Assembly: GCA_015490555.1 (NCBI GenBank)
Contig: WFXO01000006.1
Span: 1 to 61,355 of the forward strand
DNA: 61,355 bases
Source of the DNA: a candidate division WOR-3 bacterium
Lineage (GTDB): Bacteria; Hydrothermota; Hydrothermia; WGAB01
Reading direction: 5' to 3'
Shown here: positions 1-61,355 of the stretch, piece after piece
Numbering within the stretch: position 1 is the first letter of the stretch
Layout of the letters: the number at the start of each line of letters is the position of its first letter
Notes under the pieces: model-generated
Databases searched by the model: none
Told to the model about the DNA's origin: nothing
The model's input: only the letters and a program-made list of their open reading frames with translations
Program-made: the position numbers and the translations under genes

Positions 1-104
1 GCATAAGCCAGTTCACGACGAAAAACAGAGCGGACATCATCCTCAAATCCCGGTGGTCCAAAGGCTTCGGTTAGATCTTTTAACAACTGTTCTGTCCGGT
101 CCAT
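1..104 (-). CDS. M42-family aminopeptidase, N-terminal fragment (runs off the window edge)
   Basis: Manual translation gives MDRTEQLLKDLTEAFGPPGFEDDVRSVFRRELAY, matching the M42 N-terminal pattern (L..L.ea.GpsG.E.eVr); AGGAGG SD at 109-114. Confidence 0.75.
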   Translation of the reverse strand, partial: MDRTEQLLKDLTEAFGPPGFEDDVRSVFRRELAY

Positions 105-199
105 GATGCCTCCTTTCTTTCCAGTGCCCGTTTTTCTCAGCAACCCGCGTTATGGGTTTAAGTTTCCGCTATTTTCCAAGAACTGTCAAGCAAAACGCA

Positions 200-261
200 T
201 TGGCTCACCAAAAATCGATATGAAATCGGGATCGTTGGCTCATTGAAAAATCGATACGAAA
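200..261. repeat. Imperfect direct repeat, two ~26-27 bp copies
   Basis: TTGGCTCACCAAAAATCGATATGAAA (200-225) and TTGGCTCATTGAAAAATCGATACGAAA (235-261). Confidence 0.7.
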
Positions 262-323
262 GGGGGTAAAAACCCTCTCCCGTCGTAGTTTCCACAGTGG
301 TGACTTTACCAGAAAAAATCATG

Positions 324-346
324 GTAGGGGCGGCTTCAGCCGCGAA
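324..346 (+). repeat. GTAG-type REP-like palindrome
   Basis: GTAG tetranucleotide followed by GCGGC-TTCA-GCCGC hairpin (GTAGGGGCGGCTTCAGCCGCGAA), just past the uvrC stop. Confidence 0.55.
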
Positions 347-352
347 CCAACC

Positions 353-2161
353 TTATTCCCCGTGGAGGGCGCGATAGATCTTTTCGGCCAATTTAGGGCC
401 GATCATCGGGACCTCTGCGATTTCTCTAGGTGAGGCGCCCATCAGCCGATGAAGAGACCCGAAGTACCGAATCAAGGCTTGTTTCCGGGCTTCGCCCACC
501 CCTGGTAAGGTATCCAGCAACGACTCCAGAGCCCCTTTGGTTCGAAGGGTCCGATGGTATTTCAATGCAAACCGGTGGGCCTCGTCCCGGATCCTTTGAA
601 GGAGTTTGAGGGCAGGAGACCGGGCCGGCAGCATCACCACGGCCCCATCTTCCAAGTGGAGTTCATCCAAGCGCTTGGCCAGCCCGACCAGCCGTACCTC
701 CTCTTCGATGCCCAGGATATCCAGGGCCTCGCGGGCGGCCCGCACCTGGCCGATGCCGCCATCGATCAAAACCAGTCCGGGCAGGTCTTCTGAGCCCTCC
801 AGTTCCCTCCGGAACCGCCGTTCCACCACTTCCCGCATCATGGCATAGTCGTCAATCCCCGAGACCCGTTTGATTCGATATCTGCGGTAACCCGACTTAT
901 ACGGTTTGCCCATCCGGAACTCGACGGAAGAGCCTACGGCGTGCTTTCCAAACAGTTGGGAGATGTCAAAGGCCAAGATCCGGACCGGCACCTCGGGCAA
1001 TTTCAAAAGATTTTGCAGTTCGTAGAGGGATTCGGGGATCAAGGGCCGTCCAAGTTTCCAGCGGAGTTCAGATTCCAAGAGTTGCTTTGCATTCTCTTGG
1101 GCTAACGCCATTAACCGATGTTCCGAGGCGTGGGGGAGACGAAACACCATTTCTCGCCCACGCGAACGGACCATCTCCTGGATTTCCTGGATCCCCTCCA
1201 GATATTCCGGCAAAATCACTGTGTCCGCCGTCAGGGGAGCGGTAGAGTAGTAGAGACGGATGAAATGTTCCAGAATCTCAACATTTGTGGCCTCCGCGTG
1301 GGGGAGGTCTAACAAGAAGTGTTCCTTATTGACCACTTTGCCCCCTCGGAGCATGAGGACCAAGACCAAGGCTGTTTTTCGCTCTTTTGCGATAGCAATG
1401 ATGTCCTGATTCTGTTGTTTTCGTAGCACCACCCGTTGATCGCCCATGAAGCCCCGGACCGCCAGCAACTGGTCACGGATGACCGCTGCTCGCTCAAACT
1501 CTAAGGACTCCGCGGCCTGTTTCATTTCCGTCTCTAATCGGGATTCCAGGGCTTCTGTTTTCCCGGAGAGAAACTCGATGACGCCTTGGACCGCAGACCG
1601 ATACGCATCCTGGATGTCTTCGCGGAAACATGGCCCCAAGCATTTCCCGATAGCGTAGTCGATACAGGGTCGAATGGTTCTCTTAGAAGGGAGTTTGTAT
1701 TTGCAGGTTCGGATCGGAAAAAGTTTCCGGATGAGCCGAAGAGCCTGGCGCATGCTGGATGCACTGGTGTATGGTCCAAAGATCAAAGAGCCATCCGGGG
1801 TGAGATTCCGCGTCGGATAAATCCTCGGGTAGGGGTCCTGAACCGTTACTTTGATGTAGGGGTACTTCTTGTCATCCTTCAGACGGATGTTGTATCGAGG
1901 CTGTTGGCGTTTGATGAGGTTTGCTTCCAGAAGCAGGGCCTCGGCCTCGGATTCCGTAATCAAGACTTCGAGATCGTGAACTTTTTTCAAGAATGTGAGG
2001 AGTCGAGGATGGGCCGTGGGCTGGAGATAAGTCCGAAGTCGAGCCCGGAGATTCTTGGCCTTCCCGATGTAGAGGGTGCTTCCTCGGGCGTCTTTGAAGA
2101 TATACACCCCGGATCGTTCGGGAGCATGGAGGATTTTCTCCTGGACGGCTTCAGGAAGCAT
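353..2161 (-). CDS. uvrC: Excinuclease ABC subunit C
   Basis: GIY-YIG (GVYIFKD..LYIGKAKNLR), UVR motif (LEFERAA), RNase H-like domain (FDIS, IDGG.GQ, RDEAHRFA), C-terminal HhH (GVGE, IGPK); start taken at MLPEAV, overlapping the deoC stop. Confidence 0.97.
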   Translation of the reverse strand: MLPEAVQEKILHAPERSGVYIFKDARGSTLYIGKAKNLRARLRTYLQPTAHPRLLTFLKKVHDLEVLITESEAEALLLEANLIKRQQPRYNIRLKDDKKYPYIKVTVQDPYPRIYPTRNLTPDGSLIFGPYTSASSMRQALRLIRKLFPIRTCKYKLPSKRTIRPCIDYAIGKCLGPCFREDIQDAYRSAVQGVIEFLSGKTEALESRLETEMKQAAESLEFERAAVIRDQLLAVRGFMGDQRVVLRKQQNQDIIAIAKERKTALVLVLMLRGGKVVNKEHFLLDLPHAEATNVEILEHFIRLYYSTAPLTADTVILPEYLEGIQEIQEMVRSRGREMVFRLPHASEHRLMALAQENAKQLLESELRWKLGRPLIPESLYELQNLLKLPEVPVRILAFDISQLFGKHAVGSSVEFRMGKPYKSGYRRYRIKRVSGIDDYAMMREVVERRFRRELEGSEDLPGLVLIDGGIGQVRAAREALDILGIEEEVRLVGLAKRLDELHLEDGAVVMLPARSPALKLLQRIRDEAHRFALKYHRTLRTKGALESLLDTLPGVGEARKQALIRYFGSLHRLMGASPREIAEVPMIGPKLAEKIYRALHGE

Positions 2162-2879
2162 GGCCCCCGGTGACCAAAGCCGGGCCTCTGGATGTCCCGA
2201 TGCGGGACGCCCCGGCCGCAATCATCTGGAGGGCTTGCTCCGGGGTCCGGATCCCGCCCGCCGCTTTGACCTGGATCCGGCCCCCCGCTGCGGCCGATAG
2301 AATCGCGACATCACGAACTGTGGCACCTCCAGGCCCAAATCCTGTAGAAGTTTTCACAAAGTGGGCCCCGCTGTCCACCACAATTTTCGTGGCCCAGACT
2401 TTTTCTTCATCGGTCAGCAACGCCGTTTCGATGATGACTTTGGTAATCGCCGCACCTTCGGTTGCCTTGACCACGGCCTCGATATCTTTTCGGACATACC
2501 GATAGTCCCGTTCTTTGAACCGCCCGATGTGCATCACCATATCCAACTCCGTGGCTCCGTCCCGCACTGCGAGATCGGCCTCCATCATTTTGGCGCCTGT
2601 AGAGGTTGCCCCTAAGGGGAACCCAATCACCGTACACACCGTCACCGAAGAATTCTGGAGTAGGGTAGAGGCGAGACGGACAAAGGAAGGGTGTACGCAG
2701 ACCGCATGAAACTGATATTCCAAGGCTTCCTGACAGAGGCGTTCGATATCTTGAGAAGTTGCGTCGGGTTTTAAAAGGGTGTGATCGATCCTTTTTGCCA
2801 AGTCCTTCTCCTGAAGGGATGGCAGACTCATGGAGGCCAACTTTGCCTCCGCTTCTTTGATGATATGTGCTGCGTCCAT
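2151..2879 (-). CDS. deoC: Deoxyribose-phosphate aldolase
   Basis: IDHTLLKP, VIGFPLG, FVKTSTGF, VKAAGGIR, RIGTS motifs; GGAGGTG SD before ATG 2879. Confidence 0.97.
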   Translation of the reverse strand: MDAAHIIKEAEAKLASMSLPSLQEKDLAKRIDHTLLKPDATSQDIERLCQEALEYQFHAVCVHPSFVRLASTLLQNSSVTVCTVIGFPLGATSTGAKMMEADLAVRDGATELDMVMHIGRFKERDYRYVRKDIEAVVKATEGAAITKVIIETALLTDEEKVWATKIVVDSGAHFVKTSTGFGPGGATVRDVAILSAAAGGRIQVKAAGGIRTPEQALQMIAAGASRIGTSRGPALVTGGHAS

Positions 2880-3011
2880 AAATGCCACCTCCCCGTTGCA
2901 GGGGTCCACATTTGAATAGCCCTACATGCTAACGGAAGGGACATAGAAAATCCAGTACTCGGTAGCCTCCTGTCTGTGGAAACAGGGCCTCCCCCTGCGT
3001 TGTGGGGTGTG

Positions 3012-3395
3012 TCAGGAAGATTTTTCCTTCTGTGAGACGTAATTGATCCGGAGATTGGTCAGTTGGAATTCGAATTCCTGGACGTTTTGTCCTGCGGCCT
3101 TTAAAAGAGTCAAAATCTGGTCCAAGGCATCAATGGCGAGTTCTGCCTGTTTGAGATCCTTGTGGATTTGGCCCGTTTCCGGATGGGAGACCAATCCGAG
3201 GTAAGCCCAGGCCTTCGTGACCAGGGTGCTGGAAGTCAACATCAGGAAGTCGGAGACCTGCAGGGGGCGGTTGGGCTTTGAGGGGGCCTCTGTCTGCGAG
3301 GCCCCCTCAGGGGTTGTTGCGGTAGGAGGTGCAGGTGAGTGCGAAGGTTCTTGGGTTTCCTTTTTGGCCTGAGACTGCTCTCTTTCTCTTACCAT
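3012..3395 (-). CDS. DUF1844-family protein
   Basis: [14 protein letters not shown]...[12 protein letters not shown]...LTNLRINYV pattern; overlaps the rpoD stop. Confidence 0.8.
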
Positions 3396-5113
3396 GGCTT
3401 CTCAGGTGTTTCTAAGAACATCCTGAGTTTTGCAGACCGCATCGGATGCTGCAGTTTCTTCAAGGCCTTGGCCTCGATCTGGCGGATCCGTTCGCGGGTG
3501 ACGTTGAAGATCTTGCCGACCTCTTCCAAGGTCTTGGGCGGCTGATTGTTGAGGCCAAAGCGGTACTCCAGGACCTTCCGTTCGCGCTTGGTCAATGTAC
3601 TCAGCGCCTCCATGAGTTTTTCACGGATCAGGGTATCCCGTGCCACCTCGAACGGCGTCTTCTGGGTCTGGTCCACCACGAACTCGCCCATCACGCTATC
3701 TTTCTCTTTCCCGACCGGTTTCTCCAGAGAGATCGGTTCACGCGCCGCATGCAAGGCTTGTTTCACCTTCTCCACGGGCATATCCAGGTATTCGGCGACC
3801 TCTTCTAAGGTCGGCTCTCGGCCCATTTCCTGCATCAGGGCACGGGTTGCACGGGAAACCTTCGTAATGGTCTCGATCATATGAATGGGCACCCGGATGG
3901 TCCGAGACTGGTCCGCAATCGCACGAGTAATCGACTGGCGGATCCACCAGGTCGCATAGGTAGAGAACTTGTAGCCTTTCCGATAATCGAACTTTTCGAC
4001 GGCCTTAATGAGCCCCGCATTCCCCTCCTGGATGAGGTCCATGAACTCCAGTCCGCGGTTCATAAAGCGTTTGGCGATCCCGATCACCAGGCGGACATTC
4101 CCTTCCACCATCTTTGTTTTGGCCCACTCGAGTCGTTTCTCCTGTTCTTCGATCTTTTCGATTTGTCGTTTGGCAGCCTGGATATCCATCCCCAACTGGT
4201 CGCGGATCTTGTCTAAGGTGTTTCGGATGTCTTTCATCCGGATGGAGATCTCGTAGAGCCGGGTCTCGTCCTCGAAGGAAGGCTCGCCGCCCTTCTCCTG
4301 GACACGTTCCATAATGGCGTTTGCTTCCTCCTGGAGTTCCTGGTATTCCTTTTCGAGTTCCTCGTATTGCTTCACCGTTTCCTTAAAGCCCTTCACGATA
4401 TCCCGGACCATCTTGAACTGTGGCTTCAGCCGGTCCAGTTTCCGGATGATGGTCTTGAGGGTATCCCGGAGTTTCTTCCGCTCTTCAGATGTCAGACGTG
4501 CATCCCGATCCCAGAGGGGCATCACTTTTTCAATGCGTTCCTTCAGAAAATCAAAGGCTTTGAAGACCCGTCGTTTTTCCTCAATGTTTTTCTGGCGGGA
4601 GGTCCAGTACCGGGAATCCACCTGCACCAGTTCTTCGATCTGCACGATGTTTTTCCGGGAGAGTTCCATCTGATGGAGGAGTTTGGTCAGGCCGTATTTG
4701 GTCCTGAAGATGAGGTGCATAATCTGGGTCCGCGCATCGTCCAGAGTTGAGGCATAGAGCACTTCCTGTTCTTTGGTCAGAAGGCCCAAGTTTGAAATCT
4801 GGCGGAGATAGGTCTTTGCGGGATCATCGCCAGTCTGCTGGAATTCCGCTTCTTCGTCCAGCCCGGTGCTCCGCTTCTTTTTCTTCTTTTTCTTTTTCTT
4901 CTGAGGGATTTCCTCCTGGTCGTACACATCCACCCCCTCATCCACGAGGGCCATGATCAACTCATCGACGAGTTCCCCCTCAGAGTAAATCGGGGGCAAT
5001 AACTTGTTAATCTCCTGGTAGGAGATCCGGCCCTTTTTCTTTGCGAGTTCAATGATCTCCTGAAAGACCTCTCGCTTGGTTCGGACCAGAGGCTGTTTGG
5101 TTTTGGTTTCCAT
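3389..5113 (-). CDS. rpoD: RNA polymerase primary sigma factor (sigma70) with region 1.1 and a non-conserved region
   Basis: Region 1.1 ([12 protein letters not shown]), 1.2 (DDPAKTYL), 2 ([22 protein letters not shown]), 3 (RTIRVPIHM), 4 (TLEEVG...TRERIRQIE); start 5113 or 5119 after GGAGG. Confidence 0.97.
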
Positions 5114-5127
5114 GAGCATCAACCTCC

Positions 5128-6810
5128 CTATAAATTCGTAGGGTTTTCTTTTTTCAAACCCAACACCTGACTTTTCAATTCTTCAATTTCCTTCAAAAAG
5201 GTGTCTTCTTCAGACTCCGCCGGCCCGGTTTTGACCCGGGTGTGGAGCCGTTTTTTCCGAATTTTCTCTTTGACCCATCGGATCAATTGGTCCGCAGGCA
5301 CCTGTTCTGCCTGAATTTGCCAGCGGACGACCAATTGGCGGAACCCATCGGAGGACTCCGCCAAGATCTGTTCTTTCGGCACCCCATTCCGGAGGAGTTT
5401 CACAACCCTGGCCGCCTCCGGATTTTGGAACACCTCTGGGTTCAACTGCCGGATTTCCTCCGTGGTCTCCGATAATGTCAGGGCCAGTGCCACCAGTTTG
5501 AGTTCCCAATGGAGCGAGGGGGGAGAAGTCGGTGCCTTCGCTCCACTTTGCACCGAACCCTGCTGGGCCTGTTCCATCGCCGCCTCGATCCGGGATCGAT
5601 CGTACCCATACTTTTCTTGAACTTCCGACAGATACGCTTCTTGAAGTGTCGGATCTTGTGCGTGGGCCAGGGCTTCTGCCAACTCGCGGAGTTGCTGGTT
5701 CCGTGCGCGCACATCCGGTGCCTCTTCCTGGAGGTAGAAGTCAATCACGCCAATCGGTTGTTCCAGATATCGTTTCAGGGCTTCAGGGTCTGAGACCGCC
5801 AAATCCGCTGGGTCCGTTCCCTCTGGCAGGAGGACCACTTCCGGGAACCCTCCTGCTTTTAGAACCAGGGGAATGGTGCGTTTTGCGGCTTTCTTTCCCG
5901 CCTCATCGCCATCGAATACGAGGACGATTCGGTTTGTATTTCGTGTGAGCGCTACCGCCTGTGTCTCCGTAAAGGCGGTGCCTAACGGAGCCACGGTGTT
6001 TCGGATGCCCACTTGATGCATCAGAATCACGTCCATATAGCCTTCCACGACAAACACTCGGTCTTCTTTCCGTATCTGGTCGCGTGCCTGCGAGTACCCG
6101 TACAGGAGTCGACCCTTTTTAAAAACCAGCGTTTCCGGAGAGTTCAGATATTTCGGTTGCTGGTCTTCCTGGAGTGCCCGTCCGCCAAATCCCACGCACC
6201 GGTCCAGTGTGTCGAAGATTGGAAAGAGCAATCGGTTCCGAAACAGGTCATATTGCCGTCCGTCTGACGTTGTCATTAAAAGCCCCGCCTGCTGAAGAAG
6301 ATCGCGGCCAAACCCCTGTTTGTCTGCCTCTTTCAACAAATCCAGTCCGGAAGGCGGAGCGTATCCCAGTTGGAACGTTTCAATCGTCGCATTCTGGATC
6401 CCGCGTTGTCGCAAGTACTCTAATACCGGTTTCGCCTGTGGCTGTCGCAGTTGTTTGTGATAATAGATACGTGCAAAATCCAAAATCCGCAAGAGGGGAG
6501 TTCTCTGATCTTCTCCCCGTCCGTATTCGATGGTGATCCCCAGGCGTTGGGCCAGGGATTCCACTGCCTCCCGGAAGTTGAGCCCTTCCGTTTGCATGAC
6601 AAAAGTAAACAAGTTCCCGGAGGCTCCGCAACCAAAACAGTGGTAGACCCCTTTATCTGGGTCAACGAAGAAGGAAGGGGTCTTTTCGACGTGAAACGGA
6701 CACAGGCCCTTGTAGGATTTTCCGGATCGTTTGAGTTGTACACGTTCACTGACCAAGTCCAGGATGGAGATCCGGAGCCGAATTTCATCAATGGCTTCAT
6801 TGAATTTCAT
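5128..6810 (-). CDS. dnaG: DNA primase
   Basis: CHC2 zinc finger (CPFH..KTPSF, CFGC), [14 protein letters not shown] (VEGYMD, FDGD.AG, DP). Confidence 0.97.
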
Positions 6811-6831
6811 GTGTTTCTCACCACCCAGGGG

Positions 6832-8793
6832 TTAGAGTTCATAGAGGGCATCCCGGGGGACTTCGATTTCGTGTTTTCCGATCCGAATAAAATAGCGTCC
6901 GTCCCGAGTGCCCACAAATTCTCCGACCCACCCAAAGGGTTTAATCCGGTATGATTTTCCTACGATGGGGTGCTCGGCTTTCCTTGTAAAGACATCCATT
7001 TCGTGGGTTTTCTGGACAACTTTTTTACGGACCCCGGAAACCACTTTGAGGCCTTCCTTTTGTCGGGCGGCCTTTTTCAACACTTTGCGGAGTTCATCAG
7101 CCTCTCGCTGGACTTCTTGAAGGATCTTCCTGGCCTGGAGTTTGGCGACCTCCAGTTTGCGTTCCGCCATGCGCTCGATGTGTTCTTGCCGTGCGCGGAG
7201 TTCTTGTTCTAAGGAGAGCAACGCCCTTTCTTTTTCCTCCAATTCCCGTTTCAGCCTTCGAAGTCCAGCCTCAAACTGCATCAAAGCCGTACGTGCCTCC
7301 GAGACGACGTCTTCGGGAATCCCGACCCGGATCGCGGTTTCCAGGGCCCGACTTTCTCCCGGTGACCCGACCTCCAGATGGTACGTGGGTTGACCTGTGA
7401 CCGGGTTATAGCCCATGGCGGCATTCATCATCCCTTCCGCCTGTTCCACCAAGTCTTTAAGAGGGCCTAAGTGGGTATTGGCAATCACGAAGACTCCGCG
7501 TTTCTGGAATGCCTTGAGGATTGCGAAGGCCAGTGCAGCTCCCTCGGAGGGATCGGTGGAGGCCAAGAGTTCGTCAAAGAGCACAAGATCTCCAGGTTGT
7601 GCCTGTTCTAAGGCCTCTTTCGTCTCACGGATGACGCTGGTGAAACTGGATTCACCCTTCAAAAGGTCCTGTTCGTCTGTGAAACCGATGGCGAAAAGGT
7701 GTTGGGGGAGGTAAAGGATCGCCCGTTCCGCAGGGATCGGGATCCCGGCTTTGGTCATCAATAACAGAAGCCCAACAGTTTTTAAGGCAACGGTCTTTCC
7801 CCCCGCATTGGGACCAGAGATTAAAAGGATTCCGGTCCGAAATTCTAAATCCAGAGGGACGGTCCTTTCGAAGCCTTTTTCGACAATCAAGAGAGGGTGC
7901 CGTGCACCCTTCAGAATCAACTGCGGTTGGTCCGCAATTTCAGGGACAATGGCATCATTTTGGAGACCAAACCACGCTTTCGCGTAGAGGACCTCGAGGT
8001 TTCCAAGATCCTCATAGAGTCGTTCTAAGAAGAGGGCGTTGCGGTAAACCTGATCAGACAGTTCCCGGAGGATCCGCTCGATCTCCCGTCGTTCCTCCTC
8101 TTCCCGTCGTTTCAACCGGTTTTGGGCCTCAATGATTTCCAGAGGCTCTATGTAGATGGTCTCCTCGGTGGAGGAATAGCCATGAACCACCCCTTCGATT
8201 TTGACGTGGGATTTTAGGGGGAGGACATACCGTCCGTTTTTGAGGGTCACGAAATTTTCCCGCAGGAGACCTTGTTCGGCATACCGGCGCTTCAGGGTCT
8301 CCATCTTTTGGAGGACTTCTTTCTCGGCTTCTCGTTTGGCCTTACGGATCCGGGCAAGGTCGGGTGAGGCTGTGTCCAGGATTTCCCCTTCATCATTGAG
8401 CGTTCGAGAGATGGCGCTTCGGAGACCGTCCAGGACCTGGGGGTCCATCATCAAGGATTGGAGGTTCGTTCCATAGAGGGCGTCGAAGATCCAATGGGCG
8501 GCGTGGATCAAGTCCCGGATTTTCAAGAGGTCAGGTGGGGTGAGGAGACTTCGGGCCTTTGCCTTGTCCAAAGGGACCGAAGGGGGGACCCTGGAAAAGT
8601 CTAATCGGAGGCCCTGCCGAACATGGTCCATCATACGACGAACCTGCTCCAGCAGTTCTTGGACCCTCTCCTGGGAAGGTTCCGGGGAGAGTCGGTCCAG
8701 GGCCTGCTGGCCAGGTTCCGAGAGGATATTCCCTCGGAGCAGGGCTTTGATCCGATCAAACTCTAAACGGTCCAGGGTCCGGGTTTCGAGCAT
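6832..8793 (-). CDS. mutS2: MutS2-family ATPase lacking the C-terminal Smr domain
   Basis: LEFD.I N-terminus, GVVHGYSST.ETIYIEP, RHPLL, Walker A (GPNAGGKTVALK), Walker B (FDE...TDP.EG), coiled coil, KOW-like end, then stop at 653 aa. Confidence 0.9.
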   Translation of the reverse strand: MLETRTLDRLEFDRIKALLRGNILSEPGQQALDRLSPEPSQERVQELLEQVRRMMDHVRQGLRLDFSRVPPSVPLDKAKARSLLTPPDLLKIRDLIHAAHWIFDALYGTNLQSLMMDPQVLDGLRSAISRTLNDEGEILDTASPDLARIRKAKREAEKEVLQKMETLKRRYAEQGLLRENFVTLKNGRYVLPLKSHVKIEGVVHGYSSTEETIYIEPLEIIEAQNRLKRREEEERREIERILRELSDQVYRNALFLERLYEDLGNLEVLYAKAWFGLQNDAIVPEIADQPQLILKGARHPLLIVEKGFERTVPLDLEFRTGILLISGPNAGGKTVALKTVGLLLLMTKAGIPIPAERAILYLPQHLFAIGFTDEQDLLKGESSFTSVIRETKEALEQAQPGDLVLFDELLASTDPSEGAALAFAILKAFQKRGVFVIANTHLGPLKDLVEQAEGMMNAAMGYNPVTGQPTYHLEVGSPGESRALETAIRVGIPEDVVSEARTALMQFEAGLRRLKRELEEKERALLSLEQELRARQEHIERMAERKLEVAKLQARKILQEVQREADELRKVLKKAARQKEGLKVVSGVRKKVVQKTHEMDVFTRKAEHPIVGKSYRIKPFGWVGEFVGTRDGRYFIRIGKHEIEVPRDALYEL

Positions 8794-8799
8794 GATGCA

Positions 8800-8997
8800 T
8801 CAATCTTGGAGTTTCCGCATTCTACGGAGCATCCTCCGGCGGGCCGCCATTAGTTCTTTGCGGCGCCGCTCTGACGGCTTCTCATAGAACTGGATGCGCT
8901 TGACATCCTGGAGGATGCCGTCCTTCGTCACCACCTTCCGGAACCTCCGGAGGAGGCTATCGAAGGACTCGCCGTCCCGCAAACGGACACCTGACAT
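8800..8997 (-). CDS. rpsU: 30S ribosomal protein S21
   Basis: GESFDSLLRRFRK, FYEKPSERRR; GGAGGTG SD before ATG 8997. Confidence 0.95.
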   Translation of the reverse strand: MSGVRLRDGESFDSLLRRFRKVVTKDGILQDVKRIQFYEKPSERRRKELMAARRRMLRRMRKLQD

Positions 8998-9033
8998 AGG
9001 CTTCACCTCCTTCGGGTCGTTTTCTGCGCCTCC

Positions 9034-10224
9034 TCACCCCGAACCAAAGACCTCTTTGAACCGATTTTTGACCGAGGCATCATTGGACGATGCCCGGCCG
9101 TCTTCGTATTTCCTCAATTCCTCCAAAAGTTTCCGGTATTCTCCACTGACCTTTTTCGGCACATGAATGATCACTCGTACATACAAATCCCCCTGTCCCC
9201 CTTCCAATCTGGGCATCCCCTTTCCTTTCAACCGATACACGGTATGGCTCTGGGTACCCGGGGCCACACGAAATGTCAATTTTCTTCCAAAAAGATCTCG
9301 GACCTCCACCTTCCCTCCCAAGACAGCAACACTATAGGGGATTTCCAGGTCCATCTCAAGGTCGTCCCCTTTGCGACGGAACACTGGATGGGGCTTCTCT
9401 TGAATCATCACAAAGAGATCTCCGTGTGGCCCGCCCCACGGGCCAGCGTGTCCCTGCCCCCGAAGCGTAAAATATTGGCCTTCCTTGATGCCCCGGGGGA
9501 TCTCGATTTCGATCATGGTGGTCTTCTTCACCCGCCCGGTGCCATGGCAGACCGGACAGGGATCGAAGATCGTCCACCCCCGACCTTCACAGTCCGGACA
9601 GGTCACCGTGCGGACCATGTCAAACATAAACATGCGGGATCGGGTTTGGATCATTCCGGTCCCACCACAGGTTGTACAGGTCGACCGTTGGCCACTCTTC
9701 GAGCCCGTCCCTCCGCACTCCGTACACCGTTCATAGCGGGTGAGCCGGACCTTTTTCCGAGCCCCCTTTGCGATTTCTTCCAATGTTAAGGGGATGGTGA
9801 TCCGGATGTCCTCTCCCCGAACCTGGGTCTCACGCCGTACCGTACGACGTCGAGCCCCTGTCGTCCGGATGCCGAAGGTCTCAAAGAGATCCTCAAACAG
9901 GGATTCAAACCCGGTCCCCCGAAAGATATCCCGGAGATCGTCAAAGTGTGTGAAGTCTTGCCACGTGAAGCCACCCTCCCGGAAGTGAGGCTGTACGCCC
10001 TCATGGCCGTACATGTCATAGAGCCGGCGTTTTTCGGGATCCATCAAGACCTCGTAGGCCTCGGAGATCTCCTTGAATTTCTCCTCGGCCCACTTCTTCT
10101 TCTCCGGGGGATGTCGGTCGGGATGGTATTGGAGGGCTAACTTGCGGTAGGCCTTTTTAATCTCCTCGGGGGTCGCGTTCCGCGACACCCCGAGGATCTC
10201 ATAGTAGTCTTTTTTCGTGGCCAT
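9034..10224 (-). CDS. dnaJ: Chaperone DnaJ
   Basis: J domain ([11 protein letters not shown]), G/F region, four CxxCxGxG repeats, C-terminal domain. Confidence 0.97.
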
Positions 10225-10270
10225 CAATGCCTCTGAAACAGAACGTTAGGAGTCCAATGGAGAGAGGGAA

Positions 10271-12196
10271 TTATTCGACCACCTCGTAGTCTGTGTCAAC
10301 AGGCCCCTCATCATCATTGCCCTTCTTTTGCTGGGCGTCCGTGTTTCCGCTTGAGGTCGAACTGGAAGTAGCGGCCCCTGTCCCTGCCTTTTCCGCCTTA
10401 TAGAGATCGGCCGAGACCTCGTTCCAAATCCGCTGAAGCGCTTCTAAATCAGATCGGATCTGGTTCGGATCGTTGCCCTGCATGCTCTGCCGGACCTTGG
10501 AAATCGCCTCTTCCACTCGCTTCTTCTGGTCTGCTGGGAGCCGATCGCCCAGGTCCTTCATCGCCTTCTCGACGTTATAGATGTAGGCATCGGCCGTGTT
10601 CCGGGCGTCCACGAGTTCTTTGCGCTTCCGATCCTCTTCCTTGTGCATCTCTGCCTCTTTAATCATGCGTTGGATTTCCTCTTCCGTCAATCCACTGGAG
10701 GCGTGGATCTTGATTTCGGCCTCTTTGCCGGTGGCTTTGTCCTTTGCGGATACATGGAGAATCCCATCTGCATCAATGTCAAAGGTCACTTCAATCTGAG
10801 GCACTCCCCGTGGGGCTGGCGGAATCCCGGTCAACTCAAACTGACCCAGGAGCCGGTTCTCGGAAGCGATTGGGCGCTCGCCTTGGTACACCTTGACCAG
10901 CACCGAAGTCTGGTTGTCCTCAGCGGTCGTGTAGATCTTGGTCTTACGGGTCGGCACCGTGGTGTTTCGAGGGATCACAACATCAAAGACGCCACCGAGG
11001 GTTTCCACACCGAGAGACAATGGCGTCACATCCAGCAGCAGGATGTCTTTGACCTCACCGGAGAGGACCGCACCTTGCAGCGCCGCACCGATGGCGACGA
11101 CCTCGTCCGGGTTGATCCCTTTATGCGGCTCTTTCCCGAAGAACTCCTTGACTGCTTGCTGAACCAGTGGCATCCGGGTCTGCCCACCGACCAAGATCAC
11201 TTCGTCGATTTCGCTCGGGCTGAGTTTGGCGTCTTCCAGGGCCTGTCGGCAGATCTCGATGGTCCGGTTGATGAGGTCTTGCGCCATGGCTTCGAGCCGT
11301 GCGCGGGTGAGTTTCTTCTCCAGGTGTTTCGGGCCGGAGGCATCGGCGGCAATGAACGGCAAAGAAATCGTAGTCTCCTGGAGTGTGGAGAGTTCTTTTT
11401 TGGCCTTTTCTGCCGCCTCTTTCAGCCGCTGAAGCGCCATCTTGTCCTGCCGCAGGTCAATCCCGGTCTCCTTCTGGAATTCCTCAATCAGCCAATTGAT
11501 GATCCGCTGGTCAATGTCATCACCGCCTAAATGCGTATCTCCTTTGGTTGCAATGACTTCAAAAACTCCTCCACCGATCTCCAAGATAGAGATGTCAAAG
11601 GTTCCGCCGCCCAGGTCATAAACGGCGACTTTGAGTTGTCTATCTTTTTTATCCAGGCCATAGGCCAAGGCTGCCGCCGTCGGCTCGTTGAAGATCCGGA
11701 GGACCTCCAATCCTGCGATCCGACCGGCGTCCTTGGTTGCCTGCCGCTGTGCGTCGTTGAAATAGGCTGGAACCGTAATTACCGCCTTGGTCACCGGATG
11801 GCCGAGATAACTCTCCGCCGCCTGCTTGAGGTAGGCCAGGATCTTCGCAGAGATCTCCTCAGGCGTGAAGTTTCGGCCGACCGCGGGAATGTAGACCTCC
11901 ACCCGGTCGTTGGTCCCACTCACCACTTTGTAAGGGACACGTTTGGCCTCTTCGGTCACCTCCGAATACCGACGGCCCATAAATCGCTTGATGGAAAAAA
12001 TGGTGTTTTCGGCGTTGGTGATCGCCTGACGTTTGGCAATGGACCCCACCAGCACTTCGGAATCCTTAAAGGCGACCACGGAGGGAGTAATTCGTTCACC
12101 CTCCTGGTTCGGAATCACAACGGGCTCGCCGCCCATAACAACAGAAACCACGGAGTTTGTCGTTCCAAGGTCAATCCCAATGACTTTCTCGCTCAT
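10271..12196 (-). CDS. dnaK: Chaperone DnaK (Hsp70)
   Basis: [47 protein letters not shown]. Confidence 0.99.
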
Positions 12197-12708
12197 TTTT
12201 GCTCACCTCCTTCAGTGGATTTCACGGCCTGGCCGCGGGAGACCGCGACCTTCGCCGGACGTAAAAGTTTGTCTTTAAAGAGATACCCTTTTTCGTACTC
12301 TTCGACCACCATCCCTGCAGGGAGTGCAGATTCCACCATCGAGACCGCCTCGTGATATCGAGGATCAAAGGATTGGCCCTTGGCCTCAATGGCGCGAAGG
12401 CCTTCTTTCTCCAGAATGGACTTCAACTGGTTGTAAATCATCCGGACGCCTTCGAGGACAGACTGGGTATCCGCATTCTCGTCAATCTGGAGCGCACGCT
12501 GGAAGTTGTCCAACACCGGCAGGAGTTCCGCGACAATCCGCTCGGACGCATACTCCACCGTCGTTTTCCACTGCTGTTCCATGGCTCGTTTGTAGTTCTC
12601 AAAATCCGCACGAGCCCGGAGATACAGGTCTTTATACTCCTTGCACTCCTTTTCCAATTCCGCTAACCTCTCTTTCAAACGATGAACCCAGTGTTTTTTC
12701 TTGTCCAT
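12193..12708 (-). CDS. grpE: Nucleotide exchange factor GrpE
   Basis: [30 protein letters not shown]...[10 protein letters not shown]; GGAGG SD before ATG 12708. Confidence 0.95.
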
Positions 12709-12748
12709 TCCGCCACCTCCCTGAGGGACTATCAAGTGACTTGGTATA

Positions 12749-12777
12749 TTAATACTCAGATTTTCTGAAACTGTCAA
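12749..12777 (-). promoter_or_regulatory. Putative sigma70 promoter of the grpE-dnaK-dnaJ operon
   Basis: TTGACA-17 bp-TATTAA on the minus strand. Confidence 0.55.
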
Positions 12778-12882
12778 GGGGCAATCTGTTTCTTTTTCCT
12801 TGGATACTACCTGTCAGAAGCCGAGTCTTTCATCCCCGTTTTTCTGTGTTCAATTATACAGGAAACTGCCCCATCCGATACA

Positions 12883-12911
12883 TGGACGGAGTTCCTTAAA
12901 AACCTTATAAT
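12883..12911 (+). promoter_or_regulatory. Putative sigma70 promoter of the M16 peptidase pair
   Basis: TGGACG-17 bp-TATAAT, then GGAGG SD. Confidence 0.6.
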
Positions 12912-12935
12912 CCTGAAACTTTGGAGGTATCCAAC

Positions 12936-14288
12936 ATGATGTTTACACTTTGGATGGTTGCAATGACAGGGGTAACAATGACCTACAACTTACCGATCGT
13001 CACCAAGACCCTCGAGAACGGTCTCCAGGTGGTTGTGGTAGAAGATCATGCCAACCCCCTGGTTTCCGTTCAGATCTGGTATCGTGTGGGGTCTCGCAAC
13101 GAACACGAGGGCATCACCGGGATCTCTCATATCCTTGAACACATGATGTTCAAAGGGACCGAGAAATACGGGCCTGAAGAGTACTCCAAGATCATCCAAC
13201 GAATGGGTGGAACCGATAACGCGTTTACCGCAGAGGATATGACCGCTTACTTCTCAGAGGTTCCCTCCTCCCAACTGGAAAAGGTCTTCGAACTGGAGGC
13301 TGATCGGATGGCGAACGTCGTGTTCCGGGAATTCGAGGAAGAGAAGAATGTCGTGATTGAGGAACGTCGGTGGCGAACGGAGAACTCACCTTGGGGGATG
13401 TTCTTCGAAGAGATGGCCGCGGTTGCCATCCAGGCTCATCCTTACCGGAATCCCGTGATTGGTTGGCGCAGCGATCTGGAAAAAATCACGTTGGAGGACG
13501 TCCGACATTACTACGAAACCTACTACTCTCCGCAGAACGCCATCTTGATCGTAGCCGGAGATGTACAGCCAGAGCAGGTTTTCGCCCTTGCGGAGAAGTA
13601 TTTCGGATCCATCCCCAATCACGATCAACCCCCGGAGGTGCGAACGCAAGAACCCAAGCAGATGGGGGAAAGGCGGTTCACCCTTCGGAAAGAGGGGTTT
13701 ACCACCATTTGGGGAGTGGCGTACCATTCCCCGCGGTATACGGACCCCGATTTCCCCGCCCTTCAGATCCTCAACGCGATCCTCACGGCTGGAAAATCCT
13801 CACGCCTCTATCGCCGCCTGGTTTCAGAGACCGGTTTGGCTTCCGGGGTTTCCGGGTGGGTGGAACGATCCATTGACCCGTATCTGTGGTACATCGTCGT
13901 CTCGGTTCAACCAGGGAAGTCCATCGATTCCGTGGAGCAAATCGTTCTGGAAGAGATCGAGAAGATCCAGTCCTCCAATCCTCCGACAGAGGAGGAACTT
14001 CAACGAGCCATCAACAATGCGGTGGCTGCCTTTGTGTACCAGCAGCAGTCCGTCATCGGGAAGGCCATGATGGTAGGAACATTTGCCATTCTGGATCGAC
14101 CTGAGGCCGTAAATGAGTTTATTCCGCGTCTTCAGCAGGTCACCGTCGAGGATCTTGTTCGGGTTGCCCAAAAATATCTGACGGAAGAGAACCGTACCGT
14201 CGGCCGACTCCTTCCGATCCCGCCGAAAGACATGGCCGCGTTTATTCAGCAAATGCAGGAAGCCCAACAAAAGGAGTTCCGGAGATGA
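12936..14288 (+). CDS. M16 (pitrilysin/insulinase) zinc peptidase, catalytic subunit, with signal peptide
   Basis: HILEH inverted zinc motif, NAFT..D.T.Y, EKNVVIEERR, HPY..PVIG. Confidence 0.92.
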   Translation: MMFTLWMVAMTGVTMTYNLPIVTKTLENGLQVVVVEDHANPLVSVQIWYRVGSRNEHEGITGISHILEHMMFKGTEKYGPEEYSKIIQRMGGTDNAFTAEDMTAYFSEVPSSQLEKVFELEADRMANVVFREFEEEKNVVIEERRWRTENSPWGMFFEEMAAVAIQAHPYRNPVIGWRSDLEKITLEDVRHYYETYYSPQNAILIVAGDVQPEQVFALAEKYFGSIPNHDQPPEVRTQEPKQMGERRFTLRKEGFTTIWGVAYHSPRYTDPDFPALQILNAILTAGKSSRLYRRLVSETGLASGVSGWVERSIDPYLWYIVVSVQPGKSIDSVEQIVLEEIEKIQSSNPPTEEELQRAINNAVAAFVYQQQSVIGKAMMVGTFAILDRPEAVNEFIPRLQQVTVEDLVRVAQKYLTEENRTVGRLLPIPPKDMAAFIQQMQEAQQKEFRR

Positions 14289-15637
14289 TGTGGCTCTTTG
14301 CAGCGCTTTTGGCCATATCCAATCCACAGGAGGCACGGATGAAAACAACATTGGAAAATGGCGTTCAAGTTTATGTGGCCCAAAAGAAGGGGCTTCCCAT
14401 CACGCAGGTGTACCTGGTGGTGATGGCCGGTTCGATTTACGACCCTTCCGGGAAGGAAGGGCTGGCGAACCTCACGACCGCTTTGTTGGACGAAGGCACG
14501 AAACACCGCACAGAGGAAGAAATCGCCCTGGAAATTGAGAAAATCGGGGGACGAATCTACTTGAACACCGGGGCCTACTACACCAGCATGAGCCTCACGG
14601 TCCTTTCTCCTTACACGGATATCGGGCTCGACGTCATTGCAGATATGTTGCAAAACTCCATTTTCCCAGAGGAACGGGTCGAGAAAGAGCGCGACCGTGT
14701 CCTTTCCGGGATTAAGGATCAACTCAGCGATCCCAACAGTGTTCTGGATCGGGAGTTCATCAAAGCGGTGTATGCTGGGCACCCGTTGGGCCATCCAGAG
14801 AACGGCTACCTAAACACCGTTGAGTCTATTACACGGGAGGATATCGTCCAATTTTATCAGACGTATTACCGACCGGAGCGGACTTATCTCGTGTTTGTCT
14901 CTGACCTTGAGCCCGAAGAAGCCTTGAAGAAGGTCAAAAAGTACTTCGGAACCTGGACAGTGGAAGGGTCTGGACCCGGTGATGTGAAGATCCCGGATCC
15001 CCAGCCCATCCAAGGATTCCATGTGAAAGTTTTTCACATGCCCGTGAATCAAGTTTTTGTTGCCTTTGGGCACTTGGGCCCGCTCCGCAAGAATCCCGAT
15101 TACAACAAAATTCGCCTGATGAACTACATCTTGGGTGGGGGCGGGTTTGCCTCTCGGATGATGCAAAAAGTCCGCGTCGAAAAGGGGTTTGCCTACGGCG
15201 TTTCCACAGGATTCCGGCCGGGAGTCTTCCTCCCAGGGTACTTCCGATCCACCACAGAGACCAAGGTCGAATCCGCACACGAAGCCATTCCGTTGATGTT
15301 TGAAGTCATCCGAGAAATGCAAGAGGAGGGCCCCACTGACCAAGAACTGTCCGATGCCAAGTCCTATTACGAAGGCTCGATTCCACGCATGACAGAAACC
15401 TATTCACAGTACGCTCGAGCGCTGCTGGAAGAGATGTTGTACGGCCTGCCACAAAACTTCTGGCTGAAAGATGTGGAAGAGATCAAAACCTTAACCCGTG
15501 AGGATGTCATCGAAGCTTCACGGAAATACATCGACTTGAACAACCTGGTGATGGTATTGGTCGCTGATACCTCGAAATTCGATCTTAAAAAACTGAAGTT
15601 CCCCCACGCAGACATCTCCATCGAGATCCCCTATTAA
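14285..15637 (+). CDS. M16 peptidase-like non-catalytic partner subunit, with signal peptide
   Basis: M16 fold motifs but HxxEH replaced (NLTTALLDEGT); LGGGGFASR..KVR.EKG.AY; ATGA coupling to the preceding gene. Confidence 0.88.
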   Translation: MMWLFAALLAISNPQEARMKTTLENGVQVYVAQKKGLPITQVYLVVMAGSIYDPSGKEGLANLTTALLDEGTKHRTEEEIALEIEKIGGRIYLNTGAYYTSMSLTVLSPYTDIGLDVIADMLQNSIFPEERVEKERDRVLSGIKDQLSDPNSVLDREFIKAVYAGHPLGHPENGYLNTVESITREDIVQFYQTYYRPERTYLVFVSDLEPEEALKKVKKYFGTWTVEGSGPGDVKIPDPQPIQGFHVKVFHMPVNQVFVAFGHLGPLRKNPDYNKIRLMNYILGGGGFASRMMQKVRVEKGFAYGVSTGFRPGVFLPGYFRSTTETKVESAHEAIPLMFEVIREMQEEGPTDQELSDAKSYYEGSIPRMTETYSQYARALLEEMLYGLPQNFWLKDVEEIKTLTREDVIEASRKYIDLNNLVMVLVADTSKFDLKKLKFPHADISIEIPY

Positions 15638-15651
15638 GGAGAAAGACGCCC

Positions 15652-16347
15652 GTGTCCCATGTCCCACAGTTAATCCTGGCGTTGAACACGACGGATGGGG
15701 AGGAGGCCCTCCACTGGGTTCGACAGTTTTCTGGAAAGATCTCCTACTTTAAGGTGGGCCTCCCCCTTTTTGTTCGGTATGGACCTGATTGGGTACGTGA
15801 AGTCCAGAAGTTTGGTGAAGTCTTTTTAGACCTGAAACTTCACGACATCCCGGATGTTGTCTCGTGGGCATTGAAGGCGGTCTTGCCTCTAAAACCCCGT
15901 TGGATCACGGTCCACGCGGCCGGTGGCACACAGATGCTCCGGAAGGCTGCACAAGCCGTTTCCGGCACCTCAACCCAACTCCTGGCGGTCACGGTACTCA
16001 CCAGTTTAGGGCCGGACGATTCCCAAGACCTATTTGGTCGTGCTCCTCAAGATGCGGTCCTGCACCTGGCTCATCTTGCTTATGAACAAGGAATTCGGGG
16101 CATTGTTGCTTCAGGACAAGAAGTGTCCGTCTTGCGGGAGGCCTTGGGGTCCGAGATCGAGTTGGTGGTCCCGGGGTTTCGACTCCAGGCCGGTCCACAA
16201 GATGACCAGGCGCGAGTGATCACCCCTGAAGACCCGAGGATTCAGCAGATTGATTACTTGGTTGTAGGGCGTGTTCTGACCCATGCCCCGGACCCGGAGG
16301 AAGCCTTCAATCGAATCCAGGAGGCCCTACAAAAAGCAGGGTCCTGA
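15652..16347 (+). CDS. pyrF: Orotidine-5'-phosphate decarboxylase
   Basis: DLKLHDIP signature, TVHA.GG..M, VTVLTS, DDQAR, VVGR; GTG start after AAGGAG. Confidence 0.95.
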   Translation: MSHVPQLILALNTTDGEEALHWVRQFSGKISYFKVGLPLFVRYGPDWVREVQKFGEVFLDLKLHDIPDVVSWALKAVLPLKPRWITVHAAGGTQMLRKAAQAVSGTSTQLLAVTVLTSLGPDDSQDLFGRAPQDAVLHLAHLAYEQGIRGIVASGQEVSVLREALGSEIELVVPGFRLQAGPQDDQARVITPEDPRIQQIDYLVVGRVLTHAPDPEEAFNRIQEALQKAGS

Positions 16348-16378
16348 TTTTAAAATCATCCACCTCTTACCCATTTCC

Positions 16379-16410
16379 TTGTGTAATTTGTACTGCGGTT
16401 GTAAAATTAC
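16379..16410 (+). promoter_or_regulatory. maeB promoter with overlapping inverted repeat
   Basis: TTGTGT-17 bp-TAAAAT overlapped by GTAATTTGTAC-N7-GTAAAATTAC. Confidence 0.45.
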
Positions 16411-16443
16411 TTCAGAAGTCGGATCAAACCGGAGGTCCATACC

Positions 16444-18705
16444 ATGAAGATTACCAAAGAAATGGCCCTGGAATATCATACCCGGGGCAGACCAGGCAAG
16501 ATCGAGGTGGTCCCGACCAAGCCCTGCATCACACAGTTGGATTTGTCTCTGGCTTATACGCCGGGGGTGGCGGAACCGGTTCGGGAGATCGAAAGGGATC
16601 CCGATCTGGCTTATCGGTATACTGCGAAGGGGAACTTGGTCGCCGTGATTTCGAATGGCACGGCGGTCTTGGGGCTTGGAGATGTCGGGGCCCTGGCCGG
16701 GAAGCCCGTGATGGAGGGCAAAGGCGTCCTCTTCAAACGGTTCGCAGATATCGATGTCTTCGACATCGAAATCAACGAAAAAGACCCCGAGAAATTGGTA
16801 GAGATTATCGCGGCGTTGGAACCTACTTTTGGCGGAATCAATTTGGAGGATATCAAGGCCCCAGAGTGTTTTTATGTGGAAGAAGAACTCAAAAAACGGC
16901 TGCAAATTCCGGTGTTCCATGATGATCAGCATGGGACCGCGATTATTTCGGGTGCCGGGCTCCTCAATGCTCTGGAGTTGGTGGGGAAAAAGATTGATGA
17001 AATCCGTGTGGTGATCAGCGGTGCTGGCGCGTCCGCGATTGCCTGTGCCAAGTTCTATATCCAACTCGGCGTGAAAAAAGAAAACATCATGATGGTCGAC
17101 AGTAAAGGGGTGATTTACAAAGGCCGAAAAGAGCGCATGAACCCGTACAAAGAGCAATTTGCTGTGGAGACCGAGAAGCGGACCCTGGCGGAAGCACTGG
17201 AAGGGGCCGATGTCTTCCTCGGACTTTCCGTTGGGGGGCTTGTGACCAAGGAGATGGTAAAACGGATGGCCGATCGGCCCATCATTTTTGCGTTGGCGAA
17301 CCCCATTCCGGAGATCTCCTATGAGGATGCAAAGGAAGCGAGGCCTGACGCCATTGTTGCGACGGGTCGGTCCGATTACCCGAACCAGGTCAACAACGTC
17401 TTGGGGTTCCCGTTCATTTTTCGTGGGGCTTTGGATGTAGGGGCTAAGGCGATCAACGAAGAGATGAAATTGGCCGCTGCGCGAGCCCTTGCAGCACTGG
17501 CCAAGGAGGATGTCCCAGATTCTGTCCTGAAGGCCTACGGCTTAGAATCGTTGAAATTTGGGCCGGATTACATCATCCCCAAGCCGTTAGACCCCCGAGT
17601 GCTTCTTTGGGAAGCCCCTGCCGTTGCAAAGGCGGCGATGGAGACCGGCGTAGCGCGGTATCATATCGACCTTGACGAGTACCGAGAACGACTCGAAGCA
17701 AAACTGGGCAAATCTCGCGAAGTCATGCGCATTATCATCAATAAGGCCAAGGCCAATCCCAAACGCGTGGTGTACTCCGAAGGTGAAGAATCCAAAATTA
17801 TCCGTGCCGCCCATTGGGTGAAGGAAGAAGGGATCGGAGAGCCGATCTTGATCGGACGGCCCGAGGTCATCCATCAAAAGATCGAAGAACTTGGCTTGAA
17901 TTTCACACCTCAGGTTGTGTATCCATCAGAGCATCCTCGATTCGAGGAATATGTACAAAAGTTCTATGAACTGCGTCAACGAAAGGGCGTGACCCTCAGC
18001 GAAGCACGAAACCTGATGCAGGTGCCGAACTACTTTGGCCCCATGATGGTGTATATGGGCGATGCCGATGCCTATATTTCGGGCTTGACCTATCACTATC
18101 CCGATGTCCTGCGGCCTGCGTTGCAGATCATCAAGACCCGGCCCGGGGTTTCTAAGGTTGCGGGCCTCTACATGATGGTCCTGAAGGATCGCGTGTTGTT
18201 CTTCACCGACGCTACGGTGAATATCGAACCAACGGCAGAGGACTTGGCGGAGATTGCGATTTTGGCCGCTGAATTGGCGAAGAAGTTTGATATTGACCCT
18301 CGGATTGCCATGCTTTCGTTTTCCAACTTTGGCAGTGTCCGTCACCCCCTGGCAGAGAAGGTTCGTCGAGCCGTTGAGATCGTCCGCCAGCGTCGTCCGG
18401 ACCTGAAAGTCGATGGAGAAATGCAGGCGGACACCGCGGTGGTCCCAGAAATCGTGGAGCAGAATTATCCCTTCTCTCGCGTCAAAGATGCGAATGTATT
18501 GGTTTTCCCTGACCTGGAAGCGGCCAATGTCGCCTATAAACTCCTGGCGCGCTTAGGGGGCGCAGAAGCGATTGGGCCCATCCTGATGGGCATGGGGAAA
18601 GCCGTCCACGTCCTGCAGATGGGCGATGAGGTGAAAGATATCGTGAATATCACGGCCATTGCCGTGGTGGATGCTCAGGAACTGGAGGTCATGGCGAAGG
18701 CATAA
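16444..18705 (+). CDS. maeB: NADP-dependent malic enzyme with C-terminal PTA-like domain
   Basis: [46 protein letters not shown]-like LSFSNFGS and DGEMQAD. Confidence 0.97.
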
Positions 18706-18746
18706 AAGGCCTTCTGAGACAAGTGTAGAAAACCCGTCCGAACGAT

Positions 18747-20774
18747 CTAAGGGAGAATGGCTTCGAGGGTGGATCGCTGGAGTTTGATCTCAGGGAGGGC
18801 CGTGATCCAGATCTTGAAGTCGTAAATCCAGATGCCCCCAAAGGTCGACCACCGGAAGGAGGCCCGAAAACAGTGTAAGTCTCGTTCCAAACTCAAACTC
18901 TGATCGATCATTTCATGGGTCACAAAGTTATACCCGGTCTGGTAAGAGACACGCCAGTACTTCGTAAGGTTTCCGGAGAGGGAGAGTGTGAGGTAGTTCC
19001 GGGCCGGTTCTTTCCGATAAGTATGATTGACAGTGACACTCCACCGAAGGGGACGCTGTGAGAGGGTATCCGTGGATATCTCTTCCGATGGCTGGAGCAT
19101 GGCAGACCATCGGGCCGACGTGATTACCTCGATGCTCGACCAGCGCCGAGTTTCTGGGTCGTATTGTGTGTTACCTCGGATGGTAATCTTAGAACCCGGG
19201 AAAAGTTGTGCTGTCACCGTGATCGGTGTGATCTTTTGCCCTTCGGATTTCAGGTTATAGGAGAACTGGAGGCTGGAGGTCAAAAAGGTCACCCGACGCT
19301 CTTGATCCCCCCACTTGATTTTGGCTTGGTATTCGTTCGACAGGGAGAAGGACCCTTGATGAAACCCATTCAGAGGCGTGTGACCCCGGAAAGGGTCGAT
19401 CCATCCCTGGTCGATGTCAGGCCGGAACCGGTAGGTCAAGGTCGGACGGAGCACCTGCAAGATCCGTTGGACCGGACCGATCCCAAATTTTGAAAGGCCG
19501 TATAAAACCGTGGTCACCGAGGTCTGGAAGGTGGGGACCATCCGGAGCCGATAGGAGGTCCCTAAGGTGTCATGATCGTAGAGCGTTACGACCCAGGAAA
19601 GGCTTGGGTTCAGTTGGAAATACCGGAAGAACCGCCAGGGCATCTGGAGATTCCCGGTATGCTCGGCGACCCAGCGGTATGCTGGGAGGTCTTGTGTGAT
19701 CCCCCGTTCGAACAGGTTTTGGGTGGAGATTTGGACGGGCCCTATACTGAGGCTGGGGAGGCTCAGGGACCATCGGGGAAGGGTGCGACTGAGTGTATTG
19801 CGGACCAGATCACGCCGGTCCTCTGCAACGAGACTCATCGTGAGATTTCGCCATCGCCTCGTGTAAGAAACATAGGATACGAGTTCAGTCTGGAGCCACT
19901 CTTGCTTCTCCTCAGAATAGTCGTAGATGTAGTTCTTGTCGGAGACGTAGGAGACCTTAGCAACGAGTCGCCCCTGAGGACCGAGGTCTTGGGAGTGGTT
20001 CCCAAAGATAGACCAGCGTCGTTTGCGGGGAGACAACTCTTCGGCCCAACTCGCTGTCCACCGGCCTTCCAGGAGACCGTAAACCTTGTATGGCAAGGTG
20101 AAAGACAGACGAGGCCCCCGCTTTTCGATCAAATCCAGGGCCACCGTGAGGTCCATATAGTTGTTGATTGCCCAGTAATAAGCCAGGTTCCGGATATAGA
20201 AGCCGTCTTGGCTTTGTCGGCCGTACCGCGGTGTTAAAAAGCCGGATTTCCGCTGGTTGGCGACCGGGAAATACCAGAAAGGCAATTCCAGGATGGGGAT
20301 GCCCATGATCTTGAAGATCACCGGCGACGCGATGGCCATGTCATCTTCAAACACCCGCATTTTCGGCGAATAAAATACATAGTGGGGCGGGGTTTCATCA
20401 CAGGTCGTAAAAGTTCCTTCCTCAATAATCACCTCATGGGGCCCGGTCCGATAGAATCGACGTCCCAAGAGATACCCTTTTTCAATATGGGTTCGACTGT
20501 CAAAGGAAATGCCGTGCTCGGTCTCGATGTTGTAAAACAGGGAATCTCCGCGGAGGGTGTCCTTTTGTCCGAGGACAAGGACAAAACCCTTGTAGGCGCG
20601 GAGTTTTTTGTCCTGAGTCCAATAGAGGATGGAGTCTGCCCAGAGTTGGGTCTTGCCTGATTGTACAAAGGCAGAATCTTGAAGGATCACCAAGTTTTGG
20701 GGGCGATGATAGGTGATGAACCGAGCGCGGAACTGAACGGGACCGGCAAGGAGCATGAGAAGAAGAAGCGCCAT
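18747..20774 (-). CDS. lptD: LPS assembly outer-membrane protein, LptD-like
   Basis: Signal peptide, OstA-like N-terminus (ADSI.Y), FTTCD..PHY, RKSGFL.P, aromatic beta-barrel strands, RDLHC. Confidence 0.85.
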   Translation of the reverse strand: MALLLLMLLAGPVQFRARFITYHRPQNLVILQDSAFVQSGKTQLWADSILYWTQDKKLRAYKGFVLVLGQKDTLRGDSLFYNIETEHGISFDSRTHIEKGYLLGRRFYRTGPHEVIIEEGTFTTCDETPPHYVFYSPKMRVFEDDMAIASPVIFKIMGIPILELPFWYFPVANQRKSGFLTPRYGRQSQDGFYIRNLAYYWAINNYMDLTVALDLIEKRGPRLSFTLPYKVYGLLEGRWTASWAEELSPRKRRWSIFGNHSQDLGPQGRLVAKVSYVSDKNYIYDYSEEKQEWLQTELVSYVSYTRRWRNLTMSLVAEDRRDLVRNTLSRTLPRWSLSLPSLSIGPVQISTQNLFERGITQDLPAYRWVAEHTGNLQMPWRFFRYFQLNPSLSWVVTLYDHDTLGTSYRLRMVPTFQTSVTTVLYGLSKFGIGPVQRILQVLRPTLTYRFRPDIDQGWIDPFRGHTPLNGFHQGSFSLSNEYQAKIKWGDQERRVTFLTSSLQFSYNLKSEGQKITPITVTAQLFPGSKITIRGNTQYDPETRRWSSIEVITSARWSAMLQPSEEISTDTLSQRPLRWSVTVNHTYRKEPARNYLTLSLSGNLTKYWRVSYQTGYNFVTHEMIDQSLSLERDLHCFRASFRWSTFGGIWIYDFKIWITALPEIKLQRSTLEAILP

Positions 20775-20782
20775 AGGGCATA

Positions 20783-20811
20783 AAATTAATGGGCCGATGC
20801 AGGACCGTCAA
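20783..20811 (-). promoter_or_regulatory. Putative lptD promoter (leaderless spacing)
   Basis: TTGACG-17 bp-TAATTT, 8 nt before the ATG, no SD. Confidence 0.5.
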
Positions 20812-21294
20812 GCCATTCGATATATCAGTCATGCAGAACATGAGACCCTTGCCTTGGGGGAAACCCTGGCTTCGTATTTGGTACCCCCCATGACGGTCGC
20901 TCTTTTTGGGCCCTTGGGGAGCGGCAAAACGGTGTTTGTCCGAGGGATTGCCAGAGGTCTGGGGATTGCTCGGGTTCGAAGCCCGAGTTTTCTTCTCATG
21001 CTCAAATACGAGGGGAGAGAACATGCACTTTACCACCTGGATCTTTATCGCTTAGAGCAGTGGGAGGAGTTGGTCCACCTTGGGGTCCTGGAGGTCTTTG
21101 AATATGGGTTGGTGGCCGTAGAGTGGGCCGATCGGATCCTGGATCTTTTACCCCCGGACCGGATCGAAGTCCACCTGGCCTTCCAAAATCAAGGCCGGAA
21201 GATTTCCCTCCTGGGGACCGGTCCACGATCTGGCCAGATTGTCCAAGCCCTGGTCGATCGGATTAACCCTCGTTTACAATCTCGAAATCCTTAA
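20797..21294 (+). CDS. tsaE: tRNA t6A biosynthesis ATPase TsaE
   Basis: GPLGSGKT, V.SPSF, H.DLYRL, VEWAD. Confidence 0.93.
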   Translation: MQDRQAIRYISHAEHETLALGETLASYLVPPMTVALFGPLGSGKTVFVRGIARGLGIARVRSPSFLLMLKYEGREHALYHLDLYRLEQWEELVHLGVLEVFEYGLVAVEWADRILDLLPPDRIEVHLAFQNQGRKISLLGTGPRSGQIVQALVDRINPRLQSRNP

Positions 21295-21985
21295 GAAAAG
21301 CCAACGACTCCACGCGCTCACCAGAGGGTGTGTTGAGAATCATTTGGAAATCCAGGGTCACCTCTTGAAGAATTCCCTGTATCCGCTGGTCACGGATTGT
21401 CACTGCCACAAGGTGTCCCCGCCCATAAAGCCATGCGTTGACCTGAGGAATCCACCCGGAGGGTGGGGGAGAGGAGGACTGCGTGTAATTCCATAGATGT
21501 TCGGCAATCCAGGGATAAACTTCCGTGTGCTCAATCTTTTGGCCCAGGACCTGAAAGATGGACGTTGCTTTTTCCTGAAGGGAGGGTGGAAACGAGGAGA
21601 TGTTGGTATTCAGTCCAATCCCTGCCACGGCAGTCCGATTTTTGATTTCAATGAGGATGCCGCCCAGTTTTTTGTTGTGAAGGATGAGGTCATTCGGGAG
21701 TTTGATTTGGATAGGGAGGAACGTAAGGGCTCGGAGACGCGCTGCGGTGACGTAGGCGGTCCAGAGACTCAGCCCCGGAAGGCATTGGAAGGAAATGCCG
21801 CCCAGGGCGACAGAAAACCATAGCCCCCCTTCGGGAGAGAACCAGGAATGGGTTCCCCGTCCCCGGCCACGGGTTTGACGGACAGCCAAGACGATAAACG
21901 GCGGGGAGTAGCCCTGACGAAGAAGGTCAAACGCCATATCATTGGTCGAGGGGAGGGAATCGTATTGGAATGTTGCGATTTTCAT
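21263..21985 (-). CDS. birA: Biotin-protein ligase (group I, no HTH)
   Basis: STND, QT.GRGR...W.SP.GG, K.PND, KLGGIL.E, GIGLN. Confidence 0.92.
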   Translation of the reverse strand: MKIATFQYDSLPSTNDMAFDLLRQGYSPPFIVLAVRQTRGRGRGTHSWFSPEGGLWFSVALGGISFQCLPGLSLWTAYVTAARLRALTFLPIQIKLPNDLILHNKKLGGILIEIKNRTAVAGIGLNTNISSFPPSLQEKATSIFQVLGQKIEHTEVYPWIAEHLWNYTQSSSPPPSGWIPQVNAWLYGRGHLVAVTIRDQRIQGILQEVTLDFQMILNTPSGERVESLAFLKDFEIVNEG

Positions 21986-21990
21986 TCTGA

Positions 21991-22067
21991 TGGTGGGCGG
22001 TGGAGGACTCGAACCTCCGACCTCTGGTATGTGAAACCAGCGTTCTCACCAGCTGAACTAACCGCCC
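21991..22067 (-). tRNA. tRNA-Val(CAC), CCA encoded
   Basis: 77-nt cloverleaf GGGCGGT...; anticodon arm CTGGT-TTCACAT-ACCAG; T-loop GGTTCGAGTCC; 3' ACCA. Confidence 0.97.
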
Positions 22068-22078
22068 GTGTGTCTACA

Positions 22079-22107
22079 ATTTTATCCGTCCCTTTCTAAG
22101 GATGCAA
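22079..22107 (-). promoter_or_regulatory. Putative promoter of tRNA-Val-birA
   Basis: TTGCAT-17 bp-TAAAAT. Confidence 0.6.
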
Positions 22108-22257
22108 GCCTCCAAGAATATGACAATTTTGAATGTGGAGTGCTCAAAGAGGATGATTTCCACATCCACTGTATAAAAATCACCTCGGGTGTCGTTTTCC
22201 ACAAGGTGTGCGGAAAGAGTTCCCCGGCTAACGCTTTTCTTCCTAAAGATGGAGCCT

Positions 22258-23478
22258 TTAAAGTCTCGATTTTGTCCGGAAGTAAAAGGTTTGGCCTTCA
22301 GGATGGGGGAGTTCTTGAAGTTTCCCCTGGCGGATCAACTCGGAGAGCAGGTGACTGAAGAGAACAACCGGAATCCGTGTATGGGTCCAGATAAAGGCCC
22401 GGGGAGCGATGACGTCCACCTGGTCTAACAGCATTTCCTGAAGGTCCAGGAAGGGCGCAGGCTGTCGAGGCTCAGCCCGGCGAACAAAATCCGGAAACGG
22501 ATCGGGAGCCATGAGGAGTTTGCCGAGTTCATAGGTCACGACCCATGGATCTGGGACCTCCCGGTACAAGGCCAGCACCATATCAGCCTGGGTCACGCGT
22601 TTCCTCGCCATCTCCGTGATGAGGGGGAAGTCCCCTGAATAGCCTAAAGCCTTGGCAGATTCTCGGATTTTGTCTTTGAGGGAAAGAACAATTTCTGAAA
22701 CGGGCTGGATTTCTCCCATCCATCGAAACTGGGCACGGAGTCCATGCGTCAAGGCCTGGTACCGGTTGATCAAATACTCGAGATAACGTTCACGCGTCAG
22801 AGCGATCCCATCAGCCGAGAAGACGTGAGCCACTACAAACGGGACAAATTCCAGCAAAAAGGTGGTGGAAATGGGGGCGTCTGCGACACGGACTTGAAGG
22901 GTTGGGTGTCGGTCAAGCCCGCTATCCATAATGTCGATACCCCAAGACCATTGTTGAGCCTCCAAAGACCCGGCGGAGGGGAAAGGGCTGGCGGCCCAAC
23001 CGGCATTGTCCCACATCCGGAGACTCTGATGCCGTCCCGGGGGGCGGTAGGGATTGATCGGGGAAGAGACCGCCATGGCCAGCCAGATCGGCGACCAGTA
23101 GATGAGATCCTGGATCCGCTGTTCCAGCATTTCCAGGTCATAAAAGGTTCCCACATGGATGTGGAGCCCCAACACACCCCCTATCTTTGGGACAGTCCCC
23201 GAAATCACAGGCAGCAGGTCCTCTTTTTGACATTGTCGGGTAAGGCTCTTCAAGGCCCCTGAAAGTCGGTGCTTCAGTTCCTGGACATCCCGGAGGATCC
23301 CGGCGCGTAACTCCAGAAGGGTTGCATTCACTTCAAAAAGAAAATCCGTTCCAACCCGAAGCGCCGGATTCTCTCGCTGGATCTCGTGGGCCACTTTCAA
23401 AACAACCGATTTTTCGACAGGGAGCCCGTTGGCCTTGAGAAGCAGGAGTTCCCACTCAAAAGAGAAGGTTCGGTTCAT
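22258..23478 (-). CDS. Divergent glutamate-cysteine ligase family 2 (GCS2/YbdK-like) carboxylate-amine ligase
   Basis: TFSFEWELLL (cf. TxGxExE), LELR, GLHIHVG, ..SSP....S.R, PTLQVRVAD, NRYQA..HG; start at MNRTFS after GGAGG. Confidence 0.72.
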   Translation of the reverse strand: MNRTFSFEWELLLLKANGLPVEKSVVLKVAHEIQRENPALRVGTDFLFEVNATLLELRAGILRDVQELKHRLSGALKSLTRQCQKEDLLPVISGTVPKIGGVLGLHIHVGTFYDLEMLEQRIQDLIYWSPIWLAMAVSSPINPYRPPGRHQSLRMWDNAGWAASPFPSAGSLEAQQWSWGIDIMDSGLDRHPTLQVRVADAPISTTFLLEFVPFVVAHVFSADGIALTRERYLEYLINRYQALTHGLRAQFRWMGEIQPVSEIVLSLKDKIRESAKALGYSGDFPLITEMARKRVTQADMVLALYREVPDPWVVTYELGKLLMAPDPFPDFVRRAEPRQPAPFLDLQEMLLDQVDVIAPRAFIWTHTRIPVVLFSHLLSELIRQGKLQELPHPEGQTFYFRTKSRL

Positions 23479-24889
23479 CAGGAGACCTCCCAGTTTTCTG
23501 AACATCCCTTTCGTTGCCCTCCGGCAAGAAGTAGAAGGGCGTTCCTTCAATCCATCGAGCCTCATGTGGCTTCTCAAGTGTGAAACCGATCTGCCCCTTG
23601 GGAACTTGGAGGGACATTCCGTTGTTCCCACTATTGAGGTTTTTCCCGATGGCGACTGTAAACGTCCACTTCTGGTGGACCCACCGTTTGGGTTTTCCTT
23701 TCCATGCCGGAAGTCGGAAGTCGACGACCGGCCCCTCAGGATAACTGAGTAAGCGAGGGTGGACTGGCTCTGGGAAGTGGACAAGGGCGCACAGAGGCTC
23801 TTGAACGATGCCTAAAAGTGGAAAAGACCACTCATGGACTTCTTGGGCATGACTAAACCGAGCCGGGGGAGCAGCCCAGAGTACGTCTTCGCGGTACGGT
23901 GTACGGTAGACCACCCGAAAACGCAGGTCTTCGGGGTGCGGAAAGGCCCACTGGAGGCGTGGTGTTTGGTGAGAAGTCTGTTTGGAAGCAATGTGGATCT
24001 CTACCTGGAAAATGGGGTGTTGAGGAATCAAGCGAATCCGGGCCTCTACCCAGAGTTTCTTTTTCTTTTTCCGAAGGCCGATCTCCAGCCGGTTCCGTGG
24101 CCACCACACCTCCATGTCTTCTAACCAAGGTTTCTGGTCCGAGAGCGAGAGACCCAGTCCAAAAGGGACCAAAGCCTTACTGGCAAAGTGGTATTCTGCC
24201 GAAGGCTTCCAGACACTCTGTCCGGTCCCCATATCCTGGAGGAGAACCACGCGTCCTCCCTTCGGATCGACCCCCAGCCGGAGAAGCCCATTTTCGAGAT
24301 AATACCAGGTGCGGCCGTAAATCAGTCCAGGGCCTGAATATCGATGGACACCCCTTTGAGGGGCCAGGATGGCCCGATCCACGGTCCGTCCATCGACTTT
24401 GAGGATGAGTTGCCGGGGACGATGCTTGCGAGGCCGGAGTTGGATTTGGGCCAGGGGATCTCTCCCGCCGTCCAACCGGCGACTTCCCTCCCAGAGACTC
24501 CAGAGGAGCCCCTGAGGATTGTAGAGGGTGATGGAATGATGTTCGTCAAAGAGGGGTCGTTCAAAATAGACGGGCTGGAGGATGTTTCGACTTTCTTCTG
24601 CGGTCAATAAAAGTTGTTCGCCCCGGCGGGGGATCCGCCAAAAAATGCGTTCGATCCACCCGGTCCGACCCTTGACGCCGACTTTCCCAAGGGTTCCGGG
24701 AAGGGCCCCTTGGATCCGGACCTGAAGCCGGCACCGGTGGAACCCTTCAGCAGTGGTCTCCAGACACCAAACATTCAACACCTTTGCCAGAAGCCAAAAC
24801 ATGCCCTTTAGGATATCTTCGGTGTATAGGATTTTCAAGGATTGGATTACAATTCGGGGGTCTTCGAGCGGGGACCGGGAGGGGGACAT
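23456..24889 (-). CDS. Hypothetical protein with possible galactose-mutarotase-like beta-sandwich region
   Basis: Long ORF overlapping both neighbours; LENGLLRLGVDPKGGRVV motif; start uncertain. Confidence 0.55.
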   Translation of the reverse strand: MSPSRSPLEDPRIVIQSLKILYTEDILKGMFWLLAKVLNVWCLETTAEGFHRCRLQVRIQGALPGTLGKVGVKGRTGWIERIFWRIPRRGEQLLLTAEESRNILQPVYFERPLFDEHHSITLYNPQGLLWSLWEGSRRLDGGRDPLAQIQLRPRKHRPRQLILKVDGRTVDRAILAPQRGVHRYSGPGLIYGRTWYYLENGLLRLGVDPKGGRVVLLQDMGTGQSVWKPSAEYHFASKALVPFGLGLSLSDQKPWLEDMEVWWPRNRLEIGLRKKKKKLWVEARIRLIPQHPIFQVEIHIASKQTSHQTPRLQWAFPHPEDLRFRVVYRTPYREDVLWAAPPARFSHAQEVHEWSFPLLGIVQEPLCALVHFPEPVHPRLLSYPEGPVVDFRLPAWKGKPKRWVHQKWTFTVAIGKNLNSGNNGMSLQVPKGQIGFTLEKPHEARWIEGTPFYFLPEGNERDVQKTGRSPDEPNLLF

Positions 24890-26292
24890 TCGCGAATCGC
24901 CAACGTGTTGGTGATGCCAGGCCGCTCCATGGGGAGCCCCAACAGAAAGATGAGAAAGCCGGGCTTGTCGATCTGGATATGTTGTTGAATCCAGGCTTGT
25001 GCTTCCTCTTCTAAGGCCGAGAAGTTTTTGACCGTGGACAGGACGGGGAGAACCCCATACGCAAAGGTCAACCGCCGTGCGGTGTCTCTTCTCGGGGTCA
25101 AGGCCAGGATAGGGACCTTTGGTCGTCGTTTTGCTACCCGGAGTGCGGTGGAGCCGGAATAGGTCGGGGTGACGATCATGAGGGTCGAGAGTTGAGAGGA
25201 GACGGTTACGCAAACCTCTGCCAAGATCTCGTTGGGATCGTCGTGAGGACCGTGGAGTGTGGGGAACGCAAGATGCCGTTCCGCCTCTATGAAGATCCGA
25301 TGTGCCCATTGGACGGTTTCCACTGGATAGGAACCGATGGCGGTTTCTTCGGACAGCAAGATTCCGTCGGCTCCGTCCATGGCCGCTTGGAACACATCCG
25401 TGACTTCGGCTCGGGTCGGTCGTGCATGATCGACCATCGAAGCCATGGTTTGGGTCGCCACAAAGACAGGTTTGCTTTTTCGCCGTGCGATCCGGATGAT
25501 CCTGCGCTGTTCGAAAGGGAGTTGTACCAGGGGAATGGCGATGCCCAAGTCTCCTCGTGCCACGATGATGCCATCGGCCAGGTCGACAATATCCTCGAGT
25601 TGGGACAGGGCCTCGCGTCGTTCGATTTTGGCGAAAAGCATGATCTTTCGATCCGCCTTTTCGAGGAGTTTTCGGGCGTCTTCCAGGTTTTCCGGGGTCT
25701 GGACATAGGAAAGGGCAATGCCATCAAAGCCCGCACGAATCCCCAGTTCTAGGAGTTCACGGTCCCGATCGGTCAGGGAGGGGAGTTTGGGTCCGTCTGC
25801 GAAGGTCACTCCCTTCCCGGCCAAAAGCAACCCGCCTTTTCGAACGAGGGTTCGAGTCGGCGGCCCTGGATCTTGAACTTCTAACTCGATATCTCCATCT
25901 CCTAAAAAGATGCGATCTCCGGGCTTCAATCCTTTGGAGAACCCGGGCCACCGGACCTGGACCCCTTCCGATGTGCCCAGCCGTTCTTCTTCGTAAAGAT
26001 AGAAGATTTGACCCTTTTCAAGGCGAAGGGAGGTCCCTTGGATGGGCCCAATTCGAACTTTGGGACCGGGTAAATCTTGAAGAACTGCCAGGGTTTTGCC
26101 GGTCTCCCTTTCAATTCTGCGGATCTCTTGCAAGATCTCGAGATGGTGTTCTGGTGTCCCGTGGCTGAAGTTCAGCCGGAAAATCTGCGCACCGGCCTCT
26201 ACCAAAGCCCGGAGCGTTTCCGGTGCCTCAGAAGCCGGCCCCACAGTGGCCATGATCTTCGACTTCCGGATTTCTTCAACGCGCTGTTTCAT
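24847..26292 (-). CDS. pyk: Pyruvate kinase
   Basis: KI.AT.GPAS, RLNFSHG, DL.GPK.R, KIE, VARGDLG, PTRAEVTDV, LSEETA.G.YP; ATGA overlap with tnaA. Confidence 0.96.
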   Translation of the reverse strand: MKQRVEEIRKSKIMATVGPASEAPETLRALVEAGAQIFRLNFSHGTPEHHLEILQEIRRIERETGKTLAVLQDLPGPKVRIGPIQGTSLRLEKGQIFYLYEEERLGTSEGVQVRWPGFSKGLKPGDRIFLGDGDIELEVQDPGPPTRTLVRKGGLLLAGKGVTFADGPKLPSLTDRDRELLELGIRAGFDGIALSYVQTPENLEDARKLLEKADRKIMLFAKIERREALSQLEDIVDLADGIIVARGDLGIAIPLVQLPFEQRRIIRIARRKSKPVFVATQTMASMVDHARPTRAEVTDVFQAAMDGADGILLSEETAIGSYPVETVQWAHRIFIEAERHLAFPTLHGPHDDPNEILAEVCVTVSSQLSTLMIVTPTYSGSTALRVAKRRPKVPILALTPRRDTARRLTFAYGVLPVLSTVKNFSALEEEAQAWIQQHIQIDKPGFLIFLLGLPMERPGITNTLAIRECPPPGPRSKTPEL

Positions 26293-27659
26293 GGGGCGTA
26301 TGGTCCTCCGATGGACTCCAAGGAAGCCAGGAAGTGCCGTAGATACGGAGGCTCCTGAATGATGCGGAAGCCGGTAAGGGCAGTCCTCTTTTCTGCGACT
26401 TTTTGAAATGTCCAGAGCACGTGGTCCAGATGGCTTTGTGTATACACACGTCGTGGAATAGCGAGACGGACCAATTCCTTTTCGACCATCCGATCTTTGC
26501 CGAACATCAACGACCCCAGTTCCACGGCCCGTACGCCTCCTTCCACATAGAGGGCGATCACCAACACTTGGCCCGGGAATTCGTGAGCCGGGATGTGGGG
26601 AAGCCATGCGCCGGCATCGACGTAAACCGCATGTCCTCCTGGTGGCCAGAGAACAGGAACCCCCTGCTCACGGAGTCCCTCGGCGAGGTATCGGACCTGG
26701 CCAACTCGATACGCAAGGTACCGTTCATCCAGGGATTCCCGAAGCCCCACGGCAATGGCCTCCAGATCCCGACCCGCCAATCCCCCATAGGTCAGAAATC
26801 CTTCCCAGAGCACCAGATACTGAGAGAAAGTCTGGACCCAGTCTTCTCGATCGGTGGCAATGAATCCACCGATATTTGCCAGACCGTCTTTTTTGGCGCT
26901 CATGGTGACAATATCGGCAAGTTGGAGGGATTCTCGAACAATTTCCTCGATCGTCCGTCCTGCGTACCCGTCCTCAAACGTTTTGATAAAATAGGCATTT
27001 TCCGAAGTGCGACAGGCGTCAATATGGAACGGTACATCGAACTCGTTCAGGATCTCTCGGGTCGCCCGAAGGTTTGCCATCGAAACCGGCTGTCCACCCC
27101 GGCTGTTGTTTGTGATGGTCATGGTGAAGAGAGCCACCCGCTGCCCCTCGTTCCTGAGTTTCTTGAGCGTTTTTCGGAGGGCCTCCGTGTCTACATTTCC
27201 CTGGAAGGGGTTGTCTGGAGCGGAAGCCTGGACCGGGAGTTCAATCGGGACCGCCCCTTTGGCACGGAAGTTTGCCACCGTGGTGTCAAAGAAGGTGTTG
27301 GAGATCACGGCGTCTCCGGGTTGGATCAAGGCTTCGGCCAAAATCTTTTCAGCGGCACGGCCCTGATGGACGGGGAGGACAAACCGCTTGCCCGTGTACG
27401 ACTGGACGGCTTCTTGGAACCTCTGGAAACTCCGTGCCCCGGCATACGACTCATCCGCTCGCATCAACGCGGCCCACTGTTCTTGACTCATAGCACCGGT
27501 ACCAGAGTCTGTTAATAGGTCTACCCAAATGGCGTCTGCAGGGATCCGGAAAACGTTATATTGTGCCTTTTGGATGATGTGAAGCCGTTCTTCACGGGAG
27601 GGGAAGGCGATGGGTTCCACCATCTTGATCCGGAAAGGCTCTAATGGGTGTGTAGCCAT
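26289..27659 (-). CDS. tnaA: Tryptophanase (PLP beta-eliminating lyase)
   Basis: EPFRIKMVE, DLLTDSGT, HQGRAAE, SAKKD (PLP lysine), RLAIPRRVYT and LRHF favour tryptophanase over tyrosine phenol-lyase (SGKKD/LRFF). Confidence 0.9.
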   Translation of the reverse strand: MATHPLEPFRIKMVEPIAFPSREERLHIIQKAQYNVFRIPADAIWVDLLTDSGTGAMSQEQWAALMRADESYAGARSFQRFQEAVQSYTGKRFVLPVHQGRAAEKILAEALIQPGDAVISNTFFDTTVANFRAKGAVPIELPVQASAPDNPFQGNVDTEALRKTLKKLRNEGQRVALFTMTITNNSRGGQPVSMANLRATREILNEFDVPFHIDACRTSENAYFIKTFEDGYAGRTIEEIVRESLQLADIVTMSAKKDGLANIGGFIATDREDWVQTFSQYLVLWEGFLTYGGLAGRDLEAIAVGLRESLDERYLAYRVGQVRYLAEGLREQGVPVLWPPGGHAVYVDAGAWLPHIPAHEFPGQVLVIALYVEGGVRAVELGSLMFGKDRMVEKELVRLAIPRRVYTQSHLDHVLWTFQKVAEKRTALTGFRIIQEPPYLRHFLASLESIGGPYAP

Positions 27660-27716
27660 GGATTTCCCCCTTTCGTCTTTGAAAAAGCCAGAACCTCTTC
27701 GGGCATCACTTCCCCA

Positions 27717-27745
27717 AATATATAGACAAATCCGGTGGTGTTCAA
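27717..27745 (-). promoter_or_regulatory. Putative tnaA promoter
   Basis: TTGAAC-17 bp-TATATT. Confidence 0.5.
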
Positions 27746-28002
27746 TCCGTGGAGTCGTTTCAGGGCATTGATTCTCAAACGATTCTAAGTTGGTTGGCAG
27801 ACGAAAGGGGCAGTCCAAAAGGCAGTAACATACCCTGCGAAGTCACGATATCTACTGTTGACGAATGTGATAGCGTCGGACGTGTATCGAGGAGAGTAGA
27901 GGAGGGTTGTGTGTACGACCAGAGGGCAAGGGGCAGAATTCACGATCCAGGCCTTCTTCTGATTCCGTTTCAACATATTTCAGGACTTGGCAATGTGTAA
28001 GT

Positions 28003-28031
28003 TTGACCCCCTGTGGGGATACACCTATAAT
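28003..28031 (+). promoter_or_regulatory. Near-consensus sigma70 promoter, leaderless spacing
   Basis: TTGACC-17 bp-TATAAT, 7 nt before ATG 28039. Confidence 0.75.
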
Positions 28032-28038
28032 AGGAGCC

Positions 28039-28962
28039 ATGAAGGTTTCTCTTCTCATCCCCGCATACAACGAACGCGAGAACATTCCGGAACTTTTGGA
28101 AACCACTCGGGAATTCTTCGAAAAGAACGCCATTCAGGACTGGGAAATGATCGTGATCAACGATGGCTCCACCGATGGTACCGGAGAACTCCTGGAAGAA
28201 CTTAAGCCACGATACCCCTTTTTAAAGGTCGCTCATCACCGAAGAAACCAGGGGGTCAGTGCAGGACTCTTAACCGGATTTCTCCATTCTTCAGGGGAGA
28301 TCCTTGTGTATTACGCTGCAGATATGCAGTTCTCGTTAGAAGATGTCAAGCGGATGGTGGAAACCATGGAGCGGGAGGGTGTCGATATTGTGGCAGGCAA
28401 AAAGGTGGGGAAGTATGAGAAGAAGTTGGTTTCGAAGATTTATAACTGGCTTTCCGCAAAGTTGTTTGACCTACCGGTAACGGATCTGAATTCGATGAAG
28501 GCGATGCGCCGTGAGATCTTTGAAGAGATCCCGATGAGAAAAGATTGGCACCGTTACATCATTCCCCTTGCGTACCACAAGGGCTTCAAGGTCACCGAAA
28601 TTCCTGTAACCCTCTATCCCAGGAGGCATGGTGATAGCAAATACAAAGGGGTAGGGAGAATTTTGATCGGTTTTTTGGACCTCATTGCGGTCAAGTTTCA
28701 AATTACGTTCATGCAGAAACCGATGCTCTTTTTTGGAACACTGGGCCTCTTTTCGATGGCGGGGGGTGTGGTTGTCGGTCTTGTAAGCCTATACCTTCGG
28801 TTTATCCTCCATCATGGCTATCGTCCCTTGGCTTATTTGGTCATGTTGTTGATCTTGATGGGGCTGATCCTTTTTGCCATCGGATTTTTAGGCGAATTGA
28901 TCGCCGCTCAAAACGATCGTATGGAACTCTTCCTCCGGCAACAAAGCCAGAGGAGGACATAA
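28039..28962 (+). CDS. GT2 glycosyltransferase (polyprenol-phosphate/ArnC-like) with two C-terminal TM helices
   Basis: SLLIPAYNE, INDGSTDGT, ADMQ, R..G.SKY, hydrophobic C-terminal helices. Confidence 0.9.
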   Translation: MKVSLLIPAYNERENIPELLETTREFFEKNAIQDWEMIVINDGSTDGTGELLEELKPRYPFLKVAHHRRNQGVSAGLLTGFLHSSGEILVYYAADMQFSLEDVKRMVETMEREGVDIVAGKKVGKYEKKLVSKIYNWLSAKLFDLPVTDLNSMKAMRREIFEEIPMRKDWHRYIIPLAYHKGFKVTEIPVTLYPRRHGDSKYKGVGRILIGFLDLIAVKFQITFMQKPMLFFGTLGLFSMAGGVVVGLVSLYLRFILHHGYRPLAYLVMLLILMGLILFAIGFLGELIAAQNDRMELFLRQQSQRRT

Positions 28963-28980
28963 AACGAAAGGAGGCCATCC

Positions 28981-29583
28981 ATGAAGCGGGTCGTTCTGTG
29001 GCTCTTTGCGGGTGGGGTGGTCCTCGGTGTATCGCAGAATGGGTGGGGAATTGAACGGGTTTTAAAACCGGATTCCTCTCCAGAAGAACGGGTTCGTGTC
29101 GCAAAGCAATACAAAGATGTCGAAATCCCATTGGGAGACAGTGTTTTTGCCATCGTGAACACCAACAAAGGAACGTTTAAAGTCATCCTCTATCCAAAAG
29201 ATGCCCCCATCACGGTCCAGAACTTCGTCCGCCTTTCCCTTCTTGGATTTTATGACGGTCTAACCTTCCACCGCTATGTCCCGAACTTTGTCATCCAAGG
29301 AGGGGACCCTTATGGAAAAGGGTACGGCGATGCTGGGTATACCATCCCTTTAGAAATTTCCGAGAGAAAGCATGTGATGGGAGCCCTGGGAATGGCCCGA
29401 GCGCAGGATCCGAATTCTGGAAGCTGCCAATGGTATATCACCTTGAAAGCCACCCCATTTTTAGATGGCAAATACACCGTATTTGGGAAAGTGATTGAGG
29501 GTATGGATGTGGTATTAAAACTCCGTCAAGGAGATGTCATTGAAAGAATTGATATTGAAGGGGTTGAGTCCCAAAAGGAGTGA
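28981..29583 (+). CDS. Cyclophilin-type peptidyl-prolyl isomerase with signal peptide
   Basis: AP.TV.NF, FHR.VPNFVIQGGDP, GALGMAR, LDGKYTVFGKV. Confidence 0.94.
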   Translation: MKRVVLWLFAGGVVLGVSQNGWGIERVLKPDSSPEERVRVAKQYKDVEIPLGDSVFAIVNTNKGTFKVILYPKDAPITVQNFVRLSLLGFYDGLTFHRYVPNFVIQGGDPYGKGYGDAGYTIPLEISERKHVMGALGMARAQDPNSGSCQWYITLKATPFLDGKYTVFGKVIEGMDVVLKLRQGDVIERIDIEGVESQKE

Positions 29584-31340
29584 AGGATATGAAAAGGTTT
29601 CCTACGGTACGGCCCGGTAAGGGCTGGATTACAATCCCCGAGATGGTCGAGCGATCCGCGCAAGAATTTTCCAGCGCGGTCGCTCTCAAAATGCGAGATG
29701 GGCAAGGATGGCGAGAATATACGTATTCGGATCTGGGTGAAATTATTCCCAAACTGGCTGCGTTCCTCAAAAGCCAAGGGTTTCAACCCGGTGACCGAGG
29801 GGCTGTACTCGGTGAAAACCGCCCGGAATGGGGACTCTCTTACTTTGCCATCTCCTGGGCCGGCGGGATTGTGGTGCCCTTAGACTCCCGGGCGACCCTC
29901 CATGAATGGCGACATATCAACCTTGACGCGGAATGCAAGGTGATTTTTACAAGCCAGCGTTTCCTACCCGATGTTCTCGAATTTGCCCCTGATGTCCCCT
30001 CCCTCAAAACCATTGTGGTCATGGACCCGCATCCCGAACTCCCGAATATTCCCCAACTAAGCACACAAAATCTGGAGCCTGTTCCTCGCCACCCCTTTGA
30101 CTTAGAGGACCTTGCTCTGATCCTTTACACCTCCGGAACGACCGGTAGTTCGAAGGGGGTCATGCTCACCCACAAAAACATCATGTCCAATGTGGATGCA
30201 GTGTATCAGTGTATCGAGTATGGGGTCGGCGATACCTTCTTCTCTGTATTGCCCATACACCATGTGTTTGAGGGAACCGCGGGTTTCCTTACCCCCTTAT
30301 ACAACGGCGCAACGATTGTGTACGCTCGATCGCTTCGTCCCAGGGAAATCCGGGAAGATATGTTGGCCTCACAACCGACTGTGATGTTGGTGGTTCCCCT
30401 GCTGTTGGAAAAAATCCTGTTAGGAATTTACCGGGAAGTTCGGCATGCACCTGTGATCAAAAAAGGCCTCTTCCACCTTTTGAAGGGAACGAGCAAGGCC
30501 TTGAATCCCATTTTGGGTGGGAAAGCCGCTCACGTACTCTTCAAGAAGGTCCGTGCACAGGCAGGGTTCGGAAACATCCGTTATGTGATCAGTGGTGGGG
30601 CCGCGTTACCGCAATGGGTCGCCAAAGGCATGGAAGAACTGGGCTTCCCGGTTCTTCAAGGATATGGCCTCTCCGAGACAGCACCCGTACTCACGGTAAA
30701 CCCCCCCGATAAACCGAAGAATGCCTCCGTCGGACTTCCCATTCCTCACGTCGAAATTAAGATTGTGGATCCAGGGCCCGATGGGATCGGCGAGATTGCA
30801 GCCAAAGGCCCCAACGTCATGAAGGGCTATTACAAAAATCCTGAAGTGACCAAAGAGGTTTTCACAGAAGATGGTTGGTTCCTGACCGGAGACCTTGGGT
30901 ATATCGATGACGAAGGATACCTTTACATCACCGGCCGAAAGAAGTCTGTGATTGTCACTCGGGGCGGAAAAAATATTTATCCCGAAGAGATCGAAGCCCA
31001 TCTAAGCCAATCGCCCTATATTGCTGAAATTCTCGTGCTCATGGGAATTCACCCCGTATCTAAGGACGAAGAACTCCAAGCGATTGTCTATCCTGATTAC
31101 GATGCACTGGACGCCTACGCCCAAGAGCATGGCAAAGAACTCACGGAAGAAGACATTTACAAAATTATTGAACAGGAAATTGAAAGACTCTCGAAGGATT
31201 TGGCTCCCTACAAACGACCTCGTCGATTCACCATCCGGGAAGAGGAGTTTCCTAAAACAACCACCAGAAAAATCAAACGGTACCTGTTTGAAAAACCTTA
31301 CAAGGAACTCCGCGAGGGCGGAAAGCCTGCCTCTTCGTAA
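29580..31340 (+). CDS. Long-chain fatty acid-CoA ligase (AMP-dependent synthetase)
   Basis: YTSGTTGSSKG, GYGLSET, TGDLG, GRKK, GKNIYPEEIE, KIKR. Confidence 0.92.
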   Translation: MKDMKRFPTVRPGKGWITIPEMVERSAQEFSSAVALKMRDGQGWREYTYSDLGEIIPKLAAFLKSQGFQPGDRGAVLGENRPEWGLSYFAISWAGGIVVPLDSRATLHEWRHINLDAECKVIFTSQRFLPDVLEFAPDVPSLKTIVVMDPHPELPNIPQLSTQNLEPVPRHPFDLEDLALILYTSGTTGSSKGVMLTHKNIMSNVDAVYQCIEYGVGDTFFSVLPIHHVFEGTAGFLTPLYNGATIVYARSLRPREIREDMLASQPTVMLVVPLLLEKILLGIYREVRHAPVIKKGLFHLLKGTSKALNPILGGKAAHVLFKKVRAQAGFGNIRYVISGGAALPQWVAKGMEELGFPVLQGYGLSETAPVLTVNPPDKPKNASVGLPIPHVEIKIVDPGPDGIGEIAAKGPNVMKGYYKNPEVTKEVFTEDGWFLTGDLGYIDDEGYLYITGRKKSVIVTRGGKNIYPEEIEAHLSQSPYIAEILVLMGIHPVSKDEELQAIVYPDYDALDAYAQEHGKELTEEDIYKIIEQEIERLSKDLAPYKRPRRFTIREEEFPKTTTRKIKRYLFEKPYKELREGGKPASS

Positions 31341-31384
31341 AAGTTCAGGAACTCTGTAAACGTTGAGTGTGTAAGTTTTTTATC

Positions 31385-31413
31385 TTGATCCGCGGGATCG
31401 GCTCGTGTACATT
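31385..31413 (+). promoter_or_regulatory. Putative promoter, leaderless spacing
   Basis: TTGATC-17 bp-TACATT, 6 nt before ATG 31420, no SD. Confidence 0.55.
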
Positions 31414-31419
31414 TAGAAC

Positions 31420-32985
31420 ATGTACCTCCTCCTTCTTGTCACGGCCCTCTTGGGCAATACTTTGATTTTGGGAGAGCAAGCTTTATGGTCTGATGCTCTT
31501 CCGTGGGTAAGTACCGTGGTCTTTTTGGACTACGATCTGGATGGGGATCTGGATCTTTTCTTGGGATCGGAGGAGGTGAACCAGTCCCAATTCTTGGAGA
31601 ACACAGGGGATTTCACCTTTCTCGATGCCACAGAAGGCATTGGCCTGGATCTCTCGTCAGGAATCTTATGGGCCATTCCAGTCGACTGGGATCAAGACGG
31701 TGCCTCGGATCTGGCCCTTGTGGAGACTTACGATGATCGCACGCTCAAAGTTTACAAAAATCAGGGTGGGACCTTCACTCCCTATCTTGCACTCCCCCTT
31801 CCTGCACCCCCTACCGGGTCCCCGCTCCTTTATGACTATGATCAGGACGGTACCCCTGATCTCTTTCTACCCTGTAAAACGGGTCTGTTTCTCCTTACCC
31901 ACTTGGGGACCCCTGATCTCCATTGGACACCGCTCCTGAAGGATATCCGTCCCCAGGAACTCCTCATCTTTGATGCAGGCCGCGATGATACTTTAGATCT
32001 CCTGATCCGCACCCCAACGGAATGGCTTTTGTGGAAAGACTTTGAACGGGAGGGACCCGTTACTCAGGTGGCCCCTTCGACATCCATGCTTTTCCCGTTA
32101 TCCATCACCCCCGACTCACAAACGGACTATCTTTCTTTAGACGCCACAGGAAATCTCTCGCTGGTGTCGATCCACACCTCCCCCCAGTGGATCGGAACGC
32201 TCTCCCCATCCGGGAACACCATTCTCAAACTGTCACCTCTTTATATGCAACAAGGGGCTGTGGTTGCACTTGCACTTACCAGTAGTGGGACCCTCTCTGA
32301 AGTCAAACTTTCTGACTTTACATGGACTTCCCAACCACTCCTTCAGAATATCCAGGATTTCAAGGTTGTCTCTCTGGCCAAGGACCCTCCCTTACAAATC
32401 CTGGTCCTTCGCAGTGACAGTGTATTTCTCTATCCCTTGAGGGTTCCGTCCTTGCTTCGATTCGGTCCTGCGGACTCTGTGAACGAGCGACTGTGTCTTC
32501 TCAGCCAATTCCGGGTGTACATCGGTCCTTGGACGGCCTATTACCGCCCCGTATTTTCTACTCAGAGCATTTTTTACACCTGGTGGGCTTCCTTGGTGCC
32601 GGACTCCATTGTCGCCTATTGGGGGACGGGGTCCAAAGTCACATCCTCGGTCTCTACCCTTGTGGACAGTGTGTTCCCGATTCCTCTGGCGCCAACCGAG
32701 GAATACTCTTCTCCATCGGAGCCCATCCTCAATCTATTGGAAATTTATCCGAATCCCGCGACTCAGTACGCGCAAATTCGCTATGTGATTCCTGAGGCGA
32801 GCCTTGTAGAACTGACCCTTAACACATTGACAGGGCAACAACTTCGTGTTCTTGAAAGGGCAGTGAAGGCTCCCGGGACCTATACCCTCACATTGGATCT
32901 TCAAGACCTCCCGCCTGGACATTACCTCGTCAATCTTCGGTTGAACGGCGAAACTCATCAGAATAAACTCATCGTCCTGCGTTGA
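31420..32985 (+). CDS. Secreted FG-GAP/VCBS-repeat protein with T9SS-type C-terminal sorting domain
   Basis: Signal peptide; DYDLDGDLDL, DWDQDGASDL, DYDQDGTPDL repeats; IYPNP...G.Y...KLIVLR C-terminus. Confidence 0.85.
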   Translation: MYLLLLVTALLGNTLILGEQALWSDALPWVSTVVFLDYDLDGDLDLFLGSEEVNQSQFLENTGDFTFLDATEGIGLDLSSGILWAIPVDWDQDGASDLALVETYDDRTLKVYKNQGGTFTPYLALPLPAPPTGSPLLYDYDQDGTPDLFLPCKTGLFLLTHLGTPDLHWTPLLKDIRPQELLIFDAGRDDTLDLLIRTPTEWLLWKDFEREGPVTQVAPSTSMLFPLSITPDSQTDYLSLDATGNLSLVSIHTSPQWIGTLSPSGNTILKLSPLYMQQGAVVALALTSSGTLSEVKLSDFTWTSQPLLQNIQDFKVVSLAKDPPLQILVLRSDSVFLYPLRVPSLLRFGPADSVNERLCLLSQFRVYIGPWTAYYRPVFSTQSIFYTWWASLVPDSIVAYWGTGSKVTSSVSTLVDSVFPIPLAPTEEYSSPSEPILNLLEIYPNPATQYAQIRYVIPEASLVELTLNTLTGQQLRVLERAVKAPGTYTLTLDLQDLPPGHYLVNLRLNGETHQNKLIVLR

Positions 32986-32986
32986 G

Positions 32987-34399
32987 ATGGACTTCGTCGA
33001 GATCCTCCGTGACAGGGTTCCCCCTGTCTTTTTCCAGGATCACATCTATGTGGTGGGAGGGACTGTCCGAGATTTTCTTCTCAACAAGCCGATCCGAGAT
33101 ATTGACTTGGTGATCGTCGGACGGGCTCGAACGTTCCTCCAACGACACCGCGTCCCAGGTCGAGTTATCCCTTTGAAACCCGAAAATGATGAGTTCCGGA
33201 TTGTCCTCCCAAACGGGACCTGGATCGACTTCACGGGGATCCGTGGTCCCGATCTCATCACAGATCTTGAGGAAAGGGATTTTACCATCAATAGCATCGC
33301 CGTTTCCATCGATGGGCGATTCTGGTTTGACCCTACCCACGGAAAACAGGATCTCCAAGCACGAACGCTGCGAACATTCCGCATGCGAAACCTTCGAGCG
33401 GATCCTTTACGACTACTCCGAGCATTCCGGTTTCAAGCCCAACTCGGGTTTTCCATCGAACACCGCACTCAGCAGTGGATTTCACGACTCTCCTCACGGC
33501 TCTCCGAGGCTGCCCCTGAACGCATCCATTACGAACTGATCGAACTCTTCTCGGGCCATGATGTCAGTCTTGCGTTGAAAAATATGCGAACGATGGGGCT
33601 TTTGGAGGTCATCTTCCCTGAACTTCGAGCCATGGCCATTACGGATCAGCGATATGAAACCGCTCAGAATCTCCTCGACCACACCCTCCATGTCGTAGAA
33701 CTTTTAGAAGGGTTCCTTCACAACCTGGAGGCATCTCCACTTTCCTTCGCGGCCGCAGAGATTGCCCAGACCATGGAGCAAGATCACCACCAGGCTCTCC
33801 TCCTGATGGCAGCTCTGTTCCACGACATTGGGAAACCCCCAACAAGATCCGTTGAGCCCAATGGACGAACGAGATTTCACGGACACGAACGTGTCGGTGC
33901 AGAGATGGTCGAAGCACTGTGCAAACGCCTGAGATTCTCCAATACGGAGATCCGCACACTCACCTTTCTGGTCCGACATCACATGTATCCGCATCACCTG
34001 GCATGGGACGAACACATGACGGATCGTGCGGTTGCCCGATATCTTCGAAGAATGGGAGAGTGGGCATTTCCTTTGATCCTCCTTGCGATCGCCGATGCCC
34101 TGGCCTCGCCTCCTGAACTCATCGGCATCGATCGGCATGTTCTCCTGGCAAAGCGCCTAAAAGACCTAAAAGAACGACAGGCCCAGCAAGGCCCCAAACG
34201 GATTCTTACGGGACACGATCTTCAAGCCCTCGGCATCCCACCGGGTCCGATCTATCGAAAGATCTTGGAGACCATTCAGGATGAGTACGTGGCCGGATCC
34301 ATCCGAACCAAAGAGCAGGCTCTTCAGCGTGCGAAAGAACTGTGGAATCCCCTCGTCGTTCAATCCACTGAAAAGAATCGCACCCCCTCCAAGAACTGA
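32987..34399 (+). CDS. Class II tRNA nucleotidyltransferase with HD domain (probable CC-adding type)
   Basis: VGG.VRD, DID, RDFTINS, DPLR.LR..RF, ERI..EL, HT...HDIGK HD domain; short catalytic-domain loop. Confidence 0.88.
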   Translation: MDFVEILRDRVPPVFFQDHIYVVGGTVRDFLLNKPIRDIDLVIVGRARTFLQRHRVPGRVIPLKPENDEFRIVLPNGTWIDFTGIRGPDLITDLEERDFTINSIAVSIDGRFWFDPTHGKQDLQARTLRTFRMRNLRADPLRLLRAFRFQAQLGFSIEHRTQQWISRLSSRLSEAAPERIHYELIELFSGHDVSLALKNMRTMGLLEVIFPELRAMAITDQRYETAQNLLDHTLHVVELLEGFLHNLEASPLSFAAAEIAQTMEQDHHQALLLMAALFHDIGKPPTRSVEPNGRTRFHGHERVGAEMVEALCKRLRFSNTEIRTLTFLVRHHMYPHHLAWDEHMTDRAVARYLRRMGEWAFPLILLAIADALASPPELIGIDRHVLLAKRLKDLKERQAQQGPKRILTGHDLQALGIPPGPIYRKILETIQDEYVAGSIRTKEQALQRAKELWNPLVVQSTEKNRTPSKN

Positions 34400-34410
34400 A
34401 ATCCTTAGTA

Positions 34411-35916
34411 TTACTTCGCCGGTCGAACCGCGACGAAGATCGTGATTTGCCCTCGTTTGAGTTTGAAAATCACCGGTTTTTTCGACCCTTCGAACTTCTT
34501 CTTGGCCTCTTTGAAATCTGCCAGCCCTTTGATCTCGAAATCTTGGACCTTGAGAATCACGTCCCCTTTCTGGATCCCGGCATCGGATGCTTTCCCTTCG
34601 GGATCCACTTTGAGTACGACCACGCCTTCTCTCTCTTCGATCCCAAGGGCCTGTGCCTCTTCCGAACGGACATCTGCAACCTCCATCCCCAGCCACTCCA
34701 CTTTCCCCGGTTCGTAACTCTCTTCTTCTTTTCCGGGGCCTGCTTCGCTGATCTCCGTCGGGAATTCTGTTAAGGTCGCCTCGAGGATTTTCTCCGTCCC
34801 ATCAGGCTTCCTGACCTTCATGGTCACTTTCGTCCCAGGGGCGAGGTCTGCCACCATGATCCTGAACTTCTGGACATTCGGGACCGGTTTGCCATTAAAT
34901 TCGAGAATCAAATCCCCTTCTTCCAGCCCGGCTTCTTCCGCGGGTGTCCCGGGTAACACTTCTGCAACCAGGACCCCGGTGGGTTCTTCCAGGCCGTAAG
35001 CCTCAGCCAGATCTGCATCGACATCCTGCGGTCGGATCCCGAGGTACCCTCGGACCACCCGGCCTTTTTCAATCAACTGGTCCACTACATGCTTCGCCAA
35101 GTTAATCGGGATCGCAAATCCTATCCCGACGAAACCGCCTGAAGGGGTGGTAATCGCTGCGTTAATGCCAATCACTTCCCCTCGAATATTCACCAAAGGG
35201 CCGCCGGAGTTGCCGAAATTGATCGCTGCATCGGTCTGGATGAAATCTTGATACGACGGGCCTTCCGGCAAGGCCAATCCAGAGCGTCCCTTTGCGCTTA
35301 CGACCCCGACCGTCACGGTCCGCTCCAATCCAAATGGATTCCCAATCGCAATCACCCAATCACCGACTTGAATGCTATCCGAGTCTCCCAAGGGCGCAAC
35401 GGGCAATTCCTCTTTACTTTTGATTTTCAATACCGCGATATCCGTGCGGGGATCTTTCCCGACAACCGTCACATCCTCACCCCGATATTCCTTCTTGTTG
35501 GAAAGTTTCACGATGATTCGATCGGCATCCTTGATCACATGGTTGTTTGTCAAGATGTAGTAAAAGTCCCCATCCCGGCGGAAGATAAATCCAGATCCCA
35601 GACTGGTGCTCTTTTGAGGTTCCTCGGGAATCCCCTTGAAGAATTCCCGGAAAAACTCTTCGAAGGGCCCTTTAAACTCGGGGATTGGAGGATGTTTCAC
35701 CATGTGCTCTGCCGAAATGTTGACGACAGCCGGTTGAACCATGTGAATCGCTTTCGCAAATGGCCGTTCCGGTGTACTTTGAATCACGGCGGGGGCTTCC
35801 GGAGCACTGGGCTCTTGGGCCTCAGACCGGGTATGCAAATTCAAACTTGAGGTAAACAAAACACCCACAATGATCCCAGCAACAAGGGACTGAATGGCAA
35901 TGATCCATCGTTTCAT
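34411..35916 (-). CDS. degP: HtrA/DegP serine protease with two PDZ domains
   Basis: Catalytic triad TNNHV, TDIAV, GNSGG; IGFAIP; two PDZ domains. Confidence 0.93.
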   Translation of the reverse strand: MKRWIIAIQSLVAGIIVGVLFTSSLNLHTRSEAQEPSAPEAPAVIQSTPERPFAKAIHMVQPAVVNISAEHMVKHPPIPEFKGPFEEFFREFFKGIPEEPQKSTSLGSGFIFRRDGDFYYILTNNHVIKDADRIIVKLSNKKEYRGEDVTVVGKDPRTDIAVLKIKSKEELPVAPLGDSDSIQVGDWVIAIGNPFGLERTVTVGVVSAKGRSGLALPEGPSYQDFIQTDAAINFGNSGGPLVNIRGEVIGINAAITTPSGGFVGIGFAIPINLAKHVVDQLIEKGRVVRGYLGIRPQDVDADLAEAYGLEEPTGVLVAEVLPGTPAEEAGLEEGDLILEFNGKPVPNVQKFRIMVADLAPGTKVTMKVRKPDGTEKILEATLTEFPTEISEAGPGKEEESYEPGKVEWLGMEVADVRSEEAQALGIEEREGVVVLKVDPEGKASDAGIQKGDVILKVQDFEIKGLADFKEAKKKFEGSKKPVIFKLKRGQITIFVAVRPAK

Positions 35917-35941
35917 TTCTCGTCACCTCCTCAAATTTTCT

Positions 35942-38206
35942 TTAAAAGGATGTCCCAAACTGAATATGGGGCATCCATTGTTTCCGAGCCAACCCATAGG
36001 CCAGATCGAGCCCAATCACTCCAACCATTGGGACCTCCATCCGGATCCCGATCCCCACCCCTTTCTTTGTGTTCCAGAGGTTGATCATCCCAGAGTGTTC
36101 CCAGGCATCACCGATGTCTACAAAGGCCAGCACGTACATCTGTTCGGAAACTCGATAGCGCTCTTCCACGGTGAAGATCCCATACACCCGTCCTCCAATG
36201 TTCTGTCCGTTTCGCCTCGGTCCCACACTCCGGAACGGATATCCTCGCAGTCCATAGGGACCGATATCCCCAAGATAGAACCGCTCGTAGAAGGGAACAT
36301 CTTCTCGTTGATACAGGCCACCGATATAGCCTCCCTTCAGGGAAACCACAGTGATCCATTTTTCCAGAGGCCAATACTGAGCGACCTCAAACTCCGGTTT
36401 GAGGTAGTGGACAGTTCCCCATAAGGGGCCTCCAGCCAATTCCAACGTCAGTCCGACCCGCCGCCCTTCGGTGGCGTTGAAAATCCGGTTCCGTGAATCA
36501 TAGAGGATCCGGGTGGTTACAGCAGAGGTCCACAGTGGGCTTCGTTCTTGCCAGAACCGGAACTCAGGCAAGTTTGAGAGCCCTTCTGCCAAGTCATAGA
36601 GTTCGATCCGTTCCAACCGATAGGTTGTTGTTAACTGCCAATAGTCATTCCAGAGACGGCGAGAATAGGTCAGGGCTCCCCCTTGGCGTCGGGTAGTGTA
36701 GTCCGTGAGGTAGGTAGAAACGTCGTAAATTTCTGCCCCTAAGGAATGACGTTGACCAAAGAGATACGGCTCCGTGAAGCCGAACTGAAAGTTTCGGCGT
36801 TTTGACCCGTATTCCAAGAGCAGATTCAGCCTCTGTCCTCGACCCAGGAAATTTGGGTTCTGCAATTGTACGTAGAGAGAAGGACCGTAAGTTGCTGAAT
36901 AAGACCCCCCGAGCCCCATCTGACCCGTCGGTTTCTCTTTCACCCGGAAGACCAGGTCAATGTACCCAGAGTCCTCTGTCGGAACAAAATCGAGGTTCAC
37001 ACTCTCAAAGTAGTTCAGGAAATAGAGATCGCGCTGACTCTTGATGGCCAAGGTCCGGGAAAAATACTTACCCGGAACCAGATCAATTTCTCGCCGAATT
37101 ACACTCTCATAGGTTTTGGTGTTTCCCACAATCTCAATTTTCCGGACTTTGACCCGGATCCCCTCCTGGATATGGAACACCACGTCAATCACCGAGTCCG
37201 AGACGAGCCGTTCTTCTGGCTGGATATTCACATAAATGTACCCCGAATCTCCATAAAGCCCTGCGATCGTGGCCACGGCCTCGTCAATTCGACTCTTTCT
37301 GTAAACCCCTGGGGTGTAATAACTCTTACCCAACACAGCCTTCAGGCGTTCCACCAAGGGGGGCCGATCCCGCTGAAGATCCACATAGGCTCGCAGTAGG
37401 GAATCGGAAAACACCTCGTTCCCTTCAAACTCTGTACGGCCGAACCAATACCGTTTTCCTTCGGTCAAATAAACCGTGATGTAAAGGCCATCCTCACGGT
37501 AATCCAAACGGGTGGAGTCGATCGTCGCGTTGGGGAATCCGTGTTCCCGATAAAAGTCTAAAATCTTGTCCAGATCGTCGGGCCAGGCATCCGGCAGAAA
37601 CCGAGCCTTCCGATACCACCTCTTTTCCCGGTTTTTCATCAAGACTTCCAGGGCCTCATCCGGATAGTGTTGATTCCCCACGATCTCAATATTTCGGATG
37701 ATATACGAGGAGCCTTCCTGGATGTGAAAGGTGAGATCGGCGTAGCCCAGAGAGTCTGGCGGAGCAATCTCGGGTCGAACCTGAACTTTCAGAAATCCTT
37801 TTTCCTGATACACCCCTTCAATCGTTCGTGTCCAATAGAACAAACTGCGTTTTGAAAGGGGGGTCCCCCTTCGAATCATCAAGGTGTCCTGGAGGAATTT
37901 GGTTTTGACTTTTTCATTGCCATCAAAAATGACCCGATTCACACGGGGATTCTCTGTTACCGTGAGAATCACGTTTGCTTGGTTATTGTGGAATTCAACC
38001 TCTATGGAGAGATCGTCAAAGAGCCACGATTTATACAGCCGCCGGAGTCCATTCCGGATGTCTTCCATACGGTAAGTTTGCCCCTCTCGGACGCCGAATC
38101 GGGCGAGGACACCCTCCGCATGGTACCATTTCAGTCCACGGACCTCAATCCGTTGGACTGTAAATATCGGAGTTACCTGGATGAGCAATAAAAGCCAAAC
38201 GGTCAT
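35942..38206 (-). CDS. bamA: Outer-membrane protein assembly factor BamA
   Basis: POTRA repeats (GN.KT...VIRRE), LRGY motif, terminal Phe. Confidence 0.93.
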   Translation of the reverse strand: MTVWLLLLIQVTPIFTVQRIEVRGLKWYHAEGVLARFGVREGQTYRMEDIRNGLRRLYKSWLFDDLSIEVEFHNNQANVILTVTENPRVNRVIFDGNEKVKTKFLQDTLMIRRGTPLSKRSLFYWTRTIEGVYQEKGFLKVQVRPEIAPPDSLGYADLTFHIQEGSSYIIRNIEIVGNQHYPDEALEVLMKNREKRWYRKARFLPDAWPDDLDKILDFYREHGFPNATIDSTRLDYREDGLYITVYLTEGKRYWFGRTEFEGNEVFSDSLLRAYVDLQRDRPPLVERLKAVLGKSYYTPGVYRKSRIDEAVATIAGLYGDSGYIYVNIQPEERLVSDSVIDVVFHIQEGIRVKVRKIEIVGNTKTYESVIRREIDLVPGKYFSRTLAIKSQRDLYFLNYFESVNLDFVPTEDSGYIDLVFRVKEKPTGQMGLGGSYSATYGPSLYVQLQNPNFLGRGQRLNLLLEYGSKRRNFQFGFTEPYLFGQRHSLGAEIYDVSTYLTDYTTRRQGGALTYSRRLWNDYWQLTTTYRLERIELYDLAEGLSNLPEFRFWQERSPLWTSAVTTRILYDSRNRIFNATEGRRVGLTLELAGGPLWGTVHYLKPEFEVAQYWPLEKWITVVSLKGGYIGGLYQREDVPFYERFYLGDIGPYGLRGYPFRSVGPRRNGQNIGGRVYGIFTVEERYRVSEQMYVLAFVDIGDAWEHSGMINLWNTKKGVGIGIRMEVPMVGVIGLDLAYGLARKQWMPHIQFGTSF

Positions 38207-38246
38207 CTGGTTTTGAGATCACTCCTTTCAAAAGAGAGGGCCCGCG

Positions 38247-40697
38247 TTATAGTCCCCCTGTGGTTTCCGCCAAGAGACCTTCAATATGGAACTTCAATGC
38301 ATCGCCGAACACATCGGCGACCACAGCGCTCCCCTCTCGGATTTCGCCTTTCAAAATGGCTTCCGAAAGGGGTTCTTCGATGTATTTCCGAATCACCCGG
38401 CGCAGGGGACGCGCCCCAAACTCGGGATCATAGCCCTTCTCCGCTAAGAACTTCCGCGCGTCGTCCGTCAGTCGAATGGTGATATTCTTTTCCGACAAGC
38501 GTTCTTGCACGCGCTTCATCATAATGTCCACGATCTGGACCATATCTTTGAGGTCTAAGGGACGGAAGATGATGACTTCATCAATTCGGTTCAGGAACTC
38601 TGGTGGCACAATTTTCTTCAATTCTGCCCGCAGGGTCTCCTGGAGTTCCTGGAAGTCCAATTCACTCGAACCCGTCTTAAAGCCCATGGACTTGGATGCT
38701 CGGATGTTCCGGGTCCCGATGTTGGATGTCAAAATGATCACCGTATTCCGGAAACTGACCCGACGGCCAAAGGAATCGGTCAAAACCCCCTCTTCTAAGA
38801 TTTGTAGAAGCAGGTGGAACACATCGGGATGGGCCTTTTCAAACTCATCAAAGAGCACCACCGAATAGGGGTTTCTCCGGACCCGTTCTGTGAGTTGTCC
38901 GCCTTCTTCATAGCCCACATACCCGGGGGGTGCCCCAATGAGTTTGGAGACATTAAAGCGTTCCATGTACTCCGACATGTCGAGTTCAATCAGCGCATCC
39001 TCATCGCCAAAGAGGAACTCAGCCAAGGCTTTGGCGGTTTCCGTCTTTCCAACACCGGTGGGACCCAGGAAGATGAAGGAGCCAATGGGGCGTCGAGGAT
39101 CTTTGATCCCCGCACGAGAACGGCGAATCGCACGGGCCAAGGCGGAAATGGCCTCTTGCTGCCCAACCACCCGCTTCATCAATGCCTCTTCCATGTGGAT
39201 GAGTTTCTCTTGCTCTTTCTCACTGATCTTGAGAAGCGGGATTCCGGTCCACCGGCTGACCACTTCGGCTACATGCTCCGCGGTCACTTGTAAGGCCTCG
39301 GACTCGGAGAGTAACCGACGCTTGCGTTCCGCGATCCGCTTCTCCAGGGATCGCTCCCGATCCCGCAACTGGGCTGCGCGCTCGAACTGTTGATTCTCCA
39401 CCGCTTGAGCCTTGAGGCGCTTGATGTGTTCTAACTCTTCCTTGAGGCGCTCCAGTACTTCATCCGTGGCCGCCGAGGAAAGTTTTACCTTTGCCCCTGC
39501 TTCGTCTAAGACATCGATTGCCTTGTCCGGTAACTGACGATCCTGAATGTATCGATCCGAAAGCTTTGCGGCAGCTTCTATCGCCTCGTCGGTATACACA
39601 ACGCCGTGGAAATGCTCATACTTCGATTTCAGGCCTCGCAGGATTTCAATGGTTTCTTGCACCGTCGGCGGCTCCACAATGATCGGCTGGAACCGACGTT
39701 CAAGAGCCCCATCCTTTTCAATGTATTTCCGGTATTCTTCCAAGGTCGTTGCCCCGATGACCCGGATGAGGCCTCGGGCCAGGGCGGGCTTCAAGATATT
39801 GGAGGCATCAATCGCCCCTTCCGCGGCTCCGGCTCCGACCACCGTATGGACCTCGTCAATAAACAGAATCACATCCGGAGCGCGTGAGGCCTCGTTCACG
39901 ATGGCTTTTAAACGTTCCTCAAACTGCCCGCGATATTTCGTCCCAGCAACAATGGCCGCCAAGTCCAGGGCCAAGATCCGCTTGTCTAACAGAACATCCG
40001 GGACTTTCCCCTGAACGATTTTCTGTGCCAGACCTTCAACGATGGCTGTTTTCCCGACACCGGGTTCCCCGATTAAGACGGGGTTGTTCTTCTTTCGGCG
40101 TGAGAGGATCTCGATCATCCGCTCGATCTCTTTCTCACGCCCGATCACGGGGTCCAGTTTCCCCTCCCGTGCCAACTGCGTTAAATCAATGGAGAAGTTA
40201 TCCAGCGTACGGGTCTGAGATTTCTGCTGACCCCGGCCACCGGGTTGCCCCGTTTGCTGGCCGATGGTCTTCATGACCTCTTCCGCGACGACCTCCAAAT
40301 CGATTCCCAATCCCACAAGGATCTGGGCCGCCACGCCTTTTCGTTCACGAAGGAGACCGAGCAATAAGTGCTCTGTCCCGATGTAGTTATGGCCCAGTTT
40401 CCGTGCCTCCTCCATAGCGAAGTGGAGAGAACGGCGCGCACTGGGATTCAGGGGTAACTCGGTCATGGGGACAGGATGTTTCCCAGGGGGGACCATATCC
40501 TCCACAGCCTGTCGGAGCATATTGAGTTCCAGGCCCAGGTTGGAAAGGACCATTGCGGCCATCCCCTCTCCAATGCGAGCCAGGCCCAAGAGAAGGTGCT
40601 CTGTGCCAATGAAGTTATGCATCAAACGAAGGGCCTCTTCCCGGGCCAAATAAAGGACTCGCTTGGCTCGCTCGGTGAAACGTTCGCTGTAGTACAC
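38247..40697 (-). CDS. clpC: ATP-dependent Clp protease ATPase ClpC
   Basis: Clp-N repeats (GTEHLLLGL x2), two AAA+ modules ([16 protein letters not shown]), UVR domain, MGF ClpP-binding loop; GTG start. Confidence 0.95.
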
Positions 40698-40700
40698 GGT

Positions 40701-41402
40701 TTATCCCCCCTGAGCGTTTTTGGCTTGAGACACTGCTAATGCCCCTTTTAACATGGCCTCTTCTTCTCGAAAGTCAATTGCGAAACTCCCGAGATCGTGC
40801 GATGCCTGATAGGCTTTTAAAAGATCCAGTGCACGCTGGTATTGTCCAGCGAAGCGCAACGCACGGATTTGTTTCAACGTGAGATAGGTCTGATAGGCTT
40901 CGACGGGAATCTTCTTGGCGGCTTTTGCATAAAGCGAAACCGCCTTCTCGAAGTCCCCTTGATCCAGAGCCAGGTCCCCCAACTTGGCAAGGGCGAACGC
41001 TTCTAAGTAGGGATCCCGAATGCCAGATTTAAGAAAGGCGTTCAGATGTTCTCGGGCCTGTGCGGTATCCCCTCGATCCAGAGCCAATGTGGCCAAGTAG
41101 TAGTGCGCCTTTTTCCCTTCTTGGGTCCGACCATACGTGCTCACCAGGGTATTCAACATTTTGGAGGCGTTTGAGGTATCATTGCTTGCAAGATACGTAA
41201 TCGCTTGAAGGAGGCCAAGTTCAGCGGTGGGATTCGGTCGAGGTTTGTTGAGGCCTCTATAAATGGAGAACAGGAGGAGAATGGCGATCAGGCCACCGGT
41301 CCAGTAAAGCCGTTCCGGCTTGGCCATCAAGGCATTGAACGCCTTGGTCAGGAACTCCCTGACTGGGTCGTGTCTCAGTTCTTTTTTCGTAAGTTTTGCC
41401 AT
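40701..41402 (-). CDS. Membrane-anchored TPR protein (YfgM-like)
   Basis: Basic N-terminus (KKELRHDP), one TM helix, TPR-like helices. Confidence 0.7.
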   Translation of the reverse strand: MAKLTKKELRHDPVREFLTKAFNALMAKPERLYWTGGLIAILLLFSIYRGLNKPRPNPTAELGLLQAITYLASNDTSNASKMLNTLVSTYGRTQEGKKAHYYLATLALDRGDTAQAREHLNAFLKSGIRDPYLEAFALAKLGDLALDQGDFEKAVSLYAKAAKKIPVEAYQTYLTLKQIRALRFAGQYQRALDLLKAYQASHDLGSFAIDFREEEAMLKGALAVSQAKNAQGG

Positions 41403-41418
41403 GCTGTCACCCGCTCAA

Positions 41419-41447
41419 ATTATACCTGTCCCTTGTAAACAAGTCAA
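41419..41447 (-). promoter_or_regulatory. Near-consensus promoter of TPR-clpC-bamA-degP
   Basis: TTGACT-17 bp-TATAAT. Confidence 0.75.
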
Positions 41448-41494
41448 GGAAACACGCAGCATAGAGAGATCTTGCAAAGCAATTGCCAGGGGGA

Positions 41495-41527
41495 AAGAAA
41501 AGGGGCGGCCCGTATACGGGCCGCCCC
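41495..41527 (-). terminator. Intrinsic terminator of the por operon
   Basis: Perfect 26-bp palindrome GGGGCGGCCCGTATACGGGCCGCCCC (41502-41527) followed on the minus strand by TTTTCTTT. Confidence 0.85.
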
Positions 41528-41548
41528 ACAACCGTCTGCATTCCTCTA

Positions 41549-42478
41549 TCAGCCAGAGGCCGAAACCGTTGCCTCTTCAGGGAGAGAACCGTGGGTCTCC
41601 TGGTGCCTTTTCAGCAATTTTTCCCACTCGTGGTCTACAAAACGCTGGATGTAATCGACCTGTTCCTCCGTCAGATGCCGGAACCGGCCCTGCATTTTCA
41701 GGTAGTCCAAAACCGGACGGCCTTCCGGCCAGTAGTTGATGGTCCACCGTTCACCGTCCTCGATCTCAAACAAGGGGAAGACTTTGGTCTCTACAGCCAT
41801 ACGAGCAACCTTGATCGATTGATCGGAGGCGATTTTCCATCCCGGTGGACATGGGGACAAGATGTGGATAAACCGAGTGCCTTGAATCTCCTTGGCTTTG
41901 AGGAACTTCCGGACAAGGTCGTCCGGGAACGCAATGGTTGCGGTCGCGACATACGGGATCCGATGGGCAGACATGATCTCCACGATGTTCTTCTTGGGTC
42001 GCTCTTCGGGGTGTTTGACCGGGGTGGTCGTGGTCCACGCACCGTATGGGGTCGCACCGGACCGTTGGATGCCCGTGTTCATGTAGGCCTCGTTGTCATA
42101 CACGACATAGATGATGTTTTCGTTCCGCTCGGCAGCCCCGGAGAGGGCCTGGATCCCGATGTCGAAGGTTCCACCATCCCCGGCCCACGCTAAAACCGTA
42201 ACATCTTTTTCGCCTTTCACATCCAGAGCCGCGCGGATCCCCGAGGCCGCAATCGCAGCCGTCTCAAAGGCAGTATGGAACATGGGGATCTTCAAGGCGT
42301 GATTGGGCCAGGCCCCATCAATGATGGTCCAACAACAGGCAGGGACCGTAATCATCGTCTTGGGCCCCAAGGCTTTCAAAGCCAAACGCATGGCCACGGT
42401 CGCGCCACAGCCCTGGCACGCGAGATGGCCAGGATTCATCCACTCCTCGCGATTGACCTCTTTCCAATACCAACTCAT
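41549..42478 (-). CDS. porB: 2-oxoacid (pyruvate/ketoisovalerate):ferredoxin oxidoreductase beta subunit
   Basis: GH.AC.GC, TPP motif GDG...DNEAYMNTG.QRS, SPCP.GW. Confidence 0.93.
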   Translation of the reverse strand: MSWYWKEVNREEWMNPGHLACQGCGATVAMRLALKALGPKTMITVPACCWTIIDGAWPNHALKIPMFHTAFETAAIAASGIRAALDVKGEKDVTVLAWAGDGGTFDIGIQALSGAAERNENIIYVVYDNEAYMNTGIQRSGATPYGAWTTTTPVKHPEERPKKNIVEIMSAHRIPYVATATIAFPDDLVRKFLKAKEIQGTRFIHILSPCPPGWKIASDQSIKVARMAVETKVFPLFEIEDGERWTINYWPEGRPVLDYLKMQGRFRHLTEEQVDYIQRFVDHEWEKLLKRHQETHGSLPEEATVSASG

Positions 42479-43647
42479 AATCGGACTCCTTTCCAAATGA
42501 TTTCCTGAGGTTCGGTTCGGGACCTCAGGTCTTCGTAAATCGCTTCGATGTCTTCCGCCCGAATGTCGCGTCCACCCAAGCCGGTCACATAGCCGAAGAG
42601 GAGGGGAGCACCGGATTGTCCATAGAGGGCACTCTTGATCTCCTGGTAGAAAATTCCGTGATGTCCATAAGAGAGATTTCGATCGATGATCCCCACCTTT
42701 TTCCGACCTCTCAAAGCCTGCCGAATGTCCTCGAACGGGAACGGCCGGAACATCCGGAGTTTCAGGAGACCGACCTTGTGCCCCTTCTCCCGGAGTTTCT
42801 GGACTGCATAACGTGCCGTCGAGGTTGTGGAACCTGCGGTAACCAGTACTTCCTCGGCATCTTCCAGCATAAAAGGCTCCAACGTGTCGTAGGTCCGGCC
42901 AAAGAGTTCTCCAAACCGTTGTCCCTCTTCTTTAAACACCTGTATGGCACGTTCATGGGCCTTCTGGAGTTTGTATCGAAACTCGAAGTAGACCTGTGGA
43001 TCTGCCAGACCGCCAATGACTTGCGGGTTGTCAAAGTTCAGGGCATAAGGATTTTGATAGGGGGGAAGGAACGCATCTACCACCTCCTGGGGATAGATCT
43101 CCACCGGCTCAGAGGTGTGGGACAGAATGAACGCATCCAGCACAATCATCATCGGCAGAAGCACCTGCTCGGCGACTTTGTACCCCAAGATCACGAAGTC
43201 GAGGGCCTCCTGGTTTGATTCCGCATAGAGTTGCATCCATCCGGTATCTCGTTGGCTCAAGGAATCGTTTTGGTCCGTCCAGATGGACCAGGGGGCAGCC
43301 AAGGCGCGGTTGACGTTGGCCATCACAATGGGAGCGCGGACCCCTGCGGCCCAGTGGAGCATTTCGTGCATGAGCGCCAATCCCTGGGAAGACGTCGCGG
43401 TAAACGCACGGGCCCCAGCAATGGAGGCCGAAATGCACCCCGCCATGGCCGAATGCTCGGACTCCACCGTGATGAACCGGGCCTTCAAGTCCCCCTCCGC
43501 CACCATCTCAGAAAGCAATTCTACGATCGTGGTCTGCGGGGTGATGGGATACGCAGCAATGACCTCGACTCGAGCGAGTTTTGCCCCGTAGGAAACCGCA
43601 TGGTTCCCCGTAATGACTTTCATTTCGCTTTTTTCCAGGACCTTCAT
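42475..43647 (-). CDS. porA: 2-oxoacid:ferredoxin oxidoreductase alpha subunit
   Basis: YPITPQT, ESEHSA, TATSSQGL, RPFP, GLGGRD. Confidence 0.94.
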   Translation of the reverse strand: MKVLEKSEMKVITGNHAVSYGAKLARVEVIAAYPITPQTTIVELLSEMVAEGDLKARFITVESEHSAMAGCISASIAGARAFTATSSQGLALMHEMLHWAAGVRAPIVMANVNRALAAPWSIWTDQNDSLSQRDTGWMQLYAESNQEALDFVILGYKVAEQVLLPMMIVLDAFILSHTSEPVEIYPQEVVDAFLPPYQNPYALNFDNPQVIGGLADPQVYFEFRYKLQKAHERAIQVFKEEGQRFGELFGRTYDTLEPFMLEDAEEVLVTAGSTTSTARYAVQKLREKGHKVGLLKLRMFRPFPFEDIRQALRGRKKVGIIDRNLSYGHHGIFYQEIKSALYGQSGAPLLFGYVTGLGGRDIRAEDIEAIYEDLRSRTEPQEIIWKGVRL

Positions 43648-43657
43648 GGCAACCTCC

Positions 43658-45340
43658 TCAAAACAGCCGTTCCTGTTCCATGTCTATGACACCCCGCGGG
43701 CACTCTGCTGAGCAAATCCCGCAACCTTTACAGTAGTCGTAGTTGATCTGTGGCTTGTTGTCTACCCACTCAACCGCCGCATCGGGACAGAAGACATAGC
43801 AGTTGCCACAACTGTTACATGTCCCGCAGAGGAAGCACCGCTGGACTTCTTGCAAGGCCAATTCCTTGTTAAACCCAAGGATTTCTTCCCGATCGTAGGC
43901 TCTAATTCGTTCTTCTACCGGGAGTTCAGGGACCGCGACGCGCGGCTTCTTTTGGAAATATTCCATCTGGATCAAGAGGAAGGACACGGTCTTTGGCAGG
44001 GGCTGGGGTTGGAGTTCCTCGCCCATGACATAGGCGTGGATATGCTCCGAGGCTCGACGGGCCCAACCGATGGCTTCGACGACCGTCGCCGGTCCACTCA
44101 CCACATCCCCACCCGCAAAGAGCCCCGGGATCGCGGTCTTCCCGGTCTTCTTGTCAGCCACCAACCAGCCGTGGTCATCCAGCACTTCCTTTGGGAGGAA
44201 CGACGTGTCGACATATTCTCCAATGGCTGTGATGACGGCATCGTATTCCTCCTCAAACTCGGAGCCTTCGATGGGGACCGGACGCCGACGGCCTGACCGG
44301 TCCGGCTCCCCCAACTGCATTTTGACACAAGTTAAGACGATCTTGCCGTTTTTCTTTTCTGCTTTGATGGGTTGCGTAAGATACTGGAATTCGATCCCGT
44401 CCTCGATAGCACGCTCAATTTCTTCCTCTAAGGCTGGCATTTCCTTGCGAGTCCGACGATACAGGAGGACGGGCTCCGCCCCCAACCGGAGGAGTGTCCG
44501 GATCACATCCATCGCCACGTTCCCCCCTCCCACAACGGCGACCTTTTTGCCGGGAGGGGTCCGATTCCCCTCGTTGACATGCCGGAGAAACTCCACGCCG
44601 GACATCAGGTATTCGTCACCCGGAATGCCCATCCGCCGTTCCAGATGCGCGCCATATCCCAGGAAAACGGCATCATAGGTCTGTAGAAGTTCTTCGATGG
44701 AGATATCTTTGCCAACCTTCGTTTGATACCGGAATTCCACTCCCATCCGTTCCAGCGCCTGAAGTTCGCGGTCTACAATCTCACTGGGCAACCGGTACTC
44801 CGGAATACCATATCGAAGGACGCCGCCGCCCTTGGGGTCTTTTTCGAACACCACGACCCGATGCCCTTTCTGGCGGAGGTAGTAGGCAGCGGTCATGCCT
44901 GCAGGGCCACTTCCCACCACAGCAATGGTCTTTCCGGTTTCTTTTGCCGGGGGTTGGCCCTTTTTGTCCAGGATATAGTCCCCCACGAAGCGCTCGATTT
45001 CACGAATGGAGATGGCCTCGTCGAACCGTTTCCGGTTACAGGCCCGCTCGCAGGGATGAGGACACACCCGCCCCGTGATCGAAGGGATCGGATTGTGCTT
45101 CAACAGGACCTGTCCGGCCGCATCCAGATCCCCCCGTTCCAAAAACTGATAGAAATATTGGGGGATCAACGTATTCGTTGGGCAGGCCTTGGAACAGGGA
45201 CCGTACTTTTCCTGATCATGGATGACCGGCCGCAGGTTCCGCCAGGAGCCGGTTTTTACCCCTCGGGTGTCCCGAAACGAAACGGTCACTTCCGGAAACT
45301 CATCTGCGGTCCACTCATAGGGATTTCCGTTCTTTTTCAT
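43658..45340 (-). CDS. PorD-derived ferredoxin fused to GltD/NfnB-like FAD/NAD(P) oxidoreductase
   Basis: KTGSWR..RPVI N-terminus; C..ACP, GRVCPHPCE..C; GSGPAG; YGIP.YRL; GGGNVA; YRR; RCFLC; C-terminal 2x[4Fe-4S] (YDYCKGCGIC..ECP). Confidence 0.88.
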   Translation of the reverse strand: MKKNGNPYEWTADEFPEVTVSFRDTRGVKTGSWRNLRPVIHDQEKYGPCSKACPTNTLIPQYFYQFLERGDLDAAGQVLLKHNPIPSITGRVCPHPCERACNRKRFDEAISIREIERFVGDYILDKKGQPPAKETGKTIAVVGSGPAGMTAAYYLRQKGHRVVVFEKDPKGGGVLRYGIPEYRLPSEIVDRELQALERMGVEFRYQTKVGKDISIEELLQTYDAVFLGYGAHLERRMGIPGDEYLMSGVEFLRHVNEGNRTPPGKKVAVVGGGNVAMDVIRTLLRLGAEPVLLYRRTRKEMPALEEEIERAIEDGIEFQYLTQPIKAEKKNGKIVLTCVKMQLGEPDRSGRRRPVPIEGSEFEEEYDAVITAIGEYVDTSFLPKEVLDDHGWLVADKKTGKTAIPGLFAGGDVVSGPATVVEAIGWARRASEHIHAYVMGEELQPQPLPKTVSFLLIQMEYFQKKPRVAVPELPVEERIRAYDREEILGFNKELALQEVQRCFLCGTCNSCGNCYVFCPDAAVEWVDNKPQINYDYCKGCGICSAECPRGVIDMEQERLF

Positions 45341-45906
45341 GGTGTCACCTCCTGTGGCAAGATGACAGATTCATATGCCTCTTGGGCGGCTTTGGCGTTG
45401 TTTTCGGGGTCCATCGGAACTCCCTCACGGATTGCTTCGAGGAGAGCGTCCAGAGATAGGAGCCCGGTGGCACGCACAAAGGCCCCGAGGATCGCCGTGT
45501 TGACAATCGGTGCGGTCGGTTTCCCGAGTTTGTGCTTGATCGCAATCTGGTTGGCATCCACGGTCGCGACTCGATAGGAATCCGGGATTTCCAGCGTGTC
45601 CGGGTGATCCGGGGTGTTCACGATCACCCATCCGCCCTCCTTCAGGCCTTCCAGGACGTTCACGGCCTGAAGAAGGGTGGGATCCAGGACCACGATGTGG
45701 TCTGGATGGTGGATAAAGGATCGAACGAAAAGGGTGTCTTGAGACCCGACGCGAAGGAACGCCGTGACAGGCGCACCCCGTCGTTCAACCCCGAACTGTG
45801 GGAAAGCCTGGACATATTTCCCCTCCCGAAAAAATGCATCCGCAAGGATCTTCGAAGCCACAACTGTCCCCTGTCCACCTCGTCCATGAAACCGAATCTC
45901 AATCAA
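45337..45906 (-). CDS. porG: 2-oxoacid:ferredoxin oxidoreductase gamma subunit
   Basis: EIRFHGRGGQG, FG.ERRGAPV, NT.ILGA; TTG start after AAGGAGGTG. Confidence 0.94.
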   Translation of the reverse strand: MIEIRFHGRGGQGTVVASKILADAFFREGKYVQAFPQFGVERRGAPVTAFLRVGSQDTLFVRSFIHHPDHIVVLDPTLLQAVNVLEGLKEGGWVIVNTPDHPDTLEIPDSYRVATVDANQIAIKHKLGKPTAPIVNTAILGAFVRATGLLSLDALLEAIREGVPMDPENNAKAAQEAYESVILPQEVTP

Positions 45907-46062
45907 GGTGACACCTCCTTTTTGGCTGGCCCCAAATCTTTTTGCTTTCCAAAATTTTAAGGGAAAATAGAGGTATCCAAAATTCGTTTTTCCTTAGAAA
46001 ACTGCTCAACTTTGTGGATCTTCGCCGTCCTGTGTTTTTGCGATGCTGTACAATGTTTTCGC

Positions 46063-48741
46063 ATGATTCACGGAAAGATTGGGCGATATGAAGTCTTGGC
46101 CTGGCGGGGCGGGGGCCAGTTCGCCGATGTCTTCCTCGTGAAGGACCCCCTGACCGAAACCCAATACGCCCTCAAACTCTCCCGCGCAAAACGCAAAACC
46201 TCAGAATCCTTTCTCCAGGAAGCCAGGATCCTGGCAAGCCTCAACCATCCGAATATTGTGCGTTTTTATACCGTAGACTTCTATCAGGATCGGCTCTTCA
46301 TTCTCCTGGAATACATCGAGGGGAAAAGCCTACGGGAGATCATTCAAGAACGGGCCCCCTTATCACAAGACGAAGCCCTTCGGATTGCCCTGGAGATCTT
46401 AGACGCACTGGCATATGCACACGCCAAGGGAGTTCTCCATCGGGACCTCAAACCCGAAAACATCCTTCTGACGCCCGATATGACGGTGAAGATCACGGAT
46501 TTTGGCCTCTCTGCCCTCATCTCGGGCAACGTCTTGGAGGCCTCTGTTGCGGGGACCCCGCTTTACATGGCACCAGAGGTCTGGGAAGGCCGATTCTCTC
46601 CTGCCTCAGATCTGTGGGCCTTTTCGGCCATCCTCTACGAGATGCTGGCCGGACATGCCCCCTTCTTTGCCGAGACCTTAGAACAGGTCCGTGCGAAAAT
46701 CCTTACAGGACGAATCCCGAAGATCCACGGGATCCGCCCCGAACTCATGCGGATCCTCCGGAGAGGGCTCCACCCTAACCCCCGCTCCCGGTATGCGTCC
46801 GCCGAGGATTTCCGAAAAGATTTAGAAGCACTGTTCAAAAAGAAAGGGAAGGTTTTCGGGCCGATCGAGATCAAACGATCCGGTCCCAGAGATCTCCTCG
46901 AATCGCTTACTGAAGAACAACGCACGGCCGTCACTCACGGCGATGGAATCACGTTGGTCCTGGGAGGCCCGGGCACGGGGAAGACGACCACCTTAATTGC
47001 CCGTGCGGTCTACCTGATCCGCGAGAGAGGAGTGGATCCTGAAACCCTTTGGATTTGTACCTTTACCGGCCGGGGTGTGTTTGATCTTCAGGAGCGCTTC
47101 ACGCGACACCTCGGCAAAGAGGTCGTGGACGCCCTTTGGTTAGGGACCTACCACACACTGGCCATGCGAATCGTGGCCTTCGCCGGTGAACGGTATGGGA
47201 TCCCGGAAGATTTCACCGTGATCAATGAGTCTCGGCAATATGACTACCTGCGAAAGGCTGCCCGGACGTCCAACACGACCCGGCTCCGCGCCATGATGAA
47301 AACGATTTCGTTCTTTAAGGCCAACCTCATGTCCCCAAAAGAGATCCTGACGTCTGGTGCCAGCCGGTGGGAACAAGAAGTTGCGGAAGTCTATCTGCGG
47401 TATCAGTCCCTTCTCCGGGAGGACGGAGTCCTTGACTTTGGAGACCTCCTTTTGATCGCGAACCAGGTATTGAGGGATTACGACGACATTCGAGAGACCC
47501 TGGCGGGCCGGTTCCGTTTTGTCCTGGCCGATGAATTCCAGGATGTGGACTTCGCGCAATACCAACTTCTGAAGCAGGTTGCATCGGTCCATCACAATCT
47601 CTTCGTGACAGGCGACGACGATCAGGCGATTTATGGCTTCCGAGGAGCAAGCCCGAAATTCATGGAAGACCTCTTGAAGGAGTTCCCGGACGCTCAGGTC
47701 TTCCACCTCACCCAGAATTTCCGAACGCCCGAAGACATCCTGGACCTGGCGACGAACCTGATCTCTCGCAATACCCATCGTTTCCAAAAGGTGATCTATG
47801 CTCGAAACCCTTCACGAAACTCGGTGATCTTCCACATCGCCCGGAATGAACGGGATGAGGCTCAATTTGTGGCACAAAAAATCATCGAGCACCATGAAGA
47901 AGGGTATGCCTTTGACGACATGGCGGTCTTTTATCGGGTGCACTCCCGATCCCGACTCTTCGAAGAAGTGTTCCGGATCTATAAGATTCCATATAACATT
48001 GTGGGGGCATCCTCCTTCTTCCAGCGCCCCGAAGTCCGGGCAGCGCTCGCTGTGTTGAGGCTTCTGGTCGGGCCCATCCCTCGGGCCGAGATGCAGAGGA
48101 TCCTCCAGCATTTCACGGATCTTACCGCCCAGGAAATTCGTAACGTCTTGAAGTCTTGGGATAAGCGGCAAAAGCCGACCTTCTCCCGGACCCTTCCTCC
48201 GGCAAAACGGGAAAGCCTGAAGAACCTCTGGGCGCTCGTCCAGGAATTGCGCGATATGGTGCGTCTCCGGTCGCCTTATGACCTCCTTCAAACCTTCTTC
48301 GAACAAACTGGGTTCTGGAAAATCCTTACTGAGAGCGAAATGACACCGCTGGTACACGAGCGAGAAAACCTCCAAGAACTCTTGGCCATGGCCAGCGATT
48401 TTGGGAAAGATGGGGTTCGAGACTTCCTGAACTATGTGCAAATCCTGGAGTCTTTTGGGGCAGAGCGGTCTGGGACAGGAGGCGTCCGATTGATGACGGT
48501 CCATTCCGCGAAGGGGACGGAGTTCCCCATCGTGTTCTTGGTTGGACTGGAGAAAAACTCGTTTCCATTGCGCGGGAGCCTGGTCCGAAAGCAAGATCTG
48601 GAGGAGGAGCGGCGGCTCTTTTATGTGGCCATGACCCGTGCCCAGGAGCGGCTCTACCTCACCTATGCCCGATCGCGTCAGCACACCTCCCAGGAAGCCT
48701 CCCCTTTCCTCAACGAGTTGCTGATGAAGACACCCACATAA
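46063..48741 (+). CDS. Hanks-type Ser/Thr protein kinase fused to UvrD/PcrA-type SF1A DNA helicase
   Basis: Kinase: GGGQFADV, ALK, FLQEA, HRDLKPEN, DFG, GTPLYMAPE, SDLW. Helicase: Q motif, GPGTGKT, TFT, DEFQD, GDDDQAIYGFRGA, NFR, TVHSAKG.EF, EEERRLFYVAMTRA. One continuous ORF. Confidence 0.93.
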   Translation: MIHGKIGRYEVLAWRGGGQFADVFLVKDPLTETQYALKLSRAKRKTSESFLQEARILASLNHPNIVRFYTVDFYQDRLFILLEYIEGKSLREIIQERAPLSQDEALRIALEILDALAYAHAKGVLHRDLKPENILLTPDMTVKITDFGLSALISGNVLEASVAGTPLYMAPEVWEGRFSPASDLWAFSAILYEMLAGHAPFFAETLEQVRAKILTGRIPKIHGIRPELMRILRRGLHPNPRSRYASAEDFRKDLEALFKKKGKVFGPIEIKRSGPRDLLESLTEEQRTAVTHGDGITLVLGGPGTGKTTTLIARAVYLIRERGVDPETLWICTFTGRGVFDLQERFTRHLGKEVVDALWLGTYHTLAMRIVAFAGERYGIPEDFTVINESRQYDYLRKAARTSNTTRLRAMMKTISFFKANLMSPKEILTSGASRWEQEVAEVYLRYQSLLREDGVLDFGDLLLIANQVLRDYDDIRETLAGRFRFVLADEFQDVDFAQYQLLKQVASVHHNLFVTGDDDQAIYGFRGASPKFMEDLLKEFPDAQVFHLTQNFRTPEDILDLATNLISRNTHRFQKVIYARNPSRNSVIFHIARNERDEAQFVAQKIIEHHEEGYAFDDMAVFYRVHSRSRLFEEVFRIYKIPYNIVGASSFFQRPEVRAALAVLRLLVGPIPRAEMQRILQHFTDLTAQEIRNVLKSWDKRQKPTFSRTLPPAKRESLKNLWALVQELRDMVRLRSPYDLLQTFFEQTGFWKILTESEMTPLVHERENLQELLAMASDFGKDGVRDFLNYVQILESFGAERSGTGGVRLMTVHSAKGTEFPIVFLVGLEKNSFPLRGSLVRKQDLEEERRLFYVAMTRAQERLYLTYARSRQHTSQEASPFLNELLMKTPT

Positions 48742-48827
48742 CTGTGAGAGTTCCAGACATAAGGATTCCCAACTCGCAGGAAATCAAGGTAAAAGAGTCC
48801 TGCCCAAAGCATTCTTCATTACACAAC

Positions 48828-48856
48828 TTGACAAATTTGAGATTGAGGTGTATTGT
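48828..48856 (+). promoter_or_regulatory. Putative sigma70 promoter
   Basis: TTGACA-17 bp-TATTGT, then GGAGG SD and ATG 48881. Confidence 0.65.
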
Positions 48857-48880
48857 TGCACTGTAACGCGGAGGTTCAGG

Positions 48881-51070
48881 ATGGTAGGAGGTCGTCTCTA
48901 TCCATTAAAGTCTTTGGTGATTGTCTGTGTCCTCTTTGGAATCGGGTGGGGACAGTATGTCTTTCTCGATGGCGAGTTTTTACGGGATATCTCTCCGATC
49001 CGAAAGATCGTCCTTTCGCCAACCTTTGAGACCGACAGTGTGATCGCCGTGGCCGGTGAAGACGGCTGGATGCTGACAAAATTGCCCCATGGCCCATTGG
49101 AAACTTTTTATACCGGGGAACCGGTCCAGGACCTTGTCTTTGAGGGTCAGCGTCTCCTCCTTTTGACCGCATCTTCCTTACAGATGTTCCGGATTGACGA
49201 GGATGCAGCCCATTGGGTGGTGTCTCGAATCGATTCTATGTCTTACGGTGGGATTCGTCTGATCCCCTTCAGACCCTTCACCGCCCCAGATCTCCCTCCT
49301 GCGTATCTTTTAGCCCGAGGGCAAAATGGAACGGATCTCCTGGTTTGGGATACCACTGCAGGATTTGTCGTAGACAACCATTATGATTTTCCGACGTTTG
49401 ATCTTGCACTCTACAGGGGCGATCTCGTAGTCGCAGCTGGCGAGCAAGGCACTTATCTTGTGGACCCTCAGCCTTCTGGAGGAGCAATTATTGGTCATAT
49501 CGCCCCTTCTTATACTCTTCCCAATCATCAGAAGGTCCACGTCCTCCAGCATTACGCATTGATCACGGGGATAGACATCCATCCACCTTTTTACCCCTTA
49601 CAGGCATTTGACATCCAGGAACCTGAGTCCCCGCACCTTGTCATGACATTCCCGACCTTCCAACTTTCATGGCCGATCATCTCTAAAATTGACTCCTTTT
49701 TCTGTGTGGTTGGCAGTGCTCAAGAGCCAAATGCGACATTTGCGTTTCGGCTATACCGGATCACAGGAGGTGATTCGATCGTCCAGGTCTATGAGACACC
49801 GATTTCCCCGGTAACCACCGCCATCCTTCGTTCGCCCACACAAGTGATATGGAGTGACAACAGGACGGTCTACTTCGGGAAACCGGGACGACCTGGCCAC
49901 CGCTGGTTCGCGGTTCCTCAATCCATTCAACATGTCCAAGGGGTTTCGGGAGGCATCCTGGCCATGGATGTGAACGGCCAACTTTATTACGGTGCAACCT
50001 ATACCACGTGGGGCCCCTACCCGACGTTGTCCAGTTTCACAAAGAGTGTGATACACCTCCCTGAGCCCCCCGTCTCAGTAACCCCCCTCCGGACATCGAT
50101 AGGCAATGGATTTCTCCTTTTAGACGCGGAAGGTGGCTTAAATCTGTATGCCATCCTGAACTCTCAGGAATTGCAATGGGTCTCCCGTCCTTTTGACTTT
50201 CCACAAGCGTACGGGCCAATCGCAGGGGATACTGAAGGACGCGCATATCTTGCAACGGATGGCCATACCGTCACGGTGATGAGCCTCTGGGAAATAGAAC
50301 AACCAGAGATTTTAGCAACGGTGACCTTTTCGGATAGTATTGTCGCACTGGCCGGTATCCAGACTTTTTTGGGCGTTGGTTTTGCAAATGGAACCATCAA
50401 AGTCTTCTCCTGGACGGACCCTTCCTCCCCTCAACCCCTTTTGGTTGTGCAAAAGAATGCCCATATCCTGGACATCGATTACCACTTCGATGGCTACAAC
50501 GCACCCTATGGAAATGCATTGGCTGTGCTCTTCGATGACGCTTCAGTTTTATGGATTGGACAGCGTTACAATGGGGAAATCGATACCTTTTCCTTTACCT
50601 TTCCTGTTCAGCCGATCGCTTGTTCCTATGGAAACGATTGGATCGGGGCGGCCGCCGGTGAAGCAGGCTATTACATGTCCTGGTGGGGCGAGGATTGGTT
50701 TTACCCGGCACACGGGAACGCATTAGACGTCGATATCCAAGGGGTACAAAGTTATGTAGCAATGGGTCCTTTTGGAGTGGCTTCTCTGACAGGCATTGTG
50801 AAGAGCCAGGAAGAAGATTTTCAGAGTCCTGGATCGATTCGCCTGGCATCTCCGATCGTCCGAAGTCAGGTGATTCTTCAGGGGGATCTTGAACCCGGTG
50901 TCATTGAAATCTTTGATGTCGCAGGCCGGCGGATGATCCAGTGGACCCTCACAAGACCTCAATCCTCTGTCACCATTCGAATTGCCTCCTGGCCCACCGG
51001 GGTCTATTTGCTCCGATATTCCGGCCATCACTCACCCCCGATCACCCAGAAATTCCTCAAAATCCAGTAA
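48881..51070 (+). CDS. Secreted beta-propeller (LVIVD-like repeat) protein with T9SS-type C-terminal domain
   Basis: Signal peptide; VAAGEQG, FDIQEPESP, WTDPSSP, AAAGEAG, YVAMG repeats; IFDVAGR...PTGVYLL...QKFLKIQ C-terminus. Confidence 0.75.
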   Translation: MVGGRLYPLKSLVIVCVLFGIGWGQYVFLDGEFLRDISPIRKIVLSPTFETDSVIAVAGEDGWMLTKLPHGPLETFYTGEPVQDLVFEGQRLLLLTASSLQMFRIDEDAAHWVVSRIDSMSYGGIRLIPFRPFTAPDLPPAYLLARGQNGTDLLVWDTTAGFVVDNHYDFPTFDLALYRGDLVVAAGEQGTYLVDPQPSGGAIIGHIAPSYTLPNHQKVHVLQHYALITGIDIHPPFYPLQAFDIQEPESPHLVMTFPTFQLSWPIISKIDSFFCVVGSAQEPNATFAFRLYRITGGDSIVQVYETPISPVTTAILRSPTQVIWSDNRTVYFGKPGRPGHRWFAVPQSIQHVQGVSGGILAMDVNGQLYYGATYTTWGPYPTLSSFTKSVIHLPEPPVSVTPLRTSIGNGFLLLDAEGGLNLYAILNSQELQWVSRPFDFPQAYGPIAGDTEGRAYLATDGHTVTVMSLWEIEQPEILATVTFSDSIVALAGIQTFLGVGFANGTIKVFSWTDPSSPQPLLVVQKNAHILDIDYHFDGYNAPYGNALAVLFDDASVLWIGQRYNGEIDTFSFTFPVQPIACSYGNDWIGAAAGEAGYYMSWWGEDWFYPAHGNALDVDIQGVQSYVAMGPFGVASLTGIVKSQEEDFQSPGSIRLASPIVRSQVILQGDLEPGVIEIFDVAGRRMIQWTLTRPQSSVTIRIASWPTGVYLLRYSGHHSPPITQKFLKIQ

Positions 51071-51119
51071 CCTCGCTGGCCCCTCAAAACGCTTCCTGCC
51101 TCAAGGAGAGGTTGCCTTT

Positions 51120-51149
51120 TTGCCAGGGGAAAGAGGGTCCCCTTATACT
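51120..51149 (+). promoter_or_regulatory. Putative promoter, leaderless spacing
   Basis: TTGCCA-18 bp-TATACT, 8 nt before ATG 51158, no SD. Confidence 0.55.
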
Positions 51150-51157
51150 TTGAGCCC

Positions 51158-52228
51158 ATGGCTGGCGAATTGAAACTCCAAGTTTTTGAAGACCCGCCGT
51201 GTTTCTTTGACCTCCAGGAACCCTGGCTCCGCTTACTTCAAACCCTGGAGGGGCATCCCTTTTTGACCCCACAGTGGATGGGCATTTCCTTTATGTACTT
51301 TTTCCGAGAGGGGGATCTTCGGCTTTATGCCCTTTATGACGATGATACCCTGGTCGGACTGTTCCCCTTAGCGGTTCATCCGTGGGACCAGGTCCTCCGT
51401 GCCACGACCACCGCCCCTTACCACGTCACAGACTATGTAGACGTGATTGTCAGCCAAAAGTATCGCAAGGCCTTCATCGAACGGGTGTTCCACGACCTGC
51501 GAGGCATTGCTTTAGACCGACCGTTGGTCTTAGACCTGCCTGGGATCCCTGGGACTTCCCCGACCCTCTGGACCCTCCAGCAGTTTGCTGAAGCCGAAGA
51601 AATTCCGTTTCAACGATTCGAACTCACCCGAGCGCCTGTCCTCCGACTTCCCAAAACCTTCGAGGCCTACCTGGTGAGTCTCAAATCCAAGGACCGGCAT
51701 GAGATCCGGCGGAAAGTCTCCCGGGCCCATCGAATGGCGGAACTCGAGATAGAGGTCCTGAGCCAGCCCCAGGACATTGCTGAAGGCATGGAGGACTTCT
51801 TTGCGCTGTTTGCCCTGTCCTGTGAAGAGAAAAAACGGTTCCTGACACCGGAAATTCAGGCGTTCTTCGCGGAAGTTTTCCCCACCATGGCCCACCAGGG
51901 CTGGGTTCGACTCTACTTCCTCCAGGCCAATGGCCGGCGGGTCTCGACCTTCCTGGTCTTTGATTACGGCCCGACCTTCTATCTGTACAACTCCGGGTTT
52001 GACCCGGAATACGCTGCTCTTTCTCCCGGCATCGTCTTGTTGACCCGCATCATTGAAGATGCCATTGAGCAGGGGAAAGCCTATCTCGACTTCCTTCGAG
52101 GCCAGGAGATGTACAAGTACCGGATGGGCGCCAAAGATGTGATCGTGTATCGGGCGGTTTTAGGGAGCGTCGTGCCCAAAGATCCAGACCTGGAGCCGGA
52201 TATCCAATGCTCCGAATCGTTCACGTAA
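51158..52228 (+). CDS. GNAT-family acyltransferase (CelD/BcsL-like, Acetyltransf_6)
   Basis: PFLTP.W, TDY.D, LP.TFE.YL..L..K.R.E.RRK, YNSGFDPEY..LSPG, DFLRG.E.YKY. Confidence 0.85.
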   Translation: MAGELKLQVFEDPPCFFDLQEPWLRLLQTLEGHPFLTPQWMGISFMYFFREGDLRLYALYDDDTLVGLFPLAVHPWDQVLRATTTAPYHVTDYVDVIVSQKYRKAFIERVFHDLRGIALDRPLVLDLPGIPGTSPTLWTLQQFAEAEEIPFQRFELTRAPVLRLPKTFEAYLVSLKSKDRHEIRRKVSRAHRMAELEIEVLSQPQDIAEGMEDFFALFALSCEEKKRFLTPEIQAFFAEVFPTMAHQGWVRLYFLQANGRRVSTFLVFDYGPTFYLYNSGFDPEYAALSPGIVLLTRIIEDAIEQGKAYLDFLRGQEMYKYRMGAKDVIVYRAVLGSVVPKDPDLEPDIQCSESFT

Positions 52229-53373
52229 GTTACCACACAAACCCTCTGGAGCAACCCGGCAGTGTTCGGGCGGGAGGGATGAACATCGCCCTTCACCACC
52301 TCTCTCGAGAGATGGCTCAGCAAGGACATCGCATCGCAGTCGTCTCCTCCACACCGGCTTCCACCAGTAAAACCTGTGACTGTGGAGGCTATGAAATCTA
52401 CGTGTTCCCGAGGACGCATTTCAAGGAGCAGTTCGCGTCCTTTTTGGCATCCTTTGCTCCCGATATCCTTCACATCCACTACTGGGAGTCTGGCGTTCAG
52501 TGCTTGCCATGGTTGGGGCAATTCCCCATGGTGATGTCGTTCCACACGCTTGGCCGCGCAAAGGCTCAGGCCGGCGTCCCCTTAGACCCGACCCGGGATC
52601 GGTATGAAGAACTCCTGGTCCACCTCACAGACCTCATTGTTGCCCTGTCTGCCTGCGAAAGGGAGGACCTTCTGACCCTCTATGGGGCAGAACCCGATCG
52701 GGTCATGACCATCCACTATGGGGTCGATCTGGAACGGTTTCGTCCTCTGCCTCCCCGGGAATGCCTGCAGCGCATCGGACTCGATCGGCCATATCTCCTC
52801 TTTGTGGGCCGTTTCGTGCCGGAAAAGGGGCTCGCAATCCTCCTCCAAGCCCTCGCCATGCTGGACCTTGCCATCCCTCTGGTTGTTGTCGGGGGAACAA
52901 CTTCGGAGATTAACCAATTCCGGGATCAACATCGATCCCTCCTCGCCGTTCTCGGGGATCGGGTCCGGTTCATGGGGATGCAACCCCCGGAGGTGATGCC
53001 GTGGTTCTACGGTGGGGCGGTGGCCGTCGTGATTCCCTCCCTTTATGAATCTTTTGGGTTGGTTGCCCTGGAAAGCATGGCCTGTGGCATCCCGATTATC
53101 GCCTCCAATACCGGGGGCTTGAGGGGAATCGTTCAAGACGGCACGACCGGCCGGCTCTTTCCACCGGGGGATACTGCGGCACTGGCAAAGGCCATCCAGG
53201 AGGTGTGGCACTCTCCGGACAAGCGTCGGGGATGGGCACAAGCGGCATTCCAACGCGCGAAAGAATTTCCCTGGTCGAAATCAGCGGCGCTCCATCTGGA
53301 AGCCTATCAGATGGTGCTTCAGGGGGAACTCCCATGTCCATCCACGGCACAACCGTGTGAAGCCCGCCGGTAG
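52207..53373 (+). CDS. GT4 glycosyltransferase, MshA-like
   Basis: HTNPLEQPGSVRAGGMN (cf. MshA HTSPL.QPG.GDAGGMN), HYW.SG, FHTLG..K, ESFGLVALE. Confidence 0.85.
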   Translation: MLRIVHVSYHTNPLEQPGSVRAGGMNIALHHLSREMAQQGHRIAVVSSTPASTSKTCDCGGYEIYVFPRTHFKEQFASFLASFAPDILHIHYWESGVQCLPWLGQFPMVMSFHTLGRAKAQAGVPLDPTRDRYEELLVHLTDLIVALSACEREDLLTLYGAEPDRVMTIHYGVDLERFRPLPPRECLQRIGLDRPYLLFVGRFVPEKGLAILLQALAMLDLAIPLVVVGGTTSEINQFRDQHRSLLAVLGDRVRFMGMQPPEVMPWFYGGAVAVVIPSLYESFGLVALESMACGIPIIASNTGGLRGIVQDGTTGRLFPPGDTAALAKAIQEVWHSPDKRRGWAQAAFQRAKEFPWSKSAALHLEAYQMVLQGELPCPSTAQPCEARR

Positions 53374-53383
53374 ATTGCTTGTG

Positions 53384-54724
53384 CTATCGCCCCAGCCCCT
53401 TCCGTTCCCGCCAGAAGTCTTCCAGGGCCAAATAGGTTCGGACCTTCCAACTTAACAGGAGCCGTAAAGGCTCTGGGGGCCAGGCCAACCCTTTCCGATT
53501 GACGAACCACAGATCGGTCAGTCCCGTCTTACGGTCCAGGGCTAAATCCGCCAAGATCCGTCCATTGCTGGGCATCAGGGAGACTCCATGACCGATGCAC
53601 CCCACATTGTAGATCACCCGTGGATCTTTGGCGTACCCCACCGCGGGGACCATATCCAGGGTCACAGAAAAGGGGCCACCCCATTGGTAAGACACCCGAA
53701 CCTCCCGGAGTTGTGGGAAAAGGGTCTTGAGAAAGGTCTCCAGGTGGCGGAAGACCTTGGGATTCCGATCGTAGTTCATGTTCCCGCCGAACCCGATCCC
53801 GACGGGTCCACCTCCCATCAACAGTCGGCCATCTGGCGAAGGGCGGAAATAGTGAATCAAGTTTCGAGCGTCTTCGATGCCCATGCGTTTTGACCACCCC
53901 ACGGCCTCCCATTGGGCGTCGGTCAGCGGATCCGTGGCGACCATGTACGTCCAGGCTGGGATTTGTCGCCGTCGGATCCAGGGGAAAAGATGGGACCATG
54001 CGTTGGTTGCAAAAATCACTCGATCGGCTTGTACCCGTCCATAAGGCGTTTGGAGTTCGATCTTTTTGCCGACCTTATTCACCGAGAGGACCGGGGTCCG
54101 TTCGTAGATTCGGGCTCCTTGCTCCTTCGCAATCCGTTTTAGTTCCCGGACGAGTTTCGCAGGGTGAACCAGGGCACACCGAGGCTCCCACCATCCCCCC
54201 AGGAAAACTTCAGAATGGACCTCGTCCTGCACACGGCCACGATCCCACCACTCAACGCCGGTGAACCCAATCCGCTCCGCAAGGTCCAACTCTTTCTGGA
54301 TATGACGGACATAACTCTCCGTCGTCGCGACGCGAAGGAACCCACTGCGTTCGTAATCACATTGCAAGTTGTGTTCCCGGACCAATCGATCTAAGTATTC
54401 CACGGCATCCACCATGTAGGCATAGGCTTCTCGAGTCTTTTCTTCGCCGTGGAGCATATGGGTCACGCTGAGGGAAACACCGAAGACGGTCATGGAGAAG
54501 CCACCGTTTCGGCCGCTCGCGCCGTAGCCTACCACTTGGGCTTCGAGGACTGCGACCTCGGCACCCGGATCCAGTTTCTTGATATGGTAGGCGGCGGAGT
54601 TTCCGGCGAACCCACCCCCGACAATGGCGATGTCTACCGTGAGGTCCCCCTCCAGATGCGGCTCTTCCGTATACTCCGTGGTAGCGAGCCAAAAAGACTT
54701 GCTTCGATAGTCTTCCAGCACCAT
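53384..54724 (-). CDS. FAD-dependent oxidoreductase, DAO family (PuuB-like)
   Basis: SFW N-terminus, [29 protein letters not shown]...DGRL, W.G, GHGV. Confidence 0.85.
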
Positions 54725-54783
54725 TAGAACACACCTCCTTTCCGGGGTTCACCCGGCCTTTTGGCTCGACGCAGCCGAACCTT

Positions 54784-55818
54784 TTAAGAAATCTCGACTT
54801 CTCTCAAGTACTTTGCCGCGTCTTCTGGAGGTGTGGGATTGATGTGAAGACCGGCTCCCCACTCAAAGCCCGCGATCTTGGTCACCCGTGGAATGATCTC
54901 AATGTGCCAGTGGTAATCGTACTCAATGGTCTCCCAGTAGTGCCGTCTCGCCGGACGAGAGTGGGGGGTTGGAGCGGTATGGAGAATCAAGTTATACGGT
55001 GGATCGTCTAAAGCCGTCTTTAGGCGGCGGAGGGTCTCCCCCAGGACCCGGCCCAGGACCCGGAGATCTTCATCGCTGAGTTGTGTGAAATCATGGAGAT
55101 GGCGCTTCGGGAAGATCCAGGTCTCAAAGGGGAACGACGACGCGAAGGGTTCCCACACAACATAGGCCTCGTTCTCGGCCACCACCCGATCCTTAAGCAG
55201 GAGTTCCTGCTTGATTAAATCACAGAAGATACAGCGTTCCTTCTGTTCGAAGTGTTGCTTGGCACATTTAAGTTCGGAGACCACGACAGGGGGGATGATC
55301 GGGGTCGCGATTAACTGGCTGTGGGGATGCGCCAGGGACGCACCGGCCTCCGCTCCATGGTTTCGGAAAAAGAGGATGTAGCGGAATCGCTCATCTTTGC
55401 GAAGGTCCAGCATGCGTTCCCGAACCGCAATCAAAACCGCCTGGAGTTCCTCCTCACTCAGAGCGTCCATGTGTCGGTGGTGGTCCGGGGTTTCAATGAT
55501 AACTTCGTGGGCGCCGATCCCTGTCGTCACATCAAAAATCCCGATTCCCTCGCGTTTCAGTTCTCCCTCGATCCGGAGGGCGGGATACTTATTGGGGACC
55601 ACGCGAACCTTCCATCCCGGTGTATCCGGCTCACGCGGGGCATCTGCAATGGCAAACACCTCGGGAGGGGTCATCTTCTCGTTCCCGGTGCAAAAGGGAC
55701 AATTGTTCGATGGCTTGGGCTCTTGCCGTTTCCGAATATAGTCCTGGGGCCTCAAACTCCGTTCTGATGCAATCACCACCCATCGAGGTCGGATGGGATC
55801 ATAACGTAATTCCGGCAT
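54784..55818 (-). CDS. galT: Galactose-1-phosphate uridylyltransferase (GalT/HIT family)
   Basis: CPFC.GNE, NKYPAL, GAHEVIIE, GASL.HPHSQ, CIFC, HWHIEI.PR, AGFE. Confidence 0.88.
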   Translation of the reverse strand: MPELRYDPIRPRWVVIASERSLRPQDYIRKRQEPKPSNNCPFCTGNEKMTPPEVFAIADAPREPDTPGWKVRVVPNKYPALRIEGELKREGIGIFDVTTGIGAHEVIIETPDHHRHMDALSEEELQAVLIAVRERMLDLRKDERFRYILFFRNHGAEAGASLAHPHSQLIATPIIPPVVVSELKCAKQHFEQKERCIFCDLIKQELLLKDRVVAENEAYVVWEPFASSFPFETWIFPKRHLHDFTQLSDEDLRVLGRVLGETLRRLKTALDDPPYNLILHTAPTPHSRPARRHYWETIEYDYHWHIEIIPRVTKIAGFEWGAGLHINPTPPEDAAKYLREVEIS

Positions 55819-57928
55819 GCTGGTTATCCTCCTTTGGTTGGATTTGCAACCTCACCTCGCGTGTCCATTCCCCCTCCTGTGGCAGGAACATGAGGAAAAG
55901 GGCATGACCTTGGTAAATCAAGTCCACCCCCTTTTCCGATTGGGAAACCGTATAAAATGGAAACAAAATCACTCGATCTGCGTGTTCAAAAGAAAGCGTC
56001 CACCCCAGGCCCGATGCATCATAAAAAACCAGTTCGGAGAGATCTTTAAGGATCGCTCGCCGATGGAAGGGGATCCGAGACGATCCCGCCTGGATCCAAC
56101 CGGACGTGGCAGAGGGAAAGATCCAGTTGATCTCCACCGCAAAATATGCTGCTCTTGGAAGCGTGCCCTGGAGTTGATAAAGCGTTCGGAACTCGGTGGA
56201 AGACCGTACCTCGTAGGTCTTTTCGATCCGAAAGCGAGCGCCTCGAATCTCGGCATCGATAGAGAAGGTAATTGATAACCCTGCAAGATCCACAGCATAC
56301 CGTTGTTGAGCCAAAGGAACCCAGTCCGGGAGGTTACCCCGATGGAGTTGCTTCAATGAAACACCTTTGGGGAGCAGATGATCTACGAACGAAACACGTG
56401 GAGCCTTGTCAAAGTAAAGTTCACGCCGAGCCTTTTTGGGGATGTGTTTCTGAACCTCATGGATGGAAGCAACGCCGTGGACGGGCTCTTCCGATGGCAG
56501 TGCAGGCTCCGCGTGTAGCCACAAGTCGTGATAGTGTTCCCGATGGCGAGCCAAGGTGTTTTGAAAGTTATACCGGGCGGGCCACCAGGAGAGTTCTTCA
56601 ATGACTCCACCCCTTTCATCGGCCATCACGGACCAATGGGGCCCCTTCCAGAGGTACTCCCGGGAGCCATCCCGGTCGAGATCCAGGACTTGTTCCCAGG
56701 ATTCCGTCCCAATGCCTCTCTGTGCCAGTCGTTTCCAGTGAGATTCAGTGGCCTCAATGAGTTCACGATAAATGGCGTGTCGAAGATGTGGTAAATAGAT
56801 CCCCCCGAAGACGCCATGCCAGTAAGCGTCGTTACATTGAGCGCGAAGGACATGAGCCATCGCGGGGTCGTCTGTCCATTGGGGAGGATGTGAACCAGGC
56901 TCAGGGTGGGTCTCGCGAATCCAGTTTCGGGTCCAGAGCATCCGGCCAAACATTCGGGCGGACTCCGGATATTTCACGAGAAAGTTCTTCCAAATGCCCC
57001 CACGGAGAAAAGGCTGGATGGTCGGCCAATCAGAATGTTGTTCTAAGGTTTGGACGACCTGTACAAACCGGCGAGCCGCCTCGGCGGGCAAGGCCCACTC
57101 ATTCATTTCGAAGTAAGAGGCGGAAGGTAGGTACACTGTCCCTTCCGCGGGATGGGTGTCCAGGTACGCTCCAAAGGTCATAGGCTGGAGCCAATCCGTT
57201 TCCAGGACCCGTTCAATAAATCGGCGGAGCCACTGTTTCTGGTAGACCCAAGTGTAGGTCTTGGGCCAGAGGCCGAACTTCTCGCCGTCATCAAAGACGA
57301 TGGCAGCCCGGCCACCCAGGTCCCGGATCTGATCCAGGTACGCAAAGAGATCATTCAGAGGCCTGAACGGGATCAGGTACCGGAGGGTTTGATCAATAGG
57401 GAAAACGGCCAGCGATTGGGCCTCTATCGGGTGGTGCCAGTAGCCGTGGAGTTTGTGTTTGGGGATGCCCACTTGCAAGAAGTGGGCATCGTCGACTACG
57501 AAATACCGAATCCCTGCCGAGACGAGTTCTGGCAAAATTTCCGCTTCGAACACCCGTTCGGTAAGCCAGAGGCCCTGAGCAGGGACACCCAACCAGTGTT
57601 GATGGAGGGCTTGGGCCTTTTGAAGTTGGAGGAGACGATCTTCCCGTGGCAGTGCTGCCAAGACCGGCTCGGCATAGCCACTGATCACCACCTCCGCCTG
57701 ACCTCGTTCGACTTGCTCACGAATGAGCGAAAGAAATTCCGGATGATGCTCGCTCAAAAATTCGAGAAGAGGCCCTGAAAAGTGATAGGTCACGGAAAAT
57801 TCAGGATACTCGTGAACGATTTCGACGAAAGGTCGGTAAGCCCGTTGATACGCGCGTTCGAAGACATCCAGGAAGTTCCCCAGGGGTTGATGGTTATGGA
57901 CCCCGAAAAGCAACTTCAGAGGTCTCAA
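55799..57928 (-). CDS. GH57 alpha-amylase/4-alpha-glucanotransferase
   Basis: HNHQP, WLTERV (nucleophile Glu), LRY.IPF, DDGEKFG.WP (acid/base Asp), QCNDAYWHGVFGG, SQSE.G...YQG. Confidence 0.93.
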   Translation of the reverse strand: MRPLKLLFGVHNHQPLGNFLDVFERAYQRAYRPFVEIVHEYPEFSVTYHFSGPLLEFLSEHHPEFLSLIREQVERGQAEVVISGYAEPVLAALPREDRLLQLQKAQALHQHWLGVPAQGLWLTERVFEAEILPELVSAGIRYFVVDDAHFLQVGIPKHKLHGYWHHPIEAQSLAVFPIDQTLRYLIPFRPLNDLFAYLDQIRDLGGRAAIVFDDGEKFGLWPKTYTWVYQKQWLRRFIERVLETDWLQPMTFGAYLDTHPAEGTVYLPSASYFEMNEWALPAEAARRFVQVVQTLEQHSDWPTIQPFLRGGIWKNFLVKYPESARMFGRMLWTRNWIRETHPEPGSHPPQWTDDPAMAHVLRAQCNDAYWHGVFGGIYLPHLRHAIYRELIEATESHWKRLAQRGIGTESWEQVLDLDRDGSREYLWKGPHWSVMADERGGVIEELSWWPARYNFQNTLARHREHYHDLWLHAEPALPSEEPVHGVASIHEVQKHIPKKARRELYFDKAPRVSFVDHLLPKGVSLKQLHRGNLPDWVPLAQQRYAVDLAGLSITFSIDAEIRGARFRIEKTYEVRSSTEFRTLYQLQGTLPRAAYFAVEINWIFPSATSGWIQAGSSRIPFHRRAILKDLSELVFYDASGLGWTLSFEHADRVILFPFYTVSQSEKGVDLIYQGHALFLMFLPQEGEWTREVRLQIQPKEDNQHAGITL

Positions 57929-58629
57929 AGGATGGCCTCCCTCCGCTTCTCGAATTCCTCCTGGGCACGGCGCCAGTCCTCTTCCCGTCCGATATCCAAC
58001 CAGAACCCTTCGTAGAGGAATGCCTGTACCGGTTCACGGGCCCTTAAGAGCGTCCAGACTAAGTCCGGAAGATCGAATTTTTTCCCCTCTGGAATGAAGG
58101 CAAACACCTGTGGGCTCATTGCATAGATGCCCATGGAAACAGGATACCGGAGGACTGGTTTCTCCTGGAATCCGGTCACTTTGTTTCCCTCCAGTTCGAG
58201 GACGCCGAAATCTACCGACACCTCCCGATGGGTCACCGCCAAGGTGAGGACCGCACCGGAAGCGACGTGAGCATCCATCACTTTAGAAAAGTCTAAATCT
58301 GTCAGGATGTCCCCATTGACCACCAGAAACGGTTCACTTTGGAGTTCTTTTCGTAAAAGGGCCAGCGGCCCGACGGTGCCCAAGGGCTCTTCTTCCATCG
58401 AGTACTGGATTCGGACCCCCCATTTCTTGCCTCCCTGGAAGTAGGCTTCAATAAGACCTGCCAAGTGCCCTACGGCAAAGTACAAATCTGTGAAGCCCGA
58501 GCGTTTAAGTTGTCGGATCAAGATTTCCACCACCGGATACTCCCCAACTGGCATGAGGGGTTTCGGTAACAGGGTGGTATAAGGTTCCAGGCGGCGGCCT
58601 TTACCGCCAGCGAGGATGACGGCTTTCAA
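57925..58629 (-). CDS. Sugar-1-phosphate nucleotidyltransferase
   Basis: AVILAGG.G.RL.P.T..PKPL, EPLGT.G, NGD, EKP, WLDIGR; TTG start after GGAGG. Confidence 0.9.
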   Translation of the reverse strand: MKAVILAGGKGRRLEPYTTLLPKPLMPVGEYPVVEILIRQLKRSGFTDLYFAVGHLAGLIEAYFQGGKKWGVRIQYSMEEEPLGTVGPLALLRKELQSEPFLVVNGDILTDLDFSKVMDAHVASGAVLTLAVTHREVSVDFGVLELEGNKVTGFQEKPVLRYPVSMGIYAMSPQVFAFIPEGKKFDLPDLVWTLLRAREPVQAFLYEGFWLDIGREEDWRRAQEEFEKRREAIL

Positions 58630-59614
58630 ACCAGAACCTCCATGCAGGATCTTTGAGTTTTTCCTGGACCCATCGGATTGTCCGCTCAAGCCCTTGGTCA
58701 AGGGAAACTTTCGGTTGCCACTGGATCAGTTGACGCGCCTTGGAAGGGTCTGCAATCAGAGCCTGGACTTCGCTGGTCTCCGGTCGGATTCGTTCGTCCT
58801 CTTGCTGGATTTCGAGTGACGTACCCAGGAGTGCCTCGATTTTCGCAATCAAATCCCGGATGGAGATTCCTTTACCGGTGCCGAGGTTGAACTCTTCTCC
58901 AACGGTCTCCTCGGATTCCGCAGATGCGATAAGCCCTCCCACCGTATCTGTCACGAATGTGAAATCACGGACAGGATGAAGGTTGCCGATCTTTACACCT
59001 CCTTGGGTCAAGGCCTGAATCACAATGCTCATGATCACAGCCCGAGGGGACTGGCGCGGTCCGAAGGTATTGAATGGACGAACGATGGTGACCGGGAGGC
59101 CATAGGTGGCATAAAAACTCCGGGCCAATTCATCAGCACCGGTTTTCGAGGCGGCATAGGGGGATTGGGCATGTCTGGGATGCCGTTCGTCCATGGGGGT
59201 GTACACCGCTGTCCCATACACCTCTGAAGACGAGACGTGGATCACCCGGGGCATCGGAGCCAGAGTTCGAGATGCTTCCAATACATTGAGGGTGCCCAAC
59301 ACGTTGACTTCCACGACCTCTCGGGGGTGATCGTAAGAGTAGGGGACGGAGATGACCGCTCCCAAATGGAACACAATGTCTGTCCCTGTGACCGCTTCCC
59401 GAACCGCTGCAGGGTCTCGGAGGTCTCCGAAAATCCAATCGATTTGATCACGCAATCCTTCTGGAAGGTCCCGGAGCATCCCCAAATCCCCGTGGGAGGT
59501 ATACCGGACAAAGGCGCGAACATGAGCGCCCCGATGGAGTAGGGCCTCGACCAGATGGGAGCCAATAAAGCCAGAAGCGCCCGTCACCAGGATCTTTCTG
59601 CCCTTAAGATCCAT
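58601..59614 (-). CDS. NDP-sugar 4,6-dehydratase/epimerase (LegB-like extended SDR)
   Basis: TGASGFIGSHL, I.VPYSY, SSSEVYG, SPYAASK, RPFNTFGPRQS.RAVI, R.RPE.SEV. Confidence 0.9.
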   Translation of the reverse strand: MDLKGRKILVTGASGFIGSHLVEALLHRGAHVRAFVRYTSHGDLGMLRDLPEGLRDQIDWIFGDLRDPAAVREAVTGTDIVFHLGAVISVPYSYDHPREVVEVNVLGTLNVLEASRTLAPMPRVIHVSSSEVYGTAVYTPMDERHPRHAQSPYAASKTGADELARSFYATYGLPVTIVRPFNTFGPRQSPRAVIMSIVIQALTQGGVKIGNLHPVRDFTFVTDTVGGLIASAESEETVGEEFNLGTGKGISIRDLIAKIEALLGTSLEIQQEDERIRPETSEVQALIADPSKARQLIQWQPKVSLDQGLERTIRWVQEKLKDPAWRFWFESRHPRWR

Positions 59615-59679
59615 TGGAATCCTCGGGAAGTTTCTGTTGTCTCTCCAAACAGTGTGAGTGGCCAAAAAGCACGATGCCA

Positions 59680-59708
59680 ATTATAGAAACCCCTTGAAAA
59701 GGTGTCAA
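59680..59708 (-). promoter_or_regulatory. Perfect consensus sigma70 promoter of the dehydratase-NTase-GH57-galT operon
   Basis: TTGACA-17 bp-TATAAT. Confidence 0.85.
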
Positions 59709-59740
59709 GGAAAACCGCCATAAATGCTTCATGAGGCTTA

Positions 59741-59931
59741 AGACTTCCTCACGGCTCACGCTCCTCCGAGGATACCGTTCTCCTCCTTTGGGAAAGGCCG
59801 AGGAAATTCCTTCGGGTCTTTGTGTCATCAAGTTCTAAGATGGGTAAACGGTGGTGACAGCAGATCACCAATCGGTTCAGGATCAGTAGATTCTCACGCA
59901 GGAGGTAAGGCTGGGAACTTCGAGGAAGTCT
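59741..59931. ncRNA. Structured 191-bp element with terminal inverted repeats (candidate ncRNA, or MITE)
   Basis: AGACTTCCTC...GAGGAAGTCT ends, further long-range pairing, four internal hairpins, no convincing ORF. Confidence 0.55.
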
Positions 59932-60495
59932 TTAAGTTTTATACAGCCCCTGTTGCTCGATATAGTCGGCGACTCCCGCGGGGACAAAAAGCCTGTAAGG
60001 ACGCCCCTCACGGATCCTTTGGCGAATCTCTGAGGCAGAAATTTGGATCTGTCGGACGTGGACAAAGAGGACTTGGGAATCGTAAGGATTCGGTTCTCGT
60101 GATACCCCCGGACGTTCGAAAACCACGATCCGGGCGAGCGAAAGGATTTTCTCTGGGTTGTACCATTCAGGGAAGGTTCGATACTGGTCTACCCCCATGA
60201 AGAAGTAGAGTTCCCCAAGGGACTGGAGGTGGGGAAGCACGTTCGCCGTGTAAGATTTTTCCAAGTTGAGTCGTCGCTCCAGATCCGAGGCTGTGAAATA
60301 TGGGAAGTCCTGGATGGCCCGGAGGACCATTTCGTAACGATCTTCAAAAGATGCAACCGCTTCTTTGTGAGGAGGGTGATAACTGACCAAAAAAAGGACC
60401 TTGTCTAACCGGAGAGTTTCTAATACATCCTGCGCAACGATGAGGTGGCCGATATGAATGGGATCAAATCGACCCCCAAAGATTCCGATCTTCAT
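59932..60495 (-). CDS. nadD: Nicotinate-nucleotide adenylyltransferase
   Basis: FGG.FDPIHIGH, PPHK, SYT, MG.D...W, ISASEIR. Confidence 0.95.
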   Translation of the reverse strand: MKIGIFGGRFDPIHIGHLIVAQDVLETLRLDKVLFLVSYHPPHKEAVASFEDRYEMVLRAIQDFPYFTASDLERRLNLEKSYTANVLPHLQSLGELYFFMGVDQYRTFPEWYNPEKILSLARIVVFERPGVSREPNPYDSQVLFVHVRQIQISASEIRQRIREGRPYRLFVPAGVADYIEQQGLYKT

Positions 60496-61061
60496 GTGGG
60501 GAGTGAGGAGGACGCTTTAGGTTTTGCAGATTGAGGGATGGATTGTCCTTTGGAACGCAAGTTCCTCCGCCACCGGGCCAGTTCAATCCGGGCGACATCC
60601 TCCGGGACCCGCTGGATAAAAAGAATGCCGTTGATGTGGTCGATCTCGTGTGCCAAGACCCGCGCGTAGAATCCGCGTGCACGAATCTTGATGGGGCGAA
60701 GGTGCCCGTCCACAAATTCCTGTGCTTCGACCTCGATGAGGGTTGGGCGTTCAACCTGCAAATAAAGGCCAGGGAAGGATAAACACCCTTCTTCGTCGAT
60801 CTCTGCCCCTTCGAAATAAGTGATGATCGGATTCAACAAAATTTGAACTCCTTCCCCCAATCCCACCGGTTCTTTTTTGATGGTGATCATCCGCTTCAGA
60901 ACCCCAATTTGGTTTGCCGCAAGGCCGACGCCCTCGTGGGCAAGCATTGTGTCTGTCATGTCCTCTGCGAGTTGTAGGATCTCCTCTGTCACTTCCCGGA
61001 TCGGTTCTGCGGCCATCTCGAGGACAGGGTCACCGTAAAGACGGATCCGTCGTACTGCCAT
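60492..61061 (-). CDS. def: Peptide deformylase
   Basis: GVGLAANQ, EGCLS, HEIDH motifs. Confidence 0.96.
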   Translation of the reverse strand: MAVRRIRLYGDPVLEMAAEPIREVTEEILQLAEDMTDTMLAHEGVGLAANQIGVLKRMITIKKEPVGLGEGVQILLNPIITYFEGAEIDEEGCLSFPGLYLQVERPTLIEVEAQEFVDGHLRPIKIRARGFYARVLAHEIDHINGILFIQRVPEDVARIELARWRRNLRSKGQSIPQSAKPKASSSLPT

Positions 61062-61068
61062 CCTTTTA

Positions 61069-61355
61069 TCACCCTCCCTTCTTAGAGGAGGAACTCAATA
61101 CTGCGCGGATCGAGTCCTTTTCTACTTTTACAACGACCTCTTGAGCGACCCGCAAGGACACCGTCTCATTGTCTACCCGAACGACTTGCCCGATGAGGCC
61201 ACCTGCTGTCACGACTCGGTCCCCCTTTTTCAGTGCAGCCAGCATTTGTTTCCGTTTCTTTTCCTGGCGACTCTGGGGAAGAATAATCAGAAAATAAAAC
61301 ACAACGAAGATAAACACAAAGGGAAGTAAGAGGCCAATGAGTCCCGGTCCTTGAG
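61069..61355 (-). CDS. yajC: Preprotein translocase subunit YajC (5' end outside the window)
   Basis: TM helix LLLPFVFIFVVFYFLIILPQ, LKKGDRVVT.GG..G; frame open to the window edge. Confidence 0.93.
   Translation of the reverse strand, partial: QGPGLIGLLLPFVFIFVVFYFLIILPQSRQEKKRKQMLAALKKGDRVVTAGGLIGQVVRVDNETVSLRVAQEVVVKVEKDSIRAVLSSSSKKGG

What the first reader, a model, noticed from the sequence alone, without database searches (positions are those of the whole stretch)
46063..48741. Standalone Ser/Thr kinase-UvrD/PcrA helicase fusion: candidate DNA-sensing kinase
Seen: one uninterrupted ORF (~890 aa) has an N-terminal Hanks kinase with all catalytic motifs (Gly loop, Lys/Glu pair, HRDLKPEN, DFG, APE). 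A short basic linker (KKKGK) joins it to an SF1A helicase with motifs Q and I-VI intact. There is no TM segment and no PASTA/FHA/TPR sensor, and it stops soon after motif VI. It looks monocistronic: divergent from por, with the next gene under its own promoter. Established: PcrA/UvrD normally lack a kinase and carry a C-terminal Tudor-like domain that binds RNAP/UvrB, which is missing here. Hanks kinases act in antiphage systems (PglW, Stk2), and UvrD-like helicases do too (Gabija GajB). Inference: the helicase may be the kinase's sensor, coupling ssDNA/fork binding to phosphorylation as a single-gene DNA-damage checkpoint or abortive-infection switch; alternatively the kinase regulates the helicase. 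This is my best candidate for an undescribed system.
Basis: partly seen in the sequence, partly recalled or inferred. Interest (0 to 1): 0.82.

Follow-up and report, generated by a model that had tools for sequence, protein, structure and literature searches.

The report
Kinase–DNA helicase fusion with ARPP partner
One intact gene joins a protein kinase to a UvrD/PcrA-type DNA motor; the fusion is conserved in an uncultured hydrothermal-vent phylum, is inherited together with a little-known gene (ARPP-1), and has not been studied.

Summary
Window 46063-48741 (+) encodes an 892-aa protein: a Pkinase domain (aa 16-246), a variable linker, then UvrD-helicase plus UvrD_C (aa 282-870). The catalytic residues of both halves are invariant in 87 homologues. 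Contigs from three studies bridge the domain junction without indels.

It is not a one-off. The fusion is in 79 of 201 sampled genomes of its phylum, named WOR-3/Hydrothermota where sources give a name. It looks vertically inherited and comes in addition to a canonical UvrD/PcrA.

It is not standalone at family level. It is co-inherited with one clade of ARPP-1 (PF20208, "type A"). That gene lies next to it in 30 genomes of other classes and is unlinked here, on contig C74. A structure model with controls supports ARPP-A docking on the kinase N-lobe (ipSAE 0.61, best control 0.00). The contact residues are specific to this clade.

Flanking genes are housekeeping, with no defence or mobile context. 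Six literature searches found nothing on the fusion.

The scan reached the same reading on three other genomes. The docking model and a second, Acidobacteriota clade without the ARPP link are new here. The function is inferred: a DNA-tracking phospho-signalling module.

The parts
46063..48741 (+). Whole kinase-helicase gene (892 aa plus stop)
   Evidence: The ATG start agrees with homologue N-termini.
46108..46800 (+). Hanks-type Ser/Thr kinase domain (aa 16-246). The N-lobe residues W14, G17, D22, L25 and R41 lie at or just upstream of its start.
   Evidence: Pfam Pkinase 5.1e-54. Catalytic residues invariant in 87 of 87. N-lobe signature.
46846..46887 (+). Flexible, non-conserved linker (aa 262-275)
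   Evidence: AF2 pLDDT below 50 for 262-275. Mean pairwise identity 0.14.
46906..47688 (+). UvrD-helicase N-terminal domain (aa 282-542; Walker A, DExQD)
   Evidence: Pfam 9.1e-63, invariant residues, Foldseek match to UvrD/PcrA.
47701..48672 (+). UvrD_C domain (aa 547-870), including a variable 2B subdomain. No C-terminal tail follows.
   Evidence: Pfam 1.5e-56. 2B mean pairwise identity 0.23; tail of 26-46 aa in all 87.
45907..46062 (.). Divergent intergenic region between POR gamma (-) and the fusion gene (+)
   Evidence: No promoter-like site was scored here.
48742..48881 (.). Downstream intergenic region with a promoter-like site at 48828-48856. In strains of another study, 73 bases here are replaced by 1436 others.

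Best explanation
Shown.
- The gene encodes a two-enzyme protein: a Hanks-type Ser/Thr kinase tethered by a flexible linker to a UvrD/PcrA-type SF1A DNA motor that lacks the usual C-terminal partner-docking tail.
- It belongs to an uncharacterised family that looks vertically inherited within one uncultured phylum (WOR-3/Hydrothermota where named). It is kept in addition to a canonical UvrD/PcrA.
- It is co-inherited with one clade of the novel-fold protein ARPP-1 (type A). That gene is adjacent in other classes and unlinked in this genome.

Inferred.
- The helicase half loads on single-stranded or branched DNA and moves along it.
- ARPP-A sits on the kinase N-lobe, at the glycine-loop hairpin, as a regulatory or sensor subunit.
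- A DNA-borne cue (a lesion, a sugar modification such as an abasic or ADP-ribosylated site, or a stalled complex) switches the kinase on.
- The kinase then phosphorylates itself, ARPP-A or neighbouring DNA-bound proteins.

On this reading it is a chromosomal genome-maintenance signalling module, not a mobile defence system.
For: Both halves are intact and under selection.
- Domains. Invariant catalytic residues in 87 homologues.
- Of the 32 in-gene strain differences listed, 30 fall at third codon positions by my count (60 more rows were not shown).

Distribution and descent.
- The fusion is in 79 of 201 sampled genomes of the phylum (my hand count rows that start in the kinase).
- 66 of those 79 also have a second, helicase-only match at E <= 1e-60.
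- Identity falls with taxonomic distance: 81% in the same genus, 48-49% in the same family, about 41% in the same class.
- All 6 multi-member families are monophyletic in a 22-row tree.

ARPP link.
- PF20208 is in 94 of 201 of the same genomes. My cross-tabulation: both 75, fusion only 4, ARPP only 19, neither 103.
- The two genes are adjacent on the same strand in 30 genomes.
- The ARPP tree splits type A (24 rows: all adjacent copies plus the unlinked copies of fusion genomes, G000 included) from type B (22 rows) with SH-aLRT 100.
- Of 13 ARPP-only genomes fetched, 12 hold type B only.

Docking model.
- ipSAE 0.61 against a best control of 0.00. That mark was reached by 58 of 80 solved complexes and 2 of 110 mismatched pairs.
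- The three runs share at least 93% of their contacts. Partner pLDDT is at least 87.
- No like complex can have been remembered: the ARPP-A model (pLDDT 93.6) has 0 PDB matches at E <= 0.001.

Interface residues are clade-specific.
- In the family: W14 85/87, G17 85/87, D22 85/87, L25 83/87, R41 84/87.
- In 75 generic Hanks kinases: D at position 22 in 7, R at position 41 in 12, and W not among the five commonest residues at position 14.
- The ARPP motif E-P-F-F-L-R-N is type-A specific.
- Acidobacteriota fusions, which lack the ARPP operon, carry the generic residues: W14 to P in 9 of 12, G17 to A in 12 of 12, R41 to P in 10 of 12.

Context.
- Immediate neighbours are POR subunits, GNAT, GT4, GltX, peptidases and transporters.
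- The fusion is the only Pkinase hit in this genome. No PP2C_2 or FHA was found at 94% completeness.
Against: - No functional data exist for any member.
- The only published context for ARPP is predicted virus-host conflict systems (PMC9503650, passages read).
- The module was not found in 122 of 201 sampled genomes, so it is dispensable.
- It diverges faster than the canonical UvrD/PcrA: 48-49% against 63-64% identity within the family.
- The Acidobacteriota clade lacks a tight ARPP link. None of 12 loci has ARPP within 1.5 kb. ARPP of any type is in 27 of 34 fusion genomes against 76 of 167 others. ARPP is therefore not required by every kinase-UvrD fusion.
- The docking is a model only. It used my own alignments, so the calibration holds only roughly. 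The helicase half was not tested against ARPP.
- The two lineages compared are only two independent points.
- AF2 gives no fixed kinase-helicase arrangement (pTM 0.60).
Confidence: 0.45

Rival explanations
1. Antiphage or abortive-infection system. The helicase senses phage replication intermediates. The kinase phosphorylates host or phage proteins to stop infection, with ARPP-A as co-sensor or effector.
For: - Domain-level PADLOC hits: GajB 291 bits, mad6 244, PD-T4-6 217.
- ARPP was first described in predicted anti-viral ARG systems (PMC9503650, passages).
- The distribution is patchy and the two genes are lost together.
- It evolves faster than the canonical paralogue, and its 2B subdomain is variable.
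Against: - It scores far under the curated cut-offs: Mad6 167 against 460, PglW 96.5 against 990.
- No GajA, BREX or MADS genes, integrases or other defence genes are among the 7 window neighbours and 10 neighbours in other loci that I scanned.
- There is no conserved neighbourhood beyond ARPP in 20 loci.
- It is single-copy and family-congruent in the tree.
- Base composition around the gene is even.
Confidence: 0.2
2. Cis-regulation only. The kinase is a regulatory appendage that switches its own helicase on or off by autophosphorylation, in response to a cellular signal relayed by ARPP-A (for example a nucleotide or ADP-ribose derivative). DNA is not the kinase's signal.
For: - The activation segment is rich in conserved Ser/Thr: T165 87/87, S161 77/87.
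- ARPP is predicted to dock at the ATP-binding N-lobe, a regulatory rather than a substrate position.
- Unlinked type-A ARPP genes lie near Nudix, CdaA or RelA/SpoT genes in some families.
Against: - The kinase domain is the most conserved long part of the protein (0.51 mean pairwise identity against 0.37-0.39 for the helicase 1A/1B and 2A-N segments). That fits an output role at least as well as a regulatory one.
- The Nudix, CdaA and RelA neighbours differ between families, so they may be chance.
Confidence: 0.2
3. Transcription-linked role. Like PcrA/UvrD on RNA polymerase, the motor works at stalled transcription complexes or R-loops. The kinase replaces the missing C-terminal RNAP-binding tail as the contact and modifier module.
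For: - The C-terminal tail is missing in all 87 members, while the core is closest to UvrD/PcrA.
- That the PcrA/UvrD tail binds RNAP or UvrB is recalled knowledge, not tested here.
Against: No evidence here links the protein to RNA polymerase. A canonical UvrD/PcrA of 647-719 aa is retained in the genomes checked.
Confidence: 0.1
4. Assembly artefact: a mis-join of a kinase gene and a helicase gene.
For: None found.
Against: - Contigs from three studies bridge the junction.
- The same fusion stands in one open frame in 79 of 201 genomes of the phylum and 34 of 201 genomes of an Acidobacteriota class.
Confidence: 0.01

Closest known systems
PcrA / UvrD / Rep (SF1A 3'-5' DNA helicases; PDB 4c2t/4c2u D. 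radiodurans UvrD, 1pjr PcrA, 2is1 E. coli UvrD, 9dci M. tuberculosis UvrD1, 1uaa Rep)
   Same: The helicase half matches these by sequence (4.6e-93 to 3.1e-78) and by fold (TM 0.71-0.74 normalised to the target). All core motif residues are kept.
   Different: It has an N-terminal kinase and no C-terminal tail: the PcrA model is matched only over positions 1-631 of 725. It scores under half the equivalog cut-offs (457 against 911). It is a paralogue beside a canonical copy.
PknB / StkP / Stk1-type bacterial Hanks kinases
   Same: It has the kinase fold and all catalytic residues. The best solved matches are StkP (4e-42) and PknB.
   Different: It has no membrane anchor or PASTA domains (NF033483: 209 against a cut-off of 450). 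It has a clade-specific N-lobe surface (W14, G17, D22, L25, R41). It is fused to a DNA motor.
ARG-centred ARPP systems and ARPP two-gene neighbourhoods (Iyer, Burroughs, Anantharaman, Aravind 2022, PMC9503650; passages read)
   Same: The partner gene is a PF20208 ARPP-1 with the invariant Cys, Glu, Gln, Arg and Trp core. One published ARPP partner, HIRAN, is also DNA-binding.
   Different: The paper does not hold the word UvrD (0 occurrences), and none of the kinase passages shown links a kinase to ARPP. I saw no ARG or rhodanese-phosphatase gene among the type-A neighbours that I scanned. The paper's supplements were not readable, so a listing there cannot be excluded.
Defence kinases and helicases: Gabija GajB, BREX PglW, MADS Mad6, PD-T4-6/Stk2-like kinases
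   Same: The domains are shared, and PADLOC models hit at domain level.
   Different: It scores far under the curated cut-offs. The companion genes of those systems were not seen next to it. Its inheritance looks vertical.
Eukaryotic DNA-activated checkpoint kinases (DNA-PK, ATR) and the SMG1-UPF1 kinase/SF1-helicase pair (recalled; analogy only)
   Same: The logic proposed is the same: a nucleic-acid-bound module controls or positions a protein kinase.
   Different: The kinase family is unrelated (PIKK against Hanks) and there is no homology. Here the two activities are in one polypeptide.

Membership tests
SF1A UvrD/PcrA/Rep helicases | UvrD-helicase and UvrD_C domains above Pfam gathering scores | tested here: met
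   212.9 bits (cut-off 23) and 192.7 bits (cut-off 25.6)
SF1A UvrD/PcrA/Rep helicases | Conserved ATPase and translocation motif residues (Walker A, DExQ, arginine fingers and others) | tested here: met
   Invariant in 87 of 87 homologues and in 12 of 12 Acidobacteriota fusions
SF1A UvrD/PcrA/Rep helicases | Four-subdomain fold like solved UvrD/PcrA | tested here: met
   AF2 pLDDT 88.7. Foldseek match to 4c2t_B with TM 0.73 normalised to the target, E 2e-46.
PcrA / UvrD / Rep orthologues (NCBIfam equivalogs) | Score above the curated equivalog cut-off, with the full-length match including the C-terminal region | tested here: not met
   pcrA 457 against 911, uvrD 396 against 1144, rep 398 against 951. 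Matched model positions 1-631 of 725. Tail of 26-46 aa only.
SF1A UvrD/PcrA/Rep helicases | DNA-dependent ATPase and 3'-5' unwinding activity | not testable with these tools
   Needs purified protein
Hanks-type Ser/Thr protein kinases | Pkinase domain above the cut-off, with catalytic Lys/Glu, HRD, DFG and APE residues | tested here: met
   183.9 bits against a cut-off of 31.7. K38, E53, D128, N133, D146 and E172 invariant.
Stk1/PknB PASTA kinases | Transmembrane segment and PASTA repeats; equivalog score | tested here: not met
   NF033483 209 against 450. The match covers the kinase domain only. No PASTA in Pfam.
Gabija (GajA/GajB) | GajB-type helicase encoded next to a GajA nuclease/ATPase | tested here: not met
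   The GajB models hit at domain level, but neighbours are POR subunits, an unknown 740-aa ORF, GNAT and GT4
BREX PglW / MADS Mad6 kinases | Equivalog score, and the other genes of the system nearby | tested here: not met
   PglW 96.5 against 990, Mad6 167 against 460. None of the 7 neighbours scanned belongs to those systems.
ARPP-1-linked kinase-UvrD module (the family defined here and in three earlier scan findings) | A type-A ARPP-1 gene in the same genome, orthologous to the copies that lie next to the fusion elsewhere | tested here: met
   G000:C74 ARPP-1, 257 bits. It falls in the type-A clade, SH-aLRT 100.
ARPP-1-linked kinase-UvrD module (the family defined here and in three earlier scan findings) | Kinase N-lobe signature W14/G17/D22/L25/R41 | tested here: met
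   The window protein has W14, G17, D22, L25 and R41
ARPP-1-linked kinase-UvrD module (the family defined here and in three earlier scan findings) | Physical binding of ARPP-A to the fusion | tested here: inconclusive
   The model supports binding (ipSAE 0.61, best control 0.00). It does not show it.
ARG-centred ARPP conflict systems | ARPP next to ADP-ribosylglycohydrolase and/or rhodanese-phosphatase genes | tested here: not met
   Type-A neighbours scanned are ABC permeases, GT, CdaA, Nudix, OTCase, RelA/SpoT and an epimerase. Not every neighbour was scanned.

The most novel reading that the evidence does not exclude
A previously unknown tripartite DNA-surveillance machine. ARPP-A is a novel-fold protein with an invariant Cys/Glu/Gln/Arg/Trp core. 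In this reading it recognises or covalently traps a damaged or modified DNA sugar (an abasic or ADP-ribosylated site). It rides on the N-lobe of a Hanks kinase that a UvrD-type motor carries along DNA. Lesion encounter is then turned directly into protein phosphorylation. This would be a bacterial, single-operon counterpart of the eukaryotic DNA-damage checkpoint kinases. Kinase-helicase fusion would be a recurrent bacterial solution: there is a second clade in Acidobacteriota, and the Atlas lists other kinase plus SF1/SF2 helicase architectures.
Probability: 0.22. Interest if true: 0.85.

Novelty: new variant of a known kind. Interest (0 to 1): 0.64.

Why it matters
Bacterial Hanks kinases are almost always wired to membrane or ligand sensors. 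A kinase permanently tethered to a DNA motor would be a direct way to turn events on DNA into phosphorylation, which has no described bacterial example that I could find.

The family is conserved and small enough to express. It comes with a predicted partner of unknown fold whose only published reading is a guess: action on ribose or sugar moieties.

The predicted interface gives concrete point mutants to test. The Acidobacteriota clade offers a natural ARPP-independent comparison.

In the window's own family the fusion is the only Hanks kinase in the genome. Whatever it phosphorylates may therefore be all of that organism's Hanks-type Ser/Thr phosphorylation.

Tried and rejected
- Genome-contig scan with the family alignment. 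It used generic kinase patterns and returned only ordinary kinases. None of its 80 loci holds a helicase or ARPP match. I reused 75 of them as a background set.
- ARPP-A fused to longer proteins. None was found among proteins of 533-2000 aa. The tool itself calls this weak evidence.
- RNA evidence. No RNA holder was listed, so nothing can be said on expression.
- Five Acidobacteriota genomes reached through loci. No fusion was found in 0 of 5. One of them, G201, is flagged unpublished, and only this null count includes it.
- Search of earlier scan findings by sequence and by complex-related words. Nothing was found.
- First fusion tree. It picked wrong ORFs in several loci and was discarded. 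The redo dropped 8 of 30 loci because my motif filter missed them.
- Conserved-neighbour search around the fusion, around unlinked type-A ARPP and around Acidobacteriota fusions. Nothing is conserved beyond close relatives, apart from ARPP-A itself.
- Promoter and terminator scan. Counts are at chance level and no terminator-like site lies on the + strand after the gene.
- Mis-assembly, rejected.
- The basic linker as a conserved DNA-binding patch, rejected: the linker is variable.
- ARPP against the helicase half, and the full-length pair, could not be folded together.
Full report
**1. The observation**

The ORF list gives one open frame at 46012..48741 on the + strand. The ATG at 46063 gives 892 residues. 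Homologues begin at the same place (M in 73 of 87 at position 1).

Pfam finds Pkinase (aa 16-246, 5.1e-54), UvrD-helicase (aa 282-542, 9.1e-63) and UvrD_C (aa 547-870, 1.5e-56). It finds no sensor domain.

In an alignment of 87 full-length homologues (A1) the catalytic residues of both halves are invariant:
- Kinase: K38, E53, H126/D128/K130/N133, D146-F-G, T165, E172.
- Helicase: G304/G306/K307, D490-E-x-Q-D494, Q521/R527, R554, H814/K817/G818, R859.

Every member ends 26-46 residues after R859. The PcrA model is matched only over positions 1-631 of 725. The C-terminal tail of PcrA/UvrD is therefore absent family-wide.

The KKKGK stretch exists here, but the linker is the least conserved part (0.14 mean pairwise identity). 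AF2 models it as disordered (pLDDT below 50 for 262-275). Overall pLDDT is 88.7 and pTM 0.60: the domains are confident, but there is no fixed arrangement between them.

A mis-join is excluded. Contigs of four runs from three studies bridge 46800-46920:
- X2 record 2, 45873-47441
- X4 record 10, 45856-48731
- X7 record 17, 46357-47760
- X8 record 25, 46545-46943

No insertions or deletions are listed. Of the 32 in-gene differences shown, 30 fall at third codon positions by my count (60 further rows were not shown).

**2. Surroundings in the window**

Upstream and divergent is a POR cluster: gamma at 45337-45906, a Pyr_redox_2/Fer4 gene at 43658-45340, alpha at 42475-43647 and beta at 41549-42496.

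Downstream are a 740-aa ORF without any Pfam family, a GNAT/FemAB-like gene and a GT4 glycosyltransferase. Base composition is even.

A promoter-like site lies at 48828-48856 before the next gene, but one site is what shuffles give. In two runs of another study, the 73 bases after the gene's end are replaced by 1436 other letters. The downstream gene is therefore not a fixed partner.

**3. The family**

A word-indexed search of 5.8 billion proteins gave 111 clusters (P0002-P0112) with the fused architecture. They cover the query fully at 30-55% identity. Where sources give names, these are candidate division WOR-3, Hydrothermia/Hydrothermota, one "Synergistetes" MAG and one Blastocatellia.

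In 201 sampled genomes of the window's phylum, 79 hold a match that starts in the kinase and runs on in one frame (my hand count). Of these, 66 also have a separate helicase-only match at E <= 1e-60.

This genome has a canonical UvrD/PcrA on contig C14. It is 577 aa, cut by the contig end, and scores 274 bits on UvrD-helicase.

| Comparison with G000 | Fusion identity | Canonical UvrD/PcrA identity |
|---|---|---|
| Same genus | 81% | 88% |
| Same family | 48-49% | 63-64% |
| Same class | 41% | 48% |
| Same phylum | about 37% | 42% |

 Descent looks vertical, with somewhat faster divergence than the canonical copy. In a FastTree of 22 fusions, all 6 families with more than one member are monophyletic. 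The window's class forms one clade (8 of 30 loci were dropped by my motif filter).

**4. The partner**

I clustered ORFs in about 20-kb stretches centred on the fusion (up to about 10 kb each side) in 20 genomes. Nothing was conserved except one gene, on the same strand and directly beside the fusion, in 7 of 20. It is ARPP-1, PF20208 (1e-62 to 2e-67).

This genome has one ARPP-1 on another contig, G000:C74, at 257 bits.

Across the same 201 genomes PF20208 is found in 94. My cross-tabulation:

| | ARPP-1 found | ARPP-1 not found |
|---|---|---|
| Fusion found | 75 | 4 (G178, G150, G192, G115) |
| Fusion not found | 19 | 103 |

In 30 genomes the two genes are on the same strand within 500 bases. 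All 30 lie outside the window's class. Inside that class the genes are unlinked, for example 63 kb apart in G053.

A tree of 46 ARPP sequences splits them with SH-aLRT 100 (quick method, the careful search did not finish):
- Type A: 24 rows of about 290-310 aa. These are all 7 adjacent copies plus 17 unlinked ones, including this genome's.
- Type B: 22 rows of 315-425 aa with an N-terminal extension.

Of 13 ARPP-only genomes that I fetched, 12 hold type B only. One, G155, holds a type A at a contig edge. The 6 other ARPP-only genomes have weak or partial matches and were not fetched. Type B lies next to TonB_C or PTS-EIIA genes.

Type-A ARPP and the fusion are thus kept together and lost together at the level of whole families. 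Kin are not independent, so this is a pattern and not a statistic.

The one paper on ARPP that I could read (PMC9503650, passages) describes a domain of unknown fold with conserved Cys and Gln. Its authors guess that it acts on ribose or sugar moieties. They report it beside ARG, rhodanese-phosphatases, HIRAN, WYL or a deacetylase. The paper has no occurrence of "UvrD".

**5. Do they touch?**

I folded the kinase domain (A1, residues 1-262) with ARPP-A (A2, 22 sequences).
- ipSAE was 0.62, 0.61 and 0.61 in three runs. The best of three controls was 0.00.
- That mark was reached by 58 of 80 solved complexes and 2 of 110 mismatched pairs.
- The runs share at least 93% of contacts and partner pLDDT is at least 87.
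- The counts hold only roughly, because my own alignments were used.

The model supports binding. It does not show it.

The interface:
- Kinase residues 1-4, 11-17, 19, 22, 25 and 41, which form the N-lobe beta1-beta3 hairpin around the glycine loop.
- ARPP residues 13-19, 21, 184, 187-190, 238-239 and 241-244.

A remembered complex is unlikely. The ARPP-A model is confident (pLDDT 93.6, pTM 0.93) and has no PDB match at E <= 0.001.

Three checks on the contact residues:

(a) They are conserved in the family: W14 85/87, G16 83/87, G17 85/87, D22 85/87, L25 83/87, R41 84/87.

(b) They are unusual for Hanks kinases. Among 75 generic kinase domains, D at position 22 occurs in 7 and R at position 41 in 12. 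W is not among the five commonest residues at position 14, and position 17 is mostly A, R or E.

(c) The ARPP motif E-P-F-F-L-R-N (13-19) is type-A specific. Type B has K/N-P-I-x-Y-K-N there. The putative catalytic core (G73, E74, Q81, R83, C103, E105, R108, W109, R127, Q148, W152, G198) is invariant in both types.

**6. A natural comparison**

The protein atlas lists two clusters with Pkinase plus UvrD-helicase whose commonest phylum is Acidobacteriota. It also lists other kinase-helicase architectures: Pkinase with AAA_11/AAA_12, with Viral_helicase1 and with Helicase_C_2. Their scores are under 0.9, so they are leads only.

In 201 genomes of the class of G204 (that genome's record is titled Pyrinomonadales):
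- 34 hold a full-length fusion of about 960-990 aa.
- None of 12 loci has ARPP within 1.5 kb.
- PF20208 of any type is in 27 of the 34, against 76 of the 167 others. That count includes G335, which is flagged unpublished.
- Their ARPPs are B-like or lack the type-A motif.
- No neighbour is conserved.

These fusions keep all catalytic residues (12 of 12) but carry the generic N-lobe: W14 to P in 9 of 12, G17 to A in 12 of 12, D22 to A in 10 of 12, L25 to K in 12 of 12, R41 to P in 10 of 12.

The special N-lobe surface therefore goes with the ARPP-A partnership. This rests on two lineages only.

**7. Signalling context**

In this genome (94% complete) the fusion is the only Pkinase match. No PP2C_2 or FHA match was found. 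All five genomes of the window's family have exactly one Pkinase match. Elsewhere in the phylum there are 1-7 per genome.

The kinase domain is the most conserved long part of the protein (0.51 mean pairwise identity). Helicase 1A/1B is at 0.39 and 2B at 0.23.

**8. Reading**

Shown:
- A real, selected, bifunctional kinase-SF1A helicase.
- A paralogue of a retained canonical UvrD/PcrA.
- Vertical inheritance and housekeeping surroundings.
- Co-inheritance with ARPP-A.

Supported by a model: ARPP-A docks on the kinase N-lobe.

Inferred: the motor positions the kinase on DNA, and ARPP-A gates or informs it. The output is phosphorylation of itself or of DNA-bound proteins, in genome maintenance (confidence 0.45).

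Rivals:
- A defence system (0.2).
- Pure cis-regulation of the helicase (0.2).
- A transcription-linked role (0.1).
- An artefact (0.01).

**9. Novelty**

Six full-text searches found no paper on this fusion, on DUF6569/PF20208 function, or on kinases in WOR-3. Subscription journals and the supplements of PMC9503650 were not searchable.

The scan itself had reached the same core reading on three other genomes (e1-4619286, e1-3158812, e1-4563040). I saw these after I had found the ARPP link independently.

New here:
- The controlled docking model and its clade-specific interface.
- The type A/type B split of ARPP.
- The ARPP-independent Acidobacteriota clade.

I file it as a new variant of known kinds (a Hanks kinase and an SF1A helicase) with an undescribed partner. 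Interest is 0.64.

Noticed in passing
window 48731-48805: In contigs of two runs of another study (X4, X7), the 73 bases just after the fusion gene's end are replaced by 1436 other letters. This is a strain-level insertion between the fusion and the next gene.
   Followed up: no
window 48848-51070 (+): A 740-aa ORF with no Pfam family. It is not found next to the fusion in the 20 other loci examined. The likely true start is the ATG at 48882, after a GGAGG.
   Followed up: partly
window 41549-45906 (-): A POR cluster with a 560-aa Pyr_redox_2 + Fer4_20 + 4Fe-4S dicluster gene (43658-45340) set between the gamma (45337-45906) and alpha (42475-43647) subunit genes. This is an unusual flavin/NAD(P)-type subunit inside a pyruvate:ferredoxin oxidoreductase operon.
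   Followed up: no
L155, L156, L158, L165, L181 (TonB_C); L146, L152, L154, L160 (PTS_EIIA_2): A second ARPP-1 clade (type B, 315-425 aa with an N-terminal extension) lies directly after a TonB_C-domain gene in 5 loci and before a PTS EIIA-2 gene in 4 loci of one family.
   Followed up: partly
L192-L203 (genomes G232, G267, G350 and others): A second clade of kinase-UvrD fusions (about 960-990 aa) is in 34 of 201 genomes of an Acidobacteriota class. It has no adjacent ARPP and no conserved neighbour, and its kinase N-lobe is generic. Whether it shares a fused ancestor with the WOR-3 clade is open.
   Followed up: partly
protein atlas clusters: The Atlas lists other bacterial kinase-helicase architectures: Pkinase + AAA_11/AAA_12 (clusters of 83 and 473 members), Pkinase + Viral_helicase1 (90) and Pkinase + Helicase_C_2 (181). 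Fusing a kinase to a helicase may be a recurrent theme. Scores are under 0.9, so these are leads only.
   Followed up: no
G150:C27:5710-8379 (L017): This genome's fusion carries one in-frame TAG, no ARPP-1 was found in the genome, and the fusion scores much higher against the window's protein than those of its family mates do (810 bits against 547-592). This may be a decaying copy or a binning problem.
   Followed up: no
G204:C11:25998-27929 (L187): A helicase-only protein (693-aa open frame) in a fusion-less Acidobacteriota genome matches the helicase half of the Acidobacteriota fusion at 39% identity and 458 bits. That is well above the other helicase-only matches of that search (about 300-320 bits). 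It may be an unfused relative.
   Followed up: no
L170-L172, L179; L173, L177, L178; L175, L176: In the window's class the unlinked type-A ARPP gene lies beside nucleotide-signalling or nucleotide-processing genes in several families: Nudix, CdaA (DAC) and RelA/SpoT. The neighbour differs between families, so it may be chance.
   Followed up: partly
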